Source: Nitrosomonas sp. (GTDB taxonomy: Bacteria > Pseudomonadota > Gammaproteobacteria > Burkholderiales > Nitrosomonadaceae). From it: DNA of 64,000 bases. Below the pieces are notes generated by a model. That model made no database searches. It was not told the origin of the DNA and saw nothing but the letters and a program-made list of their open reading frames with translations. Shown in pieces: positions 1 to 64,000 of the stretch. The first letter of the stretch is position 1. Each line of letters begins with the position of its first letter. The stretch is taken from assembly GCA_031316255.1 (NCBI GenBank), contig JALDQW010000001.1, positions 1,767,485 through 1,831,484 on the forward strand, written 5' to 3'. The position numbers were made by a program, and so were the translations under genes.

Positions 1-172
1 GCATGCGGGTTTCTGGATCGATACTTACTTCAATATCATAATCGATTGAACTGGCATGATCCCTGGCACTACCGGGTATCGGCTGGGCCTGGGCCGAAAC
101 CGGAGTTGAATTGAGCATGCAGAGAAACAAAAAGCAAAAGAAAAACCGGTTGTGTTTAATCATCTGTTGCAT
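1..172 (-). CDS. 5' part of a secreted protein, probably an M1-family aminopeptidase (runs off the window)
   Basis: Manual translation: MQQMIKHNRFFFCFLFLCMLNSTPVSAQAQPIPGSARDHASSIDYDIEVSIDPETRM. Signal peptide followed by a YDIEVSIDP strand like M1 peptidase N-termini; lies downstream of chaN on the same strand. Confidence 0.5.
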   Translation of the reverse strand, partial: MQQMIKHNRFFFCFLFLCMLNSTPVSAQAQPIPGSARDHASSIDYDIEVSIDPETRM

Positions 173-246
173 GGGTTGTATCAGTGGTTTGAGTATAATC
201 CGGAGAAAACAAAAACCGCCATGATTGAGTCACGGCAGTTGCCTGT

Positions 247-1524
247 TCAGGGTTTTATCGCCGGAAACCTGGCAATGATCTCCATTTCCCGGTCATTGCG
301 CTTCACGCTCAGCGGCAGCCAAGTGCCCGGCGCATGGCGTTTGACGATATTGATAACGTCATCGGTCGTCTGCAGCGTTACGCCCGCCATTTCCAGTATC
401 ACATCGGCATCCTGCAGGCCCGAAGCCTCGGCGATGCTGCCCTTTTCCACCTGCAGCACCAGCGCGCCGCCACGCGCCATTTCGAAACGGATGCCGAGAC
501 GTTGATATTTCGGCTCGGTGAACGGATCGGAAATATGCGGCAAAACGCCAAACACGGCATCGGCGACACCAGTCACGAGCTGTTTGCAGGATTTATTGGT
601 ATCCCACGGCAACAATGTGGCGATATCCTTGATACCGAGATCGTGGAGCTGGTGCGGAACGCCATAACCATGCACCACATGGCCTGAACCCATTACACCG
701 ACAACCAGCGGTTTTTTCCCGTTTTCCGCAGTGACCAATACCTGATGCAGGACCTGCGCCATTGCGCGGTCCCAAAGCTGCTGGCCAGCATAAAAGCGCC
801 TGAAATCGGGGTCGTCAAAGCCGATTTCACCGGCTTTTTTATCCTTGCGGTCATGCTGCTTGTAGATTGGCATGAGGAAATCAAGATATGCCTGACTGGG
901 TTCCGCAGGACGCGTCAGGCCTTCCCGTTGTTCAACAGGTACACCATGAAATCCTTTCTCGGAAACAAGATGACGCAATCGCGGCTCGATATTCAAGGCC
1001 ACCATCGGAATACGATTCATGCGTGCAAAGTGAAACAGCGGCAGATAGAGTTCAGGGTCGGTATTCCAGACCCTGTCCCATTCGGATGCCGCCAGAAATG
1101 CTTTTTCATCCAGCTCGCCCGCGACCCATTGATCCAGCACCGGCTGCACGCGGCGCGGAAACATTTCGAACCCGATGACCATATCCGGACGTACGGCATG
1201 CATTGCCGCAAGCACCTGCAACTGCCAGCGGTGATGATCCGCATTGACATGGGTTTCACCGAGCAGCACCACTGAATGCCCGACCGCGCGGTCAATCACA
1301 TCTGCGTAAGCAGCCTGACCGGCACCCGGTATAATCCAGCTGCCCAGCGGCACGCAATTTGTCTGCGCGGGTTTATGACCTGGCTTGACGGTGGATTCAA
1401 TCGCCGGACTCGCCTGAACAACAGCCAAATTCGAGGCAAAACAGATTGCCGCCAAACTCCGTGTAGCTTGTGTGGTCAGGCTGTTTACAAATCGTTTTAT
1501 TTTCATAGTTAATATTTTTATCAT
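247..1524 (-). CDS. ChaN family (Tiki/EreA superfamily) exported protein with a C-terminal PDZ domain
   Basis: VVLLGETH..HHRWQLQVL, IGFEMF and QLWDRAMA motifs; C-terminal LGIRFE...VEKGSIAEASGLQDADVI (PDZ). ATG at 1524 overlaps the purL stop (TAATG). Confidence 0.8.
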   Translation of the reverse strand: MIKILTMKIKRFVNSLTTQATRSLAAICFASNLAVVQASPAIESTVKPGHKPAQTNCVPLGSWIIPGAGQAAYADVIDRAVGHSVVLLGETHVNADHHRWQLQVLAAMHAVRPDMVIGFEMFPRRVQPVLDQWVAGELDEKAFLAASEWDRVWNTDPELYLPLFHFARMNRIPMVALNIEPRLRHLVSEKGFHGVPVEQREGLTRPAEPSQAYLDFLMPIYKQHDRKDKKAGEIGFDDPDFRRFYAGQQLWDRAMAQVLHQVLVTAENGKKPLVVGVMGSGHVVHGYGVPHQLHDLGIKDIATLLPWDTNKSCKQLVTGVADAVFGVLPHISDPFTEPKYQRLGIRFEMARGGALVLQVEKGSIAEASGLQDADVILEMAGVTLQTTDDVINIVKRHAPGTWLPLSVKRNDREMEIIARFPAIKP

Positions 1525-4500
1525 TATCCTATCCATTTGCGGGCATTTCTGAAAAGACGTATCCAGGGCGCGTCTTCACGTGTCTTTGTCCGAACGCGCC
1601 GGCCCGAATCGCTTGATTCGGGGGGGTACCACGAATGCTGCGCAATGCGGAAAACGCGTTCCGGATGCGGCATCAATATATTGAACCGTCCATCCGGCGT
1701 TGTCATGCCGGTAATCCCGTGCGGCGAACCGTTCGGATTACCCGGATAGGTTTCAGTAACCTGTCCCCGGTTGTCGACATAACGCAAAGTAACCAGCGCA
1801 CTGCTCTCCGCCAGCTTCTGGCTGCCGAAATCCGTGCGCCCTTCGCCATGCGCCACAGTAATCGGCATACGGCTGCCGGTCATGCCTTCAAACAGTATCG
1901 ATGGACTTCCCTGTACTTCTACCATGACAAAGCGCGCTTCAAATTGTTCCGAAAGATTACGCACAAAGCGCGGCCAGTGTTCAGCACCAGGAATGATTTC
2001 GCGCAGATTGCTCATCATCTGGCAACCGTTACAGACGCCCAGTGCAAACGTGTCTGTACGCTGAAAGAACGCCTCAAACGCATCGCGTGCGCGCGAATTG
2101 AACAAAATCGACTTCGCCCATCCTTCACCGGCGCCAAGCACATCGCCGTAAGAAAAACCACCGCACGCAGCGATGCCTTTAAAGTCGTTGAGCGTTACCT
2201 TTCCGCTAATGATATCGCTCATATGCACATCGATCGCCGAAAACCCCGCGCGGTCGAATGCAGCCGCCATTTCCACATGACCATTGACACCCTGTTCGCG
2301 CAGAATCGCGATGCCCGGACGGGAACGAGCACGCAGAAATGGCGTGGCAGGATTATCTTCTGTATCGAAACCAAGCGTAACATGCAACCCCGGATCATTG
2401 TCATCCAGAATGCGCTCATATTCCTGCCGGGCGCAGGCCGGATTGTCTCGCAGCGCTTGCAACTGATAGGACGTTTCCGACCAGGCGCGTTGCAGGTCAA
2501 CGCGTGTTTCAGCCAGAACAGGCTTGTTGTTGCGCATCAGGCGCAGTTCGTCCGCCGCATTGAGCTGTCCGATGATAAAACTCGTGTCGCGCAAACCGGC
2601 TTCAGCCAGTGTGTTCATAACGAACGTACGCTTCCGGACCTCGATCTGTAGGACTGCGCCCAATTCTTCATTAAACAATACCGCGAATAACCGTTCCATT
2701 GAACGGCCGCTTAACTGCGCAGCGTGCAGTTCTGCCCCGTCGATATCGCTGGACATTGCATCGAAGCAGAGCTGATCCAGATTGACGGTAACTCCCACAT
2801 GACCGGCAAACATCATTTCGCATACGGCTGCGAACAATCCGCCATCCGAACGGTCATGATAAGCCAGTATTGCATCCGCTTTGTTGAGCTGCTGGATAAC
2901 GGTAAAAAATGCCTTGAGTTTTTCAGCGCCCGATTGCCCGTCGATATCCGGTGCTTCATTGCCGATCTGTTTATAGACCTGTGCCAGCGCCGATCCACCC
3001 ATGCGGTTTTTTCCACGTCCCAGGTCGATCAGGACAAGTTCAGTCTCGCCGCAATCGGTGCGCAACTGCGGCGTTAACGTGCGCTGGACATCGCTGACTC
3101 TGGAAAAAGCCGATATGATTAACGACACTGGCGCCGTGACTGCCTTGCCGATTCTTTCGCCGGTTTGTTCGTCATTTTCCTGCCAGGTTGTTTTCATCGA
3201 CATGGAATCTTTGCCCACCGGAATGCTGATACCCAATTGCGGACACAGTTCCATGCCAACGGCATGCACCGCGTCAAACAAACCGGCATCTTCTCCAGGA
3301 TGTCCGGCTGCGGCCATCCAGTTGGCGGACAACTTGACATCACCGAGTTGCTGAATAGCGGCCGCGGCAATATTGGTAATTGCTTCGCCAACCGCCATGC
3401 GCGCCGCTGCGGCGGAATCGATCAGCGCCAGCGGTGTGCGCTCGCCGATGGAGAAAGCTTCGCCGAAATAGGTCTGGTACCCCATCATGGTAACCGCCAC
3501 ATCGGCAACCGGTATTTGCCACGGACCAACCATCTGGTCGCGCGCTGTCATGCCGCCCACGCTGCGATCGCCAATACTGATCAGAAAGGTTTTATCTGCT
3601 ACCGCTGGTAATCGCAATAGCCTGTAGACTGCATCTTTTAAATCAATTGTATGGATATCCAGAGCCGGCAATAATTGACTGCGATGCTCAACTTGCCGCG
3701 TCATTTTGGGCGGCTTGCCGAGCAATACCGACAGCGCCATATCGACCGGGGGCGCTGCGGATGCGTAGTCTTCATCGGCAACAACAAGTCGGTCTTCCGC
3801 TGTTGCTTCCCCGACAACGGCAAAGGGACAGCGTTCGCGCGCGCAGATTTCCCGGAATAATGCAAGCGACTCGGGACGGATGGCCAGCACATAGCGTTCC
3901 TGCGCCTCATTGCTCCAGATCTGCATCGGCGACATGCCCGGCTCTTCAGAAGGTACAGCACGCAGATTGACTCGCCCGCCGCGGCCCGAATCATGAACCA
4001 GTTCGGGAAAGGCATTCGACAAGCCGCCCGCGCCAACATCGTGAATAAACAAAATGGGGTTTTCCGCTCCGCTGCGTTCCATTTGCCAGCACCGGTCGAT
4101 GACTTCCTGCGCACGGCGTTGCATTTCCGGATTGCCGCGCTGAACCGAATCAAAATCGAGTGCTTCCACATTCACTCCGGTATCCATACTTGAAGCCGCA
4201 CCGCCACCAAGTCCAATCAACATACCGGGCCCACCCAGTTGAATCAACAGTGAACCGGCCGGAAATTTCTCTTTACGGATATGGTTTGCAGCGATTTGTC
4301 CGATCCCACCGGCGAGCATGATCGGTTTGTGGTAACCGCGCATTTCTCCGGCGACATTTTCCTCATAGGTTCGGAAATAACCCGCCAGATTCGGACGGCC
4401 AAATTCATTATTAAACGCAGCCCCTCCGATAGGACCTTCGAGCATAATCTGCAGGGCGGATGCAATACGAGCGGGCTTGCCATAGGTGGCTTGTTGATCG

Positions 4501-5558
4501 GCATCGCTGTATTCCCAGGGTTGCCTGAAATCCGGAATATTCAGATTGGATACCGAAAATCCGGTCAGTCCGGCCTTCGGCTTGGCGCCGCGGCCGGTAG
4601 CACCTTCATCGCGTATTTCGCCGCCGACACCGGTAGCAGCGCCCGGAAACGGTGAAATCGCGGTCGGATGATTATGTGTTTCCACCTTCATGAGCCAATG
4701 CGTCTGCTCCTGTTGATACGAATAAACATTATTTCTTCCAGGATAAAAACGCGCAATTTTGGCACCTTCAACAATACTCGCATTATCCGCATAGGCGACG
4801 AGCGTGCCTTGCGGATTGTGTCTGTGCGTATTGCGAATCATGGCAAAAAGCGACTGGTTTTGCGCCTGACCGTCGATAATCCAGCTGGCATTGAAAATTT
4901 TGTGGCGGCAGTGTTCGGAATTTGCCTGTGCAAACATCATGAGTTCCACATCCGTCGGATTGCGTCCGGCCTGTTTGAAATGATAGGCAAGATAATCGAT
5001 TTCATCTGCCGATAATGCCAGCCCCATTTCGGTATTGGCTTTTTCCAGCGCCTGCGGACCATCCGATTGAAGATCGATAATTCTCAATGGCTGCGGCGCA
5101 AAATGATGGAACAGCCGCTCCGCCGCGTCAAATGACTGCACAACCGTCTCAGTCATGCGATCATGCAATACTGACTGTAACGCTTGCTGCTGCTCGGCAG
5201 AAAGCGGCAGATCCGTTTTAAACGTGTAGGCAATCCCGCGTTCAATACGCTCAATGACATTCAGTCCACAGTGGCGGGCAATATCCGTCGCCTTGCTGGA
5301 CCAGGGTGAAATTGTTCCGGGACGTGGAATAACGAGAAAAAACATCGCGCCCGTATCCACTGAATTTTGCGGCGGACAACTATTCAACAGTTTTTCGAGT
5401 ACTGTCGTTTCTTGATCGGTCAATGGCTGGCTGACTGCACAGAAATACCAATATTCTGTGTAAATATGAGACACTTGTATCTTTATTGCGCTAAGCGCGT
5501 TCGCCAGCTTGTCCAGCCTGAAAGAGGAAAACGCGTTGCCGCCGCAGAATCTAAGCAT
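1524..5558 (-). CDS. purL: phosphoribosylformylglycinamidine synthase (large fused type)
   Basis: [41 protein letters not shown] and MPHPER motifs. Start re-assigned to MLRFCGG at 5558. Confidence 0.98.
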
Positions 5559-5632
5559 CGGTAAAAATATCATGATCAAAAATGCCATTTTACACGAGAA
5601 ACAAGTTATTCCGTTCACACCGCACAGTCCAG

Positions 5633-7144
5633 ATGATGAATACACGCGATCCGGTTTTTCTAACCGAAGAAATACGAAAAATTGAACAGACGGCATTTGC
5701 CCAGCCTAATCCGCCTGATTTAATGGAGAAAGCAGGCCGCGCAGCAGCTGAAGTTGCCAGAGAAAGATTCGCCAGCACCATGGAAAGTGCCATGCGCGTT
5801 CTGGTTTTGGCCGGTCCCGGCAACAATGGCGGCGATGCTTTTGTCGCGGCACGCTATCTGAAGCAATGGCACCATGCTGTCACAGTCGTTTTTTGTGCAG
5901 ATTCAGATCGCCTGCCAACGGATGCCAAAAAGGCCAGACTCGCCTGGCTGGATAATCTGGGAGAAATCCAGCCGGACATGCCGGATAACGAAAACTGGGA
6001 TCTGGTTATCGACGGCATATTCGGTATCGGATTGAAACGGGACCGGCCGCTTGCTGGTCAGTATCTGGATTGGATTAACACCGTCAACACACTGCAGTGT
6101 CCCGTGCTGTCGCTTGATATCCCTTCCGGACTCAGCAGCGATAATGGCGATATTTATGGCGCGGCTATCAACGCTACGGTTACCGTTACTTTTATTGGAT
6201 TTAAACCCGGCATTCTGACCCAGTACGGGCCACAGTGTTGCGGTGAAATCATTGTTTGCGGTCTCGATCTTGACGCGGCATCCATACAACCACCCCGGGC
6301 GTGGGTTATCAACCGGAAACTGGTTGATTCTGTACTGTTGCCGCCGCGCCCGGCCAACAGCCACAAAGGCAGCTTTGGCAACGTCGCCATTCTGGGCGGC
6401 AATTCCGGCATGATTGGCGCGGCCTTGCTGGCTGGACGGGCAGCGTTATATCTTGGCGCCGGACGGGTTTATCTGGGCATGCTGGTTGTATCTGCACCCG
6501 AAATCGATCTGCTGCATCCGGAATTAATGCTGCGCTCGCCATCGGAATTATTCGAATTAAGCACAGTTCATTGCCTGATTGCCGGTCCGGGAATGGCCAT
6601 GAACGAATCAACCTATGGCTGGGTGGAACGTGCGCTTGACAGCGATTTCTCCCTGGTTCTGGATGCCGACGCGCTTAACCATATTGCCTTTCACAGCGAA
6701 TTGGCCAGAAAACTCAAACAACGCGATGTCCCCACCGTGCTGACTCCGCACCCCGCTGAAGCAGCGCGCTTATTGGACACGAATGTGTCGACTGTACAAA
6801 GTAATCGCATCGATGCCGCATCAAAACTATCGGAAAAATTCAATTGCCTGATCGTACTTAAAGGCGCAGGCAGTATCTGTGCGACGCCGGACGGCACATG
6901 TTTTTTTAACACCAGCGGTAATCCGGGTCTGAGCAGCGCCGGGACAGGTGATGTTCTTGCTGGCATGATCGGCGCATTGATTGCGCAGGGACAAAAGCCG
7001 CAAGATGCACTGCTGCTGGCAGTCTATCTCCACGGCGCAGCGGCGGATGAATTGCTTAAACAACATCACGGGCCTGTCGGAATGACGGCATCAGAAATCA
7101 TTTCTGCTGCACGATTGCTGCTGAATACATGGATTTACGAATGA
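5633..7144 (+). CDS. nnr: bifunctional NAD(P)H-hydrate epimerase/dehydratase (YjeF)
   Basis: [36 protein letters not shown] and GTGDVLAG motifs; start set at MMNTRDP. Confidence 0.95.
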
Positions 7145-7296
7145 GAAAGGATACTTCTTTGAAAACGCTATCACCATTTATTCATGGAAAAAACATCCAA
7201 GCTCGCCACAAAGCCCGCATCCAGCATGGCTAATGCCGTTTGACTGGCAGGCCGGCATTTCTTGCTCACGCGGACAAACAATACACTGCCCTACGG

Positions 7297-8656
7297 TGTA
7301 GAGAACAAATAAACTGTCCGGGTATGTAGCAAATGATTTGTCCGGATTATCTTAGTCCCAGGAGGGACAAGGATGAAACGGACAGAATGGCTACAGGAGA
7401 CACGGAAGATGAGATTTGAGGAAGCCTATGGGAATTATAAAAGTGGGAGTATCACGCAAGACGAAGCAGCAAAGCTGCTTGGTGTATGTGATCGCACATT
7501 TCGGCGCTACATGAACAAATACGACGAAGGTGGTCTGGATGCGTTATTGGACAAGCGGCTGACCCAGGCATCGCACCGCTGTGCGCCAGTGGATGAAGTG
7601 ATGCGTTTAACGGAACAGTATCGCAACCGTTATTCTGGCTGGAATGCCAGGCATTTTCATGCATGGTATTGCAAGGACGGTGGCACACGCAGTTATACGT
7701 GGGTTAAGAGCCGGTTACAAGAAGCTGGGTTGATCAAACGTACATCAAAGCGTGGCGCGCATCGAAAACGTCGTGAACGCTCACCACTGACCGGAATGAT
7801 GATTCATCAGGATGGCAGCACCCATGAATGGGTAGCCAATCAGAAATGGGATTTAATCGTCACTATGGACGATGCAACCAGTGAACATTACTCGATGTTT
7901 TTTGTTCAGGAAGAAGGCACTGCCAGCAGCTTCAGAGGCGTTCAGGCGGTGATAGAGAAGCAAGGATTGTTCTGTTCCTTTTATTCAGACCGAGGCAGTC
8001 ACTACTGGCATACACCAGAGGCTGGTGGCAAAGTAGACAAACATAATCTTACGCAGTTTGGACAAGCCATGAAGCGGCTCGGAATTGAAATGATCGCGGC
8101 CTACTCGCCACAGGCGCGTGGACGCAGTGAGCGCATGTTCCGCACCCATCAAGAACGTTTACCCAAGGAACTGGCGCTGGCAGGCATCGCCGACATGGAA
8201 ACGGCAAACCGTTATCTGCAGGAAGTCTATATGCCTGCTTTTAACGATGAATTCAAGCAGCCTGCTGCGGTAGATGGATCAGCATTTGTACCCTGGATCG
8301 GTGGAGAAATTGAGGATTTCCTGTGCGAGCGTCATGAGCGTGTCGTGGGTCATGACAATTGCGTCAGCTTCAACAACTTGAAGCTGCAAATTCCTGCCAA
8401 TCAACATCGGTGTCATTACGTGAAGGCCAAGGTGACAGTACTGCGCTATCCCGACGGCAAGTTAGCGATCTTGCATGGGCCGCGGAAAATTGCCCAGTAC
8501 GATAAAGCAGGCCAGGAAATAAAACATGATGAAAAGCTGTTGCGTAAATCCGCCGCCACAGCTTCGCAATGAACATCGAGAGGAGTTCACTGCGTTTAAT
8601 TGCAAAGCGGACAGTTTATTTGCTATAAAACCGGACAATTCTATTTGTTGACAACA
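7297..8656 (+). mobile_element. insertion sequence, IS1202/ISNCY-type, 1360 bp
   Basis: Imperfect terminal inverted repeats TGTAGAGAACAAATAAACTGTCCGG (7297) and reverse complement TGTTGTCAACAAATAGAATTGTCCGG (8656), each with an internal repeated sub-site; they enclose a single transposase ORF. Confidence 0.85.
7373..8572 (+). CDS. DDE transposase (ISNCY/IS1202-type)
   Basis: N-terminal HTH (AAKLLGVCDRTFRRY); DDE core HQDGS, MDDAT, YSDRGSHY, PQARGRSERMF; RBS GGAGG. Confidence 0.92.
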   Translation: MKRTEWLQETRKMRFEEAYGNYKSGSITQDEAAKLLGVCDRTFRRYMNKYDEGGLDALLDKRLTQASHRCAPVDEVMRLTEQYRNRYSGWNARHFHAWYCKDGGTRSYTWVKSRLQEAGLIKRTSKRGAHRKRRERSPLTGMMIHQDGSTHEWVANQKWDLIVTMDDATSEHYSMFFVQEEGTASSFRGVQAVIEKQGLFCSFYSDRGSHYWHTPEAGGKVDKHNLTQFGQAMKRLGIEMIAAYSPQARGRSERMFRTHQERLPKELALAGIADMETANRYLQEVYMPAFNDEFKQPAAVDGSAFVPWIGGEIEDFLCERHERVVGHDNCVSFNNLKLQIPANQHRCHYVKAKVTVLRYPDGKLAILHGPRKIAQYDKAGQEIKHDEKLLRKSAATASQ

Positions 8657-8717
8657 AATCTCCTTAAATAGAGAACTTAAAAATTTTTTTTACGCTATTT
8701 CATACACAAGCAACCCG

Positions 8718-10016
8718 ATGACCGCAACAGAAACAAAACAGCATAACTACGCATTGTGGCTGATCATTACGATCACAGTATGGACAACCATTATTTTCAT
8801 GTCCATGTTATGGAATTATCAAAGTGCACAAAGGCAATCAGTCGAGTTGGCATCCAATGTGGCTCAGGCATACATTTACAGAGACATTGCACTGCGGCGC
8901 TGGGGTACTTCTCATGGCGGAGTTTATGTACCGAGAAGTAAACATGTTAAACCAAACCCACTGCTTTCTCACATTTCCGACCGGGATATCATTACCCCAT
9001 CAGGAAGAAAACTCACATTGATCAATCCTGTGCATATACTTACTCAGGTGATGAATGAATATAACGAATTACCTGTGCCCAAAAGTAAAGTAACCGCTTT
9101 TCCTGAGATTCTGCTTAATCCAGAGCAGAATATGCCCGATCAATGGGAATTGAGCGCACTGAACGCATTTAAGAACGGTGCGCTGAGCAAAAAAGAAGTC
9201 GTAAACATAGGCGACACCCCGCATCTTCGCTTGATGATTCCACTGTTCATAACAGCTGAATGCCTGCATTGTCACGCCAGTCAAAACTATAAGGAAGGCG
9301 ATCTTAGCGGTGCGCTGGGAGTTGCGGTTCCCATGACACCCTACTTAAATGCCAAGAAAGAATCTTTAAGCTATATCTATATGAGCTACGGATTTCTTTG
9401 GATTATCGGTATTTTTTCGTTAACTTACTTTTTTAGCAAAACCAGGCTTCACACTCAGCAACTCAAGCTTACACAGAACAAATTGCTCCAATTAAACCAG
9501 GAATTGGAAAATTTATCGTTTAAAGACGCACTGACTGATATTGCTAACAGACGTTCTTTCGACGACGCCCTAAGTCGGGAATGGAAACAGGCAAGACGAA
9601 ACCAGAAACCGCTTTCGTTAATTATGATCGATGTCGATTTTTTTAAAATTTATAACGATTTTTACGGTCACCAACAAGGTGACAACTGTCTGAAAACAGT
9701 CGCCAAAACGTTGGCGCTCGTAGCCAAACGCCCCAAAGACATGGTTGCCCGATGTGGTGGAGAAGAATTTGTGCTGTTATTACCAGAAACAGAATTAAAG
9801 GACGCGATTCAATTGGCTGAAGAATGCCGCGAAAGAATCCAGGCACTCAAATTGAAATTTGAATTATCCGAAATTTCGGATGTGGTCACAATTAGCCTGG
9901 GCGTATGCGCAATAACTCCCCAAAAAGATGACGTGTCCGGATTTCTGCTCAAGGCAGCGGACGAAGCGCTCTATAGTGCGAAGAAAATGGGACGCAACCG
10001 GGTAGAAAGCAGCTAA
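8718..10016 (+). CDS. membrane diguanylate cyclase with a periplasmic haem-c DUF3365 (Tll0287-like) domain
   Basis: Two TM segments flanking a domain with CLHCH; DALTDIANRR, RPKD I-site, GGEEF and AKKMGRNR. Confidence 0.9.
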   Translation: MTATETKQHNYALWLIITITVWTTIIFMSMLWNYQSAQRQSVELASNVAQAYIYRDIALRRWGTSHGGVYVPRSKHVKPNPLLSHISDRDIITPSGRKLTLINPVHILTQVMNEYNELPVPKSKVTAFPEILLNPEQNMPDQWELSALNAFKNGALSKKEVVNIGDTPHLRLMIPLFITAECLHCHASQNYKEGDLSGALGVAVPMTPYLNAKKESLSYIYMSYGFLWIIGIFSLTYFFSKTRLHTQQLKLTQNKLLQLNQELENLSFKDALTDIANRRSFDDALSREWKQARRNQKPLSLIMIDVDFFKIYNDFYGHQQGDNCLKTVAKTLALVAKRPKDMVARCGGEEFVLLLPETELKDAIQLAEECRERIQALKLKFELSEISDVVTISLGVCAITPQKDDVSGFLLKAADEALYSAKKMGRNRVESS

Positions 10017-10151
10017 ACCGCTAAATCGCTAAATCGCTTGCAATTGAAATGGCGGATTTTGTTTCAATCACGGATGGATGTATTGAATTGTTTTAGGCAC
10101 CAATCTGGTATGGATTAATTGACGGTGTATATTTCGCCTGTTTACTGAAAT

Positions 10152-10181
10152 AAAAAAACCGCCTCGACGGGCGGTTTTGTT
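10152..10181. terminator. rho-independent terminator, probably bidirectional
   Basis: Stem AAAACCGCC / GGCGGTTTT with a 6-nt loop and A7/T-rich flanks, between convergent genes. Confidence 0.75.
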
Positions 10182-10224
10182 TACCTCAATTAAAGAGGCC
10201 AGTTTTGGCTATTAAAGGCTACAA

Positions 10225-10422
10225 TTAGTGACCTGGTTTGCTGGTTCCGCCATAAGGACGTGGATCTACGCCTTCTGCCAGACAGTTACCATTACCATCA
10301 ATTCCGAATTCGCATTCTTGATCAACCAGATTTGGATCGCCCATATCTGCAGCGTCAAACAAGCTGCCGCAACCTGATAAAATAAGTGCAAGTAGTGCTG
10401 CGTATATAACTGAAAATTTCAT
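10225..10422 (-). CDS. small lipoprotein (65 aa)
   Basis: MKFSVIYAALLALILSG-C lipobox; RBS AGGAG; downstream terminator. Confidence 0.8.
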   Translation of the reverse strand: MKFSVIYAALLALILSGCGSLFDAADMGDPNLVDQECEFGIDGNGNCLAEGVDPRPYGGTSKPGH

Positions 10423-10630
10423 TGCATCTCCTAGTAATTATCGAATATTTATAAGTTATGTAAATAATTTATACAATCTATTGTTATTATTAATATCTAT
10501 ATCTTGATTTATAAAAAAACAGCCAGCTCAGAAGTATATACTGAAATAAACTAAACATACAAGAACGATGATTATTATCCCTTCCGAGCGGACAATTAAT
10601 TATTGCGATCATGGACGTAACAGTCTGATT

Positions 10631-12079
10631 TCATGGTTTTGTGTGCAGTTTGTTTTGCATTAGACCGATGCCCACAAAAGCCATGACTATCGAAACGAAC
10701 GGATTCAATATATTCAGCAACGCGTACGGTGCGTATTCCAATGTTGCTATTCCCAGAGTTGCGGCATAAAAAGTGCCTGTGGTTGTCCAGGGTATCAGTG
10801 CTGTGGTCAGTGTCGCGCCTTCTTCCACGGAACGCGACAGCACGGCCTTATCCAAACCTTTTTCATCATAAAAGCCCTTAAATAACTGGCAATTCAGAAT
10901 GATGGAGATATATGCCTCACCCATGGCGATATTACTGGCAAAACCTGCAGCAATGGTTGCCGCGATCAGTGTACTGACGCGTTTGATATGCACGATAATA
11001 TTGACCAGCAAAACGCGCAGAAATCCGGCATGATGCAAAATACCGCCCAATGCCAGCGCCATGATCGACAGCAATAATGTCCATGCCATACTGTACATAC
11101 CGCCGCGTCCAAGTAGTGCATCAATATTTTCAATACCGGTTGTGCCATCGGTATTCAGCCAGAGCGTGTTCAACACATCAACGCCATTTTTTTCCTGGTA
11201 AACAATAGCGATCAGCATTGCGAGCAAAATACTCATGGACATGCTGACTTCCGGAGAATAGCGTTTAACGCTCAGACCAAACATCACAATTAATGGTAAT
11301 AAAGTAATCCATGGATTCAGTAGATAGCCGCCGGCCAATGCAACCCTGATTTCTTCGATATGCGCTCTGGGCAGCATATTTTCGGTGTATTGCATGCCCA
11401 GCAAAACAAACAGACCCAGTACAATCAGGAATGTGGGGGTTGTGGTATAGAGCATGGACTGGATATGACGGTAAAGATTGGTATCCGCGCTCATGGCCGC
11501 AAGATTCGTGGTATCTGATATTGGCGACAATTTGTCGCCAAACGTGGCTCCGGAAATCACCATGCCGGCCACAATTGGCAACGGAATGCCCATTGTTTCG
11601 CCAATCCCCATCAACACGACACCGACAGTACCGACGGTTCCCCATGACGTGCCGGTTGCAACTGACATAAAACTGCATAAAATCAGTCCAACAGGCAGGA
11701 AAATCACGGGATTGAGCAAATCTATACCGTAGTAGAGTAGGCTTGCGACCGTACCACTTTGCATATAACTGGCGATAACCATGCCAATCAGCAAAAAAAT
11801 ATATATCGCGGGCAGGGCCTTATAAATACCTTGACTCATCATCTGCCGGATGGCAATGAACGAATGTCCCAGCCAGGATGCCTGAATGGCGCCCCAGATC
11901 AGCGTGAGAAAAATGATCGCGTGCAAACTTGCTTGAAGTACGAACAGGCCCAGTGAAATCATTGCAAACACACCCAGAAAACAGATCATGGCGTGGATGA
12001 ATGACGGTAAACGCTTATCCGCTAATAGTGCTTCAAGCTGTTTTTCGCTATTTGATATTTTTTGTGGCGTTTGCGTCAT
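10631..12079 (-). CDS. nhaC: NhaC-family antiporter/permease
   Basis: [24 protein letters not shown] and SRSVEEGAT...LIPW motifs; about 12 TM segments. Confidence 0.88.
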
Positions 12080-12552
12080 TTATTTTTCTGCTCGTCAAAC
12101 AAGGCGGCATATTCGCCGTAACCCGCCGCTTGCAAGTCATCTTTCGGGATGAATTTCAGAGATGCAGAATTGATGCAGTAGCGCAGTCCCGTAGGTGGTG
12201 GCCCATCATCAAACACATGCCCCAGATGACTGTTCGCATAACGGCTACGCACTTCCGTGCGTTGCATCAATAAGGTATGATCAGGTTTTTGCTGGATAAA
12301 ATGCGAATTGATTGGACGGTAAAAACTTGGCCAACCGGTACCCGAGTCAAATTTATGAATGGATGCGAACAGCGGTTCACCTGAGACGATGTCAACATAA
12401 ATCCCCGTGTCCTTGTTGTTCCAGAACGCATTCTGGAACGGCGGTTCGGTGCCGGCATTCTGGGTAACCTGAAATTGCAAAGCGGTCAGTTTTTCTTTCT
12501 GTTTTAATAAATTTTTCTCGGAAAGCGCATATTGGCGGTTTAAGTCGTTCAT
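12076..12552 (-). CDS. msrB: peptide-methionine (R)-S-oxide reductase
   Basis: [27 protein letters not shown] and RYCINSASL motifs. Confidence 0.97.
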
Positions 12553-12697
12553 GTCGGATTTCTTTTATCGATATAGATTATTTATTGTAAGTGCAATCAA
12601 TTTAATGGCAATATTATGTAATTCGCGTTTCCATTATTATAGTATTCCGGTGTGAGTTGTTGGCTGCGTAACCGTATTTCTATCGTTTTAAATTCAT

Positions 12698-13333
12698 ATG
12701 AATGTAAAAAGTATTCAATTTCTCTTGGCGACGATCTTCAGTCTGGTATTTTTGCTAAAAACAAATATGCTTTTGGCATCTCCAGTATGCGGAGACTTGT
12801 GGCACACGAATGGGCCCCATGATTACAGGGATTCCAACATCAGTGGAACTTTAAAAATGGTGGAGTCGCATCATTTTACTAAAGAAGTCGAACAATTAAT
12901 TTCTGGTTCAACAGGGCTCGTTGGTCAAGATATTGATTTTGTTTTAAAGGTTTTCCCAAACCACCATCGCGCGCTTGATGCCATGAGCAGATTATCATTA
13001 AGAGATAAAAAGCCGCAGCCCCCCGGCGCGAGTTATTCAGCATTATGTTATTTTGACAGGGCTGTTCGCTTTAGGCCGGATGATGCTATGGTGCGCAGCA
13101 TATTCAGCAGTCACTTATTAAAAATCAACAAGCTGGATTTGGCATTGGAACAACTGCAGTTTGCTGCAGAAATTGAACCAGGCAATCCAACGACAAGCTA
13201 TAACTTGGGCTTACTTTATTTCAAGAAGAAAGACTACGATAAAGCACTGCTTTATGCAAAAAAAGCCTATGAACGGGGCTTTCCATTGCAAGGACTCAGG
13301 AATCAATTAAAAAGAATTAACAAATGGCATTAG
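12698..13333 (+). CDS. exported tetratricopeptide-repeat protein
   Basis: Signal peptide; FPNHHRAL; C-terminal TPR (YNLGLLYFKKKDYDKALLYAKKAY). Confidence 0.8.
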   Translation: MNVKSIQFLLATIFSLVFLLKTNMLLASPVCGDLWHTNGPHDYRDSNISGTLKMVESHHFTKEVEQLISGSTGLVGQDIDFVLKVFPNHHRALDAMSRLSLRDKKPQPPGASYSALCYFDRAVRFRPDDAMVRSIFSSHLLKINKLDLALEQLQFAAEIEPGNPTTSYNLGLLYFKKKDYDKALLYAKKAYERGFPLQGLRNQLKRINKWH

Positions 13334-13509
13334 CATTTGCCGTTTGTAAATTGGCGTTGCGCCACAGTTTAGGAGATTAGCGCGTCCATTTCGATAGAAA
13401 GCGACGTTGTTCCGAGTGATTTGATCGTTTTATTTTTTAGATTTTTTACTTGAATCCACAACATACTGATTTACATGATTCCGAAAAAATAGCTTATCTG
13501 TAAATTAAC

Positions 13510-15096
13510 ATGATTTACACCCAGAAAAGCCCCGCTCTTTTAATCATTGGTCTTTCAATGCTCGCAATCTGGTATTCTGCGGACACCGGTTTATTGAACC
13601 CGCTACTGGAATATCTTGCCTCCGGCAAGGCGTATCAATACCTTGATGAACTCAACACGTTGCCTTTATACTTCGGAACAGTTGCTGTCCTTACAGGATG
13701 TTGGCATTGGCTCGGTTCGCATAAAGAAGGTCATTTGGACTATTACTCGTCCACAATTGCCGGAGGAATGCTGATTCTTTTCATTACCATGCTGATACGC
13801 TGGTTTATTGCGCCACAGATCGCGGTAATTAGTGTTAACTACGGCGAAATTGGCGGCACCGGAAAATATATACACGAATTGTTCGGACTCAACTATGTCG
13901 TTCTAGGCATTGTTACCGGCATCATCATTGTCAATGTTTTCAAAATTCCGGAATGGGCAAAGAACGGCATACGTTTATCCCGTCTTGGACTCAAAACAGG
14001 CGTCATTCTTCTCGGTGCACTCTACAGCGCGGCTGAGTTGAAAAACCTTGGCGGTCTTTCCATTGTCATGATCGGTTTTTTTGTACTGGGATCAGTTGGC
14101 ATTGTTTTATGGATAGGATCACGGCGCAATATTTCCAATTCAATGGGCGGGGTTTTATCGGCAGGCATGGGCGTATGCGGGGTATCTGCAACAGTCGCTG
14201 TAGCCCCTGTCGTACAAGCCAAACCGGTAGAAATCGCGTATACGATAGGCACCATTTTACTATGGGGCGTTGGATGCATGTTCGTATTCCCGATTATTGG
14301 CCATTTGCTGGATATGAGTTATGTGCAATTCGGCGCATGGGCGGGTACCGGTATCCTGAATTCAGCACAGGTTGCAGGCGCAGCATTGGCATTTCAGCCC
14401 GACGGTATTGAAACTTTAATGGTTGCCGAAATCTTCAATATCACCCGGGTACTGATTCTTCCGGTTGTCGTATTGTGGCTGGCTATCTGGTATGTCAAAA
14501 AAGAAGGCACTGCTTCAACAGCACAGGTAAATGTCGGGCACGTCGTCATCACTAAATTTCCCGTTTTTGTGCTGGGCTTCATCCTGATGTTTGCACTGTC
14601 AACGACAGGAATCTTTGCTCCGGCAAGTCATTATCAGGGCAAGTATTTTGGCAATACGCCAGAGCAGGGATTTGAGATGGAAAATCTCCTGAAACCCGGA
14701 CAAGTCCGGCTGCTCAGTGTACAGATCAGTAATATCGAACAAACCGATGAGCGCAAGGCGCTGGAACGATTAATCGAAAATGGAAAAATCATGTCCATAG
14801 ACGATGATAATGCCGTTCGGCGCATCATTAACGCGAGAATCCTGTCTGATGAAGCCAATGAAATCCTGACTGCCGCACATAAAGCTGTACGGCACACCGC
14901 AAAAAAAATAGAAGCTTTCCGGCAATGGATTACCTGGTTATTTGCATTTGGCCTGGTCGGTCTTGGTATGCAGATTACGGTAAGTGCAATGAAACAGGCC
15001 GGTGGCGAACCCGCCATTATAGGCGGCATAGTGGGGTTTATCAAAGCCGCGTTATCACTGATCGTGGTCATGCTGCTCATTAGTGAAACTGTATAA
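13510..15096 (+). CDS. YeiH / putative sulfate exporter (PSE) family membrane protein, long form
   Basis: LKTGVILLG, GMGVCGVSATVA, FGAWAGTGI..SAQV and KFPVFVLGF motifs; ~100-aa hydrophilic insert before the last helices. Confidence 0.85.
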   Translation: MIYTQKSPALLIIGLSMLAIWYSADTGLLNPLLEYLASGKAYQYLDELNTLPLYFGTVAVLTGCWHWLGSHKEGHLDYYSSTIAGGMLILFITMLIRWFIAPQIAVISVNYGEIGGTGKYIHELFGLNYVVLGIVTGIIIVNVFKIPEWAKNGIRLSRLGLKTGVILLGALYSAAELKNLGGLSIVMIGFFVLGSVGIVLWIGSRRNISNSMGGVLSAGMGVCGVSATVAVAPVVQAKPVEIAYTIGTILLWGVGCMFVFPIIGHLLDMSYVQFGAWAGTGILNSAQVAGAALAFQPDGIETLMVAEIFNITRVLILPVVVLWLAIWYVKKEGTASTAQVNVGHVVITKFPVFVLGFILMFALSTTGIFAPASHYQGKYFGNTPEQGFEMENLLKPGQVRLLSVQISNIEQTDERKALERLIENGKIMSIDDDNAVRRIINARILSDEANEILTAAHKAVRHTAKKIEAFRQWITWLFAFGLVGLGMQITVSAMKQAGGEPAIIGGIVGFIKAALSLIVVMLLISETV

Positions 15097-15118
15097 CAAT
15101 ATACATTTAAGGCGTACC

Positions 15119-15250
15119 ATGCAAAACAAGGAAATTAAAACCTTTGAACGTGGGTCGGCATTATCCATTTTTGGCAGCGATCGCAAGGAAGATGCCGTCG
15201 CGCTCATTCTGGCATTTATTCTGGCTATGGCGATCTACTTCTTCTATTGA
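15119..15250 (+). CDS. small single-pass membrane protein (43 aa), not in the ORF track
   Basis: MQNKEIKTFERGSALSIFGSDRKEDAVALILAFILAMAIYFFY; fills the gap between yeiH and USP; upstream AAGG. Confidence 0.65.
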   Translation: MQNKEIKTFERGSALSIFGSDRKEDAVALILAFILAMAIYFFY

Positions 15251-15262
15251 GGCTCACGCGCC

Positions 15263-15796
15263 TTGGCATCAGAATCCGCGGACTGCAATCCTTTCAAACA
15301 TATTTTGCTTGCCAGCCATGGCACAACAGGCGCCATGGCTGCTGAAAACATGGCCTTGCACGTTTGTGCGAAAGCGGGAACAATCGACCATCTTATCGTT
15401 GTCCCCGAATTCTGGCAGCATATGACAGGCGATGACTGGCTTAATAACGGCGCAACCCGTGATCAGTTTCGCGCATATCTGCAAACAGAGCTGGAACAGG
15501 AAGTCGATCAACAGTGCGACCGCTTGAACCAAAAGGTCGCTGCGCAAGCGTTAAACTATAATCGGGTTATTCTGTTTGGAAAACCGGATGATGCCCTGCT
15601 GCATTATTTAACACAACAAACATACGATCTGCTTGTCATCGGTTCGCCACGTCCTGGCAAAATACCCGGCTTGTCCGGATTGCGTTCCACTATGCTGACA
15701 AAAAAAATAATGCACGTCACACGCACCGCTGTGTTGATCGTGCCGTACCCAAAAGAAGGCGGTGTAACACATGCCAGTACCGAAAAAACCGGTTAG
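15263..15796 (+). CDS. universal stress protein (USP) family
   Basis: FKHILLASHGT, DLLVIGS, and C-terminal AVLIVP, typical of USP. Confidence 0.85.
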   Translation: MASESADCNPFKHILLASHGTTGAMAAENMALHVCAKAGTIDHLIVVPEFWQHMTGDDWLNNGATRDQFRAYLQTELEQEVDQQCDRLNQKVAAQALNYNRVILFGKPDDALLHYLTQQTYDLLVIGSPRPGKIPGLSGLRSTMLTKKIMHVTRTAVLIVPYPKEGGVTHASTEKTG

Positions 15797-16442
15797 ACTC
15801 AACACCATAGGCACATCAAATAAAGCGGACAACCAGGACGCCGCCTGGGCTATTGTCCAAACCCCACTGAACGCAACAGAACTCAAACTGTTTTGTCAGG
15901 ATATTGAACGGATGTTTCGCATCAATCCCATGCTCAATTTCAGGGAGTGGCAACAAATAGGCGCCAACCGGTATTACTTCAGGGGGCAAAATATCAGCCA
16001 GCAACCACCGTTTGAATTTGAACTGACTTTTACCACCCAACAATTAGCGGAAGGTATTCAGATTGATTACGCGCAAGGCCTGAAAAACCGTACAACTTTT
16101 ATGATTGAATCGATGTCCAACCCATACGATGAATCTTTTAAAAATCAGTCAAAATTAACTATTACTGATTTTTATAATGGCATACCCGAGATCGAACGCA
16201 AACAACAATTGCATCGTGTGGACAAGAGTATCACCGTCTGGGCAAATGATATACAACGCTATTTGATCAACTGGCAGAAATGGTCACGCTTCGGGTTATG
16301 GCGCTGGTATATGCGTTATCTGTGGCAACCCATGAAACCGATGGGGCGCCGTATAACTGCAATCCTGTTCTGGGTGGCTTTCTTTGAGCTGGCCCTGATC
16401 ATGCTGGGAGCGGTTGTTTATTTTTTGGAATATACTGTATAA
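15771..16442 (+). CDS. hypothetical protein with a C-terminal TM anchor
   Basis: 223-aa ORF overlapping the USP gene; C-terminal ILFWVAFFELALIMLGAVVYF. Confidence 0.75.
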   Translation: MPVPKKPVRLNTIGTSNKADNQDAAWAIVQTPLNATELKLFCQDIERMFRINPMLNFREWQQIGANRYYFRGQNISQQPPFEFELTFTTQQLAEGIQIDYAQGLKNRTTFMIESMSNPYDESFKNQSKLTITDFYNGIPEIERKQQLHRVDKSITVWANDIQRYLINWQKWSRFGLWRWYMRYLWQPMKPMGRRITAILFWVAFFELALIMLGAVVYFLEYTV

Positions 16443-16483
16443 AGCATTCAATCGACAGATAGTATCTCAACGAGGAAATGATC

Positions 16484-16654
16484 ATGAATGATAAGCTAAA
16501 GCCGGTCGATCCGGAAACTGTTGCCTGCGAAGTTTGCTTGAAAGAAATTCCGGCTTCAGAAGCCAAGAGTGGGGAGGGCAGCGATTATGTGCTGCACTAT
16601 TGCAGCCTTGAATGCTTTGCGAAATGGGAGGCACAAAACGAGAAAAAGGATTAG
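16484..16654 (+). CDS. DUF3330-like small Cys-rich protein (56 aa), not in the ORF track
   Basis: MNDKLKPVDPETVACEVCLKEIPASEAKSGEGSDYVLHYCSLECFAKWEAQNEKKD; CxxC...CxxxC; RBS GAGGA. Confidence 0.8.
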   Translation: MNDKLKPVDPETVACEVCLKEIPASEAKSGEGSDYVLHYCSLECFAKWEAQNEKKD

Positions 16655-16672
16655 CAGGTTTTTCCAGCAACA

Positions 16673-17059
16673 CTATTCAGTTGGTTGTTGTTCAAGCTGG
16701 TTAATTTGATCCATAAGCAGTTGCCGTTCTTCCTCCAGCGCCCGAAAACGCGAATAAAGCTGGTCCAAATCGGCAGTATATTGCTCAATACGATTTTTTC
16801 TTTCCTGTTGACGTTGAATCATATCTTCATATTTTGGAATGGGTGTACTCTCAGCAGTTGCACCGGGAAGATCGGCGAGTGGAGAGCCCAGTACTTCATT
16901 GCGGCGTAATTCCTGGATCATGAGGAACTGCTGGTGCGTTGCCTGAGCGTCCTGTTGAACACGCATTAGCGCTTTTTCCAGTTGAATAATTTGCTGCTCG
17001 CTTTCAGCCCATCCATTGTGAGACGATATCAGTAACAACAATAACACAAGTAATTTCAC
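16673..17059 (-). CDS. exported coiled-coil hypothetical protein
   Basis: GTG start after a GGAGG RBS; signal peptide KLLVLLLLLISSHNGWA; Q/E-rich heptads. Confidence 0.75.
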   Translation of the reverse strand: MKLLVLLLLLISSHNGWAESEQQIIQLEKALMRVQQDAQATHQQFLMIQELRRNEVLGSPLADLPGATAESTPIPKYEDMIQRQQERKNRIEQYTADLDQLYSRFRALEEERQLLMDQINQLEQQPTE

Positions 17060-17080
17060 CGTCTTGACCTCCATTATTTG

Positions 17081-18259
17081 TTATAAGCGTTCGAATACTG
17101 CGGCAATACCCTGACCGCCGCCTATGCACATCGTTACCAGCGCATACCGCCCACCTGTGCGATGCAGTTCATAAATTGCTTTGATCGTCAATATTGTACC
17201 GGTAGCACCGATCGGATGCCCAAGTGCAACTGCTCCGCCGTTAGGGTTTGTTCTGGCCGAATCGAAGTGCAATTCTTTTGCTACCGCACAAGCCTGTACG
17301 GCAAACGCCTCGTTCGATTCAACCACATCAATATCGTTTATATTAATGCATGCACGTTCAAGTGCTTTCTGCACTGCCGGAACTGGCCCCATACCCATAA
17401 ATTGTGGATCCACACCGGCGTGACCGTAAGAAACCAGACGCGCTACTGGGTTCATATTACGCTTCTCAGCCATTTTTCCATCCATTAAAACAATCGCAGC
17501 AGCACAGTCGTTAATACCTGACGCATTACCTGCGGTAACTGTACCGCCCTTCTGGAATACAGCATTCAGTCTGGACAATGCTTCCATAGTGACATTCTCG
17601 CGCGGATGTTCGTCGGTATCGAAAATGAATTCTCCTTTACGGGTCTTAATTTCAACAGGCAATATTTGATCTTTAAAATAACCCTGATGAATCGCGTGAA
17701 TGGCGCGACGGTGGCTTTCAACAGCATACGCATCCTGTTCTTCACGGTTAATCTGCCATTTCTGTGCAATATTTTCTGCGGTTACTCCCATATGCACATA
17801 TTCAAAAGGGTCTGTCAATGCGCCCACCATCATGTCGACTGTGCCGCCGTCTTGCATGCGCTGCCCCCAGCGCAGTGAAGGTAACAGATAGCCGCCCCGG
17901 CTCATGGATTCAGCGCCGCCGGCGACGGCAACATCGGTATCGTTGAGCAGGATATACTGGCTCGCTGAAATAATGGCCTGCAAGCCGCTGCCACACAAGC
18001 GATTTACAGTAAGTGCCGCGGTATGCTGGGGCAGTCCGCCATTCATGCAGGCAACACGCGCCAAATACATGTCCCGCGTTTCGCCGTGAATGACATTGCC
18101 AAAGACTCCATGGCCGATTTCGTCAGGATCGGCTGCAGACCGCCTGACGGCTTCATTGACAACCTTCGCGGCGAGATCTGCCGGCGCGTAATCCTTCAGT
18201 GCGCCGCCATAATCGCCGATTGCAGTCCGTACACCACTGAGAACAACTACTTCACGCAT
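17081..18259 (-). CDS. bktB: acetyl-CoA C-acyltransferase (beta-ketothiolase, BktB-like)
   Basis: VNRLCGSGLQA, NEAFA, GHPIGATG and CIGGGQG thiolase motifs. Confidence 0.9.
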   Translation of the reverse strand: MREVVVLSGVRTAIGDYGGALKDYAPADLAAKVVNEAVRRSAADPDEIGHGVFGNVIHGETRDMYLARVACMNGGLPQHTAALTVNRLCGSGLQAIISASQYILLNDTDVAVAGGAESMSRGGYLLPSLRWGQRMQDGGTVDMMVGALTDPFEYVHMGVTAENIAQKWQINREEQDAYAVESHRRAIHAIHQGYFKDQILPVEIKTRKGEFIFDTDEHPRENVTMEALSRLNAVFQKGGTVTAGNASGINDCAAAIVLMDGKMAEKRNMNPVARLVSYGHAGVDPQFMGMGPVPAVQKALERACININDIDVVESNEAFAVQACAVAKELHFDSARTNPNGGAVALGHPIGATGTILTIKAIYELHRTGGRYALVTMCIGGGQGIAAVFERL

Positions 18260-18371
18260 GCAATTCCTCTATTCGTTCCGTCTACTGGATATTCAGTCTA
18301 TGTTTCTGACGAGTATTTATCATAACTGTCCACTTCTTGCCAAAAAATAGACCGTGTATCATATTTCCTGA

Positions 18372-21149
18372 CTACTTCATTTCGTCAATTAACGGTAGAA
18401 GTTCTTTAAACACCTTGTCAGCTTCATGTTGAAGCGTACCCATTAATTTTTGTGCAGTATCCAATTGTTTTTCGGTGGCGCTTGTTTCCATACATTGACA
18501 TAAATAAGCCAACTGCTCCGCGCCGATATTTGCTGCACTGGATTTTAACGTATGTGCAGTCTGTTTAATGGTCTCGGCATCCCTGGTAACAACAGCCTGA
18601 TTCAATTGGGACAAGGTTCGTGGCGCAGATGTTTGAAAAACCGACAAAACATTTTTTAAAAAATACTTATCGTCATTCGTGTCAAGCGCGCTCAATACAG
18701 CCAGCTTTTCTCTGTTAATCACCATACGATCAGCCGTCAAAGATGATTCATGTTCTGCGACAGCAGCACCTTCTGTTTCCACCTGGCCGCCTTTGCCATG
18801 TTGTGGCAGCCATCGTTCCAGTATGGCGCGCAACTGTGCCAATGAAAAAGGTTTCGACAAAAAATCATTCATTCCGACATCAAGGCACCTTTGCCGATCG
18901 TCTGACAATGCATTGGCTGTCAATGCCACGATCGAGAGATTGCCTCGTTCATCCGGCAATTGCCGAATCAACCTGGTCGCTTCATAGCCATCCATAACCG
19001 GCATTTGACAATCCATAAACACCAGATCATAACGCTTATTTTGCACCATTTGATACGCTTCCTGTCCATTGACAGCAAGCGCTATCTGCAAACCCATACT
19101 TTCCAGCATGGCACATGCAACCTGCTGGTTAACCGGGTTATCTTCCGCTAGCAACACTACGCCTTGCAGATTTTTCTCTTCCGACATTTTACACTTTGCT
19201 TGAACAGACAATTGAGCAGGTGTAACGGCTAAAATATTTGCAATTACATTATAAAGATCACTCTGCCGAATGGGTTTTTGGATAAAACGCTCAATATCTA
19301 TTTCCGGACTACTCTCCAGCTTGTCTTCCATCGTTGATGTCAACATCATCAAGCTGGGCCGGCTAAATTGGGCATCCGATTGAATGGCACGCGCCAATTC
19401 CAGTCCATCCATGCCCGGCATATGCATGTCCAGAATGGCCAGACGGAAAAATATGTGATCCTTGGCAGCCTGTTTCATAATATGCAGTGCTTCCGCTCCG
19501 CCGGGGGCGCAGTAGACTTGCATGTTCCAGCTCGCCAGTTGATTGACCAGAATTTCCCGATTGGTTCGGTTATCGTCAACTACGAGTACGTATACATCTT
19601 TGAAGAGTTGACTATCAGCAATATTGACCACAGGTTTATGGGCTTTGTCTAATTCCAGTTCAACATAGAAACGCGAGCCTTTTCCTGGCACGCTGTCTAC
19701 CCAGATTTGACCATGCATTAATTCAACGAGCAGTTTGCATATCGCCAGGCCAAGACCTGTTCCGCCATATTGGCGCGTTGTTCTGGCATCTGCTTGTGAA
19801 AAATGCTCAAAGATTTTTTTTATCGCATGAGGCTCAATACCAATACCGGTATCTTCTATACATAATCGAATCTTTAATTGTTTTTCTGTTTCTCCCGCAA
19901 TCGCCGTTCGTACAACGACTTCCCCCTTTTGGGTAAATTTGATTGCATTATTGATAAGATTAATGATGATCTGTCTCAATCTGAACGGATCGCCGCGCAA
20001 ATTCATTGGTGTGTTTGGCGGCAAAAATTGTACTGCCAGCTCCAGATTCTTGTCTTTAGCTTGCTGCGCGAACATTGCCACAGCTTCTTCAACAAGGCCC
20101 ACAAGATCAAAATCGGTTGATTCCAACAGCATATAACCCGACTCGAATTTTGAAAAATCAAGAATGTCATTAATCACGCCAAGCAAATGATGGCCGGATA
20201 ACTGTACGGACTCAGCCCATACCCTTTGTTGCGGATTTAAATTGCTGTTTAACAACAGTTCATTCATTCCAAGTACGCCATTCAACGGCGTGCGGATTTC
20301 ATGGCTCATGGTTGCAAGAAACTCACTTTTTGCAGAACTGGCCGCCTCGGCGGCTTCCTTGGCTGTGAGCAGCTCCGCCGTCCTTGCCGCAACCTCAATT
20401 TCGAGCAGTTCCCTTTGTCCAGCCAGGCGTTTTTCGCGGTGACCAATTTGTTCCAGCATATGGTTAAATCCATTGGCCAGCGTATTCAGTTCCACGATGC
20501 AACTTTGATCGGCGCGGATATTAAAATCGGTTTTATCGGAAACCTGTGTAATCAAGTTACTTAATTTGGTTAATGGAATCAAGACAGCCGTATTTAACCG
20601 GTACAACAGTATATGGCTGATCGTCATGGCAACTACTGCGGTAATAAAAATAATAAACGCAAGCCACGCAGTTTGCCAGTAAATCGCGGACAAGCTCGTA
20701 ACCAAATAAAAGTAACCATATTTTTCCTGCTGGAAAAGAATGGGTTGCACCAACTTAATATGATGCAGGGTGATTTCCAGATTCCGAGCAGGCAAGTTAA
20801 ACGTATCGGGAGACAGAGTCCGTCTGGTTTGAAAGCTGGCAAATCTCCGATGTTCCTGTGTAAATACAATCGCGACAGATACATCATCTGAGCTTGCCAA
20901 TGAATTGAGTAATTCCTGAGCTGATCCTGAATCATCGAACACCAGTGAGGCGGCCAAATTTTCAGCAAAAGCGGTTGCCCTGGATTCGTTCGAATTGATC
21001 AAAGATAATAGACTGAGCGTAAAATTGCCAATAACAAGCACGAACGCAACGATAATCAGCGTAATGCCTAACGTCATTCGGGCAATACGCAATAAACGCG
21101 CATTCAACGTTGACTGAGCAATTTTTTTTGAATTATTTTCGTTGTTCAT
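18372..21149 (-). CDS. hybrid sensor histidine kinase (YfiN-like periplasmic sensor-HAMP-HisKA-HATPase-REC-REC-HPt)
   Basis: AASLVFDD sensor motif, [29 protein letters not shown] and [13 protein letters not shown]. Confidence 0.93.
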
Positions 21150-21673
21150 TGGTATACCCGGGCTGCCAAACGGAGCAGTCTGGCGCTCAGCATCAGGCCA
21201 GCATTTCGCGCACTCTTTTGGTTAGCTTCAAAAAATAACTTTTCATGCGCAATTCTCATATTCAGCATAATTCCACGATCAATTGCGCTTTCCGTATCGG
21301 CAATAGTCAGTACCGGGTTGTCGTTGAGTTTCTGAAGAATTTCCGGTAAATATTTGATCGCGTCACTGGATACGAAGACCGCTTCACAATCCAGAAAATC
21401 ATCGGATAGTGCTTTGAATTTTACGGCAACTTGAAATTGATTCACATGACGCCCATCCAGTGAATCAATTTCATCACCAAAAGGATGATTGCCTATCAGA
21501 CAAAGATTGACATCGGAACCAAGATCATTCGGCCATTCGGTATAGGCAATAAAATTGTATACAAAAGCGGCTTTTAAACGGTATTCCGGCAGCGATTCGC
21601 CATTGATGTTCTGACTGAGAAAGACGACGCCCAGAATCATCAGTATCCGCAAAATATTTGCCACTTTTATCAT
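21146..21673 (-). CDS. YfiR family (DUF4154) periplasmic protein
   Basis: [32 protein letters not shown] and LSARLLRLA; stop overlaps the kinase start (ATGA). Confidence 0.9.
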
Positions 21674-22139
21674 GCTTAATGATGGATGATGAAAGAGAAA
21701 TGCATCACTATTCTGAACGAATCACAATATTTTTTACTGCGCTTATAAATTAAGTGTCAGTAGTCCTTACGTTACACCAAATCCACTTGGATATTAATTT
21801 CACACGGCAAATACTATCATATTAATGATAGCCAATAACACTTGATCTTCTGCGATTTTATAAAAGCAAATAGCTGTAGTGCAGACGAACACATTTTGTA
21901 ATTGCAAACACATTAGACGTTTGGATCAACTATTGACGGAAGCAGTTTTAGAAAACCAGCTGACACGCAGTCGAACCTTTACGGTCGGAACAACAAGCAC
22001 TATTTTTATATTGGTTAATATAAAAATATCATTTACAATCATGGACAACTCGTTATAGCTCGATCAGAACACAAGATGTTATCGATTAATTCCCATTTTA
22101 ATCAGAAGCAGTAGCTTACCCGACTATAGTTTAATAGTA

Positions 22140-24164
22140 ATGGCGTACCATCGGCGCTTCACGCTTGCATTTTTCTGTCTTCTCCTGTGGATAGTGCTGC
22201 CAGAGTCAGCCATCGCTCAAAACAAACGTGACGATATCTATGCAATCGATCTTGAAGAACTGCTGAATGTCAAAGTTATTTCGACGAGTAAAAAACCGCA
22301 ATCTGTTTTAAAGTCGGCTTCAGCCATTCACGTCATTTCCCAGGACGATATACGCCGTTCAGGCGCAACGACGTTACCCGATGTTTTTCGCGGCGTACCA
22401 GGTGTGCAGGTCGCCCAGATTGACGCAAACAAGTGGGCTGTGACGATTCGTGGCTTTAACGACCGTTTTGCCCAAAAAACACTGGTCATGGTCGATGGCA
22501 GAACAATCTATACGCCGTTATTTTCTGGTGTTTATTGGAACATGCACGATATGGTGCTGGAGGATATCGACCGTATCGAAATTGTCCGCGGACCCGGCGG
22601 CGCTTTATGGGGTGCAAATGCGGTCAATGGCGTCATCAATATTATTACCAAAAATGCGCGCGATACGCAGGGTACAACTGTCGCATTAATCGGTGGCTCT
22701 CTGGAACGGAACCTGACCGCACGCGTCGGCGGCAAAATCAATGACGACACCAGTTTCCGGCTCTACGCCAAGGGTCGCCACCACGAAAACTACGATCAAC
22801 TGCATGATCAATCAAATTTAGGGCCGGCCAATGACCAATGGCGCAACCTGAATACAGGCTTCCGTATCGACGGTAGTTCGACGCGTAACAGCGACTGGAT
22901 GCTGCAAGGCGGGTATACTGTCGGCACGGCCGGCCAACTGGGCACTTCGACTTCATTAACACCGCCAGCACCGCTCGTTCTCAGGGATACCATCAATTAT
23001 CAGGCCGGAAATCTGGTCTTTCTTTGGAACAAATATGTTTCGGATGATAATAAATGGCGTGTTCAAGCCTATTATGACTACTTCAAGCGCGAGGCCCTGG
23101 GCAGCACCAACCTGGTGCATACTGTAGATCTCGAGATTCAGAATCAACGCCGTTTGTTCAATAGTCATGATGTCGTCTGGGGTATAGGTTACCGCAGCGT
23201 ACTCGATGAACTGGGCAATGATTTCGTGGTTTCCTTCACCCCGTCAAGCCGTCATTACAAAACGTTTAACGCATTTATACAGGATGAAATACAGTTGACG
23301 CAGAAACTGCGTTTTACCGCTGGCACCAAAATCGAACACAATGATTTTACTGGATTCGAATATCAGCCGAATGTGCGTTTATTGTTTGAAATCAATGATC
23401 AACATTCTGTTTGGGCTGCTTATTCCCGGGCGGTCCGTGTTCCGTCGCGTTCAAGCCATGATATACGCATCAATTTCCTGGCTTTGCCGGGTGATACCCC
23501 GAATTCATTGCCATTGTTATTCGGCATCTTTGGCGACCGAAAATTCCGTTCTGAAAATATCAATGCATTCGAAATGGGTTATCGCAGTCTGCTGACACGT
23601 CATTTTTCGGTGGACACCGCATTATTTTTTAACCTCTATGACGACCTGGGAACAAGCGAGAGAAGCGGGCCGATTTTTGAAGCCATGCCCCTGCCGCATT
23701 TGCTGTTTCTCAGCACGGTAGACAATCTGGCAAAAGCAAATACTTATGGCGCCGAGGTCATGACAAAATGGCAGGTTACTCCTTTTTGGCAACTCGCATC
23801 GAGTTATACCTGGTTCAAATTGGACGGACGCTATGTCAAAAACAGCACAGCGGATCTGGAGCGGTTATTCATTCTTGAGAATTCAGATCCGCGTCATCAA
23901 TTCTCGGTACGTTCAGATATTCAGCTGCCTTATAATCTGGAGTTGAACAGCAACTTTTATTACACCGACAGTTTGGCCGGGCGTAATATACAAACACAAG
24001 CACGTCTTGACCTGAGATTGGCATGGCGTCCGTCCCGCAAGATGGAACTCGCTGTTGTCGGACAAAATGTTACCAATAAAACACATCAGGAATTTGATTC
24101 CACTGACGGCATCCCGTCACAAATACCGCGAAGCATTTATGGCAGAATACTGTACACTTTTTAG
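22140..24164 (+). CDS. TonB-dependent outer-membrane receptor
   Basis: Plug motif IDRIEIVRGPGGALWGANAVNGVINIITK; beta-barrel ending in aromatic YTF. Confidence 0.93.
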   Translation: MAYHRRFTLAFFCLLLWIVLPESAIAQNKRDDIYAIDLEELLNVKVISTSKKPQSVLKSASAIHVISQDDIRRSGATTLPDVFRGVPGVQVAQIDANKWAVTIRGFNDRFAQKTLVMVDGRTIYTPLFSGVYWNMHDMVLEDIDRIEIVRGPGGALWGANAVNGVINIITKNARDTQGTTVALIGGSLERNLTARVGGKINDDTSFRLYAKGRHHENYDQLHDQSNLGPANDQWRNLNTGFRIDGSSTRNSDWMLQGGYTVGTAGQLGTSTSLTPPAPLVLRDTINYQAGNLVFLWNKYVSDDNKWRVQAYYDYFKREALGSTNLVHTVDLEIQNQRRLFNSHDVVWGIGYRSVLDELGNDFVVSFTPSSRHYKTFNAFIQDEIQLTQKLRFTAGTKIEHNDFTGFEYQPNVRLLFEINDQHSVWAAYSRAVRVPSRSSHDIRINFLALPGDTPNSLPLLFGIFGDRKFRSENINAFEMGYRSLLTRHFSVDTALFFNLYDDLGTSERSGPIFEAMPLPHLLFLSTVDNLAKANTYGAEVMTKWQVTPFWQLASSYTWFKLDGRYVKNSTADLERLFILENSDPRHQFSVRSDIQLPYNLELNSNFYYTDSLAGRNIQTQARLDLRLAWRPSRKMELAVVGQNVTNKTHQEFDSTDGIPSQIPRSIYGRILYTF

Positions 24165-24194
24165 TACCGATAAAAGAACGGAAGGGTTGATCCG

Positions 24195-25244
24195 CTATTT
24201 CGGCGAATAAGGCAATCTGCGGATATGCAATTCGGGCCCATCGGGATATTTCAGGTACAATTTTCCAGCGTCAACACTGCTGATTTGAATGACAGCAAGC
24301 ACATCAAATCCGCCATCCGGCGATGCTGCAGCATTGACGATTTTACCGCAAGACTGATTTTCGGCATCTGTGCCAAATATGTCATCGCCAGCCGATACCG
24401 GATCATTTGTCCCAATATTCGCCAGATACATTCTGCGCTTGAGTTGACCGAGATGCTGGGTGCGCGCAACGATTTCCTGCCCCGGATAACATCCTTTTTT
24501 AAAACTGACGCCACCGATCAGATCCAGATTAATCATCTGTGGCAAAAACTGTTCCTGGGTCTCAACCGTAATAGCCGGTATGCCCGCGTTTATTTCCAGC
24601 CAGTTCCAGCAGCCGGCTCCGGCAGGACAAGCATTTTTGCTTAACAATTGCCATATTTTATGCGCAGATGCCTCTATGGCGATAAGCTCCAGCCGGTCAG
24701 GCGCATGGCAAAGAATACTGGCGTCCGAAGTATGTATCATGCGCAATTGGGCGCATTCTTCGGGTGAAATTTCCAGGACTTCCTGCAGGCGTTGGCAGGC
24801 TTCTTTACCGGCTATACCCATGCGTACCCATTGATTGCTGCTGTCAGTAATGTTAACTTTAGCGCGCAAAATAAACATGGACAGCTTTTTTTGCATGCCC
24901 GCACACAGACTGGCCGGTAACTGCATTATCCACGCATCATCTTTTTGCCACAGAATGAAACTGGCCAGCACCCGTCCTTTGGGTGTGCAATAGCTGCCAT
25001 ATTGCCCCTGGTTTTCGGTCACTTCTCTGACATCGCAACTTAACTGGTTCTGCAGAAACGTTTGCACATCTACCCCTGAGAAACGCAGCAGCCCATAATG
25101 AGACAAATCAACCAGTATCGTTCCATTTTGTACCTGTTTTAATTCCGCCAAGCGGTTATCAAAATGAACAACCTGATCGTTTTCAATCACAGCATTAGAA
25201 TCTTGTAAAAAAGTACGCCAGCTTTCAAGCATCATATTAAGCAA
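24195..25244 (-). CDS. ygfZ: folate-binding Fe-S assembly/repair protein
   Basis: KGCYPGQE signature, FLQNQLSCDV, and FLPQMINLD. Confidence 0.92.
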   Translation of the reverse strand: MLNMMLESWRTFLQDSNAVIENDQVVHFDNRLAELKQVQNGTILVDLSHYGLLRFSGVDVQTFLQNQLSCDVREVTENQGQYGSYCTPKGRVLASFILWQKDDAWIMQLPASLCAGMQKKLSMFILRAKVNITDSSNQWVRMGIAGKEACQRLQEVLEISPEECAQLRMIHTSDASILCHAPDRLELIAIEASAHKIWQLLSKNACPAGAGCWNWLEINAGIPAITVETQEQFLPQMINLDLIGGVSFKKGCYPGQEIVARTQHLGQLKRRMYLANIGTNDPVSAGDDIFGTDAENQSCGKIVNAAASPDGGFDVLAVIQISSVDAGKLYLKYPDGPELHIRRLPYSPK

Positions 25245-25284
25245 GAATTAGTTATAACCATTAATTATACGATATCCCGCTTGA

Positions 25285-27188
<1,904 letters not shown>

Positions 27189-27200
27189 CAGTTATCTGCG

Positions 27201-27485
27201 ATGGAGACTGTAATGGATGATAAGCAGTTACGCAAGTCTGTTGAAAAACAAATTAAACGCATGCGGAAAGCTGAAGCGGAGCGTTCTACACTGCTTGCGC
27301 AATCGATATTTATGGGAACGCTTTCGCTGCTGTTTGTTTTACCGGTTATCGCGGGCTTATATCTGGGTAACTGGCTGGACGACCAGACTGACGACTATTC
27401 GATACACTGGACTATCGGTTTGCTGATTGTGGGCCTCGTTATAGGCTTTATCAATGTCTATCTGTTCGTGCGGGAGCATGACTAA
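27201..27485 (+). CDS. atpQ: AtpQ/AtpZ-like subunit of the N-ATPase operon
   Basis: Basic N-terminus, two TM segments, GLYLGNWLD motif; position between atpC and atpB. Confidence 0.85.
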   Translation: METVMDDKQLRKSVEKQIKRMRKAEAERSTLLAQSIFMGTLSLLFVLPVIAGLYLGNWLDDQTDDYSIHWTIGLLIVGLVIGFINVYLFVREHD

Positions 27486-28156
27486 TGGAAGAAAATACCA
27501 TTGTATTTTATATCGGCTCAATAGGAATCACCACCCTTGTAATTACCACGTGGGGAATTATGCTGGTGTTGGGCGTATTGAGCTGGTTTGTAACGCGTAG
27601 CCTGTCCCTGAAACCTGGTCCGCTGCAAACAGCACTGGAAGGCATTATCTCAACCATGGAAGCCGGCATAGCGGCGGTGTTGCCCGGACAGGCGCGACAA
27701 CTCTTGCCTTTTATCGCCACACTCTGGATTTATATTGTAATTGCCAATCTGACCGGTCTGATCCCACAATTGCATTCGCCGACGGGAAATCTGTCAGTGA
27801 CTGCGGGTCTGGCCATTCTGGTTTTTTTATCCGTACACTGGTTTGGTATACGCCAGAGTGGCATGCGTTACTTTAAGCATTACCTGAGCCCAACACCACT
27901 GTTACTGCCATTTCATTTGATCAGCGAAGTAACAAGAACAATTGCTCTGGCTGTGCGTCTGTTTGGTAATATCATGAGTCTGGAACTGGTGGCGTTGTTG
28001 GTTTTACTGGTGGCAGGCTTACTGGTGCCAATACCTTTATTGATGCTGCATATCGTTGAAGCATTGGTTCAGGCATATATTTTCGGAATGCTAGCATTGA
28101 TTTATGTTGCTGGCGCGATGCAATCTCAGCAAAGTGAAAAAGGAAAACAGCTATGA
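27485..28156 (+). CDS. atpB: F0 a subunit
   Basis: NLTGLIP, PTGNL and LAVRLFGN (conserved Arg). Confidence 0.95.
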   Translation: MEENTIVFYIGSIGITTLVITTWGIMLVLGVLSWFVTRSLSLKPGPLQTALEGIISTMEAGIAAVLPGQARQLLPFIATLWIYIVIANLTGLIPQLHSPTGNLSVTAGLAILVFLSVHWFGIRQSGMRYFKHYLSPTPLLLPFHLISEVTRTIALAVRLFGNIMSLELVALLVLLVAGLLVPIPLLMLHIVEALVQAYIFGMLALIYVAGAMQSQQSEKGKQL

Positions 28157-28419
28157 GCGACATGACCTGGTTTACAATTTTATCGACTGTATGCGCTGCG
28201 CTGGCTGTCGCAATCGGCATGATGTTTCCGGCGCTGGCCATGGGACGCGCAATCAGTCAGGCGCTTGACGCACTGGCGCGTCAGCCCGAGGCGGAAAAAT
28301 CAGTCATGCGCACGTTATTTATCGGTCTGGCCATGATTGAATCGCTGGCTATTTATGTGCTTGTCATTGTATTGATTATCTTGTTCCGCAATCCCTTGAT
28401 GGAATATCTCGTTCAATAA
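28153..28419 (+). CDS. atpE: F0 c subunit
   Basis: ARQPEA loop, MIESLAIY (E63). Confidence 0.95.
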   Translation: MSDMTWFTILSTVCAALAVAIGMMFPALAMGRAISQALDALARQPEAEKSVMRTLFIGLAMIESLAIYVLVIVLIILFRNPLMEYLVQ

Positions 28420-28455
28420 GAATGATTAACATCGATCACTAAACGGAAACGGCGC

Positions 28456-29214
28456 GTGGATTTCGACTGGACCACCTTTCTACTTGAGATTATCAATTTT
28501 CTGATCCTTATCTGGATCTTAAAGCGGTTTTTGTATCAACCAGTATTGGACATTATCGACGAGCGCCGTACTGGTATCGATCAGGCCTTAGCGGATGCCA
28601 AACGCATCGAGGAAGAAGCCAAAGCGCTTAAACAAAAAAACGAACAGTTTCTGGTCGAGTGGGAAAATGAAAAAGAAACTGCCCATGCGCAGTTGGCGGC
28701 TGAACTGGCCGAGTTACGCGAACGCAAACTGGCGGAAATCACGCAAAAAATTGACGAGGAAACCGAGCGGCGCCGAATTCTGGATGAACGCTGTCGATGT
28801 GATTATGAAAAAATGATTGAGGAAAAAGCCATCGCGCAGGGTGTCGCATTTGCCAGCAAACTGTTGACCCGGGTGGCGACCCCCGAACTGGAAACACATT
28901 TGTTTGAGCTTCTAATTGAGGACTTGTCCAGTCTGAACGAAGCAGACAAACGCGCAATCGCCGAGGCTGCCGCCGCACCAGCCGCACAGATTATCGTGCA
29001 AAGTGCGTTTCCTTTAGCCGATAGGCACCGGGAAGCGTTGTCCGATGCGTTGTCCGGGCTGGTCAATAAGAAAACAGCGATTGAATTTCAATGTGATGAG
29101 ACATTATTGGCCGGAATTCATATGACCATCGGTCCGTGGGTCTTGCATGCCAATTTACGCGACGAACTAAAATTCTTCAGCAAACCTCTGGCACAGGCAG
29201 AACAAGAAGAATAA
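28456..29214 (+). CDS. atpF: F0 b subunit, long N-ATPase type with a delta-like C-terminal extension
   Basis: [24 protein letters not shown], coiled coil, C-terminal LLAGI domain; 252 aa. Confidence 0.9.
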
Positions 29215-29218
29215 TGTC

Positions 29219-30712
29219 ATGACAACCGTTTTACCACCCGATTCGCCATTGCGCAAACAGGCAGCCCGGTTATCCCGTTATCAATATCGGCTGCGCATGT
29301 CTGAGCAGGGCACGGTCATTTCAGTCGGTGACGGCATCGCCTGGATTAGTGGCTTGCCGTCGGCCTGTATGGACGAAATGGTTCATCTGGAAGATGGCAG
29401 CAGGGCGCAAGTTTTCCACTTGGGACGTGACCGTGTGGGTGCAATACTGTTGGAACAGACCGCACAACTCACTGCGGGCACATCCGTTTTCCTGACTGGC
29501 AACCGCCTGCATATCGGTACCGGCGATGTGCTGCTCGGACGCGTCATCGATCCTCTGGGAAGGCCGCTGGATGGTGCAGGCTCATTGTCTTACGACACAT
29601 TCCGTTTGCTGGATATGCATTCGCCACCTATCATCGCACGCGATTTTGTTTCGCAACCGGTTTATACCGGCAACAAAATTATCGATGCACTGATCCCGAT
29701 TGGCAAAGGTCAGCGGCAGTTGATAATCGGCGATAATGGGTGTGGAAAAAGCACGCTTGCAATCGATACGGTGATTAACCAGCGGGGAAAAGCAGTTAAC
29801 TGTATTTATGTCTTGATAGGCCAGAAACGTTCTGCTGTTGTTTACACAGTAGAAACGTTACGCCGCGCGGGGGCGCTGGACTATACAGTTCTGGTTGTGG
29901 CGGAAGCAAGCGCGATGCCAGGCCTTAAATATCTGGCGCCATTTGCAGGATGTGCCGTCGCCGAAGCCTGGATGGCCCAAGGCCGTGATACCCTGATTGT
30001 ATACGACGACTTAAGCACGCACGCGCGCAGCTACCGCGAGTTATCACTCCTGCTGCGCAGGCCCCCGGGTCGTGAAGCTTATCCCGGCGATATTTTTTAT
30101 CTGCACTCGCGTCTGTTGGAACGCTCCACACATCTTTCCACCCGTCAAGGCGGCGGTAGTATGACGGCACTGCCCATTATAGAAACAGAGCAGGGGGAAA
30201 TCGCCGCTTATATTCCAACCAATCTGATTTCGATTACCGATGGTCAAATCTATGTGGATCACCAGCTTTTTGTGCGCGGTTTTTTGCCCGCGATTGATGT
30301 AACCCGCTCAGTTTCCCGTATCGGCGGCAAAGCGCAACACCCAGCCATCAAAAAAGAAGCCGGACGTATGAAACTCGATTACCTGCAGTTTCTTGAGCTC
30401 GAAGTGTTTACACGTTTTGGATCAAAACTGGATAAAAGCATGGAAGCACGGATACGCCGCGGAAAAATTTTACGGGAAATACTCAAACAGGAATCGTTAT
30501 CCCCCGTTACGATCGAATTTCAGATGGCCTGGTTGGTGGCCTATAACGAAGGGTTATTCGATACGGTGGAACTGGAACAGATCAAAACACTTTTGGCGCA
30601 CTTGCAAGAACAGGTAGCCAATGCCGATTTGAATATTGATGAAGGACGCGATCAATGGAAAAGACTGGTCAATGCCTGGTTAAAACAGCAAAGCGATGAG
30701 CAAGCGGCATGA
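29219..30712 (+). CDS. atpA: N-type F-ATPase alpha subunit
   Basis: [25 protein letters not shown] and SVSRIGG motifs. Confidence 0.96.
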
Positions 30713-31556
30713 AATAAAAAAGCGAATCACTACGCTGGATGAAATAAAAGGCATCCTGAACGCCATGAAAAACCTGGCGCTACTGGAAATACGCAAGCTC
30801 GATGTTTTTCTGTCCACGCAACAGCGTGTTGTTTCCAGTATTGAATCGGTGTCGCAGGATTTTTTAAGCTTTCATCCGCATCCGCAAACATCGCCGGCAG
30901 CGTTGCAGCAACTGTGGATTGTTATCGGATCTGAGCGTGGTTTTTGCGGCGACTTTAACAAAGCATTATTTGAATTTGTGCAAACCCGCGAACAACAGGA
31001 AAACACACTGCTTCTGATTGTCGGCAGCCGGTTACATGACAAGTTTCAGGGTGATCAGCGTGTTGTGGCCTGTATCAACGGACATGGCGTTGCCGATGAA
31101 ATTCAGGTCACGTTATTGCATTTGGCAGAGATTCTCAATCAGTTACATCAACATTTGACGCTTGAAAAGATCGGTCAAATCAGCGCTGTTTATCATGATT
31201 ATGAAAAAGAAACTGTAAATCTGAGGCAATTGCTGCCGCTTGCGCCGCCGCAGAAGAAATCCGATTTTGCCTATCCGCCTATGCTGAATGTAGAACCGGT
31301 ACAGTTTCTGGCGCAATTAACTGACCACTATCTTTATGCTGCATTGCACCAGGTTTTTTATACATCATTAATGATGGAAAATCATATGCGGCTGGAACAT
31401 ATGGAAAACGCCATTCGCCGCCTGGAAAAAAACGATGCGCAATTACATCAGCACTTTAACAGAGTGCGTCAGGAAGAAATAATTGAAGAAATCGAAGTTA
31501 TTCTTCTAAGCGCCGAAGCACTATCGAATACCGGGGAGTCGACACTTCGCCTATGA
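30696..31556 (+). CDS. atpG: N-type F-ATPase gamma subunit
   Basis: [25 protein letters not shown] and RQEEIIEEI motifs. Confidence 0.93.
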
Positions 31557-32233
31557 CAACGCAATTCGCGTATGGCGCATCGGCCAGCCGAGAGTATGCG
31601 TCATCAATTTAAAGATTGTCGGCACTGTTATGCCGATTGCCTAAAGCGATCCTCAGACCTTTTATTTCGGGTATTTTCATGTGTTTGTGTAATCTATCCG
31701 AGTCAATTCGTATTCGGCGTATCAGGAGAAGTTGTGTACTGATTTCAACTGATTGTTATCGGCATGCTCGCTTATCTATCCGTCATGCTGCTATTTTTCA
31801 GGAACGATCTTTCGAAGACAGTAGCGTCGCCTAAAGGATAAAAGTAAATTGACTCATAATTCAGCCATATCGAATAACGCAAAAAATTAATTTACAGATA
31901 TCACGCAAACACCTGTTCTGCAATGATGCGCACGGAAGGGCGTGTTTTATGTACGGGTATAAATCCAAATGAGCTGTGTCAGATTTGAGTGACCTGACGG
32001 ACTTCATGAAATAGCGAACTTGTCATGACTTAAATGCACCCTAAATTAATAAAGCTTTCCGCTATCCATAAGGTCTGTCAGATCACACCAAAACCAACTA
32101 ACATTTAGGAGAATGTGGTTGACACTTTATACCAGGGTTGGGGGAAAAAGAATCGTACCGACGTACATGACGGCGGTATGCACCACAGCAAACCAGCCTT
32201 TGCCGATTTTGCCTACTGAAACCAACAGGATTT

Positions 32234-33214
32234 TTATGGCAATCTTATCGAAACGAAAACACCCGCATGATCGGAAACACCAACCTGATTCTCGTCAACA
32301 AGATTATTGAAGACCACACGACTCTCAGTCAAACCACTGATATCTTTAACAAAGATATAATCAATCCGTCTTGCCGAGTCACCCGCATCCAGTGTGGAAA
32401 CGCCGACTGTACAATGCTGGTCAGCTGCCGCCGGATTTGAGCACAAATTCTCCAGAGAACGTCCGACAGCATAGGCATCGGTAAAACCGGCATCTGTGAT
32501 TTTGTCATAGAAAACTCCTTCCGCAAAAGGATCAACCCGGAACCGGTCGATATTAAAATCACCCCCCAGAATAACCGGATTGTTTTGAGGATAAAATGAT
32601 TCCGCTTCAACGACAAACGTCAATAATGTCTCTAGCTGCGCGTCAAGTTCCTCAGCACTGCACTTGGCGCACAAATGCGTATTGTAAACATTGATCTTGC
32701 CGAAACCGGGAATGTTTAAACGGGTCATCATCACGTTTCTTGGCAACTTGATATCATGATTTTTAAATTCAAGTTCGGAAGCCTTGGGCAACCGTTTTAC
32801 CATCTTGAAATCAACTTCACAGCGGGTTAAAACTGCATTCGCTACCCCCAGAAGTCCGGGCAAACCGGTTTCAAATGCGGTTTGCAGATCGTATCCGTAC
32901 CCACGGTCACGTAATTTTCCCTGCAGATCAAACGCAGTGTTGGCAGTACCTACCAAAACACCGCTGGCAACTTCCTGAAGCAGGATAACATCTACCGGAA
33001 CATCCGATACAAACCCGGCGATCGCATCCAATCGCTGATCACGTGTCTGAGTTTCAGAAAATAACAGATTGATGGATAAAATATTCAGATGTCCCCGATC
33101 TACAACATCATCACACTGCGCAAGCTGCACATCCCCGTCATTACCTGAAGGAATACTTGAACAACCCGACAAAAACAGAATGCCTGCGATCAGGATAACG
33201 TATAGATTTCTCAT
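32234..33214 (-). CDS. endonuclease/exonuclease/phosphatase (EEP) family lipoprotein
   Basis: LSG-C lipobox; LLQEV, NTHL, GGDFN, RIDYIF and SDH motifs; RBS GGAGG. Confidence 0.9.
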   Translation of the reverse strand: MRNLYVILIAGILFLSGCSSIPSGNDGDVQLAQCDDVVDRGHLNILSINLLFSETQTRDQRLDAIAGFVSDVPVDVILLQEVASGVLVGTANTAFDLQGKLRDRGYGYDLQTAFETGLPGLLGVANAVLTRCEVDFKMVKRLPKASELEFKNHDIKLPRNVMMTRLNIPGFGKINVYNTHLCAKCSAEELDAQLETLLTFVVEAESFYPQNNPVILGGDFNIDRFRVDPFAEGVFYDKITDAGFTDAYAVGRSLENLCSNPAAADQHCTVGVSTLDAGDSARRIDYIFVKDISGLTESRVVFNNLVDENQVGVSDHAGVFVSIRLP

Positions 33215-33487
33215 ACTTTACCTCCTTGTCAGTCAGTAAAAAGCGTACATTTTAAAAAACTGCAGGGTATCTAATTTCGAAATGCTATTGTTAAAGGCCA
33301 ATTTAAAAGCCAGTTTATCGCACTCAATCCGTTCTGGAAACATTCGATTGGATGTTGCCTGACTGAATAGCCAGAAAACCAACAAATTGTGTTTTGCCGT
33401 CCGGGACGGATATACTGATACACCGCAATGGCATTTCTTTTCTTACAACACATAGATACGCCATATCTGACAAAATGGCAAAGAAAC

Positions 33488-33895
33488 ATGATGAAAAAAC
33501 TAATATTGACTTTATCGTTGCTGTTCTTAAGTGCTGACGCCACGATGACAATGGCTGGATGGATCCTGGTCAGTGAAAGCGACAAGAACGGCGGTTATGC
33601 GGTTTACGCAGACTTAGCGACTAAGAGTGGGACAAATGACGAGGTAAAGATATGGGCTCTGCTGGATTATAAAATTGAACAGGAAGATACAGGCATTTAT
33701 TTTCTTTCAGAGAAAGTTCGGCGCAAATTTGACTGCCGGACCAAACATGTCAAATTGTTGGCGTTTAAGCAATACAGTTGGAACATGGGACAAGGCGAAC
33801 TTGTCCGCGCCTATAGCCAACCGCAGCAATGGGAAGAAATTCAACCCGGAAGCATTGATGAAATCGAATGGAAAACAGCCTGCGGTAATGAATAA
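33488..33895 (+). CDS. exported surface-adhesin protein E-like protein
   Basis: Signal peptide MMKKLILTLSLLFLSA; GWILVS, FDCRTK and IQPGSI..WKTAC resemble this family. Confidence 0.65.
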   Translation: MMKKLILTLSLLFLSADATMTMAGWILVSESDKNGGYAVYADLATKSGTNDEVKIWALLDYKIEQEDTGIYFLSEKVRRKFDCRTKHVKLLAFKQYSWNMGQGELVRAYSQPQQWEEIQPGSIDEIEWKTACGNE

Positions 33896-33898
33896 TTG

Positions 33899-34918
33899 CT
33901 AATGTGCGAATCCAATGGGATCAACAGTAAATTCTCCACCGCAGTTAGATTTAAATGCGCGATTTTCCCTATTCATTAACGTCTCCAGATCCGCTTTGTT
34001 ATCCGGCACATCCGTCAGATGAATATACACATCAACCAGATTATCGCCTTGACACTTCAGTTCAATGCTTTTATGCGTATCCTGTCCTAACGCACAGTCG
34101 ATACGCGCAATGAATGCAGCTTCTGTTACCGTCTCACCGATATGACGGGACATAAAGTAACCAATACCCGATGCATTGAATTGCCGGGTCATGTTAACCG
34201 CCACTTCAAAGTATTCATCTATGGTCAAATTGGTCTGACACGTACCATGTTTAAACCATTCATGACGCTGCAGGCAGGAGCCCGCGGCAGCACTTGGCAT
34301 GACCTGTTCCAGATTTTTCCGGACATCGGTAAAAAGCTGTAATTGCGGATAATCACAGAAATGGCCTGGATTGTTTTTTACTTCCCCGCAATAGCCATAT
34401 TCTGTACCGCATTCCTGTCTGTTCGGCCACAGTCCATGCAAAGTAAAGTTGCCGGCCTGATACGTCGTCTTGTCATCGATCTGGCATTCCGGCTTGTTTC
34501 GACCGCTGCTGGTTTCACAAAACGCCGGTTGCCAACTTAAAGCCAGTACATAGCTGTCTTCCAGTCCGGCGGTATTGCATTGCCTGTTTCCAGACGAACC
34601 GCCGCCACCTGGCCCGTCGCCAATCTTGACATCAATCTGGCCGCAATTTTCCGCCACCCAGCGTTCATGCGGCTGCGCATCGGGAATCGTCAACCGGTAC
34701 CAGGATGGAGCATTGGCTTTATTGACTTCAATGATTGCGTATGTCTGTCCAATACTCAGTTGGACATCTCCGGGATTTGTTCTTTTGTTTTTTGAAACAA
34801 ACGCTTCACATGATTGCGTTGCGGTCAATGTGCCGCTCGCAGGGGCACTGGCCAGCAGGCTATTTGATAAAGCAAAAAGCACAAGCAAAACCGTGACAAA
34901 CTGAATTTTCTTAATCAT
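33899..34918 (-). CDS. secreted ribonuclease T2 family protein
   Basis: Signal peptide; LALSWQPAFC, FTLHGLWP (CAS I) and HEWFKHGTC (CAS II). Confidence 0.93.
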   Translation of the reverse strand: MIKKIQFVTVLLVLFALSNSLLASAPASGTLTATQSCEAFVSKNKRTNPGDVQLSIGQTYAIIEVNKANAPSWYRLTIPDAQPHERWVAENCGQIDVKIGDGPGGGGSSGNRQCNTAGLEDSYVLALSWQPAFCETSSGRNKPECQIDDKTTYQAGNFTLHGLWPNRQECGTEYGYCGEVKNNPGHFCDYPQLQLFTDVRKNLEQVMPSAAAGSCLQRHEWFKHGTCQTNLTIDEYFEVAVNMTRQFNASGIGYFMSRHIGETVTEAAFIARIDCALGQDTHKSIELKCQGDNLVDVYIHLTDVPDNKADLETLMNRENRAFKSNCGGEFTVDPIGFAH

Positions 34919-35061
34919 AACGCCCCCTTGATGACATAAAGATCAGAAATTGACAACAGATTATAGCGATAAAACCGGTCACGGTTAAGTTGCCGAAGAT
35001 CATTTCTTATAAGTTGAACCGGAAAAAGACTGTACTCAGGTTATTCGTTCCGTAAATCGTA

Positions 35062-36471
35062 GAGGGTGTTCAAAATTCTGTGTCAGTTTGCCAATCACCT
35101 AACGCGCTTCGCTTGTTGACCACTGAAACCGGTGACCGATCGACACAATTCGTGTCGATACGCTAACCAGTTTCAGCGGTGACATAAAAATCTGTATTAA
35201 ATTCATAAATCCAGCGCCGCATCCAAACGCCCCTCAAAATATATCGCAAGCTGGGATAATGTCAAATTCCAGTTTAGTATTGGCATTGTCCATTTTTTGC
35301 TGGCGTTTTTGATACCAACATACAATAATTTCAACAGACTGTTTTCATTCGGAAATCCACCTTTGGTTTTTGTCAGTTTGCGAAATTGGCGATGTACGGC
35401 CTCAATGGTGTTGGTTGTATAAATCACACGGCGTATCGGTTCAGGATATTTGAAGTATACCGATAAATTTTCCCATTTGTTGCGCCAGGATTGAATCACG
35501 ATGGGATACTGTTTTCCCCATTTGGCTTCCAATGCATCAAGCGCATCTTCAGCTGCATCAATGGTCGGCGCTTTGTATACCGGTTTCAGGTCAGCCATGA
35601 ATGCTTTTTGATTTTTTGACGCCACATATTTCATCGAATTGCGGATTTGATGAATAATGCATAACTGAACCTCGGTTTCTGGAAAAATACTGTTGATTGC
35701 CTCAGGAAAACCCACGAGTCCGTCAACGGCGGCAATGAGGATATCCTGTACGCCACGATTATTCAGGTCTGTCAGTACGGAAAGCCAGAATCGGGCGCCT
35801 TCGCTTTCCGAAACATACAACCCCAGCACTTCCTTCCTTCCTTCAATGTTTAAGCCAAGTACGGTATAAACTGCCTTGCTGACATACCGGCCATCGTCTT
35901 TCACTTTGTGATGTATGGCATCCAGCCACACGAACGGATAGTGACTATCCAATGGCCGTTGCTGCCATTCCCTAAGCTCCGGAATAAGCTTGTCAGTGAC
36001 TGCACTGATCGTCGCCGATGAAACGTCAATGCCGTATATCTCGGCAATATGCCCAGAGATATCCTGATAGCTGGAGCCCAACGCAAATAACGATAGAATT
36101 TTGCGTTCGATTTCATCGGTAAGATGAGTCTGATGCTTTTTAACCAACTGAGGTTCAAATGTACCGTTGCGGTCTCTGGGTGTTTCCAGTTGAAAACTAC
36201 CTGATGCTGATTTTACAGTCTTTGGCGTCGTGCCATTCTTCCGGTTCTGTTCATCCCCGGATTTGATATGCTGTTCAAGTTCCGCCGCCAATGCAGCTTC
36301 AGTGAGTTGTTTGATCAATGGCGTTAATATGCCATCTTTTCCATTCAAATTCCGCCCCGCTTTCAAGGATTCCAAGGCTTCTTCAAAATCAAATTGCACT
36401 GTAGTCTTGTTCATTCGTCACTCCTATAAAATTTAATACTAAAGGAATGACACAGAATTTCTAATACTCCC
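35062..36471 (-). mobile_element. IS256-family insertion sequence, 1410 bp
   Basis: IRs GAGGGTGTTCAAAATTCTGTGTCA and (reverse complement) GGGAGTATTAGAAATTCTGTGTCA, 19/24 identical; flanked by an 8-bp direct repeat AAATCGTA (35054-35061 and 36472-36479). Confidence 0.95.
35203..36414 (-). CDS. IS256-family transposase
   Basis: PRDRNGTFEPQ, WLDAIH, AAVDGL, QLCIIHQIRNS and YTTNTIE motifs. Confidence 0.96.
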   Translation of the reverse strand: MNKTTVQFDFEEALESLKAGRNLNGKDGILTPLIKQLTEAALAAELEQHIKSGDEQNRKNGTTPKTVKSASGSFQLETPRDRNGTFEPQLVKKHQTHLTDEIERKILSLFALGSSYQDISGHIAEIYGIDVSSATISAVTDKLIPELREWQQRPLDSHYPFVWLDAIHHKVKDDGRYVSKAVYTVLGLNIEGRKEVLGLYVSESEGARFWLSVLTDLNNRGVQDILIAAVDGLVGFPEAINSIFPETEVQLCIIHQIRNSMKYVASKNQKAFMADLKPVYKAPTIDAAEDALDALEAKWGKQYPIVIQSWRNKWENLSVYFKYPEPIRRVIYTTNTIEAVHRQFRKLTKTKGGFPNENSLLKLLYVGIKNASKKWTMPILNWNLTLSQLAIYFEGRLDAALDL

Positions 36472-36734
36472 AAATCGTAATTACAAGTTACAGAACGTCA
36501 GTTTTAATAATGTCTGGGAGCTATTGAATTAGTGGTTTAATTGTTTCTAAAAATTGCTTGCTACTCATGTAGCTGCTCAATAATTGCTGTTAAAACCTCT
36601 TATTCATATTTTAAGGCAATTTACTACTAAGTGGTCCTGCTGTTTCTATTTACTTGCTTTGATTGAATCCAGGCGCGTCCAACTATCATTAGGAAAATCA
36701 CGATTTCCTTCATTCTTGCGATTATCCCAGTTAA

Positions 36735-37373
36735 TCAATCGTCGTTGATCAATCCTCGAATCGCGACGGCCTGCTTTTCCTTGGTGGCGGCAAATTTTCC
36801 GTAAGTTGAAAAGTGATAATGCCAAAAGACAGTTTTGTTTTCATCGGTGAACCAAACCTTCAGTTCGCTATCGGTAGCATCAGGCTTGGCCGCTATCCAC
36901 GGGAAATGTCCGGTTCGGCGCATCAGATTGCCAACACTGGCAGGCATGAAGATATATTTTGAATCACCTTCCAGGATAACCCGATTCAGCCATGCCAGAT
37001 GTTGATCGTCAAGATCGGACGGTACGAGTTTACTCCTGCCATACGTTGGTAAATGCAGTAATTCTATAAAAGCAATTTCAGGTGCATGCGTTTTGGTAAA
37101 GCCGATTTTTGCGAAACTGCGGTGATAGAACTTGCCATCGCCTTTGTAATTGTCCAGTAAGAAAGGATGGTGCACGCCGTATTTTTCCCAAAATAAAACA
37201 TCGTCATCAAGATATTCATACATTTCTTGTGATATTCCGGATTGATCAATATCTTCAGCATAATTTGCATCAAGGCCAATAAACAGATACTTGGCTTTCA
37301 TGGGATCAGTGCCTTGATAGGGACGATTGGAAAACAACCTGTTTAATGTTGTGCTGGGATGTTTATAGTACAT
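36735..37373 (-). CDS. hypothetical protein, possibly with a uracil-DNA glycosylase-like fold
   Basis: 212-aa ORF; YQGTDPMKAKYLFIGLDAN resembles the UDG-superfamily N-terminal motif (pattern impression only). Confidence 0.65.
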   Translation of the reverse strand: MYYKHPSTTLNRLFSNRPYQGTDPMKAKYLFIGLDANYAEDIDQSGISQEMYEYLDDDVLFWEKYGVHHPFLLDNYKGDGKFYHRSFAKIGFTKTHAPEIAFIELLHLPTYGRSKLVPSDLDDQHLAWLNRVILEGDSKYIFMPASVGNLMRRTGHFPWIAAKPDATDSELKVWFTDENKTVFWHYHFSTYGKFAATKEKQAVAIRGLINDD

Positions 37374-37420
37374 AGATAATTTAAACCTCGAGAAAGTTGG
37401 AAGTTATATAGCTGGATCGG

Positions 37421-37606
37421 TTATCTATCTTTGAGCAAGATTCTTAATAATCCCCAAGAAAAGGCAGCAATAAAACCAATACAGAAGAAAACAGTATTGA
37501 TGCTCCATGCCAGAACGGTCACAATCAAACCATTGTCTTTTTTCTGAAGGAAAGAAGGGGTCCATAATAAAGAATTCCAGAGTGGTCTTGATACGAGCTG
37601 TAGTAT
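37421..37606 (-). pseudogene. start-less C-terminal fragment of a membrane protein
   Basis: Open frame ...LWTPSFLQKKDNGLIVTVLAWSINTVFFCIGFIAAFSWGLLRILLKDR*; no start codon; 5' end runs into the left inverted repeat. Confidence 0.35.
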
Positions 37607-37631
37607 ACCTTATTTTTCTTGATTCGCGACC
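37587..37631. repeat. left arm of a ~45-bp inverted repeat pair
   Basis: CTTGATACGAGCTGTAGTATACCTTATTTTTCTTGATTCGCGACC; pairs with 39143-39189. Confidence 0.85.
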
Positions 37632-37710
37632 TGACCCCTATCCGTACGTGACCCCTATCCGTACGTGACCCCTATCCGTATCTGCGCTTGTGACCCCTAT
37701 CTGCGCTTGC
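37632..37710. repeat. tandem TGACCCCTATCCGTACG (17-bp) array plus variants
   Basis: Units at 37632 and 37649, a partial unit at 37666, and a TGACCCCTATCTGCGCTTG variant at 37691. Confidence 0.9.
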
Positions 37711-37858
37711 AGGGAAAATGGGTCTTGCAATACAACATTCAAATTCTCCTCTCTGCCTGGCTCGCAACAGGCAACCAATCCAGTTGTACTGTGGGGTGTT
37801 CAGGTCTAGAATAATAGCCTACTAATATAGGCCTGACGATTATCTATGAATGTATTAA

Positions 37859-37939
37859 TGCAAGACCGAACCCATTTGTGCGTGCAAGACCGAACCCCTT
37901 TGTGCGTGCATGATTGCAAGACGACCCCATAGTGTGCGT
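37859..37939. repeat. tandem TGCAAGACCGAACCC(A/C)TTTGTGCG (24-bp) array
   Basis: Units at 37859 and 37883, degenerate third copy at 37915; inverted partner GGGTCTTGCAA at 37720-37730. Confidence 0.9.
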
Positions 37940-38228
37940 AGCAAATATATGGCATAACTGCCCTCTGAATAAAAACATAGAGTTATAAAGATAATAATTT
38001 GCTTTGCCAGTTTTTATTGTATTAATACTTCTTGAACAGGTAGAAATGAAATTCTTTTTCTTGCTAAAAAGGTTGTTGTTGCTAAGATTGACTTGACATC
38101 GATAATAAAATCTTGCATATCATATTGATGTTTATACTGCTTTTTAATGGTTTTGTTAAATTTATGCTGGTTACGAACGTGGAAATTTGTTTGAGAGAAT
38201 AGTTTTTTTAGAGAAATTGAGGTTGTAT

Positions 38229-39035
38229 ATGCATAGTTTAAAAATATTTGGGAAATTTATTTTTATTTTATTTATTACGGGATGTTCGATTACACCTAAC
38301 TCCAATGAATTAAAAGGTTTAAGACCAATTAGTCAAGATACTAGAGATGCTATCGCGATATGTAGTGGTAAATATGAAAATTCAAACGCAGGTAAACTGC
38401 AGGCTAAATTCCTTAAAAGCGGTGCCAATGCGGAATTAGCTTTAAAGCAGCTGGAAGGTGGTGGGCCAATGTATAGAGATGGTCTGGGAGATACAGCAGC
38501 AGTTGACATGTATAAGGAATACGTTAAATGTATTAAGGCTCATCAATCATTGCAGAGAAAATCACAAGAAAAAAGCCCTAAAGAAGTACAGGAAAAACCA
38601 TACCAGAAGGTAACCAAGTCATTGCATGGCGTGGAGTATGCGTTCAATGGTTGTAACAGAGAAAATGGAAATACGCTGGCGTGTACTCTAGAACTTACCA
38701 GCAAATATCGTGATAGGGGTCTAGTTACTATTGTGGATCGATACAATTATTTTAATCCTAAAGTTGGTCATTTTACTGAAATTTATGGAACTCGTGTATT
38801 TGATAATTACGGAGAGCAATATGGTGTGAATGAAGTCGTCCTTTCAAATAGAGGAGACTTTCGACGTATTATTCTAATTGCAGATGTGCCTGTAACCATG
38901 ACTATGAAATTCCCCAATCTTTCGACAAGAGCTAATGAAATAAAAAAATTTGATTTAGTGGTTGAGACTTGGCTAGATAGGAATTCAGCGGTAGGAATTC
39001 TCGAATTCAGGAATATCTCGATAGAGGAGCTATAA
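38229..39035 (+). CDS. AT-rich lipoprotein of unknown function
   Basis: MHSLKIFGKFIFILFITG-C lipobox; GAGG RBS; visibly more AT-rich than core genes. Confidence 0.8.
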   Translation: MHSLKIFGKFIFILFITGCSITPNSNELKGLRPISQDTRDAIAICSGKYENSNAGKLQAKFLKSGANAELALKQLEGGGPMYRDGLGDTAAVDMYKEYVKCIKAHQSLQRKSQEKSPKEVQEKPYQKVTKSLHGVEYAFNGCNRENGNTLACTLELTSKYRDRGLVTIVDRYNYFNPKVGHFTEIYGTRVFDNYGEQYGVNEVVLSNRGDFRRIILIADVPVTMTMKFPNLSTRANEIKKFDLVVETWLDRNSAVGILEFRNISIEEL

Positions 39036-39142
39036 AGATAAGGTCAGAAGTGAGCCTGTATTTTTTTAGGCAGTTTCTTTAGGAATTATTTTCACATGCA
39101 TCAATGCTATTTTAATAATGGTAATTGTTTGAGGAAAACTGG

Positions 39143-39189
39143 GGTCGCGAATCAAGAAAAAATAAGTGTATGCTTCAGTCTCTGTCAAG
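39143..39189. repeat. right arm of the ~45-bp inverted repeat pair
   Basis: Reverse complement CTTGACAGAGACTGAAGCATACACTTATTTTTTCTTGATTCGCGACC; the inner 19 bp are identical to the left arm; preceded by GGGGTC. Confidence 0.85.
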
Positions 39190-39256
39190 CCCGCTCCGTT
39201 TAAAATTTCCGAATGCGTTTTATCATAATCATCTTGTGGGATTAATTGAAACAATG

Positions 39257-40012
39257 CTAAAGATTACAAAACGTCAGTTCAAATGCGACATCTTTCTCGT
39301 AAACTTTTGCGCGTTGCCCGGATTGCGAGGGAATAAAGCGGATATTCAGTGCATACTTGTTGGCGCTGATTTCTGGAACGCAAGGAAAATCTTCGTTGAC
39401 TCTGACGCGCAGCAAATGCGCGAAATAATCGCTTCCAGGCTGCTGGAAAATGCCCTGATGGGCAATGTTTTGTGTGGTTTTTCCACTGCTTCTCAATAGA
39501 TAGAGCACGATTCCAAATGCGTTGCGAATGGGCAGCATGGGAGCCAGCCATTCGTTGAAATCCTTCCGGCGCATGGCCGGATCCAGATTCAACCAGTAAT
39601 GGTAGGACGGCAGGTCAAACTCACATACGCCGCCCGGAATGCTGGTGCGCTGTTTGATGGTCATAAGCCATTCGTTATCGCGCAGATACTCGCCAACCTT
39701 GCCGGATATTTCCAGCATGGATCGAAAAGTGGTCTGGATATTATCCAGAACATCATCCAGCGCCGTTTCTGAAATATTCGGGTTTTTGCGTAGTGTTTCG
39801 AGCATCTGCTTTTGCCGTTCCAATTCCTGTAATAAATCGGTTTTGATATCCGAACGGCTGGTGACTTCCAGTACCTCAAACAACGTCATCAGCGAAGCAT
39901 GATGTTGTAGCGGAGAATCCTTGGCGGAGAAGAAGTCTATTTTTTTGAACAGGTCTTCTAATCGTAACAGGGTACGGATGCGTTCATTGAGCGGGTGTTC
40001 GTAGCAGATCAC
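39257..40012 (-). CDS. zapD: cell division protein ZapD
   Basis: YEHPLNERIRTLLRLE, PGGVCEFDLP and SANKYALNIRF; C-terminal ELTFC. Confidence 0.95.
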   Translation of the reverse strand: MICYEHPLNERIRTLLRLEDLFKKIDFFSAKDSPLQHHASLMTLFEVLEVTSRSDIKTDLLQELERQKQMLETLRKNPNISETALDDVLDNIQTTFRSMLEISGKVGEYLRDNEWLMTIKQRTSIPGGVCEFDLPSYHYWLNLDPAMRRKDFNEWLAPMLPIRNAFGIVLYLLRSSGKTTQNIAHQGIFQQPGSDYFAHLLRVRVNEDFPCVPEISANKYALNIRFIPSQSGQRAKVYEKDVAFELTFCNL

Positions 40013-40186
40013 GATGGAATATTTTTTTAGACGATAAAACCAAATCTTGCCTTAAGCGATAAAATTATACAAATGAAAATTTGGTAATAATCGAATTAGT
40101 GGCCAAGGTGCAAGGTGAAACGAGCTTTTTTGTCTGGATTTGCTTTAAGGATTCATCGTAAAGATAATTCAAGAAAACGTTTTGTG

Positions 40187-41377
40187 TTATGTTTTTTTGA
40201 TGCAGCTTAAAATGAGTGCTTCCATTTTTTTCATACTCTCATGCCAGGAATGATTTGAGAGCATTCTTTCTCTGCCCACTTTGGCAAGTTTGTCTCTTAA
40301 GGGAGCGGATTCCATAAGACTGGTGAGTTTCTCGGCATATTCTGCCGGTGTGTCGGCGGTCAAAAAATGTTCGCCGGGTATTGCATCGACGCCGCCTGCA
40401 GCCAGTGTGCTGGATACGACGGGAACGCCCATGGCCATTGCCTCCAGAATTTTATTTTGTGTTCCGCGCGCGATATTGAGCGGTGCAACCATTGCGGCAG
40501 TTTTTAGAACGTATGGGCGTACATCTTCTACGCTGCCGGTTACAATAACGCCGGGAATGTTTTCTAGTTCGCGTATTTCCCGGGGCGGTTCTGCGCCAAC
40601 AATATAAAGTTTTGCTTCAGGTATTTTCTCCTGAATCAGCGGTAAAGTCTGATGACAGAATTCGAGCATGCACTGTTGATTGGGATAGTAGTCCATGCGG
40701 CCAATAAAAGAAATGCTATGCGGATCGTATTGAGTGCCGTCCGGTTTAAAAAACTCGGCGTCCACGCCATTGGGAAACCAGTCAGTTTTTTTTGCCGTGT
40801 TAAAGCTGTCAAGTGTTTCCAGTTCGGCCTTTGTAATGCAGGTGGACAAATCAAATTTGGACGCAAGCGATTTCTCGGAATACATCAGTTTTGTCCCTTC
40901 CAGCCAATATCCCCAGTTTAGGGGAAAAGGTTTGAAACTTCTATAGATGAGCCATTTCTGGGAATCCATATCGGCATAGTCAAGTATTTTGGGAATATTT
41001 TGGACATTTTCCACATAGTGTGCGACAGCCGAACAATGAACAAAGATCGCGTCAAAATTCTCTGTATCCAGCCAGGCATTGATCTGTTTTTTTAGTTTGC
41101 TGCTGTAAAAATAAGCCAACGAGGATGGCATGGGTGTCGGCAAATACGCAATCATTCGCGCCCATTGTACGGATTCATTAACCAGGCCTATCGTATATTG
41201 ATGACAGTATTCTGCGATGCCGGCGCATTCATCGAACTCCTGCTGTGATCTGGCAAGCGAGGCAACCCATACTTTGTGGCCTTGTTCGGTCAAGTGCTTA
41301 ATCATATGAAACGCGCGAACTTTTCCGCCGCCTTCAGGAGGGTATGGAAAACGGTGGCAGATGTATAAAATATTCAT
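40187..41377 (-). CDS. GT4 glycosyltransferase, TIGR03087-like (PEP-CTERM/exosortase system-associated)
   Basis: CHRFPYPP.GGGKVR, DYADMDSQKW, FIGRMDYYPN and ARGTQNKILEAMAMG motifs. Confidence 0.85.
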   Translation of the reverse strand: MNILYICHRFPYPPEGGGKVRAFHMIKHLTEQGHKVWVASLARSQQEFDECAGIAEYCHQYTIGLVNESVQWARMIAYLPTPMPSSLAYFYSSKLKKQINAWLDTENFDAIFVHCSAVAHYVENVQNIPKILDYADMDSQKWLIYRSFKPFPLNWGYWLEGTKLMYSEKSLASKFDLSTCITKAELETLDSFNTAKKTDWFPNGVDAEFFKPDGTQYDPHSISFIGRMDYYPNQQCMLEFCHQTLPLIQEKIPEAKLYIVGAEPPREIRELENIPGVIVTGSVEDVRPYVLKTAAMVAPLNIARGTQNKILEAMAMGVPVVSSTLAAGGVDAIPGEHFLTADTPAEYAEKLTSLMESAPLRDKLAKVGRERMLSNHSWHESMKKMEALILSCIKKT

Positions 41378-41523
41378 TGGATGAACTGTTTGTTGTGGGA
41401 TGACGGATTTGATTACACATCAATCCTGGTGCGCCGTCAACTGTACCATGGTGTACTGGTTACTCTTTCGGTTTGATATTGCCGGGTTTGGTGGATTTGT
41501 CAGTACCTTATGACTTTATCGGA

Positions 41524-42135
41524 TTAGATTACGCTGACGCCTTCATTGCTCAACATTTCGATGAGCGCGATCAGCGGCAAGCCGATCAGTGCGTTGGGAT
41601 CGTCGCCGTTCATCTGTTCGATGAGTGCGATGCCGAGGCCTTCTGATTTTGCGCTGCCGGCACAGTGGTAGGGCTGCTCCTTGGTGAGATAATTTTCAAT
41701 TTGCTGATCGCTCAGTTGGCGGAATTTGACGTGATACGGAACTACCCGGGCTTGCAGTCGGCCTGTGTGACTGTTTAATAGACATAATGCGGTACTGAAA
41801 GTAACTTTCTGTCCGCGAATGCGTTGCAATTGCTTAACTGCATTCCCATGTGTCAACGGTTTGCCGAGATGGACGCCATTCAATACTGCGACCTGATCAG
41901 ACCCGATAATCAGCGCCTGTGAAAATTTTTGGGCGACAAACCGTGCTTTGGCCTCGGCCAGACGCAGGGCTGTTTCTTCAGGCGTTTCATTAGGGAGCAC
42001 TGATTCGTCAACCTGCGGATTGTCGGTTTCAAAGGGTAGTTGCAAGCGCTGCAACAGTTCCCGGCGGTAAATTGAGCTGGATCCGAGGACGATTTTTTGA
42101 GTAATTTTTTGTATTTTCAAAGTTTCTTTTTGCAT
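41524..42135 (-). CDS. maf: Maf-family nucleotide pyrophosphatase (YceF-like)
   Basis: [23 protein letters not shown] and LIGLPL motifs. Confidence 0.92.
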
Positions 42136-42176
42136 TTTTTGACACTGAAAGATAAAAAATATAACATGCGCGCCTT

Positions 42177-42692
42177 ATGTCTGTATCATTTGTAATAGAT
42201 CCGCTTGATTTTGTGCGCAAAGCAGGGGAGCATCATGGTAAAATCCGGCTTGCTGATCTGGAACGCATACAGGACTTTCTGTATGAAAACAAAGGTGAAG
42301 TGAGCTACCGGGTAATTGGTGCGCTGGACCAGAATAACAAACCTTGTCTGCATATACAGGTTGCCGGTGAGATGTATCTTAACTGTCAACGGTGTCTGGG
42401 CGGTTTGTCGCATATGCTGGATATTAATACATCCCTGCTGCTGGTTGAAACTGAAAATGAGCTGGCTCAAATGGACAGGGACGGTACAGTTGATGCCGTT
42501 TTGGCAACCGTGGACATGGATGTGACGGATTTGATTGAAGATGAGATTATATTAAGTTTATCGATCTCGTCGCGACATAATGAAGGTGAATGTGAAATAC
42601 ATGATCCGGAGCGCTATAAGGCGCGTGAGGATGCAGAATCAGAGAATCCGTTTGCAGCTTTAGAAGCGCTGAAGAAAGATAGAGTAAAGTAA
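42177..42692 (+). CDS. yceD: DUF177/YceD 23S rRNA accumulation protein
   Basis: CQRCL, LIEDEIILSL and NPFAAL; immediately upstream of rpmF. Confidence 0.9.
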   Translation: MSVSFVIDPLDFVRKAGEHHGKIRLADLERIQDFLYENKGEVSYRVIGALDQNNKPCLHIQVAGEMYLNCQRCLGGLSHMLDINTSLLLVETENELAQMDRDGTVDAVLATVDMDVTDLIEDEIILSLSISSRHNEGECEIHDPERYKAREDAESENPFAALEALKKDRVK

Positions 42693-42705
42693 GGAGTTAT
42701 AGTGT

Positions 42706-42888
42706 ATGGCAGTGCAACAAAATAAAAAATCCCCTTCAAAAAGGGGGATGCATCGATCGCATGATGCTTTGAAAAATCCACCATTAGCCATTGAACCCAG
42801 CACAGGAGAGGTTCATCTGCGTCATCATATCAGCCCGAATGGCTATTATCGCGGTAAAAAGGTCGTTCAAACCAAATCCGACGATTAA
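42706..42888 (+). CDS. rpmF: 50S ribosomal protein L32
   Basis: [20 protein letters not shown]...[14 protein letters not shown]. Confidence 0.98.
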
Positions 42889-42960
42889 ACAATTTTTCAG
42901 CAATTTGTGGTTTATTGAATCTTAAGTGTAGATGAACGGCGCGCCAAAAAGGCTTCGAAA

Positions 42961-43974
42961 TTGGATATCACGGTCGCGATAGATTGCATGGGGGGCGATC
43001 ATGGTCCTCATGTGACAGTACCTTCAGCGATTGATTATCTAAAACATGATCCCGAAGCGAATATTATTCTGGTAGGTATTCCCGAAGCGATTGAAGCTGA
43101 ATTACAGGTTGCAAAATTCAAACCCGGAACGCGTGTTAGAATCCATCCGGCAAGTGAGGTCGTGGGTATGGATGAATCTCCTGCGCTGGCTTTGCGTAAC
43201 AAAAAAGACTCTTCCATGCGCGTTTCGATTAATCTGGTCAAGACAGGTGAAGCCCAGGCCTGTATCAGTGCTGGAAATACAGGCGCATTGCTGGCAACCT
43301 CGCGTTTCGTTTTGAAAACAATTCCCGGGATTGATCGTCCAGCACTGGCCGTTGTTTTGCCAACTATCACAGGTCATACTTATGTGCTCGATTTGGGCGC
43401 AAATGTCAATTGCACAGCCGAACACCTGTTACAATTCGGGGTTATGGGCGCATCATTGGTCTCATCCGTAGAAAATAAAACTGCGCCTAGTGTAGGGTTG
43501 TTGAATATTGGCGAAGAAGAAATCAAAGGTAACGAAATCGTTAAACAGGCAGCAGACTTGCTGCGTGGTAGCGGACTTAACTTTTATGGTAATGTAGAAG
43601 GCGATGACATTTATAAAGGGACGACAGATGTCGTTGTCTGCGACGGCTTTGTCGGAAATGTGACGCTTAAAACATCCGAGGGTCTGGCGCAAATGCTGGC
43701 TACGTATCTGCGCGAAGAGTTTAAACGTAATTTGCTGACCAAGCTTGCCGGTGTGGTTGCCCTGCCTGTAATCAACGCATTTAAACGCCGGGTGGATCAC
43801 CGCCAGTATAATGGCGCAAGCTTCCTGGGGCTAAAAGGTATTGTCATTAAAAGTCACGGGTCTGCTGACGTTTTTGCATTTCGTTCAGCAATTAAACGTG
43901 CGGCCGACGAAGTGCGCGGCGGTATGTTGCGCCGTATCACTGAACGTGTGGCCGAGTTGTCCAGACAATCCTGA
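42961..43974 (+). CDS. plsX: phosphate acyltransferase
   Basis: [23 protein letters not shown] and VIKSHGS motifs. Confidence 0.97.
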
Positions 43975-44030
43975 AAGAATAATAACGATTTCCAAGAGAA
44001 AGATATAACGTAACGAAAACTGTTAACCAA

Positions 44031-44987
44031 ATGTATTCACGTATCGTAGGTACAGGCAGCTATTTGCCGGAAAAGATTCTAACCAATCATGACTTGGAAA
44101 AGATGGTGGAAACAAGTGATGAATGGATACGCTCGCGCACGGGAATTACGCAGCGTCATATTGCGCGTGATGATCAAAAGGCCAGTGATTTGGCGTATTT
44201 TGCCAGTCAAGAAGCAATGAAAGCGGCGGGTGTGACCAATAAGGATATTGATTTAATCATTGTGGCAACGACTACACCGGATATGATTTTTCCGAGCACC
44301 GCGTGTATTTTGCAAGATAAACTGGGTATAGATCATTGTCCGGCGTTCGATGTACAGGCTGTTTGCAGTGGTTTTGTTTATGCGCTGGCGACTGCCGATA
44401 TGTTTGTCAGTTCCGGCAAATGCCGGAATGCGCTGATTGTCGGCGCTGAAATTTACTCCAAAATATTGGATTGGAAAGATCGAAGCACCTGTGTTTTGTT
44501 TGGCGATGGCGCCGGTGCGGTTGTGCTTTCTCAAAGTGAAGAACCCGGTATTTTATCAAGTCATTTGCATGCCAGCGGCAGTTACAAGGATGTGCTTTCG
44601 GTTCCAGGCAGTATCGGTGGTGGTGTGGTTCAGGGCGATCCCTATATCAATATGGAAGGCGGAACGGTTTTTAAATTTGCGGTCAAAGTGCTGGAAGATG
44701 TTGTGCATGAGGCGGTTGAAGAAAACAAGTTGACACCTTCGGATATCGACTGGCTGATACCGCATCAGGCCAATATTCGCATTATTCGTTCAACGGCACA
44801 GAAACTGGGTATACCCTTGGACAAAGTCGTTGTAACCGTTGACAAACACGGCAATACATCCGCGGCTTCTATTCCTCTGGCACTGGATATGGCGGTGAGG
44901 GATGGCCGTATCCATAAGGATCAGCTTGTGCTGCTAGAAGGTGTTGGCGGTGGTTTCACATGGGGGGCGGTACTGCTGCGCTGGTAA
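44031..44987 (+). CDS. fabH: beta-ketoacyl-ACP synthase III
   Basis: [19 protein letters not shown] and GNTSAAS motifs. Confidence 0.97.
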
Positions 44988-44990
44988 TCA

Positions 44991-45929
44991 ATGAAATTTG
45001 CATTCGTTTTTCCCGGTCAGGGTTCGCAATCGGTCGGTATGATGGCCGGTTACGATGATTTACCGATCATACGTGATACATTTGTTGAGGCATCGGATGT
45101 TCTTGCACAGGATTTCTGGGCGTTGGTTAACGACGGACCTGTAGAAGACCTGAATCTGACAGTGAATACACAGCCGTTGATGTTAATGGGGGGAGTGGCT
45201 GTGTATCGTGCCTGGGAAGCCATGGGGGGTGAAAAACCTGCGCTTTTGGCGGGACACAGTCTGGGTGAATATACCGCACTGGTTGCGTCGGGTGCGTTAA
45301 GCTTTGCTGATGGACTTAAACTGGTTCGTTTTCGTGGACAGGTCATGCAACAGGCTGTACCGGAAGGTGTTGGCGGTATGGCCGCCATACTTGGATTGGA
45401 AGATGCGGCTGTAGAAACAGTATGCCAGGAGGTCGTGGCGTTAAACAATCAGGAATCTCTGGAGCCGGCCAACTTTAATTCGCCGGGGCAGGTGGTTATT
45501 GCAGGGCATAAGAATGCAGTTTTGAAAGGTATTGAACTGGCCAAGGAAAAAGGGGCCAAGCGCGCCGTAATGCTGCCAATGAGTATTCCGTCGCATTGTC
45601 AGCTCATGAAACCTGCGGCCGAGAAAATGCAGCAACAGCTCGAACAAGTGTCATTACGATCGCCGGATATTCCGATCCTGCATAATGTTGACGCAAAGTC
45701 GCACGATGATGTGGATTCGATTAAGGCTATTTTGACCAGGCAACTGTTCAGTCCCGTTCGTTGGGTCGATACGATAAAGGCTTTTGCAGCGGAAGGGATC
45801 ACACATAGTGTCGAGAGTGGTCCGGGAAACATTTTAACCGGGCTCAATAAACGTATTGATCGTAATTTGCAACATGTGTCGCTGACCAGCAGTGAGGCAA
45901 TCAGGCAGGCGGTGGCCAATTTCAAATAA
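44991..45929 (+). CDS. fabD: malonyl-CoA:ACP transacylase
   Basis: FPGQGSQ and GHSLGEY motifs. Confidence 0.97.
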   Translation: MKFAFVFPGQGSQSVGMMAGYDDLPIIRDTFVEASDVLAQDFWALVNDGPVEDLNLTVNTQPLMLMGGVAVYRAWEAMGGEKPALLAGHSLGEYTALVASGALSFADGLKLVRFRGQVMQQAVPEGVGGMAAILGLEDAAVETVCQEVVALNNQESLEPANFNSPGQVVIAGHKNAVLKGIELAKEKGAKRAVMLPMSIPSHCQLMKPAAEKMQQQLEQVSLRSPDIPILHNVDAKSHDDVDSIKAILTRQLFSPVRWVDTIKAFAAEGITHSVESGPGNILTGLNKRIDRNLQHVSLTSSEAIRQAVANFK

Positions 45930-45992
45930 CTGGATATGCAAGGAACAATGCCTACAGCTATCAGGCAGCGATAGGTGTAATGGAGGAACGAT

Positions 45993-46730
45993 TTGGAAAA
46001 TAAAGTAGCATTGGTGACAGGCGCCAGTCGGGGTATAGGACAGGCTATTGCACAGAAACTGGGGCAACATGGCGCTACTGTAATGGGTACTGCGACGACT
46101 CAAAATGGTGCGGAAGCGATCGGCCAGTATTTGCACAGTGCAGGGGTTCGCGGTATGGGTGTTGTTTTGAATGTCAATGATACTGATCAAATCAACAGTG
46201 CGTTTGAGACTATTCGCGAGAAATTCGGTGAAATTGAAATTCTGGTCAACAATGCAGGTATTACCCGTGATAATCTCCTGGTGCGGATGAAGGATGAGGA
46301 ATGGGACGATATCATGGAAACCAATCTTAAATCGGCTTTCCGACTAAGCAGGGCAGTACTTCGAGCCATGATGAAAGCACGTTATGGACGCATTATTAAT
46401 ATTTCTTCTGTTGTCGGTTCTATTGGAAATATAGGACAGACAAATTATGCTGCTGCCAAAGCGGGCATATTCGGTTTCAGTAAATCATTGGCGCGCGAAG
46501 TGGGAAGCCGTAATATCACGGTAAATTGTATTGCGCCGGGATTCATTGATACAGACATGACCCGTGCGCTCAGTGAAGCGCAACAACAAAGCCTGATCCA
46601 GCATGTGCCTTTGGGACGGCTGGGGCAATCGGAAGAGGTTGCTGCAGCGGTGGCTTTTCTTGCATCGTCTGCGGCGGGCTATATTACCGGTTCTACACTG
46701 CATGTGAATGGTGGTATGTATATGGATTAA
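45993..46730 (+). CDS. fabG: 3-oxoacyl-ACP reductase
   Basis: TGASRGIG, NNAGITRD and YAAAK motifs. Confidence 0.97.
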   Translation: MENKVALVTGASRGIGQAIAQKLGQHGATVMGTATTQNGAEAIGQYLHSAGVRGMGVVLNVNDTDQINSAFETIREKFGEIEILVNNAGITRDNLLVRMKDEEWDDIMETNLKSAFRLSRAVLRAMMKARYGRIINISSVVGSIGNIGQTNYAAAKAGIFGFSKSLAREVGSRNITVNCIAPGFIDTDMTRALSEAQQQSLIQHVPLGRLGQSEEVAAAVAFLASSAAGYITGSTLHVNGGMYMD

Positions 46731-46891
46731 CAGGTTGTATGAATAATGATTGCAGGTATTTGTTTTTTAGTAATATTCCTGTAATATTTTTTTCTGCTGC
46801 AGGTATTGTTTCAGTTTATTTTCTTGTTTTGCAGAATTTTAAAATTTGTTAAAATACGAGATCTATTTCTTACTTAGAAGGAAGCATTTAA

Positions 46892-47131
46892 ATGGAAAAC
46901 ATAGAACAGCGCATAAAAAAAATCGTAGCTGAGCAACTTGGTGTAAAAGAAGAGGAAGTAAAAAACGAATCATCATTTGTGAACGATTTGGGTGCAGATT
47001 CACTGGATACAGTGGAACTCGTGATGGCGCTAGAAGAAGAATTTGAATGCGAGATTCCAGACGAGCAGGCCGAAAAAATCAATACCGTCCAGGAAGCGAT
47101 TGACTATGTCAGTGAGAACGCAAGCAATTAA
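46892..47131 (+). CDS. acpP: acyl carrier protein
   Basis: [14 protein letters not shown] motif. Confidence 0.98.
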
Positions 47132-47159
47132 TTATATTACGTAATTCAACGGAGTCATT

Positions 47160-48401
47160 TTGTCCAAACGCAGGGTGGTTGTTACCGGGATGGGAATTGT
47201 CTCACCCGTTGGAAACACAATTTCAGGAGCATGGGAAAATATCGTGGCCGGCAAGTCCGGTATTTCCCGCATTACCCGTTTTGATGCATCAGCTTTTGCT
47301 TCTCAGATTGCCGGAGAGGTGGATGATTTTGATATCAGTGAATATCTTCCATCCAAAGAGGCGCGCCGGATGGATATTTTTATCCACTACGGTATGGCTG
47401 CAGCAACCCAATCAATCAAGGATGCGGGTATAGAAGATATATCCGAGCTGGAAGCCGAACGCATCGGTGTGAATATCGGTTCGGGCATTGGCGGTCTGCC
47501 GATGATTGAACATATGGATGAAGCCTATCATAAGGGTGGACCCCGAAAAATTTCGCCTTTTTTCATTCCGAGTACGATTATCAACATGATTTCGGGAAAT
47601 CTATCCATAAAGTATGGGTATAAGGGCCCTAACATTGCAATCGTGACCGCATGCACGACAGCGACGCATAGTATCGGAAGTTCGGCACGGATGATTGAAT
47701 ATGACGATGCGGATATCATGATTTGTGGCGGCGCCGAGTCCTGTGTTACACCTTTGGCGATTGGGGGTTTTGCAGCTGCCAAGGCATTGTCGGTGAGTAA
47801 TGATAATCCCGAGGCGGCGAGTCGGCCGTGGGATCAGGCGCGCGATGGTTTTGTGTTGGGCGAAGGTGCCGGCGTGCTGGTACTGGAAGAATTGGAGCAT
47901 GCCAAACGCAGGGGTGCGACCATTTATGCCGAGTTGGCCGGTTTCGGCATGAGTGCAGATGCTTATCATATGACTGCACCGAGTGAAGATGGTGAAGGTG
48001 CTGCGCGTTGCATGATAAATGCGCTTAAAAATTCAAAGATTGATCTATCAGAAGTTGACTATGTCAATGCGCATGGCACATCAACACCTTTAGGTGATAT
48101 TGCAGAGACCATTGCAGTAAAACGGTGTTTTGGTGAACATGCCAAGAAACTTGCTGTAAATTCAACAAAATCAATGACTGGACATCTGCTGGGTGCGGCA
48201 GGCGGTATTGAAGCCATTTTTTCTGCGTTGGCTATTTATCATCAAATTTCTCCACCGACAATCAATCTGGATAATCAGGATCCACAGTGTGACCTTGATT
48301 ATGTCCCCAACGAAGCACGAAGAATGAATATTAATGTTGCATTGTCTAATTCCTTTGGATTTGGTGGCACCAATGGAACGCTAGTATTTCGAAAAATGTA
48401 A
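47160..48401 (+). CDS. fabF: beta-ketoacyl-ACP synthase II
   Basis: [20 protein letters not shown] and NSFGFGG motifs. Confidence 0.97.
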
Positions 48402-48419
48402 CGTTTAATTTGATGGCGC

Positions 48420-49427
48420 ATGCGTACGCTTAAACGCCTTTTCATTATTTTTTTAAGTTTCCTTCTTGTAGCCACTCTGATCTCGGGGTGGCTTTATCAT
48501 CATTATCATCGCGATATCGTACTGCCAGAAATTCCCTATGAATTCTCGATTGATTCCGGTAGCAACCTGAAACAGATTGCCCGGAAATTGCATGATGCAG
48601 GCATTCTTCCCGATCAATGGTCTTTTATACTGCTGGCGCGCTACCAAGGTAAAGAGTCGGCAATCAAAGCCGGTGACTATTGGCTGACCGAAAATCTTTC
48701 ACAAATTGCATTGCTGGACTATTTGATCAAGGGCGATATCCGACAGAATAAAGTCATGTTTGTGGAAGGTTGGACTTTTTCCCAATTCAGAACGGCATTG
48801 TATGATCATCCGGATATACGAAATACAACCGCCGATCTGAGTGATGCGGAAATCATGCAACTACTCGGTGCCAACGAAGAATTTGCCGAAGGCATGTTTT
48901 TCCCTGATACCTATTATTTTGTCAAAAACAGTACGGATATTGAAATTCTGCAGCGTGCCTATCAAACCATGCAGAACCATCTACAAGCAGCCTGGTTGGA
49001 ACGCATGGATTCTCTGCCGCTGAAGTCGCCATACGAGGCGCTTATTCTGGCATCCATCGTTGAGAAAGAAACCGGCTTGGAAAGCGATCGTGCGGAGATT
49101 GCCGGCGTTTTTATCAATCGTTTGCGTATCGGTATGCGGTTGCAAACGGATCCGACCGTAATTTACGGTCTCGGTGATCAATTCGACGGTAATTTGCGCA
49201 AAAAAGATCTGCAAACAGACCATGCTTTTAATACCTATACCCGGGGAGGGCTGCCACCGACTCCGATTGCCATGCCGGGACTTGCATCGATATATGCAGC
49301 TGTAAATCCCGCCACGACAGATGCACTTTATTTTGTGGCGAAAGGCAACGGAGAGTCAAAATTTTCTACTAATCTGGCAGACCATAACCGTGCAGTAAAC
49401 AAATATCAGAGACGGCGAAATAATTAA
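48420..49427 (+). CDS. mltG: endolytic transglycosylase MltG
   Basis: EGMFFPDTY, LASIVEKE, LQTDPTVIYG and PPTPIA motifs. Confidence 0.95.
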   Translation: MRTLKRLFIIFLSFLLVATLISGWLYHHYHRDIVLPEIPYEFSIDSGSNLKQIARKLHDAGILPDQWSFILLARYQGKESAIKAGDYWLTENLSQIALLDYLIKGDIRQNKVMFVEGWTFSQFRTALYDHPDIRNTTADLSDAEIMQLLGANEEFAEGMFFPDTYYFVKNSTDIEILQRAYQTMQNHLQAAWLERMDSLPLKSPYEALILASIVEKETGLESDRAEIAGVFINRLRIGMRLQTDPTVIYGLGDQFDGNLRKKDLQTDHAFNTYTRGGLPPTPIAMPGLASIYAAVNPATTDALYFVAKGNGESKFSTNLADHNRAVNKYQRRRNN

Positions 49428-49467
49428 TCATGGTGTTAAAACAAAAATTAGCATTTTGTGGCGCTGC

Positions 49468-52065
49468 ATGACACAGTTTTCAATCGTAGTACCCACACTG
49501 AACGAATCAGAAAATATTGATTTATTGTTAACCCGGCTTTTCGCACTGAATATTCCATCGGACAATTTTGAAGTCATTTTTGTCGACGACAGTTCAAGCG
49601 ACGGCACGCCTGACAAAATTCGCGCCTGGCAGAAGTATTCTAATATCCAACTGATCGAGAGGACCGGAAAACCGGATTTAACCACTTCCATTTTGACCGG
49701 TGCAGATGTGGCACGCAGCGATGTGATTGTAGTCATGGATGCCGATCTCAGTCATCCGCATGAACAATTAAATGCCCTAGTGACGCCCATACTGCAAGAC
49801 GGCTACGATGTGGTTATCGGCAGCCGTTATATCAACGGCGGCAACACGCATAACTGGCCAGTTTATAGGCAACTGTTGTCGCGAATGGGGGGCTGGTTAG
49901 CGCGCCCGTTTTGCGATGTCAGTGACGCAACATCCGGTTTTTTTGCATTTCGCAAGGAATTGGCGGCAACTGTTTCCAAACAGGCTCATGGTTACAAAAT
50001 TTTGCTCGAAATCTTGATGGCTAATGATGGCAATTTGCGCATCAAGGAAATACCGATCTGCTTTCGCGACCGTGTGCGTGGGACTTCAAAGCTATCGTTT
50101 TCTCATCAACTGGCTTATATGCAGCGCCTGATGACATTGGCGGGTGGTGCGGTAACCCGGCGTACAGCCGGACGTTTTGCGCTCGTCGGATTGCTGGGTG
50201 TAATGGTGGATATCCTTGTTTTCAAGTGGATGATTGATCATGAAGCCGGGCTTGCACTGGCGCATTTTGTCAGTTTTTTTGTTGCTGTGAGTGTGAATTA
50301 TACGTTGAATGCAACCTGGGCATTCCGCCAGCAGCATGCCAGTTATCTACAATGGCACCGGTTCGGCCGTTTCTTAACGGTGGGCGTGCTTGCGCTTTTG
50401 TTGCGTGGCGGGGTACTGGCTTTGTTCGTTTATATTGGACATTTGCCGCCTTCACTCGCTATATTTCCCGCAATTATGACAACCGCGCTTGTTAATTATC
50501 TGGGTTCCGCTTTTTATGTTTTTCCGGACGAAAAGTATCGACCGTCACTCAATATACGCTGGCGGGTCGCAGCGATAGGCGTTGTTTCATTTTGTATCGT
50601 ACTGCGTTTGATTTATCTGGGGCTTGCGCAATTGATTCCTGATGAAGCCTATTATTGGCAATATGCGCAACATATGGATTTGAGTTTTTATGATCATCCG
50701 CCCATGGTTGCGTGGCTGATCTGGCTGGGCACAGCGGTGCTGGGCGATAACGAGGCCGGCGTGCGTGCGGGTGCATTTGTGTGCAATCTGATCGCTCTGG
50801 GTTTTCTGTATGCTTACGCGCAGAACTTGTACGACAAGTCTACTGCAATGCGGGCGGTATTGCTGTTTTCCGTGTTACCGCTGGGATTTCTGTCCGGTTT
50901 CATAATGACACCGGATGCGCCGTTGGCTGCGACATGGATAGCAACGCTTTATTTTATGGAGCGAGCGTTGGTTGCGGGTCAGCGATCTGCATGGCTGGGG
51001 ATGGGCATTGCATTTGGCCTGGGTTTATTGTCAAAGTATACGCTGGCTTTGCTCGGTTTGGCGGCGTTGTGTTATGTTTTGATCGATCCGGTCGCGCGTC
51101 GCTGGCTGGTTCGTCCGCATCCTTATCTCGCAGCTATTCTTGCATTGCTTATTTTTTCGCCAGTACTGATCTGGAATTTTCAGCATGAGTGGACCTCCTT
51201 TATGTTCCAGACAACTCGGCATGTGGCAGATCAAAGTCAGTTTTCAGTGCATTATTTTATGGTTTATATCATGATCCTGCTGACGCCCATAGGTTTCTTA
51301 GCCGCCATACTGGCGTTGCGCTCAAGCGGTTTTAAGGATGATGATGCGGTAAAACACATGTTGCCAGCAAGAAAACAGTTGTTTGTTCAGATTCTTACCG
51401 GCGTTCCGCTTTTTATTTTCTTCATTTTCAGTATTTTTGATCATCCGAAATTTCACTGGACCGGACCTGTCTGGTTTGCGGTACTGCCTTCTGTTGCAGC
51501 AATGATGGGTTATGCAACCAGCTCGGGCAAGTTGTCGGAATGGTTGCAGAAAACATGGCGGATTACTATTGCAGCTTGCTTGTTTGTCTATGCATTTGCC
51601 CTGCATTATCTTGTGCTGGGCATACCTGGATTACCGTATCACTTTTTTACCGAGCATTATTTCTGGCGCGAAACAACACTCGAAGTCGAGAAAATTGCTG
51701 AAGAAGTCAGGCAACAGACACAACAGGAGCCTATTATCGTCGGGATGAGCAAATGGTCGGTAGCCAGCAGTTTGTATTTTTATAACCATGCGCGCGGCAA
51801 TCTGGATATTCGTTCGCGTAATTTATTTGGCGATAGTGGTGCGATGTATAACCTCTGGTTTCCATCGCAGCCACCTACCAATCGGCCAATTATCCAGATC
51901 GGTATGAAAGCGATTCAAATTGAGCGGATCAGGGACGGCGATAATTTGAAGCAAATGCTTGTTCAGCCAGGCGAAATTAAATATCGAATGATCCAGAGGG
52001 ATGGTATATTACTGAGGCGTGTGTATTATCGTATTTCAAAAGGGTTTGGCGGAATACCGATTTGA
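49468..52065 (+). CDS. GT2 polyprenol-phosphate sugar synthase - GtrA - GT-C (ArnT/PMT_2-like) fusion
   Basis: VVPTLNE, VDDSSSDGT and VMDADLSH (GT2); RFALVG...NYTLN (GtrA); DEAYYW, DHPPMVAW and LLSKYT (GT-C). Confidence 0.88.
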   Translation: MTQFSIVVPTLNESENIDLLLTRLFALNIPSDNFEVIFVDDSSSDGTPDKIRAWQKYSNIQLIERTGKPDLTTSILTGADVARSDVIVVMDADLSHPHEQLNALVTPILQDGYDVVIGSRYINGGNTHNWPVYRQLLSRMGGWLARPFCDVSDATSGFFAFRKELAATVSKQAHGYKILLEILMANDGNLRIKEIPICFRDRVRGTSKLSFSHQLAYMQRLMTLAGGAVTRRTAGRFALVGLLGVMVDILVFKWMIDHEAGLALAHFVSFFVAVSVNYTLNATWAFRQQHASYLQWHRFGRFLTVGVLALLLRGGVLALFVYIGHLPPSLAIFPAIMTTALVNYLGSAFYVFPDEKYRPSLNIRWRVAAIGVVSFCIVLRLIYLGLAQLIPDEAYYWQYAQHMDLSFYDHPPMVAWLIWLGTAVLGDNEAGVRAGAFVCNLIALGFLYAYAQNLYDKSTAMRAVLLFSVLPLGFLSGFIMTPDAPLAATWIATLYFMERALVAGQRSAWLGMGIAFGLGLLSKYTLALLGLAALCYVLIDPVARRWLVRPHPYLAAILALLIFSPVLIWNFQHEWTSFMFQTTRHVADQSQFSVHYFMVYIMILLTPIGFLAAILALRSSGFKDDDAVKHMLPARKQLFVQILTGVPLFIFFIFSIFDHPKFHWTGPVWFAVLPSVAAMMGYATSSGKLSEWLQKTWRITIAACLFVYAFALHYLVLGIPGLPYHFFTEHYFWRETTLEVEKIAEEVRQQTQQEPIIVGMSKWSVASSLYFYNHARGNLDIRSRNLFGDSGAMYNLWFPSQPPTNRPIIQIGMKAIQIERIRDGDNLKQMLVQPGEIKYRMIQRDGILLRRVYYRISKGFGGIPI

Positions 52066-52179
52066 AACAATAAGAATTTTGAGCAGGGTAGATTTTCTTT
52101 TCTTAATGCAGTGAATTGATCTACCGTTAAGTTACTTACCCATATTGGCCTAAAGAAGTAAACCAGAATTCGATATACG

Positions 52180-54249
52180 ATGTTTTTCAAAACACAAATT
52201 TTTCTATTACTGCTTTTTCTGATGTTGACTCGAAGTCTGGCCGCAGCGAACAGCACGGATGCGCATGTAACGAAAGATCAAGATATTTTCGCAATGAGCC
52301 TCGAGGAATTAATGAATGTCGAGGTGGTCAGCGTATCAAAAAGATCGCAGCGCTTGAGCGAAGTTCCTTCTGCGGTTTTTGTTATTTCTGGCGAGGACAT
52401 TCGTCGTTCGGGTGCGACAAGTATACCTGAAGCGTTGCGCATGGCGCCGGGTGTACAGGTTGCGAGAATAGGAACAGATAAGTGGTCTATCAGTATTCGT
52501 GGTTTTAACGGCCGTTTTTCCAATAAGCTGTTGGTTCTTATGGATGGGCGCAGCGTCTATACACCGCTGTCTTCGGGCGTCATTTGGAGTCAGCAGGATA
52601 CATTCATTGAAGATATAGACCGAATAGAGGTTGTCCGTGGCCCGGCTGCGACGCTGTGGGGTGTCAATGCAGTCAATGGCGTCATTAATATTATCACCAA
52701 GAAGGCTGAGCAAACGCAGGGCGCACTGTTTACAGCCGGCGGCGGCAGCTTTGAACAGGGTTTTGTCGGCGCGCGTTATGGCGGGAAAATCAATGAAGAT
52801 ACCCCTTTTCGTGTTTATGCCAAAGGATTTATCCGGGACCATACCACAACACTGTCGGGTGCCAGCGCAAATGATAACTGGCATTCCGCAAGGGCAGGTT
52901 TTCGTGTGGATCATGTGCGTGGTAACGATGATTTCACCCTGCAGGGTGATATGTTTGTCAATGGTATTACTGATACTGTGATACCCCCCGTTTTATTACA
53001 ATCGAATTCTAACCCGCATATCATAAATCGCAATGAGACCGGCGGTAATATTCGCTTGCGCTGGGATCGCAGTATTTCCGAGCGGTCCTCGATGATGCTG
53101 CAAACATATTATGACCGTGTGAGTAATCAACTTGCGCCTCAGGCCAAATACGTTGAAAGTTTTGATACCGAATTTCAGCATCGGTTTCCGTTGTTTGACA
53201 GACATGATCTGACCTGGGGGGTGAATTATCGTTTATTCAGTACGAATGCGCGCGATACATTGTTCACTACTTTTGTTCCCCGACAAGCGTCGAACTATTT
53301 TGTCAGCGGTTTTATTCGTGATGAAATCAGCGTGTTGCCGGACAAACTGAAGTTCTCGCTGGGCGTGCGTCTGGGTTATAACAATTTTAGCGGTGTCGAG
53401 GTGCAGCCGAATGCGCGTATTATGTGGACGCCGGATACCCGGAACTCAGTCTGGGCCTCAATATCACGTGCTGTTCGCACGCCTTCTCGCGGAGAACATG
53501 ATGTGATAATTAATAACGGTGTTATCCCGCCTCAGCCCGATTTGACGGGCTCTTCGTTACCCATAATGCAAGCCATTCTTGGGTCGAATCGTTTTGGCTC
53601 TGAGAAGCTGATTGCCTACGAACTCGGTTATCGTCATCAATTTAACACGCATGCGTCTATAGATATCGCCGGTTTTTATAATGACTACAGCGATTTGCGC
53701 GACTTTGAAGTGGGTATGATCAGGACGGTCGCTGGAGCGCATCGCGATCTGATTCTTACGTTACTCCAGCAAGAGCATTTAATGCTGCCGGTATTTTTTA
53801 ATAATCAGGGCTCTGCTCAGTCTTATGGCGCAGAAGTATCCATCGATTGGCGGCCTCATGAGCGATGGCGCTTGCAGGGGAATTACAGCTATCTGGAGAT
53901 CGATACAAAATCAAATCCCGCCTTTGTTGAAATTGATGCTTCTACCGGCGGAGCGGGTAAAGCGAACCCGCGCCATCAAATGTCTCTGAGATCAAACTTT
54001 GATTTGTCCGAAAGGCTTCAGTTTAACCTCTGGCTGCGTTATGTGGATGATTTGCCTTTTTATAATATTTCAAATTATATAACCATGGATGCCAAAATGA
54101 GCTGGAAGCCGGTAAAAAATGTCGAATTTTTTCTCGTAGGACAAAATTTGTTCAGTGAGAATCACCGGGAATCGCAATCAGACTTTATTAATACCGTTGC
54201 ATCACGCATTCCAAGAGGAATTTATACGGGGGTACGCTGGGATTTCTAG
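52180..54249 (+). CDS. TonB-dependent receptor, paralog of 22140-24164
   Basis: MSLEELMNVEV, DIRRSGATSIPEAL and IDRIEVVRGP..LWGVNAVNGVINIITK; C-terminal WDF. Confidence 0.93.
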   Translation: MFFKTQIFLLLLFLMLTRSLAAANSTDAHVTKDQDIFAMSLEELMNVEVVSVSKRSQRLSEVPSAVFVISGEDIRRSGATSIPEALRMAPGVQVARIGTDKWSISIRGFNGRFSNKLLVLMDGRSVYTPLSSGVIWSQQDTFIEDIDRIEVVRGPAATLWGVNAVNGVINIITKKAEQTQGALFTAGGGSFEQGFVGARYGGKINEDTPFRVYAKGFIRDHTTTLSGASANDNWHSARAGFRVDHVRGNDDFTLQGDMFVNGITDTVIPPVLLQSNSNPHIINRNETGGNIRLRWDRSISERSSMMLQTYYDRVSNQLAPQAKYVESFDTEFQHRFPLFDRHDLTWGVNYRLFSTNARDTLFTTFVPRQASNYFVSGFIRDEISVLPDKLKFSLGVRLGYNNFSGVEVQPNARIMWTPDTRNSVWASISRAVRTPSRGEHDVIINNGVIPPQPDLTGSSLPIMQAILGSNRFGSEKLIAYELGYRHQFNTHASIDIAGFYNDYSDLRDFEVGMIRTVAGAHRDLILTLLQQEHLMLPVFFNNQGSAQSYGAEVSIDWRPHERWRLQGNYSYLEIDTKSNPAFVEIDASTGGAGKANPRHQMSLRSNFDLSERLQFNLWLRYVDDLPFYNISNYITMDAKMSWKPVKNVEFFLVGQNLFSENHRESQSDFINTVASRIPRGIYTGVRWDF

Positions 54250-54482
54250 TTCCGGTAATGATTTTTTTCTGTAAGACCGGTTATCAAGCTCTGTTAATGC
54301 AATCTCTGTATTCAGCCGGAAAAATCCATAATACGCTTTTGCCCGTAGGAGTCAATGCTATACATTGACTGCTTTATGTCCGTTTCCTTATCCCTGAAAA
54401 AGCCATCAATCTTTCGCGCTTCATGTAAAACCCTGTAAAATTCGGCTATTCTGTCATTATTGGAGTTGCTGCAGGTTTTTTC

Positions 54483-55424
54483 ATGAAGAAACATACTTTC
54501 CAGGAAATTATTTTTTCCTTGCAACAATACTGGGCCCGTCAAGGGTGTGCCATTCTTCAGCCCTATGACATGGAGGTTGGGGCGGGTACCAGCCATACCG
54601 CTACTTTTTTACGCGCGATCGGGCCGGAGCCATGGAAAGCGGCGTATGTCCAACCTTCGCGCCGTCCAAAGGATGGCCGTTATGGCGATAATCCCAACCG
54701 GTTGCAGCATTATTATCAGTTTCAGGTTGTATTCAAACCCGCGCCAAAAAACATCCTGGATTTGTATTTTGATTCATTGCGTGAACTCGGCTTCGATTTG
54801 CAGCAAAACGATGTACGCCTGGTTGAGGATGACTGGGAAAATCCGACACTGGGTGCCTGGGGATTGGGATGGGAAGCCTGGCTCAATGGCATGGAGGTTA
54901 CTCAGTTTACGTATTTTCAGCAGGTCGGCGGTATCAACTGCAAACCGATTACCGGTGAAATTACTTACGGTCTGGAACGCCTGGCCATGTATTTGCAGGG
55001 TGTGGAGAATGTGTTCGACCTTGTATGGACAGAGGGACTGACTTACCGGGATGTCTATCACCAGAATGAGGTGGAACAGTCAATCTATAATTTTGAGCAG
55101 AGTGATTCTGACTATTTATTCCATGCATTCGCCAGTCATGAAACACAGGCTGAAAATTTGATCGAGCGCAAACTGGCGCTGCCTGCTTATGAACAGGTGC
55201 TTAAAGCCGCGCATACGTTTAACCTGCTTGATGCGCGCGGTGCAATTTCCGTCACTGAACGCGCTGCCTATATCGGCCGCATCCGCAACTTGTCGCGCAA
55301 TGTGGCGCAGGCCTACTATGCCAGCCGGGAGAATCTTGATCCGCCGTTTCCAATGGCGCCACGTGAATGGGTCGCCCAAATGCCAAAATCCAGACCATCC
55401 ACGGAATCGGTTGAGACAGCATGA
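54483..55424 (+). CDS. glyQ: glycyl-tRNA synthetase alpha subunit
   Basis: [26 protein letters not shown] and ITYGLERL motifs. Confidence 0.98.
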
Positions 55425-57562
55425 ACGACACGATGACGCAAAACTTACTCGTCGAGTTGCTGGTGGAAGAATTGCCACCCAAGTCACTTGAGAATCTGGC
55501 ATTAAATTTTGCCGAATTGATTGAAACAAGCTTGCGGGACCATGGTTTGATTTCGGAAGGCACCAAAAATAAAAAAGTCTATGCCACTCCTAGGCGGCTG
55601 GCTGTTTGGATCGCTGATGTCGCGTCACAGGCTGCGGATAAGTCCGTTTCGCAAAAACTCATGCCGGTGAAGGTTGGATTGGATGAACACGGGAACCCCA
55701 CGCCGCCATTGTTGAAGAAACTGGCCAATCTGGGTGCGGACGCTGCTGTTGTTTCACAACTGAAGCGTGTTCAGGACGGCAAAACAGAAACGTTATTTTT
55801 GGAGAGTGTTGTAACCGGAGTGAGCATAAAAGAAGGTCTGCAGAATGTGCTCGATATAGCCATCAATGCATTGCCGATCCCTAAAGTGATGACGTATCAA
55901 CTGTCTGACGGCTGGGACAGTGTTAATTTTGTCCGACCCGCACATGGCCTGGTTGCGCTTCACGGCGCCGATATTATACCGGTAGCGGCGTTGGGGTTGT
56001 GTTCCGGGCGTGAAACCCAGGGACACCGCTTTGCGGCAAAAAACACAACCATACAGTTGCGGGATGCAGACAGTTATGCGCAACAACTGTTGACAGAAGG
56101 CGAAGTCATCGCCGGTTTTGAAGCGCGGCAGACTGAAATCATGCGCCAATTGAATGAAGCAGCTGCGCGAGAGAACCGGGTATTGCTGCAAGACAATGCT
56201 TTGCTCAGCGAAGTGACTGCGCTGGTTGAATTGCCCAATGTGTTGGTTGGACAGTTTGAGTCTGAGTTTCTTGAAGTGCCACAGGAATGTCTGATTCTGA
56301 CGATGAAGGTTAATCAGAAATATTTTCCATTGATGGATTCCGATGGAAAACTGGCGAACAAATTCCTGCTGGTTTCCAATATCCGGCCATCCGATCCTGG
56401 CCTGGTGGTTGAAGGCAATGAACGGGTTGTGCGCTCACGTTTGGCCGATGCCAAGTTTTTCTTTGAGCAGGACCGAAAAAAAACACTGGAATCACGTCTG
56501 CCCGGACTTGATCATGTGGTATACCACAATAAACTGGGTACACAGGGCGAGCGTATCCAGAGGGTGCGCGTCATTGCCCGGTCGATCGCCTTGCTGCTCG
56601 GCGGTGAAACGCTCGCGGATGAAGCCGGTAAGACGTCGCTGTTAGCCAAAACGGACCTACTGACTGAAATGGTCGGTGAGTTTCCTGAACTGCAGGGTGT
56701 TATGGGCTATTACTATGCACTGCACGACGGACACAGCGAAACGATCGCGCATGCTATCGAGGACCATTACAAGCCGCGTTTTTCCGGCGATACGTTACCG
56801 CGCAATACTGTCGGTATCTGCGTTGCGCTTGCGGATAAACTTGAAACACTGACCGGTTTGTTCAGTATTAATCAGATTCCAACCGGTGACAAGGATCCGT
56901 TTGCATTGCGCCGCCACGCGTTGGGCGTGATTCGCATGCTGATTGAAAAAGAATTGCCCTTATCGTTGGATTTTCTGCTTAAGGAAGCCAGACTGGCGTT
57001 TGATGACAAGTACCCGGACGCAGCGGAATCCCCGTTGCAGTTTCTATACGATCGTCTGGCTGGTAGCCTGCGTGAACAAGGTTATCAGATACAGGAAATA
57101 GATGCTGTATTAAGTCTCTCGCCTAAAATGCTCCGTGACATTCCGAAAAGACTGGAAGCTGTACGGGCGTTTGAAAAGTTGCCCGAGGCAATCAGTCTCG
57201 CCGCCGCCAACAAGCGTGTAAATAATATTCTGGAAAAAGATTTCAGGGAAAAAGCCAACATTGGCTTGGGAAATCCTGGAAATATCCGGCTGGATACCGG
57301 GTTACTCAAAGAATCTGCTGAGCAGGCGCTTTATGAAAAACTGGAGACGGTAAAATCACAAGCTGATACCGCATTTGAGGCAGGCCGTTATACTGAGTCT
57401 TTGCAGGCACTGGCCGCGTTAAAGGCGCCGATCGATACCTTTTTTGACCAAGTGATGGTCAATATCGACGAAGCGGATTTGCGCGCAAACCGGCTTTGTT
57501 TATTAAACTTATTACATCAAGCCATGAATCGTGTGGCCGATTTATCCAAACTGGTTCGCTGA
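55421..57562 (+). CDS. glyS: glycyl-tRNA synthetase beta subunit
   Basis: [23 protein letters not shown] and DPFALRR motifs. Confidence 0.98.
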
Positions 57563-57563
57563 T

Positions 57564-58103
57564 ATGAAACTGATTATTCTTGATCACAACGGTGTCATTA
57601 ACCAATGTAGCGAAACATTCATCAAAACCCCGGATGAATGGCAGCCTATTCCGGGCAGTATGGAAGCCATCGCACATTTGACGCATTCCGGCTATCGTAT
57701 TGTTACAGCCACCAATCAGTCCGGTATCGGACGAGGTTTACTCGACATGGTGACTTTTAATGCGATTAACGACAAGATGTACAAGGCGGCTGCCCAAGTG
57801 GGTGGGCGTATTGATTCCATTTTTTTCTGTCCGCACACCGGTCATGACAAATGTAAATGCCGAAAACCGAAAACAGGCATGTTTGAGGAAATCATGCAGC
57901 GTTATGGTACGGATTTAAAGAATGTACCAGTCGTTGGTGATGCACTACGCGATTTGCAGGCAGCCGATGCAGTCGATGCATTACCCGTTCTGCTGTTGAC
58001 CGGAAAAGGCAGGGCTACTCTGGAACAAGACGAATTACCCCCGCGAACACGGGTGTTTGATGACTTGTCTGCTGCAGTTGACGCGATTGTGGGACCGACT
58101 TGA
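57564..58103 (+). CDS. gmhB: D-glycero-D-manno-heptose 1,7-bisphosphate phosphatase homolog
   Basis: ATNQSGIGRG, CPH....CKCRKPKTG and GD motifs; conserved position after glyS; motif I reads DHNG. Confidence 0.88.
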   Translation: MKLIILDHNGVINQCSETFIKTPDEWQPIPGSMEAIAHLTHSGYRIVTATNQSGIGRGLLDMVTFNAINDKMYKAAAQVGGRIDSIFFCPHTGHDKCKCRKPKTGMFEEIMQRYGTDLKNVPVVGDALRDLQAADAVDALPVLLLTGKGRATLEQDELPPRTRVFDDLSAAVDAIVGPT

Positions 58104-58867
58104 TGATGGCTTTGCTGCGTTCTACACTTTATATGCTGTTGCTTGTAATCATAACGCCGCCATACGCGATTTTTACGCTGGCCTGTTTTCCGCTCTCAGC
58201 GCATGCACGTTACCGGGTGACTTCAACGTGGACACGCATTATTCTATTTTTGTTGCATCATATTTGCGGCCTGCGTTACCGGATTCTGGGCGCGGAAAAT
58301 ATCCCAAAGACGCCGAGTATTGTGTTGTCTAAGCATCAGTCAGCCTGGGAAACACTGGCATTCCAGAAAATCTTTCCGCCGCAGGTATGGGTGCTGAAAA
58401 AAGAACTTTTGCGTATCCCTTTTTTTGGTTGGGGATTGGCCATGACAAGTCCGATTGCGATTGATCGCAGCGCAGGCAGGAGTGCTTTGGATCAAGTAGT
58501 TGACCAGGGTCAGGACCGATTAAAGAATGGTTTCTGGGTGGTGATTTTCCCGGAAGGTACGCGAATCCCGCCGGGCAAGAAAGGAAGATACCGCATTGGC
58601 GGTGCGTGGCTGGCTACGCATACCAATACACTTGTAGTGCCTGTGGCGCATAATGCAGGTGAATTCTGGGCAAGGAATGCATTTATAAAAAAACCAGGTG
58701 TCATTACCGTTAGTATCGGCAAACCGATCGACCCGACAGGAATGGAAGCCAACGCACTTAATGAACAGGTGGAAAACTGGATTGAAACCGAGGTGGCGCG
58801 CATCAGTCAAAGAAAAACGGCTGCGGTAGCAACCATTACCGATGATAACAAAGCCAACACCATGTAG
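58100..58867 (+). CDS. plsC: 1-acyl-sn-glycerol-3-phosphate acyltransferase
   Basis: KHQSAWET, FPEGTR and VPVAHNAG motifs. Confidence 0.92.
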   Translation: MMMALLRSTLYMLLLVIITPPYAIFTLACFPLSAHARYRVTSTWTRIILFLLHHICGLRYRILGAENIPKTPSIVLSKHQSAWETLAFQKIFPPQVWVLKKELLRIPFFGWGLAMTSPIAIDRSAGRSALDQVVDQGQDRLKNGFWVVIFPEGTRIPPGKKGRYRIGGAWLATHTNTLVVPVAHNAGEFWARNAFIKKPGVITVSIGKPIDPTGMEANALNEQVENWIETEVARISQRKTAAVATITDDNKANTM

Positions 58868-58869
58868 TC

Positions 58870-59595
58870 ATGTTGCAACGGATTTGTCTGGCAGGTCAGG
58901 CTATCGATTACCGGTTAAAGCGCACCCGACGCAGAACGATTGGCTTGAAAATTGACCATGAAGGGTTGCAGGTTTCTGTTCCGTTCGATTTTCCGCGTGG
59001 TTATCCCTATGCTCAAATTGATATGCTGTTACAGTCCAGAGCTGATTGGATACTCAAGAAGCTTGACGCATGGCAAAACAAAAAACAGTTGAATCATGCC
59101 GGGGCACTGCAGAACCAAGCGCTGTATCCTCTGCTCGGCGATTTATGGAGACCAGAGATAGAGATATCGGGTCAGATTCAAATGGTGCCTGTAGTGGGCA
59201 ACGGGACAACAAAACCACCCGATTTGGCACTCCAGATTACCCCCGAACAATTGCAGAAATGGATTCATGCATGGTATCGGCAACAGGCCCTGATTTGTTT
59301 TGGCGAACGCATCGAGCTTTATGCGGATAAACTCGGGGTACCCAAACCGCCATTCAAGCTGTCAAACGCCAAAACGCGATGGGGCAGTTGCAATAGCCGC
59401 GGAATGGTTCGGTTGAACTGGCGTCTTGTTCAATTGCCGTTACATGTAGTCGATTATGTTGTTGCGCATGAGCTGTGTCATTTGATCGAAATGAATCATT
59501 CGCCCAGATTCTGGCAACGTGTTGCCGCTATTTATCCGGATTATCAACGGGCGCGTGCAAAGCTAAGAGAATGCCAATTTATCCATCTCATCTAA
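58870..59595 (+). CDS. M48/YgjP (DUF45) family metal-dependent hydrolase
   Basis: RWGSCN, LNWRL and VVAHELCHLIEMNHS (HExxH). Confidence 0.9.
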   Translation: MLQRICLAGQAIDYRLKRTRRRTIGLKIDHEGLQVSVPFDFPRGYPYAQIDMLLQSRADWILKKLDAWQNKKQLNHAGALQNQALYPLLGDLWRPEIEISGQIQMVPVVGNGTTKPPDLALQITPEQLQKWIHAWYRQQALICFGERIELYADKLGVPKPPFKLSNAKTRWGSCNSRGMVRLNWRLVQLPLHVVDYVVAHELCHLIEMNHSPRFWQRVAAIYPDYQRARAKLRECQFIHLI

Positions 59596-59631
59596 CCGGA
59601 CCGATAATTTGCTTGCCGGGGAATGAAGTCA

Positions 59632-60963
59632 TCAATCAATTGTTTGCAGAAATGATTGATTATTGAGTCGAAGTCCGAGTTTGATTAACTCGGTATGCGG
59701 CATGCCGTTTCCTATGAGGTAGCCCTGTACAGCGTCACAACCTAGCGTTTGTAGGCGTTCATAAGTGGCCCGATTTTCTACACCTTCAGCAATGATATGC
59801 AAGTCAAGCTGATGACCTAAATTGATCATCGAACTCACTATGCGTTCGTGAACTGATTGCGTTAACATGTCTTTAACAAACATCTTGTCGATTTTTATTT
59901 CGTCCAGGGGCAATTGCAGCAAGCGCTCCATTGAAGAATAACCTGTTCCGAAATCATCCATTGCCAGCTTGAATCCGATATTTTTGAGTTCGTGCAGCGT
60001 TTCCAAAGAACCGGGTTGATTTTCCATAATGGTTGTTTCAGTCAATTCGATCATGACATTTTCTGGAGAAACTCCCCATATATTCACAGCCTGTTCAATC
60101 AGTTCGACCAGTTCCAGATCGCTTAAATCACTTGCCGACAAATTGACTGAAACACCTGTATTCATACCCGCCTTACGGTATTCTGCGCATTGTCGTAACG
60201 CAGTGTTAAAAACCCATAGTGTCAGTTTGGTCATCAATTCCGTTCCTTCGGCAACATGGATCAGTTTCTCGGGCGGAATAAACCCTCTTGTCGGATGGTT
60301 CCAGCGCAATAATGCTTCAGCCGACCGGAGCTTTCCTGTGGCTGTCCATAATTGCGGTTGATAGACCAGCTGCAGGTCGCCTGTTTCAATCGCGCGGTCA
60401 AGTTCTGACCAAGTATCTATACCGGAAAGAATCTGGTTTTTTTCTTTTTCGTCAAATAATTGAATCGATTCTCTATTGCGTTTGGCATGATGAAGCGCTG
60501 AACTTGCATTACTCATGAGCTGTTTGAGATCACCGCTATGAGTGCTATTGAGCGCGATGCCGATACGCGGCAATAAAGTGATGCGGCGATTATTGAATTG
60601 ATGCGGTTGTGTAAAGATACGTATGATTTTGTGTGCGGCCAGTATTGCGTGATTGGCCGTGAGCAGATCGGAAAACAGACAACAGATCTGGTAACGCCCG
60701 GCCGGGCCGACAATATCCGTAGTGTTCAATGCATCGACCATTTGCTGGATCAACTGGCCGAGTATTTCATCAACTTCTGTATAGCCCAGAATCCCGTCAA
60801 GTGCAGGAAGTCCTTCCAGTTCTACCACTATGACGGCACTGTGAAGATCCGTATTGTTGGCATCGAATAGTGTTTTTGATGCAATACTTAGAAAGTCTTG
60901 ATAGCTATGAATTGTCATGAATTGATTGACCGATATTTCATAAATAGTATTTTTTGATATCAA
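59632..60963 (-). CDS. EAL phosphodiesterase with a degenerate GGDEF domain
   Basis: YQPQ, AEALLRW, IELTE, DDFGTGYSS, KIDK and AEGVE are intact; the GGDEF position reads AGRYQ. Confidence 0.9.
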   Translation of the reverse strand: MISKNTIYEISVNQFMTIHSYQDFLSIASKTLFDANNTDLHSAVIVVELEGLPALDGILGYTEVDEILGQLIQQMVDALNTTDIVGPAGRYQICCLFSDLLTANHAILAAHKIIRIFTQPHQFNNRRITLLPRIGIALNSTHSGDLKQLMSNASSALHHAKRNRESIQLFDEKEKNQILSGIDTWSELDRAIETGDLQLVYQPQLWTATGKLRSAEALLRWNHPTRGFIPPEKLIHVAEGTELMTKLTLWVFNTALRQCAEYRKAGMNTGVSVNLSASDLSDLELVELIEQAVNIWGVSPENVMIELTETTIMENQPGSLETLHELKNIGFKLAMDDFGTGYSSMERLLQLPLDEIKIDKMFVKDMLTQSVHERIVSSMINLGHQLDLHIIAEGVENRATYERLQTLGCDAVQGYLIGNGMPHTELIKLGLRLNNQSFLQTID

Positions 60964-62224
60964 TGTTATAGGCGCCGTGAGGCAGATCCTGCACGATGGT
61001 ATATGGAATACCGTCAGGGCCGGGTTTCAGTAATTTTAAATCGCGTGTTTCGGGGCTGTCATAAGGTTTTTTATTCGTATCAAGCACAACCATGACTTCT
61101 GGCAAAGATCTTTTGGAACGGCTGTGCGTTAATACAATGGCCACTTCGCCACTATTGAGTTCCACCAGGCTTCCGACCGGAAAAAAACCGACGCAATGCG
61201 CAAATTGTTCGACCAGCGTTGCATTCAACCCGTAGCTCGATTGCTTCTTGAGGAGATTAAAGACCTGAGATGTTTTTGGCGTCGGCGAGTTTGGTTGCGA
61301 TCTGACAAGCTCCTGGTAACTATCGACGATTGCGGCCATGCGGGCATAGGTATTTAGTTGATTGGCATTGAGTCCGCGGGGATAGCCGCTGCCATCTTCC
61401 CGCTCATGGTGTTGTGAAACGATATCAAATACTGCTTCAGGAATATCTCCCGATTGCTTGATAATTGTTTCACCGTGCGTGACATGTTTTTTGAGCTGTG
61501 TGAGTTCTTCAGCGTCAAGAAAATCAACTTTTGCCGTTATCTCGGCAGGAACACGTAATTTTCCGATATCCATAAGCAACCCGCCCAGTCCGAGCAAGGA
61601 GAGCTCCGCGCGTGGAAGACCCAGATGCCGGCCAAAAGCAAGCAGAAGAATTGAATTATTCACTGCATTGTCGTAAAGCAGTTCTCCTGATGACTTAAGT
61701 TGCGCGAGCAACAGCATCGCATCAGGATTGCGCACAATGCTGTCGCTCATTGCGTAGACAGCATTTCGCGCATCCCGCACCTCGATATTGTTGCTGTGTT
61801 CGTAGTTTGTCCTGATTGCCTTGATAACTTCCTGCGCGATATGATGCACCTTGGCGGCGACTGGAAGTTCTTCTTCAACAGTACGCGTATCGGTATAGAT
61901 TTGACTGCCATGAAAAGGTGTCTTTTCAACAGCGGCTCTGGGCGTTTTATAGGCTCGTGGAGAAGTTTTTTTTGTTTCGTGGATTTTTACTGTATTCAAT
62001 GTGCAGGAACTGTATTTCTTGACGATATGCGATTCGCTTTTGTTGAAATCGACATAAACAAATACACAGTGACGTTCTAACTCTAAAATGTCCTCCATGG
62101 TTTTAATCAGAATCCCCTGGATCGAGTAAGGTGTTTCCAGCCAGGGGCGGTCAAGCTTGCTGACATACATTCCGAATCTCAACTCCCGAACTCTTATTTT
62201 GTAGATGGATTGGCTGGTACCCAT
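60938..62224 (-). CDS. DUF3391 / HD-GYP domain protein with degenerate metal ligands
   Basis: LRFGMYVSKLDRPWLETP, HHEREDGSGYPRGL and PVGSLVELN; the HD position reads MD. Confidence 0.88.
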   Translation of the reverse strand: MGTSQSIYKIRVRELRFGMYVSKLDRPWLETPYSIQGILIKTMEDILELERHCVFVYVDFNKSESHIVKKYSSCTLNTVKIHETKKTSPRAYKTPRAAVEKTPFHGSQIYTDTRTVEEELPVAAKVHHIAQEVIKAIRTNYEHSNNIEVRDARNAVYAMSDSIVRNPDAMLLLAQLKSSGELLYDNAVNNSILLLAFGRHLGLPRAELSLLGLGGLLMDIGKLRVPAEITAKVDFLDAEELTQLKKHVTHGETIIKQSGDIPEAVFDIVSQHHEREDGSGYPRGLNANQLNTYARMAAIVDSYQELVRSQPNSPTPKTSQVFNLLKKQSSYGLNATLVEQFAHCVGFFPVGSLVELNSGEVAIVLTHSRSKRSLPEVMVVLDTNKKPYDSPETRDLKLLKPGPDGIPYTIVQDLPHGAYNIDIKKYYL

Positions 62225-62755
62225 TCAGCACCTGTTGAAAAAGCAATTGCGAGCAATCTTGAAGCAAAACATAGGGCATTGATAGCTTAAATACAAATGA
62301 TGCATTATTTTAATCGTTTCAATAAATTGAGCTTTTTTGACTTGTTGGTATCAATGTCGGTTTATAATTCAATATACTGCTGTATCGGTGTTGGTGTACA
62401 TTCAAACGCACGTGCTGTGTTGTGTTTTTTTCAGCGCTTTCCAACAATAGTTATACCTGAAAATTGCCAGAACAAAATGAAGAAAAGAAGTTACAAAACG
62501 ATCATTTCTCGCTTGTTTGATATCGATCGATGCTTTTTTACTGAATTCATTGGTGCGGATTGTCAGCATATGCCCATTGCAGTGTGTTGTGCTGAGTACA
62601 GAGCGACGTATGACTATCAGTCATTCTGGGATAAAAGAAAGGAGTGTGTTATGGTCAAAAATTTGTCTCCTGTTTCGATCATTCAGTGTCCCTCCGGAAC
62701 TTCTTGAAATGTATCGATTCAAAAAATCCGGAAACATATAAAAAGCACATAAAAA

Positions 62756-63739
62756 ATGACAAATAATAAGATTTGCAGACAAGCATTTACGCAGCTTTAC
62801 CATGATATCGAGCAACAGATTGTCGGTCAGCAGGCATTGGTGCAGCGCCTTTTGCTGACATTGTTATGCGATGGCCATTTGTTGCTGGAAGGTGCGCCTG
62901 GTTTGGCCAAGACGCGCGCGATCAAGTCTCTGGCGAGTGGTCTGGAAGCCGATTTTCATCGTATACAATTTACGCCCGATTTGTTGCCAGCGGATTTAAC
63001 CGGCAGCGACGTTTTTCATCCGGAAACCGGCAGTTTCACCTTTAATAAAGGGCCACTGTTTCATAATGTGATACTCGCCGATGAAATCAACCGTGCGCCT
63101 GCCAAGGTGCAGTCTGCTTTGCTCGAAGCGATGGAAGAGCGGCAGATTACAGTCGGTGCAGCCAGTTATCCATTGCCGCCGTTATTTATGGTCATGGCTA
63201 CGCAAAACCCGATTGAGCAGGAAGGCACTTACCCGTTGCCTGAAGCGCAGCTGGACCGTTTTCTGTTGCATGTGCGCGTGGATTATCCGGATAAAAACGC
63301 CAGCCGTAGGATCCTGCAACTGGTGCGTCATGAGACCCTGTGTTCGCTGGATCGTAAAGCGCCTTATTCGCTCAGTAAATTGACACAGGAACAAGTTTTC
63401 ACGGCCCGGCGTGAAATCATGCAGTTGCATCTGGCCGAAGCGGTTGAGGAATATATCGTTGAAATCATCGAAACAACCCGCAATCCCGCGCAATATGGGC
63501 AAGAGTTGTCCAGCTGGATTCGGTGGGGTGCGAGTCCGCGCGGCGCCATTGCCATTGAACGTGCTGCGCGCGCCACGGCTTGGCTGGCTGAGCGGGATTT
63601 TGTGACGCCTGAAGACGTGCAAAAAGTCGCAGCGGATGCATTGCGGCACAGAATTTTGTTGAATTATGAAGCAGAAGCGGAAGGCATCACTTCCCAGCAG
63701 TGTATTGACCAGATTTTAGTCAACGTACCGTCGCCATGA
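62756..63739 (+). CDS. moxR: MoxR-family AAA+ ATPase
   Basis: EGAPGLAKT, QFTPDLLPAD, DEINRAPAKVQSALL and QLDRF motifs. Confidence 0.95.
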   Translation: MTNNKICRQAFTQLYHDIEQQIVGQQALVQRLLLTLLCDGHLLLEGAPGLAKTRAIKSLASGLEADFHRIQFTPDLLPADLTGSDVFHPETGSFTFNKGPLFHNVILADEINRAPAKVQSALLEAMEERQITVGAASYPLPPLFMVMATQNPIEQEGTYPLPEAQLDRFLLHVRVDYPDKNASRRILQLVRHETLCSLDRKAPYSLSKLTQEQVFTARREIMQLHLAEAVEEYIVEIIETTRNPAQYGQELSSWIRWGASPRGAIAIERAARATAWLAERDFVTPEDVQKVAADALRHRILLNYEAEAEGITSQQCIDQILVNVPSP

Positions 63740-64000
63740 GCGAAGGCACCGCGCTGGAATTAAACGCCTTGATCCGGTTGCGTGCAACAGCGCGCGGCTT
63801 GGAACTCGGCGCGCGCAGGCGCGTATTGTCGGCGCAGGCGGGCGGTTATCTTTCGGTGTACCATGGCCGCGGGATGGAGTTCGATGAAGTGCGCGCGTAT
63901 CAACCTGGCGATGATGCGCGAACAATTGACTGGCGCGTAACCGCGCGACGCGGACGTCCGCATACCAAGCTTTTTCGTGAAGAACGCGAGCGCCCGGTAA
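63736..64000 (+). CDS. DUF58 protein (5' part, runs off the window)
   Basis: Manual translation ...GRGMEFDEVRAYQPGDDARTIDWRVTAR...KLFREERERPV; ATGA overlap with moxR. Confidence 0.92.
   Translation, partial: MSEGTALELNALIRLRATARGLELGARRRVLSAQAGGYLSVYHGRGMEFDEVRAYQPGDDARTIDWRVTARRGRPHTKLFREERERPV

Follow-up and report, generated by a model that had tools for sequence, protein, structure and literature searches.

A conserved TonB-dependent receptor, YfiR-like protein and CHASE8 hybrid kinase as a possible trans-envelope signalling device in Nitrosomonas

The closest described systems are YfiBNR (TpbB) of P. aeruginosa and HmsCDE of Y. pestis, where a YfiR-fold gene lies directly upstream of a TM-CHASE8-TM-HAMP sensor, the outer-membrane partner (YfiB) is an OmpA/Pal-like lipoprotein, and the output is a GGDEF cyclase. 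YfiR binds the cyclase YfiN at its CHASE8 module, and the kinase described here has this same module. YfiB binds YfiR by beta-strand addition, with its Met59 in a hydrophobic pocket (PMC4655355), and Li et al. called YfiR 'a versatile periplasmic binding protein'. Our locus shares with these systems the gene order of YfiR-fold protein and sensor, the first YfiR cysteine pair, the C-terminal partner-binding surface and the three-compartment logic with an outer-membrane partner. However, that partner would here be a 22-strand TonB-dependent receptor (TBDR), and a hybrid histidine kinase ending in REC-REC-HPt takes the place of the cyclase as output.

Two other kinds of system are also comparable. 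Unlike FecA-FecR-FecI, FpvA and HasR signalling, the present set has no STN domain, FecR-type anti-sigma factor or ECF sigma factor, and its signal would be relayed by a soluble protein of the YfiR fold and a two-component kinase. In TorT/TorS and LuxP/LuxQ, a soluble periplasmic partner also controls a hybrid kinase with REC and HPt, but that partner is a two-lobe binding protein, whereas ours has the single-lobe YfiR fold, the sensor domain is CHASE8, and the gene set includes a dedicated outer-membrane receptor.

The same three-gene architecture is already modelled in NCBIfam r20 as NF053590 (TOL_0244 family TonB-dependent receptor), NF053591 (TOL_0243 family YfiR-like periplasmic protein) and NF053592 ('sensor histidine kinase, YfiR-like protein-associated'), models that name the proteins and assign no function. 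Thus, the architecture is not unknown, only uncharacterised; in agreement with the first-pass annotation, we found no functional study of it in the literature. Each model is the best NCBIfam match of the corresponding protein here, but all three scores lie under the cut-offs (600.2 bits vs. 645, 97.9 vs. 125, and 114.9 vs. 194). The receptor is first in the operon in the NCBIfam triad and divergent here, and our YfiR/kinase pair falls in another clade, whose usual partners are receptors of another family.

The window –the whole stretch of 64 kb that was analysed– holds the three genes where the first-pass annotation had placed them, as confirmed by ORFs and Pfam. The TBDR gene (22140-24164, plus strand; 674 aa, Plug and barrel) is divergent from the YfiR-like gene (21146-21673, minus strand; 175 aa, DUF4154), and the 466-bp intergenic region between them (21674-22139, no strand) presumably contains both promoters. 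The hybrid kinase gene (18372-21149, minus strand; 925 aa, CHASE8-HisKA-HATPase-REC-REC-HPt) showed the ATGA coupling to yfiR described before: positions 21146-21149 are tcat on the plus strand and hence ATGA on the minus strand, where the stop codon of yfiR and the start codon of the kinase overlap. Within the intergenic region there is one weak sigma-70-like site (22005-22032) and a perfect 12-bp inverted repeat (22001-22028), which is not conserved in relatives. A consensus search of the whole window with up to three mismatches gave no Fur box, which speaks for the first-pass reading. The annotation had also seen no yfiB/OmpA lipoprotein and no cognate response regulator nearby, and this held across the 64 kb: phmmer with E. 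coli Pal and OmpA returned no OmpA/Pal-like ORF even at E ≤ 1, and the only receiver domains are those of the kinase itself. The HPt domain of the kinase needs a separate response regulator, and none is encoded in the window.

The YfiR-like protein matches Pfam DUF4154 'YfiR/HmsC-like' (E = 6e-38) and carries a signal peptide; gene callers choose Met12 as the start, giving 164 instead of 175 aa. It fits NF053591 better than the YfiR equivalog NF053586 (45.7 bits, cut-off 85), aligns with PDB YfiR along its full length (E = 1e-5), and its AF2 model (pLDDT 88) has a TM-score of 0.73-0.81 to YfiR structures. The Cys71/Cys110 pair of YfiR is kept as C58 and C96, whereas the second disulfide, Cys145/Cys152, is missing. 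According to the alignment, the C-terminal partner surface is conserved, including the beta7 'FEAN' strand and the pocket residues, with L137, L162, L166 and L167 where Pseudomonas YfiR has F151, V176, V180 and L181. The next structural neighbours of the fold are small substrate-binding proteins (3lft, 5z6v), one of them crystallised with L-Trp.

The kinase is arranged as TM1, CHASE8, TM2, HAMP-like region, HisKA, HATPase, REC, REC and HPt, all encoded on the minus strand. Its CHASE8 periplasmic sensor domain (20703-20990; aa 54-149; PF17152, E = 9.4e-15) is the presumed docking site for the YfiR-like protein. The HisKA and HATPase_c core (19647-20333; aa 273-501; Pfam HisKA 273-338, HATPase_c 386-501) has the H-box SHEIRTPLN. 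The two receiver domains (18819-19589; ~aa 521-640 and 665-777; Pfam Response_reg) read VVDDN...LDMHMP...LTS...QKP and AEDN...MDCQMP...LTA...SKP in translation, both retaining the acidic pair, phospho-Asp, Thr and Lys, and the HPt domain (18414-18650; aa 834-912; Pfam Hpt, E = 1.9e-14) has its 12-residue histidine motif. Pfam thus agreed with the HisKA-REC-REC-HPt output that had been read from the letters, and the 13-residue peptide quoted as YfiN-like does lie in the periplasmic segment. The YfiN resemblance itself stood for the N-terminus, where the first 260 aa align to the NCBIfam model DgcN/YfiN over its 237 N-terminal positions (E = 2.7e-25, 89 bits) and fit 'HK_near_YfiR_like' better still (E = 3.9e-33). 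It was less clear for HAMP, which Pfam did not call in this kinase at E ≤ 1e-3, but the region is spanned by the YfiN-model match and homologues have HAMP matches. The cytoplasmic part is nearest to BarA and TorS, under their cut-offs.

The receptor is a TOL_0244-like, 'type A' TBDR (Pfam Plug 57-165, barrel 209-644) with 41% identity to T. oleivorans TOL_0244 across the first 399 aa. Its AF2 model is a TonB-receptor-type plug and beta-barrel, nearest to Cir, BtuB and ChuA (TM ~0.7), and a metatranscriptome contig spans 22613-22829, inside the gene. We propose a candidate periplasmic docking element near the N-terminus, the segment IYAIDLEELLNVKVISTSKK (22236-22295, plus strand; aa 33-52), in which an amphipathic motif specific to the clade precedes the TonB box. 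The receptor-family consensus is DLxxLSLEELMxxEVTSVSKK, with E39, L41 and K51 invariant, and the AF2 model has a short helix at residues 38-42; no solved TBDR aligned to the family profile reaches N-terminal of profile position 50. TOL_0244, the namesake of the family, is sevenfold up on the long-chain alkane n-C28, the sole experimental hint at a ligand. As cited in two later papers (PMC6304351, PMC9788540), the Alcanivorax dieselolei TBDR OmpS (B5T_01485), reportedly 40.3% similar to TOL_0244, is an alkane sensor that triggers chemotaxis (Wang & Shao 2014). On that account the role assigned to OmpS is likewise sensing and not nutrition, and its downstream route is chemotaxis proteins, unlike the kinase found here; we saw a PepSY-TM protein and an OmpR-type regulator among its gene neighbours.

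Gene neighbourhoods show that the receptor, the YfiR-like protein and the kinase are inherited together across phyla. The YfiR-like gene adjoins the receptor in 70 of 78 assessable receptor-anchored genome loci (about 60 of the 78 with the full triad including a CHASE8 sensor), and a TBDR lies immediately upstream in 57 of 58 assessable YfiR-anchored metagenome loci, a recurrence that puts the adjacency far beyond chance. The first-pass annotation had staked its reading on conserved linkage, and the linkage proved decisively conserved, with the set found across at least 11 phyla; its proposal of a route without FecR/ECF sigma also agrees with the conserved set, which contains no YfiB-like gene, FecR or ECF sigma factor. 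Where the contig allows, the YfiR-like gene is directly followed by a CHASE8 sensor in the loci examined, except for about a dozen that have none. Receptor and yfiR overlap by 13 nt in 15 loci, yfiR and sensor by 4 nt in 13 loci and the window, and often two to three receptors stand in tandem ahead of a single yfiR. The divergent layout recurs in relatives (L088, L093, L094, L118), down to 58% receptor and 48% YfiR identity. No inner-membrane transporter or binding-protein genes were linked in the operons with Pfam-annotated neighbours.

The receptor in the window and its YfiR/kinase pair stem from different lineages of such systems: a clade-B YfiR/kinase (47% vs. 31% median identity) is combined with a type A receptor, which points to an exchange of the receptor with its N-terminal motif kept. 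The motif is also present in the 'type B' receptors, an unrelated group found in YfiR operons, and DLxxLSLE[EQ]L[LM] precedes the TonB box in both YfiR-paired receptor families, whose mutual identity is only ~25-30%. Type B operons additionally encode a conserved secreted protein of ~86 aa that contains little else than this motif, a mimic of the receptor N-terminus not described before. Both the mini-protein and the adjacent response regulator of relatives are missing at our locus.

Our tentative proposal, held at slightly less than even confidence, is that the three genes form one trans-envelope device in which the receptor N-terminus captures the YfiR-like protein and frees the kinase. Free YfiR-like protein would bind CHASE8 as in YfiBNR and set the default state of the kinase, with the receptor standing in for YfiB as outer-membrane partner, as the first-pass annotation had inferred. 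TonB boxes are generally released into the periplasm upon ligand binding; here, a ligand would free the segment with motif and TonB box, which could capture the YfiR-like protein and release the kinase; contact would be made at the same edge strand and hydrophobic pocket where Pseudomonas YfiR binds YfiB. From there, a His-Asp-His relay through the kinase's own REC and HPt domains would carry the signal on to a response regulator outside the kinase. The YfiR-CHASE8 link is suggested by the YfiR fold, the conserved partner surface and the kinase N-terminus matching YfiN. Direct receptor-YfiR coupling is suggested by a motif common to two distant receptor families and the mini-protein, by receptor exchange with the motif kept, by tandem receptors per yfiR, and by receptor-YfiR pairs that persist without a kinase (L082, L085-87, L168, L170). 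Conserved synteny, gene overlaps, the lack of a linked transporter and regulators that mostly have no DNA-binding domain argue for a single module. Against capture, the receptor has no dedicated signalling domain, and the motif also occurs in family members without a yfiR neighbour, such as the orphan second receptor of the window (52180-54249), so it could merely be the way this clade presents the TonB box to TonB. Moreover, with no regulator or mini-protein here, and the kinase lost in a relative with 76% identity, the copy of this lineage may be drifting.

We infer that capture by the TonB-box region is favoured, and that its main rival, rather unlikely in our view, is a relay by the ligand: the TBDR, an ordinary transporter driven by TonB, would import a small molecule that the YfiR-like protein or CHASE8 binds, altering, on the logic of TorT/TorS or LuxP/LuxQ, the YfiR-kinase interaction with no receptor-YfiR contact. 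This accounts for the synteny about equally well, and fits a receptor with complete plug, barrel and TonB box but no signalling domain, the n-C28 induction, and the kinship of the YfiR fold to small substrate-binding proteins, which suits a ligand-binding role and counts against capture; with no linked inner-membrane transporter, an imported ligand would act in the periplasm. However, one YfiR clade pairs with two receptor families that probably have different ligands, as probably do the tandem receptors sharing one YfiR. Unlike a two-lobed binding protein, the YfiR-like protein consists of one lobe of 150 aa, and the mini-protein is left unexplained.

Coupling in the reverse direction is improbable. 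The YfiR-like protein (in type B, also the mini-protein) would occupy the TonB box and gate uptake, the kinase reporting free YfiR-like protein or being dispensable. The repeated occurrence of receptor-YfiR pairs with no CHASE8 sensor (L017, L080, L082, L085-87, and L168 and L170 with their tandem TBDR-TBDR-yfiR arrays) would fit, as would the receptor/yfiR overlap, which suggests stoichiometric partners, but in most loci the sensor is directly coupled to yfiR, and we know of no precedent for a periplasmic protein gating a TBDR via its TonB box. Least probable of all is that the set is decaying or rearranged here, with a plain transporter and an orphan kinase/YfiR that signals independently if at all: the swapped receptor type, divergent orientation, missing mini-protein and regulator, the kinase deletion in a close relative and the yfiR-less receptors of the family (including the second copy in the window) would agree, but all three ORFs are intact with catalytic residues, the divergent pairing is kept in relatives at 58-94% receptor identity, and the relative that lost the kinase kept receptor and yfiR intact.

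At the output level, the first-pass annotation had described the system as rewired to a phosphorelay. The kinase output stands, but it is the rule rather than an oddity, with at least 55 kinases vs. 1-3 cyclases among receptor-linked YfiR systems. The linked response regulators of relatives are mostly REC-GGDEF-EAL proteins without a DNA-binding domain. This means that the receptor is not just a transcriptional target of the two-component system. In the YfiR clade of the window, the next gene usually encodes a REC-PAS-GGDEF-EAL regulator (27 of 35 complete loci); it is missing at our locus, and in this genome the regulator would be encoded elsewhere. Since a REC-PAS-GGDEF-EAL protein is the commonest end of the relay among relatives, the final output is probably still c-di-GMP, through its turnover.

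The receptor, the YfiR-like gene, and the sensor kinase adjoin in the window (18372-24164), and the first-pass annotation had placed all three exactly. The hybrid kinase (18372-21149, minus strand, 925 aa) carries the Pfam domains CHASE8 (54-149), HisKA, HATPase_c, two receiver domains, and HPt. The YfiR-like gene (21146-21673, minus strand, 175 aa) matches Pfam DUF4154 'YfiR/HmsC-like' at E 6e-38, and its stop overlaps the kinase start on the minus strand (tcat on the plus strand at 21146-21149), which is the ATGA coupling that had been claimed. The TonB-dependent receptor (TBDR; 22140-24164, plus strand, 674 aa; Pfam Plug and barrel) is divergent from the yfiR-like gene, with 466 bp between them, as in the homologous loci L088, L093, L094, and L118, and in L033 and L045 from Nitrospinia. 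The locus is flanked by genes for a thiolase and YgfZ and by an operon for an alternate F1F0 ATPase, none of them signalling-related. This N-type ATPase operon (25387-~31000, plus strand) begins with the beta subunit (best model TIGR03305, 586 bits vs. a cut-off of 752) and also adjoins the receptor in L093 and in L085, another homologous locus.

The window sequence was found only in wastewater and activated-sludge metagenomes, and its source organism is from wastewater or activated sludge. Three metatranscriptomes gave a single match, a 217-nt contig on the receptor, and no transcript contig for yfiR or the kinase; this is too thin, and no co-regulation was inferred. Upstream of the receptor, about 110 bp 5' of its start, lies a perfect 12-bp inverted repeat (22001-22028: TATTTTTATATT-ggtt-AATATAAAAATA) that overlaps the sole sigma-70-like site. 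The repeat is not shared by L085 and L088, whose intergenic regions fail to align, and the idea that the 466 bp contain a conserved operator was dropped.

At the level of gene neighborhoods, there is strong evidence that the functional linkage of receptor, YfiR-like protein, and sensor is conserved, and the co-occurrence on which the first-pass reading depended was borne out. We ran two scans, each taking the best 80 of at least 600 matches, with many loci being MAGs or metagenome contigs. The receptor-anchored scan used a receptor-homologue profile and gave 80 genome loci at 36-46% identity. These best 80 came from Pseudomonadota, Acidobacteriota, Verrucomicrobiota, Nitrospinota, Nitrospirota, Planctomycetota, Desulfobacterota, Armatimonadota, Bacteroidota, Spirochaetota, and Deferribacterota. 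Among those with sufficient flank, a YfiR-like gene lay beside the receptor in 70 of 78, and about 60 loci had all three genes, arranged as receptor, YfiR-like, CHASE8 sensor. The genes were nearly always co-oriented and closely packed, with receptor and yfiR overlapping by 13 nt in 15 loci, and yfiR and sensor by 4 nt in 13. In the scan anchored on YfiR, 58 metagenome loci had 1.5 kb or more of upstream sequence, and 57 of these carried a TBDR directly upstream (53 co-oriented, four divergent; again among the best 80 of at least 600). Database context look-ups with precomputed Pfam agreed in every case. For the domain maps of the loci, ORFs were called naively, and the HMMs derived from the window proteins and their relatives; given this method and the best-80 sampling, the percentages describe close-to-moderate relatives rather than all DUF4154 proteins, a superfamily of 16,525 clusters at 50% identity (E<=1e-3). 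The triad is very widespread, occurring in nitrifiers, methanotrophs, anammox bacteria, Acidobacteriota, Verrucomicrobiota, Desulfobacterota, and others.

We rate the system as YfiBNR-type signalling with a TBDR as the outer-membrane component. YfiBNR and HmsCDE share with the window the YfiR (DUF4154) fold and a YfiN-type CHASE8 partner encoded next to yfiR; their second cysteine pair, GGDEF cyclase output, and OmpA/Pal-like YfiB lack a counterpart here. The first-pass annotation had seen no YfiB-type lipoprotein nearby, and indeed no OmpA/Pal-like ORF was detected across the 64-kb window at E<=1; such genes numbered zero in 89 YfiR-anchored loci and two, both incidental, in the 80 receptor-anchored loci. 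TonB-dependent transducers carry an STN domain and are encoded alongside anti-sigma (FecR-type) and ECF sigma factors. The window receptor locus is without all three, in agreement with the first-pass inference of signalling without a FecR/ECF route.

The YfiR-like protein matched solved Pseudomonas YfiR over its full length (PDB search, E 1e-5), and its AlphaFold model (pLDDT 88) gave TM scores of 0.73-0.81 against YfiR structures. Structure comparison also found small substrate-binding proteins to be relatives of this fold. Orthology to YfiR proper was not assigned: the protein scored 45.7 bits with the YfiR equivalog model NF053586 (cut-off 85 bits), against 97.9 bits with NF053591, the TOL_0243 YfiR-like model. 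Pseudomonas YfiR has two cysteine pairs, Cys71/110 and Cys145/152 (PMC4655355). The first is kept in the window protein as C58 and C96, invariant in our alignment A3; the second is not, with I/N at those positions. Pseudomonas YfiR engages YfiB with its beta7 edge strand and with a hydrophobic pocket formed by F151, A164, I169, V176, V180, and L181, a surface also implicated in YfiN binding (Li et al., PMC4655355). The window protein conserves this region: KLFFEAN aligns to Pseudomonas RITFEAN, with L137, A150, L162, L166, and L167 at the pocket positions. Some DUF4154 proteins of 342-476 aa (P0264, P0265, P0294, P0297, P0332) carry tandem double YfiR-like domains.

The kinase resembles YfiN at its input end. 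Its first 260 residues match the DgcN/YfiN TM-CHASE8-TM-HAMP module (model positions 2-237, E 2.7e-25), with CHASE8 itself at Pfam E 9.4e-15 and no PDB sequence match in that region; this is a YfiN-type input encoded beside yfiR. The output is HisKA-HATPase-REC-REC-HPt, with GGDEF absent by Pfam. Reading the translation, the phospho-accepting His, Asp, and His are all in the kinase, and both receiver domains and HPt keep theirs. The protein is a hybrid (unorthodox) phosphorelay kinase that unites HisKA, HATPase, receiver, and HPt domains in a single chain. Its best named match was BarA (482.6 bits vs. a cut-off of 890), and every score for BarA, TorS, ArcB, and LuxQ fell below cut-off, giving no orthology to any of them. 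The first-pass annotation had called the system 'rewired to a phosphorelay'. This was right about the kinase output but not about its being an oddity, because kinases are the rule among receptor-linked systems: sensors in the receptor-anchored set (best 80 of at least 600) comprised 19 plain kinases, 11 HK-REC, eight HK-REC-HPt, 11 HK-REC-REC-HPt, and others, with CHASE8-GGDEF proteins numbering only one to three.

In the YfiR clade of the window, the HK-REC-REC-HPt arrangement accounted for 29 of the 35 complete sensors. A REC-(PAS)-GGDEF-EAL gene came next after the sensor in 27 of 35 cases (L089, L091, and loci within L095-L172 encode such a protein beside the kinase), and this module was fused to the kinase in N. 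marina and Sedimenticola. Judging from these neighborhoods and fusions, the cognate partner of window-type kinases is most probably a c-di-GMP-metabolising response regulator. Neither the window nor L088, L093, and L118, the loci most closely related to it, encode that regulator; the earlier observation that no cognate response regulator lies nearby was confirmed, the 64-kb window having no receiver domains beyond those of the kinase. The window encodes two c-di-GMP enzymes, a Tll0287-like-GGDEF protein (8718-10016, plus strand) and a GGDEF-EAL protein (59632-60963, minus strand), but since both lack a receiver domain, neither stands out as the partner of the kinase. On the metagenome contig L091, receptor, mini-protein (described below), YfiR, kinase, and REC-PAS-GGDEF-EAL form one operon between flhDC and motAB, a setting that hints at a motility-related output.

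The best NCBIfam matches (release 20) of the window proteins were three paired models: NF053590 (TOL_0244 family TonB-dependent receptor), NF053591 (TOL_0243 family YfiR-like periplasmic protein), and NF053592 (sensor histidine kinase, YfiR-like protein-associated). All window scores stayed just below cut-off: 600.2 of 645 bits for the receptor, 97.9 of 125 for the YfiR-like protein, and 114.9 of 194 for the kinase N-terminal domain. For comparison, NF053590 gave 643.7 for N. marina, 728 for the homologous locus L013, and 650 for L041. The existence of these models means that the triad was already recognised by curators. The first-pass annotation knew of no functional characterisation of this architecture. 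That held for the literature, where our full-text search found no paper joining YfiR, YfiN, CHASE8, or DUF4154 to a TBDR in such an architecture, and none describing or testing the triad; however, the architecture is catalogued in NCBIfam.

The only experimental data on the triad concern the namesake proteins; the window receptor is 41% identical to TOL_0244 and the YfiR-like protein 29% identical to TOL_0243. In Thalassolituus oleivorans, TOL_0244 was up sevenfold on n-C28 vs. Tween 80, and TOL_0243 was detected on n-C28 only, with low, non-significant counts (PMC6304351 with supplement). Its authors relate TOL_0244 to OmpS, a reported Alcanivorax alkane sensor receptor (PMC6304351). OmpS is no more than a candidate member of the present system; in its partially annotated surroundings, a PepSY-TM protein is encoded, as is a regulator of the OmpR type.

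The window receptor is a complete plug and barrel without an STN signalling domain (Pfam); the mature protein has only about 30 residues ahead of the plug. Its closest named homologues are from Nitrosomonas (58-59% identity). Identity to any solved TBDR is 16-19% (Cir, BtuB, ChuA, and PirA closest), and therefore no substrate was inferred. YfiR-like genes pair with two receptor families about 25-30% identical to each other, one like TOL_0244 (type A) and one like the receptor of locus L089 (type B). Both window receptors are type A. The second (52180-54249, plus strand, 689 aa) is 39% identical to the first, scores 628.6 bits with NF053590, has the same N-terminal motif, and is an orphan with a GT2/PMT_2 glycosyltransferase gene on one side and glyQS on the other. 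A counterpart 62% identical to it directly adjoins the receptor-YfiR-kinase module in L088. Receptors 58-63% identical to it occur on the metagenome contigs L168 and L170, in repeated TBDR-TBDR-yfiR units without a CHASE8 sensor.

An amphipathic motif before the TonB box is found in both families, as DLxxLSLEELMxxEVTSVSKK in type A and DLTSLSLEQLLDVSIVGASK in type B; no solved TBDR aligns in this stretch. In the window receptor, the predicted candidate docking peptide for the YfiR-like protein is DDIYAIDLEELLNVKVISTSKK. As a YfiR-specific mark the motif was rejected, since yfiR-less family members and the orphan receptor share it. Type B operons contain a conserved small ORF between receptor and yfiR that overlaps the yfiR start. 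Its product is a signal peptide followed by PYTLEQLLRLPLERLLQLEISPRR, essentially the receptor motif and TonB box set free. The ORFs measure 50-90 aa in the loci and 80-89 aa in database clusters, the secreted protein having about 86 aa. We located them at 7804-8004 in L089, 6859-7011 in L091, and 6790-7011 in L092, and also in loci L095, L097, L101-L103, L105-L107, L115, L120, L124, L129, L131, L136, L141, and L154. None was found in the window, L085, L088, L093, L094, or L118 with a strict pattern that also missed the motif of the window receptor. All 23 database clusters are named 'hypothetical', and neither Pfam nor NCBIfam has a family for them. This mini-protein mimic of related operons is a new, undescribed family.

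The window copy has a mixed ancestry. Its YfiR and CHASE8 showed median identities of 47% and 38% to the type B partner clade, vs. 31% and 25% to the partners of type A receptors, yet its receptor is type A and divergent. A receptor exchange therefore took place in the lineage of the window and has since been stable, with the layout kept at receptor identities of 94% (L093), 72-74% (L088), 66% (L094), and 58% (L118). The syntenic loci L085-L087 (76% receptor identity; compared with window 16673-21149) keep receptor and yfiR-like gene intact but lack the kinase, thiolase, and a 133-aa ORF; either the kinase was deleted naturally there, or the lineage of the window gained an insertion. N. aestuarii is among further carriers of sensor-less receptor-YfiR pairs, which makes this pair the most persistent core of the gene set. 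The window copy is thus a mosaic, regulator-less member of the system.

As to how the system works, homology with YfiBNR gives a reading of the YfiR-CHASE8 half. For the receptor half we rely on inference, and replacement of YfiB by the receptor is plausible. We tentatively favour direct capture of the YfiR-like protein via the receptor N-terminus as a fair possibility short of even odds. Several observations speak for such contact: the motif is common to two dissimilar receptor families, the type B mini-protein is nearly the motif alone, the receptor was swapped between families with the YfiR/kinase pair kept, and two or three tandem receptors often precede one yfiR. Moreover, YfiR is documented to bind its outer-membrane partner by beta-strand addition with an inserted hydrophobic side chain (PMC4655355), and a released TonB-box segment could supply such a strand. 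Alternatively, the receptor may import a ligand that is then bound by YfiR or CHASE8. Two points count against direct capture and keep ligand import a strong rival, although we consider it the less likely of the two: the motif is also on receptors without a yfiR neighbor, including that at 52180-54249, and the YfiR fold is akin to small substrate-binding proteins. That the receptor is a mere nutrient transporter or a mere regulated target is argued against by operons with Pfam-annotated neighbors, which hold no inner-membrane transporter or periplasmic binding-protein genes, and by linked regulators mostly without a DNA-binding domain; the 'plain Fur-regulated transporter' reading found no support in a scan of the window with the 19-bp Fur consensus (0 matches at <=3 mismatches), which a divergent Fur box might escape.

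Carried further, direct capture would make the receptor N-terminal segment a ligand-gated docking peptide for the YfiR-like protein. Competitive capture of this soluble periplasmic repressor would relay surface receptor occupancy to the inner-membrane kinase, and in one branch an ~86-aa secreted, free-standing mimic of the docking peptide would tune the capture. Taken whole, as a second, sigma-factor-independent TonB-receptor signalling route, widespread among environmental bacteria and tuned by the mini-protein in one branch, this proposal is speculative and we consider it unlikely.

To our knowledge, the sole well-understood TBDR signalling uses an N-terminal signalling domain with a FecR-type anti-sigma and an ECF sigma factor, and YfiBNR is the sole understood use of a YfiR protein. 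The gene set joins these two ideas: its receptor lacks a signalling domain, its adaptor has the YfiR fold, and its two-component kinase usually feeds a c-di-GMP enzyme. Cultivable carriers (Thalassolituus oleivorans, Methylobacter marinus, Thiocystis, and Nitrosomonas marina) make the system testable, and the mini-protein mimic is a handle on its mechanism. If the receptor is the input, it would account for possible signalling by the 'sensor' receptors of alkane degraders, and environmental bacteria would have a general route from an outer-membrane binding event to a c-di-GMP or phosphorelay output.

Follow-up and report, generated by a model that had tools for sequence, protein, structure and literature searches.

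An orphan lipoprotein gene between two probable TIRtron relics in Nitrosomonas

Introduction

TIRtrons are units in which TIRs bearing the terminus GGGGWSAS surround a RAYT-like gene, and their TIRs occur as singles, dimers and clusters (Di Nocera et al. 2013, PMC3733652). Their enzymes (TIRYT) are equivalent to TnpA_Y1 subclass 2.1, with the motifs NH[YF]H and Y[IV]xLNP (Quentin et al. 2018, PMC6006769), and to RAYT Group 1 (Bertels et al. 2017, PMC5581495), described as the largest RAYT-like group. The portions of these three papers available to us contain no biochemical or mobility data and no activity assay for TIRYT, and a term search of the text of PMC3733652 does not return Nitrosomonas.

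In REPIN-RAYT systems a Y1 gene is flanked by cognate repeats, and inverted non-autonomous doublets form long hairpins (Bertels and Rainey 2011, PMC3116915; Ton-Hoang 2012). IS200/IS605 elements and their gene-less derivatives (PATEs) belong to the Y1/HUH single-strand superfamily, and their internal-deletion derivatives retain both ends; the IS200 TnpA is about 150 aa long and has a Y...Q motif, and the elements carry subterminal hairpins but lack TIRs (PMC6006769, in its Table 1). Enterobacterial BIME/REP clusters combine several intergenic repeat types, in alternating orientation, just past gene ends. In mobile insertion cassettes (MICs, such as MIC231 of Bacillus cereus) transposon-type inverted repeats enclose one or more passenger genes but no transposase, and mobilisation occurs in trans; the ends are IS termini that face outward and match a single IS.

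Here we analyse a locus in a 64,000-nt stretch of Nitrosomonas sp. DNA (assembly GCA_031316255.1, contig JALDQW010000001.1; "the window"), in which two inverted arms enclose a lipoprotein gene. An earlier note, made from the sequence alone, had read this locus as a 1.6-kb non-autonomous gene-carrying cassette with the arms as its ends, mobilised in trans, plausibly by a Y1/RAYT enzyme. Our analysis indicates that the arms are probably independent, non-autonomous TIRtron relics and that they define no transposable cassette.

Results

Structure of the two arms

A repeat search of the window found that 37604-37631 and 39143-39170 form an inverted repeat of 28 nt with 86% complementarity. Its 19-nt core, TTTTTCTTGATTCGCGACC, has two exact copies in the 64 kb, at 37613-37631 (+) and 39143-39161 (-), and the count stays at two when up to 3 mismatches are allowed. 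In shuffled windows 0.02 core matches are expected and two matches occurred in 0 of 100 shuffles; the inverted repeat is far above chance level. GGGGTC borders the inner ends at 37633-37638 (minus strand) and 39141-39146 (plus strand), and the ORF list contains no transposase or integrase between the arms. The earlier note had correctly described the inverted repeat, the GGGGTC motifs and the lack of a transposase or integrase, as well as REP-like arrays and a single AT-rich lipoprotein gene inside the arms. It was also right to suspect a link to HUH/Y1 (RAYT-type) enzymes. The arms are not about 45 bp long as it had supposed, however, but about 93 nt each (37546-37638 and 39141-39233), and each consists of a TIR, a leader of about 45 nt and the first 12-20 codons or so of a RAYT-like Y1/HUH transposase gene.

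The left arm (37546-37638, plus strand) is classed as a degenerate TIRtron 5'-end relic from the repeat, its profile match (nhmmer arm profile, 37566-37637, E=6.8e-16) and its alignment to intact units. In it, a stub of TIRYT start codons that has suffered deletions is followed by the leader, the TIR core (37613-37631) and the tip TGACCCC (37632-37638). The tip reads GGGGTCAG on the minus strand and points right, toward the lipoprotein gene, and the arm's outer edge is taken from the variant-contig breakpoint described below. The right arm (39141-39233, minus strand; nhmmer 39139-39224, E=2e-23) is classed as a solo TIRtron 5'-end relic and comprises the TIR core (39143-39161), the leader and a stub beginning MLQSLSSPLRLKFPNAFYH. 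It points left, again toward the gene, and its tip proper is shortened (GGGGTCGCG versus GGGGTCAGGTCGCG); a loose end follows its outer edge at 39233. Alignment to intact units places both arms at the 5' end of a unit. Since the GGGG tips point inward, the lipoprotein gene lies outside both units.

In an identity matrix the right arm reaches 93% identity with a solo arm from a different genome (L035:3259-3346) and only 56% with the left arm, whose closest match is the intact unit at locus L038 (69%). By these alignments the two arms are members of different subfamilies, and from the subfamily differences and the polarity we infer that they inserted separately. The outer boundary of the right arm is common to the L035 solo arm and also to L014:171-253. 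A truncation point common to solo arms elsewhere implies that the stub predates its arrival here and did not arise by decay in situ.

Folding single arms as ssDNA gives nothing beyond the shuffled level (z=0.40 and 1.33), and by inspection the TIR from tip to core (37613-37638 and 39141-39161) is non-palindromic and has no GTAG head at its start. Other readings of the arms were set aside. The left arm taken as a complete TIR dimer, with GGGGTCC at 37558, folds like its shuffles (z=0.40). The motif TTGACA, considered as an element promoter, comes from the TIRYT start (ATG TCA AGA) read on the opposite strand; a consensus scan does give a promoter-like match directed at the tip, and it may be a coding by-product. 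The pattern GGGG...GAAAAATAAG is similar to the Tn21 inverted repeat, and a Tn3-family reading was dropped because the arm continues into a Y1 gene. No Rfam family reached its gathering score. Up to E=1 the one hit was weak and below threshold, to the plant microRNA family MIR395 (20.2 bits, E=0.9; cut-off 56), and was taken as chance.

Intact units and family identity

The TIR consensus of the arm family is GGGGTCAGGTCGCGAATCAAGAAAAATAAG, with GGGG outermost. Intact units consist of a 5' TIR (GGGGTCAGGTCGCGAATCAAGAAAAATAAG), a leader of about 45 nt, a 282-aa Y1_Tnp gene and an imperfect 3' TIR across the stop codon; at L038 and L039, 45 nt separate the TIR from the ATG downstream of it, and the 3' copy, inverted and imperfect (TTCTTGATTCTGGAACC), overlaps the stop codon. 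Full TIRYT genes are present at L038 (5691-6536), L039, L061/62/73, L069 and L086, and units lie on other Nitrosomonas contigs. The protein (MSRPLRLEFPNALYHVTSRG...NHYHLIIET...YVVLNP) carries the HUH motif NHYH and the Y motif YVVLNP and matches Pfam Y1_Tnp over residues 11-120 (2.9e-11). It scores 68.2 bits against NCBIfam REP_Tyr_transpos (NF047646), below the cut-off of 80, matches the TnpArep structure 4ER8 in the PDB at E=0.048, and has a C-terminal extension of about 140 aa with no Pfam HTH match. Internal-deletion dimers (family B) keep both unit ends, the 5' and 3' TIR, in alignments and fold strongly as ssDNA (z=-7.3). Among 61 distinct copies similarity ends at the TGACCC(C/T) tip, and on the other side of the tip it runs on into the gene with the HUH motif. 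The GGGGWSAS terminus fits the family consensus and the left arm, and the right arm in part, its tip being shortened (GGGGTCGC). At the sequence level the arm family thus matches the published TIRtron/TIRYT class, TnpA_Y1 subclass 2.1, and these ends, for which the earlier note knew of no described element, fit the GGGGWSAS TIRs of that class as given in the available parts of PMC3733652 and PMC6006769.

The likeness to TIRtrons, as far as the available portions of PMC3733652, PMC6006769 and PMC5581495 describe them, lies in a Y1/HUH RAYT-like gene placed between TIRs rather than REP hairpins, the fit of the tip to GGGGWSAS, the overlap of the 3' TIR with the gene end, the NHYH and YVVLNP motifs with a C-terminal extension, and repeats present as singles, dimers and clusters. 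The predominance of stub arms, the multiplied truncation subfamilies and the tip-plus-flank duplications seen here were not found in those portions. As in REPIN-RAYT systems, a Y1 gene is flanked by cognate repeats and inverted doublets form long hairpins. In contrast to those systems, the Nitrosomonas repeat unit is non-palindromic and has no GTAG head, lone arms are unfolded, the protein falls under the RayT cut-off and there are several gene copies per genome instead of the usual single RAYT. IS200/IS605 elements share the superfamily and the retention of both ends in internal-deletion derivatives, but the Nitrosomonas protein, at 282 aa, has a Y...NP motif and true TIRs. The repeats at 37546-37938 resemble a BIME/REP cluster in position and in their mixture of types and orientations, but they belong to another repeat family, have no palindromic units and include gene stubs. 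Unlike a MIC, the locus has inward termini from two subfamilies and no sign of movement, and unlike a composite transposon it holds 93-nt stubs only, with no complete transposase-encoding copies. A tblastn search with TIRYT found no such gene in the 64-kb window, and contigs of runs X1 and X2 held no gene body at least 80% like the L039 TIRYT at genome depth, a threshold that a more divergent gene would escape.

Tip-derived repeats beside the left arm

The left-arm tip is repeated as a stutter of four tandem units (37632-37709, plus strand; TRF and repeat search) at 37632-48, 37649-65, 37666-90 and 37691-709, each opening with TGACCCCTA; TRF reports 37632-37680 as an array of period 17, with 2.9 copies and 100% match. 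Tandem duplication of the TIR tip together with 7-12 nt of flank was found in 8 of 61 distinct flanks and in 5 of 2,998 control stretches (random 60-mers), so that tandem duplications starting exactly at the TIR tip are enriched about 80-fold. Such tip-plus-flank duplication seems to be a new observation.

Next to the stutter is a MITE-like dimer of a second type of TIR (37721-37867), identified by its inverted repeat and fold, with tips outward. Its arms, GGTCTTGCAATACAACATTCA and TGAATGTATTAATGCAAGACC (37721-37741 and 37847-37867), surround a 105-nt loop, and the type-2 tip is related to the type-1 tip. The ssDNA fold of the dimer has -24.8 kcal/mol (z=-4.45), which 0 of 200 shuffles equalled. 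The same samples hold further copies at genome depth whose loops and flanks differ, and the type-2 TIR is absent from all of the L-numbered loci compared. It too has a tip stutter (37859-37938, plus strand; TRF and repeat search), with a 24-nt unit TGCAAGACCGAACCC(A/C)TTTGTGCG in two tandem copies, an 8-nt spacer and a degenerate third copy (67%); TRF reports 37859-37910 as period 24 with 96% match. Integron attC sites or iterons were considered for these tandem repeats and rejected, as tip stutter accounts for them. The arrays that the earlier note called REP-like are thus a 17-nt and a 24-nt tandem array and a second inverted-repeat pair.

The lipoprotein gene

The sole substantial ORF between the arms (38229-39035, plus strand) encodes a 268-aa orphan lipoprotein, MHSLKIFGKFIFILFITGC..., with a signal peptide and the lipobox ...FITGC read directly from the translation. 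The GC content of its region is 27-37%, against about 44-50% in the flanks, and the AT-rich region upstream (37939-38228, plus strand) has a GC of 27-28%. Consensus scans place a promoter-like site (TTGCTA-16-GATAAT) at 38079-38106 and a terminator-like hairpin followed by a T-run at 39054-39071 (plus strand), and one metatranscriptome contig spans 38376-38613, inside the gene.

The protein has no Pfam or NCBIfam match and only 2 relatives among 5.8e9 proteins. Both homologous genes are without arms, and the gene itself was found at the window locus only. An AF2 model of mediocre quality (pLDDT 61 overall, 70-85 for residues 130-268) predicts a beta-sandwich in the C-terminal half. Foldseek returned only generic Ig-like sandwiches (TMq at most 0.29), and low-TM matches to toxin receptor-binding domains were regarded as meaningless.

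Flanks and search for movement

On the left, the 3' remnant of an ORF (37425-37545, minus strand; ORF list and variant contig) is cut at 37545/37546. A variant contig, about 7% divergent and present in runs X1, X2, X3 and X6, follows the left flank to 37545 and then continues into unlike DNA (TGTGGCGTTTATTC...), which is absent from the window and from every L-numbered locus compared. The samples X1-X6 come from wastewater and activated sludge, and in X1 a Logan contig of 1,837 nt begins at window position 37481. Because the variant matches up to 37545 and then diverges, 37545/37546 is a real breakpoint. The truncated membrane-protein ORF of the earlier note is thereby supported indirectly; the 46-aa ORF at 37425-37565 takes its first 7 codons from the left arm, and its peptide has no detectable protein homologue. 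Past the breakpoint the variant does not lead into zapD-side sequence, so that the block is not a simple insertion.

The right-hand flank is the intact core gene zapD (39257-40012, minus strand; Pfam ZapD 4.1e-80, NCBIfam ZapD 2e-104); about 23 nt (39234-39256) separate its stop codon from the right arm's outer edge. The closest ZapD homologues, 90-91% identical, are those of Nitrosomonas marina, Nitrosomonas sp. Nm51 and one further Nitrosomonas sp. The zapD loci of these relatives (N. marina group) have no arms and have zapD alone in common with the window; at about 91% ZapD identity they are too distant to show a pre-insertion state.

The empty site near zapD that the earlier note had proposed to look for was not found in the relatives' zapD neighbourhoods, in the variant contigs or in metagenome contigs scanned with a 53-mer common to both left-flank variants. 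Neither a second copy of the block nor a junction indicating a circle or an inversion was seen; in the contigs of 7 DNA runs no joint skipped or inverted the block and none changed strand, and reading of the sequence revealed no direct repeat flanking it. One Logan contig (L002) spans exactly 37651-39188 and stops at both arms, an observation that runs counter to reading the arms as relics.

Arms at other loci

Searches with the core 19-mer hit 43 genome stretches, most of them from Nitrosomonas, and 33 metagenome stretches, where about 4 chance matches to a 19-mer would be expected in 596 Gb by arithmetic. Arms are dispersed over many Nitrosomonas genomes as singles, dimers and clusters, and cultured strains such as Nm84, Nm132 and N. 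nitrosa Nm90 are rich in them. As the earlier note had anticipated, they adjoin Y1 genes and part variable small modules (toxin-antitoxin pairs, Fic, PEP-CTERM). The parting of toxin-antitoxin modules also brought integron gene cassettes into consideration; homology to the TIRYT gene end accounts for the arms. Stub arms with the first 12-45 codons of the gene make up most of the dispersed copies, and several stub-arm subfamilies, each defined by its truncation, have been multiplied. The multiplication of stub arms with one TIR is not accounted for if they are relics. Also counter to that reading, arms at other loci part single toxin-antitoxin modules, and the head-to-head layout recurs at a locus with a PEP-CTERM gene (L039/L056/L061/L062/L073), so that arms and cargo may be linked. 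There two divergent TIRYT units have their tips facing one small gene, in the order TIRYT1 <- arm / PEP-CTERM gene / arm -> TIRYT2, with a spacing of about 1.1 kb and the same polarity as in the window; it is a single locus in several assemblies, and these are not independent cases.

Discussion

The arms stand head-to-head, and the 1.5-kb stretch that their tips face contains tip-derived tandem repeats, a type-2 dimer and the lipoprotein gene. In the explanation that we favour, and which is probably correct, a flexible patch downstream of zapD would have gathered TIR-type repeats and a foreign gene separately, the 5' part of the neighbouring ORF being lost along the way. Any TIRYT enzyme that still works on such arms in trans would be expected to bind the single-stranded TIR and to nick or rejoin DNA near the GGGGTCA tip, and the stutter of the tip plus 7-12 nt may be the scar of TIRYT activity or of slippage that TIRYT provokes.

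The locus could also be a fossil composite, in which two complete head-to-head TIRtrons once moved the lipoprotein gene and later lost their transposase genes to leave 93-nt stubs. The L039-type locus has the same polarity and a similar spacing, but it is one locus; moreover, the truncation that the right arm has in common with L035:3259-3346 and L014:171-253 places the stub before its arrival, and the outer 3' TIRs required for joint movement are missing, so that this history is unlikely.

A distinctly unlikely alternative is that TIR arms are junctions at which a Y1/HUH system ligates foreign genes or toxin-antitoxin modules to the tips, building arm-cargo arrays, and that the lipoprotein gene was captured in this way. 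At L014 and L016 arms in one orientation lie between PIN+RHH, Fic, PIN and MNT+HepT modules, and in one genome a HepT 3' fragment and an arm have been duplicated jointly. In the window the AT-rich foreign segment spans from the end of the tip stutter (37938) to the opposite tip (39141), and the stutter points to repeated DNA processing exactly at tips. Any DNA beside a repeat abuts the repeat end by definition, however, and toxin-antitoxin modules and repeats both pile up in flexible regions. Orientation within clusters is mixed (about 5 direct, 3 inverted), the same cargo and arm were not found at two sites with the same junction, the HepT fragment excepted, and such capture has no biochemical precedent.

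The cassette of the earlier note is very unlikely. Its inverted repeat is significant, its arms are genuinely Y1-associated, its left edge is the breakpoint of the neighbouring ORF and contig L002 coincides with it, but contig breaks at arms are the expectation for any dispersed repeat. The tips face inward, the arms are only 56% alike over their length, the cargo homologues are armless and the block has no second copy. The variant left flank does not run on into the zapD side, none of the contigs skips or inverts the block, and X1 and X2 yielded no TIRYT gene body of the likeness and depth given above. The earlier note had named independent insertion of a dispersed repeat, with no relation to the cargo, as a ground for refutation, and on that criterion the cassette model is largely refuted. 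An invertible segment, in which the arms would flip the lipoprotein gene as a phase-variation switch, can practically be dismissed: a surface-protein gene does lie between inverted repeats, but identity between the arms is limited to 19-28 bp, there is no recombinase gene next to them, strand-change joints are absent from the 7 runs, and with the promoter-like region inside the segment inversion would not switch the gene.

With the arms read as independent relics, the outcome for this locus is deflationary: an orphan lipoprotein gene happens to sit between two relics of a known repeat/transposase class. Were gene capture true, it would amount to an analogue of integron arrays built on a single-strand tyrosine transposase, in which arms delimit lipoprotein, PEP-CTERM, PIN-RHH, Fic and MNT-HepT units in Nitrosomonas and the stutter is the scar left by an enzyme that repeatedly cuts and joins DNA at a constant distance outside GGGGTCA. 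For the TIRYT group, Nitrosomonas offers a rich natural data set of intact units, internal-deletion dimers, proliferating stub-arm subfamilies and tip-anchored duplications. The duplication footprint predicts a TIRYT cut site about 7-12 nt outside GGGGTCA, which makes the role of the enzyme directly testable.

Structure of the locus

A repeat search of the window found a 28-nt inverted repeat, 86% complementary, at 37604-37631 and 39143-39170, which gapped extension lengthened to the arms of the earlier note (37587-37631 and 39143-39189). There are exactly two copies of its 19-nt core, TTTTTCTTGATTCGCGACC, in the 64 kb, on opposite strands and with up to three mismatches tolerated, compared with 0.02 matches expected from shuffles. 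An nhmmer arm profile returned exactly two copies, 37566-37637 (E=7e-16) and 39139-39224 (E=2e-23). The inter-arm DNA contains tandem repeats of 17 nt (37632-37680, with variant units as far as 37709) and of 24 nt (37859-37938), a second inverted-repeat pair (37721-37741 and 37847-37867) and one real ORF, at 38229-39035; the content first read from the sequence, repeat arrays with a single AT-rich lipoprotein gene, was thus recovered. ORF listing and domain searches found no transposase or integrase between the arms, as had been noted. The left flank holds an IS256-family transposase, an RNase T2 and a 212-aa ORF of no assigned family, and the right flank an intact zapD, a PEP-CTERM-type glycosyltransferase and maf. 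The IS256-family transposase (35203-36414) is present in multiple copies in the source samples, at a depth of 300-1700 compared with ~24 for the genome, and in sequencing run X1 a TIR-like end, seen as the loose end CTTTATTATCGACCTGACCCC ahead of 36416, adjoins another copy of the element.

The product of the ORF is 268 aa long and bears a lipoprotein signal (...FITGC), and the DNA of the ORF is 27-37% GC compared with ~44-50% outside. A search of 5.8 billion proteins gave only two relatives, at 67% and 52% identity; their contigs lack the arms and the DNA likeness is limited to the coding sequence. The AF2 model is confident only in a C-terminal beta-sandwich, and Foldseek gave generic matches with low TM scores. 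The gene product is an orphan surface lipoprotein that was probably acquired horizontally. Consensus scans placed a promoter-like site upstream (38079-38106) and a terminator-like hairpin after the gene (39054-39071). A single metatranscriptome contig (run X22, depth 2.3) covers 38376-38613, with none over zapD and the other neighbours, a slight hint that the gene is transcribed.

The arms belong to a TIRtron family

A scan for the 19-mer in one genome per species gave 43 stretches, the majority from Nitrosomonas, where ~4 were calculated to occur by chance, and metagenomes added 33 more. Similarity between aligned copies breaks off right after the core at TGACCC(C/T), or GGGGTCA on the opposite strand, and runs on for at least 60 nt away from this tip. 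In loci L038, L039 and L007/L032 and in several metagenome contigs the continuation forms the beginning of a gene for a 282-aa protein, MSRPLRLEFPNALYHVTSRGDRRE...CLMDNHYHLIIET...RYVVLNP. The protein matches Pfam Y1_Tnp ('Transposase IS200 like', E=2.9e-11) and, distantly, E. coli TnpArep (PDB 4ER8); against the NCBIfam model 'REP-associated tyrosine transposase' it scores 68 bits, under the cut-off of 80. As similarity ends at the tip and continues into the Y1 gene in the other direction, the intact unit consists of a terminal inverted repeat (TIR) with GGGG outermost, a ~45-nt leader and the Y1 gene, whose stop codon is overlapped by an imperfect inverted TIR copy.

RAYT-like genes with flanking TIRs have been named TIRtrons and their enzymes TIRYT, and GGGGWSAS is common to many of the TIRs, whose repeats are found singly, as dimers and in clusters (Di Nocera et al. 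2013, PMC3733652). TIRYT is essentially TnpA_Y1 subclass 2.1, characterised by an NH[YF]H HuH motif, a Y[IV]xLNP Y motif, a C-terminal HTH-type extension and the absence of REPs, and equated with Bertels' RAYT Group 1 (Quentin et al. 2018, PMC6006769). Among the true RAYT groups, Group 1 resembles IS elements most closely (Bertels et al. 2017, PMC5581495). The Nitrosomonas tip GGGGTCAG and the motifs NHYH and YVVLNP agree with these definitions. Judged by sequence, the arm family is therefore of this already described class; the suspected RAYT/Y1 link was correct, and the claim that the ends match no described element has to be dropped, since the tip fits GGGGWSAS. A term search of the text of PMC3733652 found no mention of Nitrosomonas.

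Both window arms match the 5' end of intact units (alignment A1). The right arm retains stub coding, MLQSLSSPLRLKFPNAFYH..., and the left arm has deletions within the stub. Each arm also contains a sigma-70-like match, TTGAYA-17/18-TATTTT, directed at the tip and the inter-arm DNA (37588-37616 on the plus strand, 39188-39159 on the minus strand). Its -35 box, read on the opposite strand, is formed by the TIRYT start codons, and the match may be a by-product; if active, such matches would make the arms portable outward promoters.

Elsewhere, several stub-arm subfamilies exist, each with its own truncation point and each multi-copy, so that stubs with one TIR must propagate somehow. 'Family B' dimers of ~95 nt are internal-deletion derivatives in which both TIRs, 5' and 3', remain together with the final ~12 codons (alignment A3); they fold into long hairpins (z=-7.3). 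A low-depth run X1 contig (2.9x) joins position 727 of the L039 TIRtron to 1419, a natural internal-deletion derivative in another community member. One family-B dimer lies with an OsmC-like gene, an IS5-family transposase and an SbcC-like ATPase in a block of at least 4.35 kb (L008:1-4352), which is 99.8-100% identical in at least 14 assemblies of unrelated labels (Nitrosomonas, Brocadia, Kiritimatiellales, Gallionella, Burkholderiales; also in L004, L009, L012, L017, L021, L027, L033, L041, L057, L059, L066, L083 and L087); this reflects either cross-bin contamination or a highly promiscuous element.

The search of relatives proposed in the earlier note showed arms dispersed in Nitrosomonas, adjoining Y1 genes and separating variable modules, and its expectation of variable neighbours held. 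In one genome (L014:171-2789, L016:5070-6912) stub arms in the same orientation alternate with PIN_3+RHH, Fic, PIN and MNT (NTP_transf_2)+HepT modules, and a HepT 3' fragment has been duplicated jointly with an arm at two sites. L039:550-3362 (also L056, L061, L062 and L073) carries a head-to-head pair of divergent TIRYT genes (~65% aa identity), their tips pointing at a single PEP-CTERM gene, a layout around one gene shared with the window, and another TIRYT fragment follows downstream. Arm orientation among clusters is mixed, and the clustering with small accessory modules may be mere shared residence in flexible regions.

Origin of the window locus

The TIR termini of the two arms point at each other over 1.5 kb, which places the lipoprotein gene outside both units. 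The arms are only 56% identical to each other. The right arm is 93% identical over ~97 aligned columns to a solo arm (L035:3259-3346) whose outer boundary it shares (run X4 confirms this through a loose end after 39233), and thus arrived already truncated, at 93 nt; the best match of the left arm is the intact L038 unit (69%). We consider it likely that the locus comprises two independent TIRtron-derived relics around an unrelated foreign gene. A fossil composite element is an unlikely alternative, and gene capture directed by the tips is more doubtful still.

The cassette originally proposed, with the arms as ends of a mobile block, now appears improbable. In its favour, contig L002 ends at both arms, but assemblers break at any dispersed repeat. 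Against it stand the inward-facing tips, the dissimilar arms and the armless contigs of the cargo's relatives. Furthermore, in runs X1, X2, X3 and X6 a ~7%-divergent left-flank variant, probably a sister strain, follows the window over 36817-37545 and then diverges completely, into neither the zapD side nor any other part of the window. There is thus a breakpoint at 37545/37546, where the left arm has its outer edge, yet the block is no clean insertion there. The ratio of the variant to the main genome varies between runs. No contig joints skipping, inverting or circularising the block were seen in the DNA runs. The 64-kb window has no TIRYT gene, and in the X1 and X2 contigs (organism depth ~24 and ~17) no sequence reaching 80% similarity to the L039 gene body was present at that depth, only arms. 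The nearest ZapD homologues, from N. marina and Nm51 (90-91%), have wholly different neighbours and no arms, and the zapD neighbourhoods of the nearest relatives gave no empty allele; the empty site, circles and inversion that the note suggested looking for were not seen in these contigs and loci. An invertible switch is very improbable.

Tandem repeats at the TIR tip

At some TIR ends, TGACCCC and 7-12 nt of locus-specific flank are repeated in tandem. This tip stutter starts exactly at the TIR end, has a period of 14-19 nt and 2-4 copies, and was found in 8 of 61 distinct flanks compared with 5 of 2,998 random 60-mers from the same loci. It occurs in the window at 37632-37709, where the left arm has four units, and 37859-37938, and also at L014:171, L016:6912, L068, L072, L074, L078, L080 and L055/L086. 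The second site belongs to another TIR type (37721-37867), related to the arm TIR, which forms a 147-nt hairpin-forming dimer (fold z=-4.45) and stutters alike in 24-nt units. This type is absent from all other loci compared. In the same metagenomes, further copies that differ in loop and flanks occur at genome depth, some of them carrying a canonical GGGGTCAC tip.

The stutter suggests that the tip anchors some form of DNA processing, which could proceed by Y1 nicking and rejoining, or by induced slippage. No description of it was found in the TIRYT literature consulted. The main value of these findings lies in the tip-stutter footprint and the stub-arm subfamilies, not in the locus itself.
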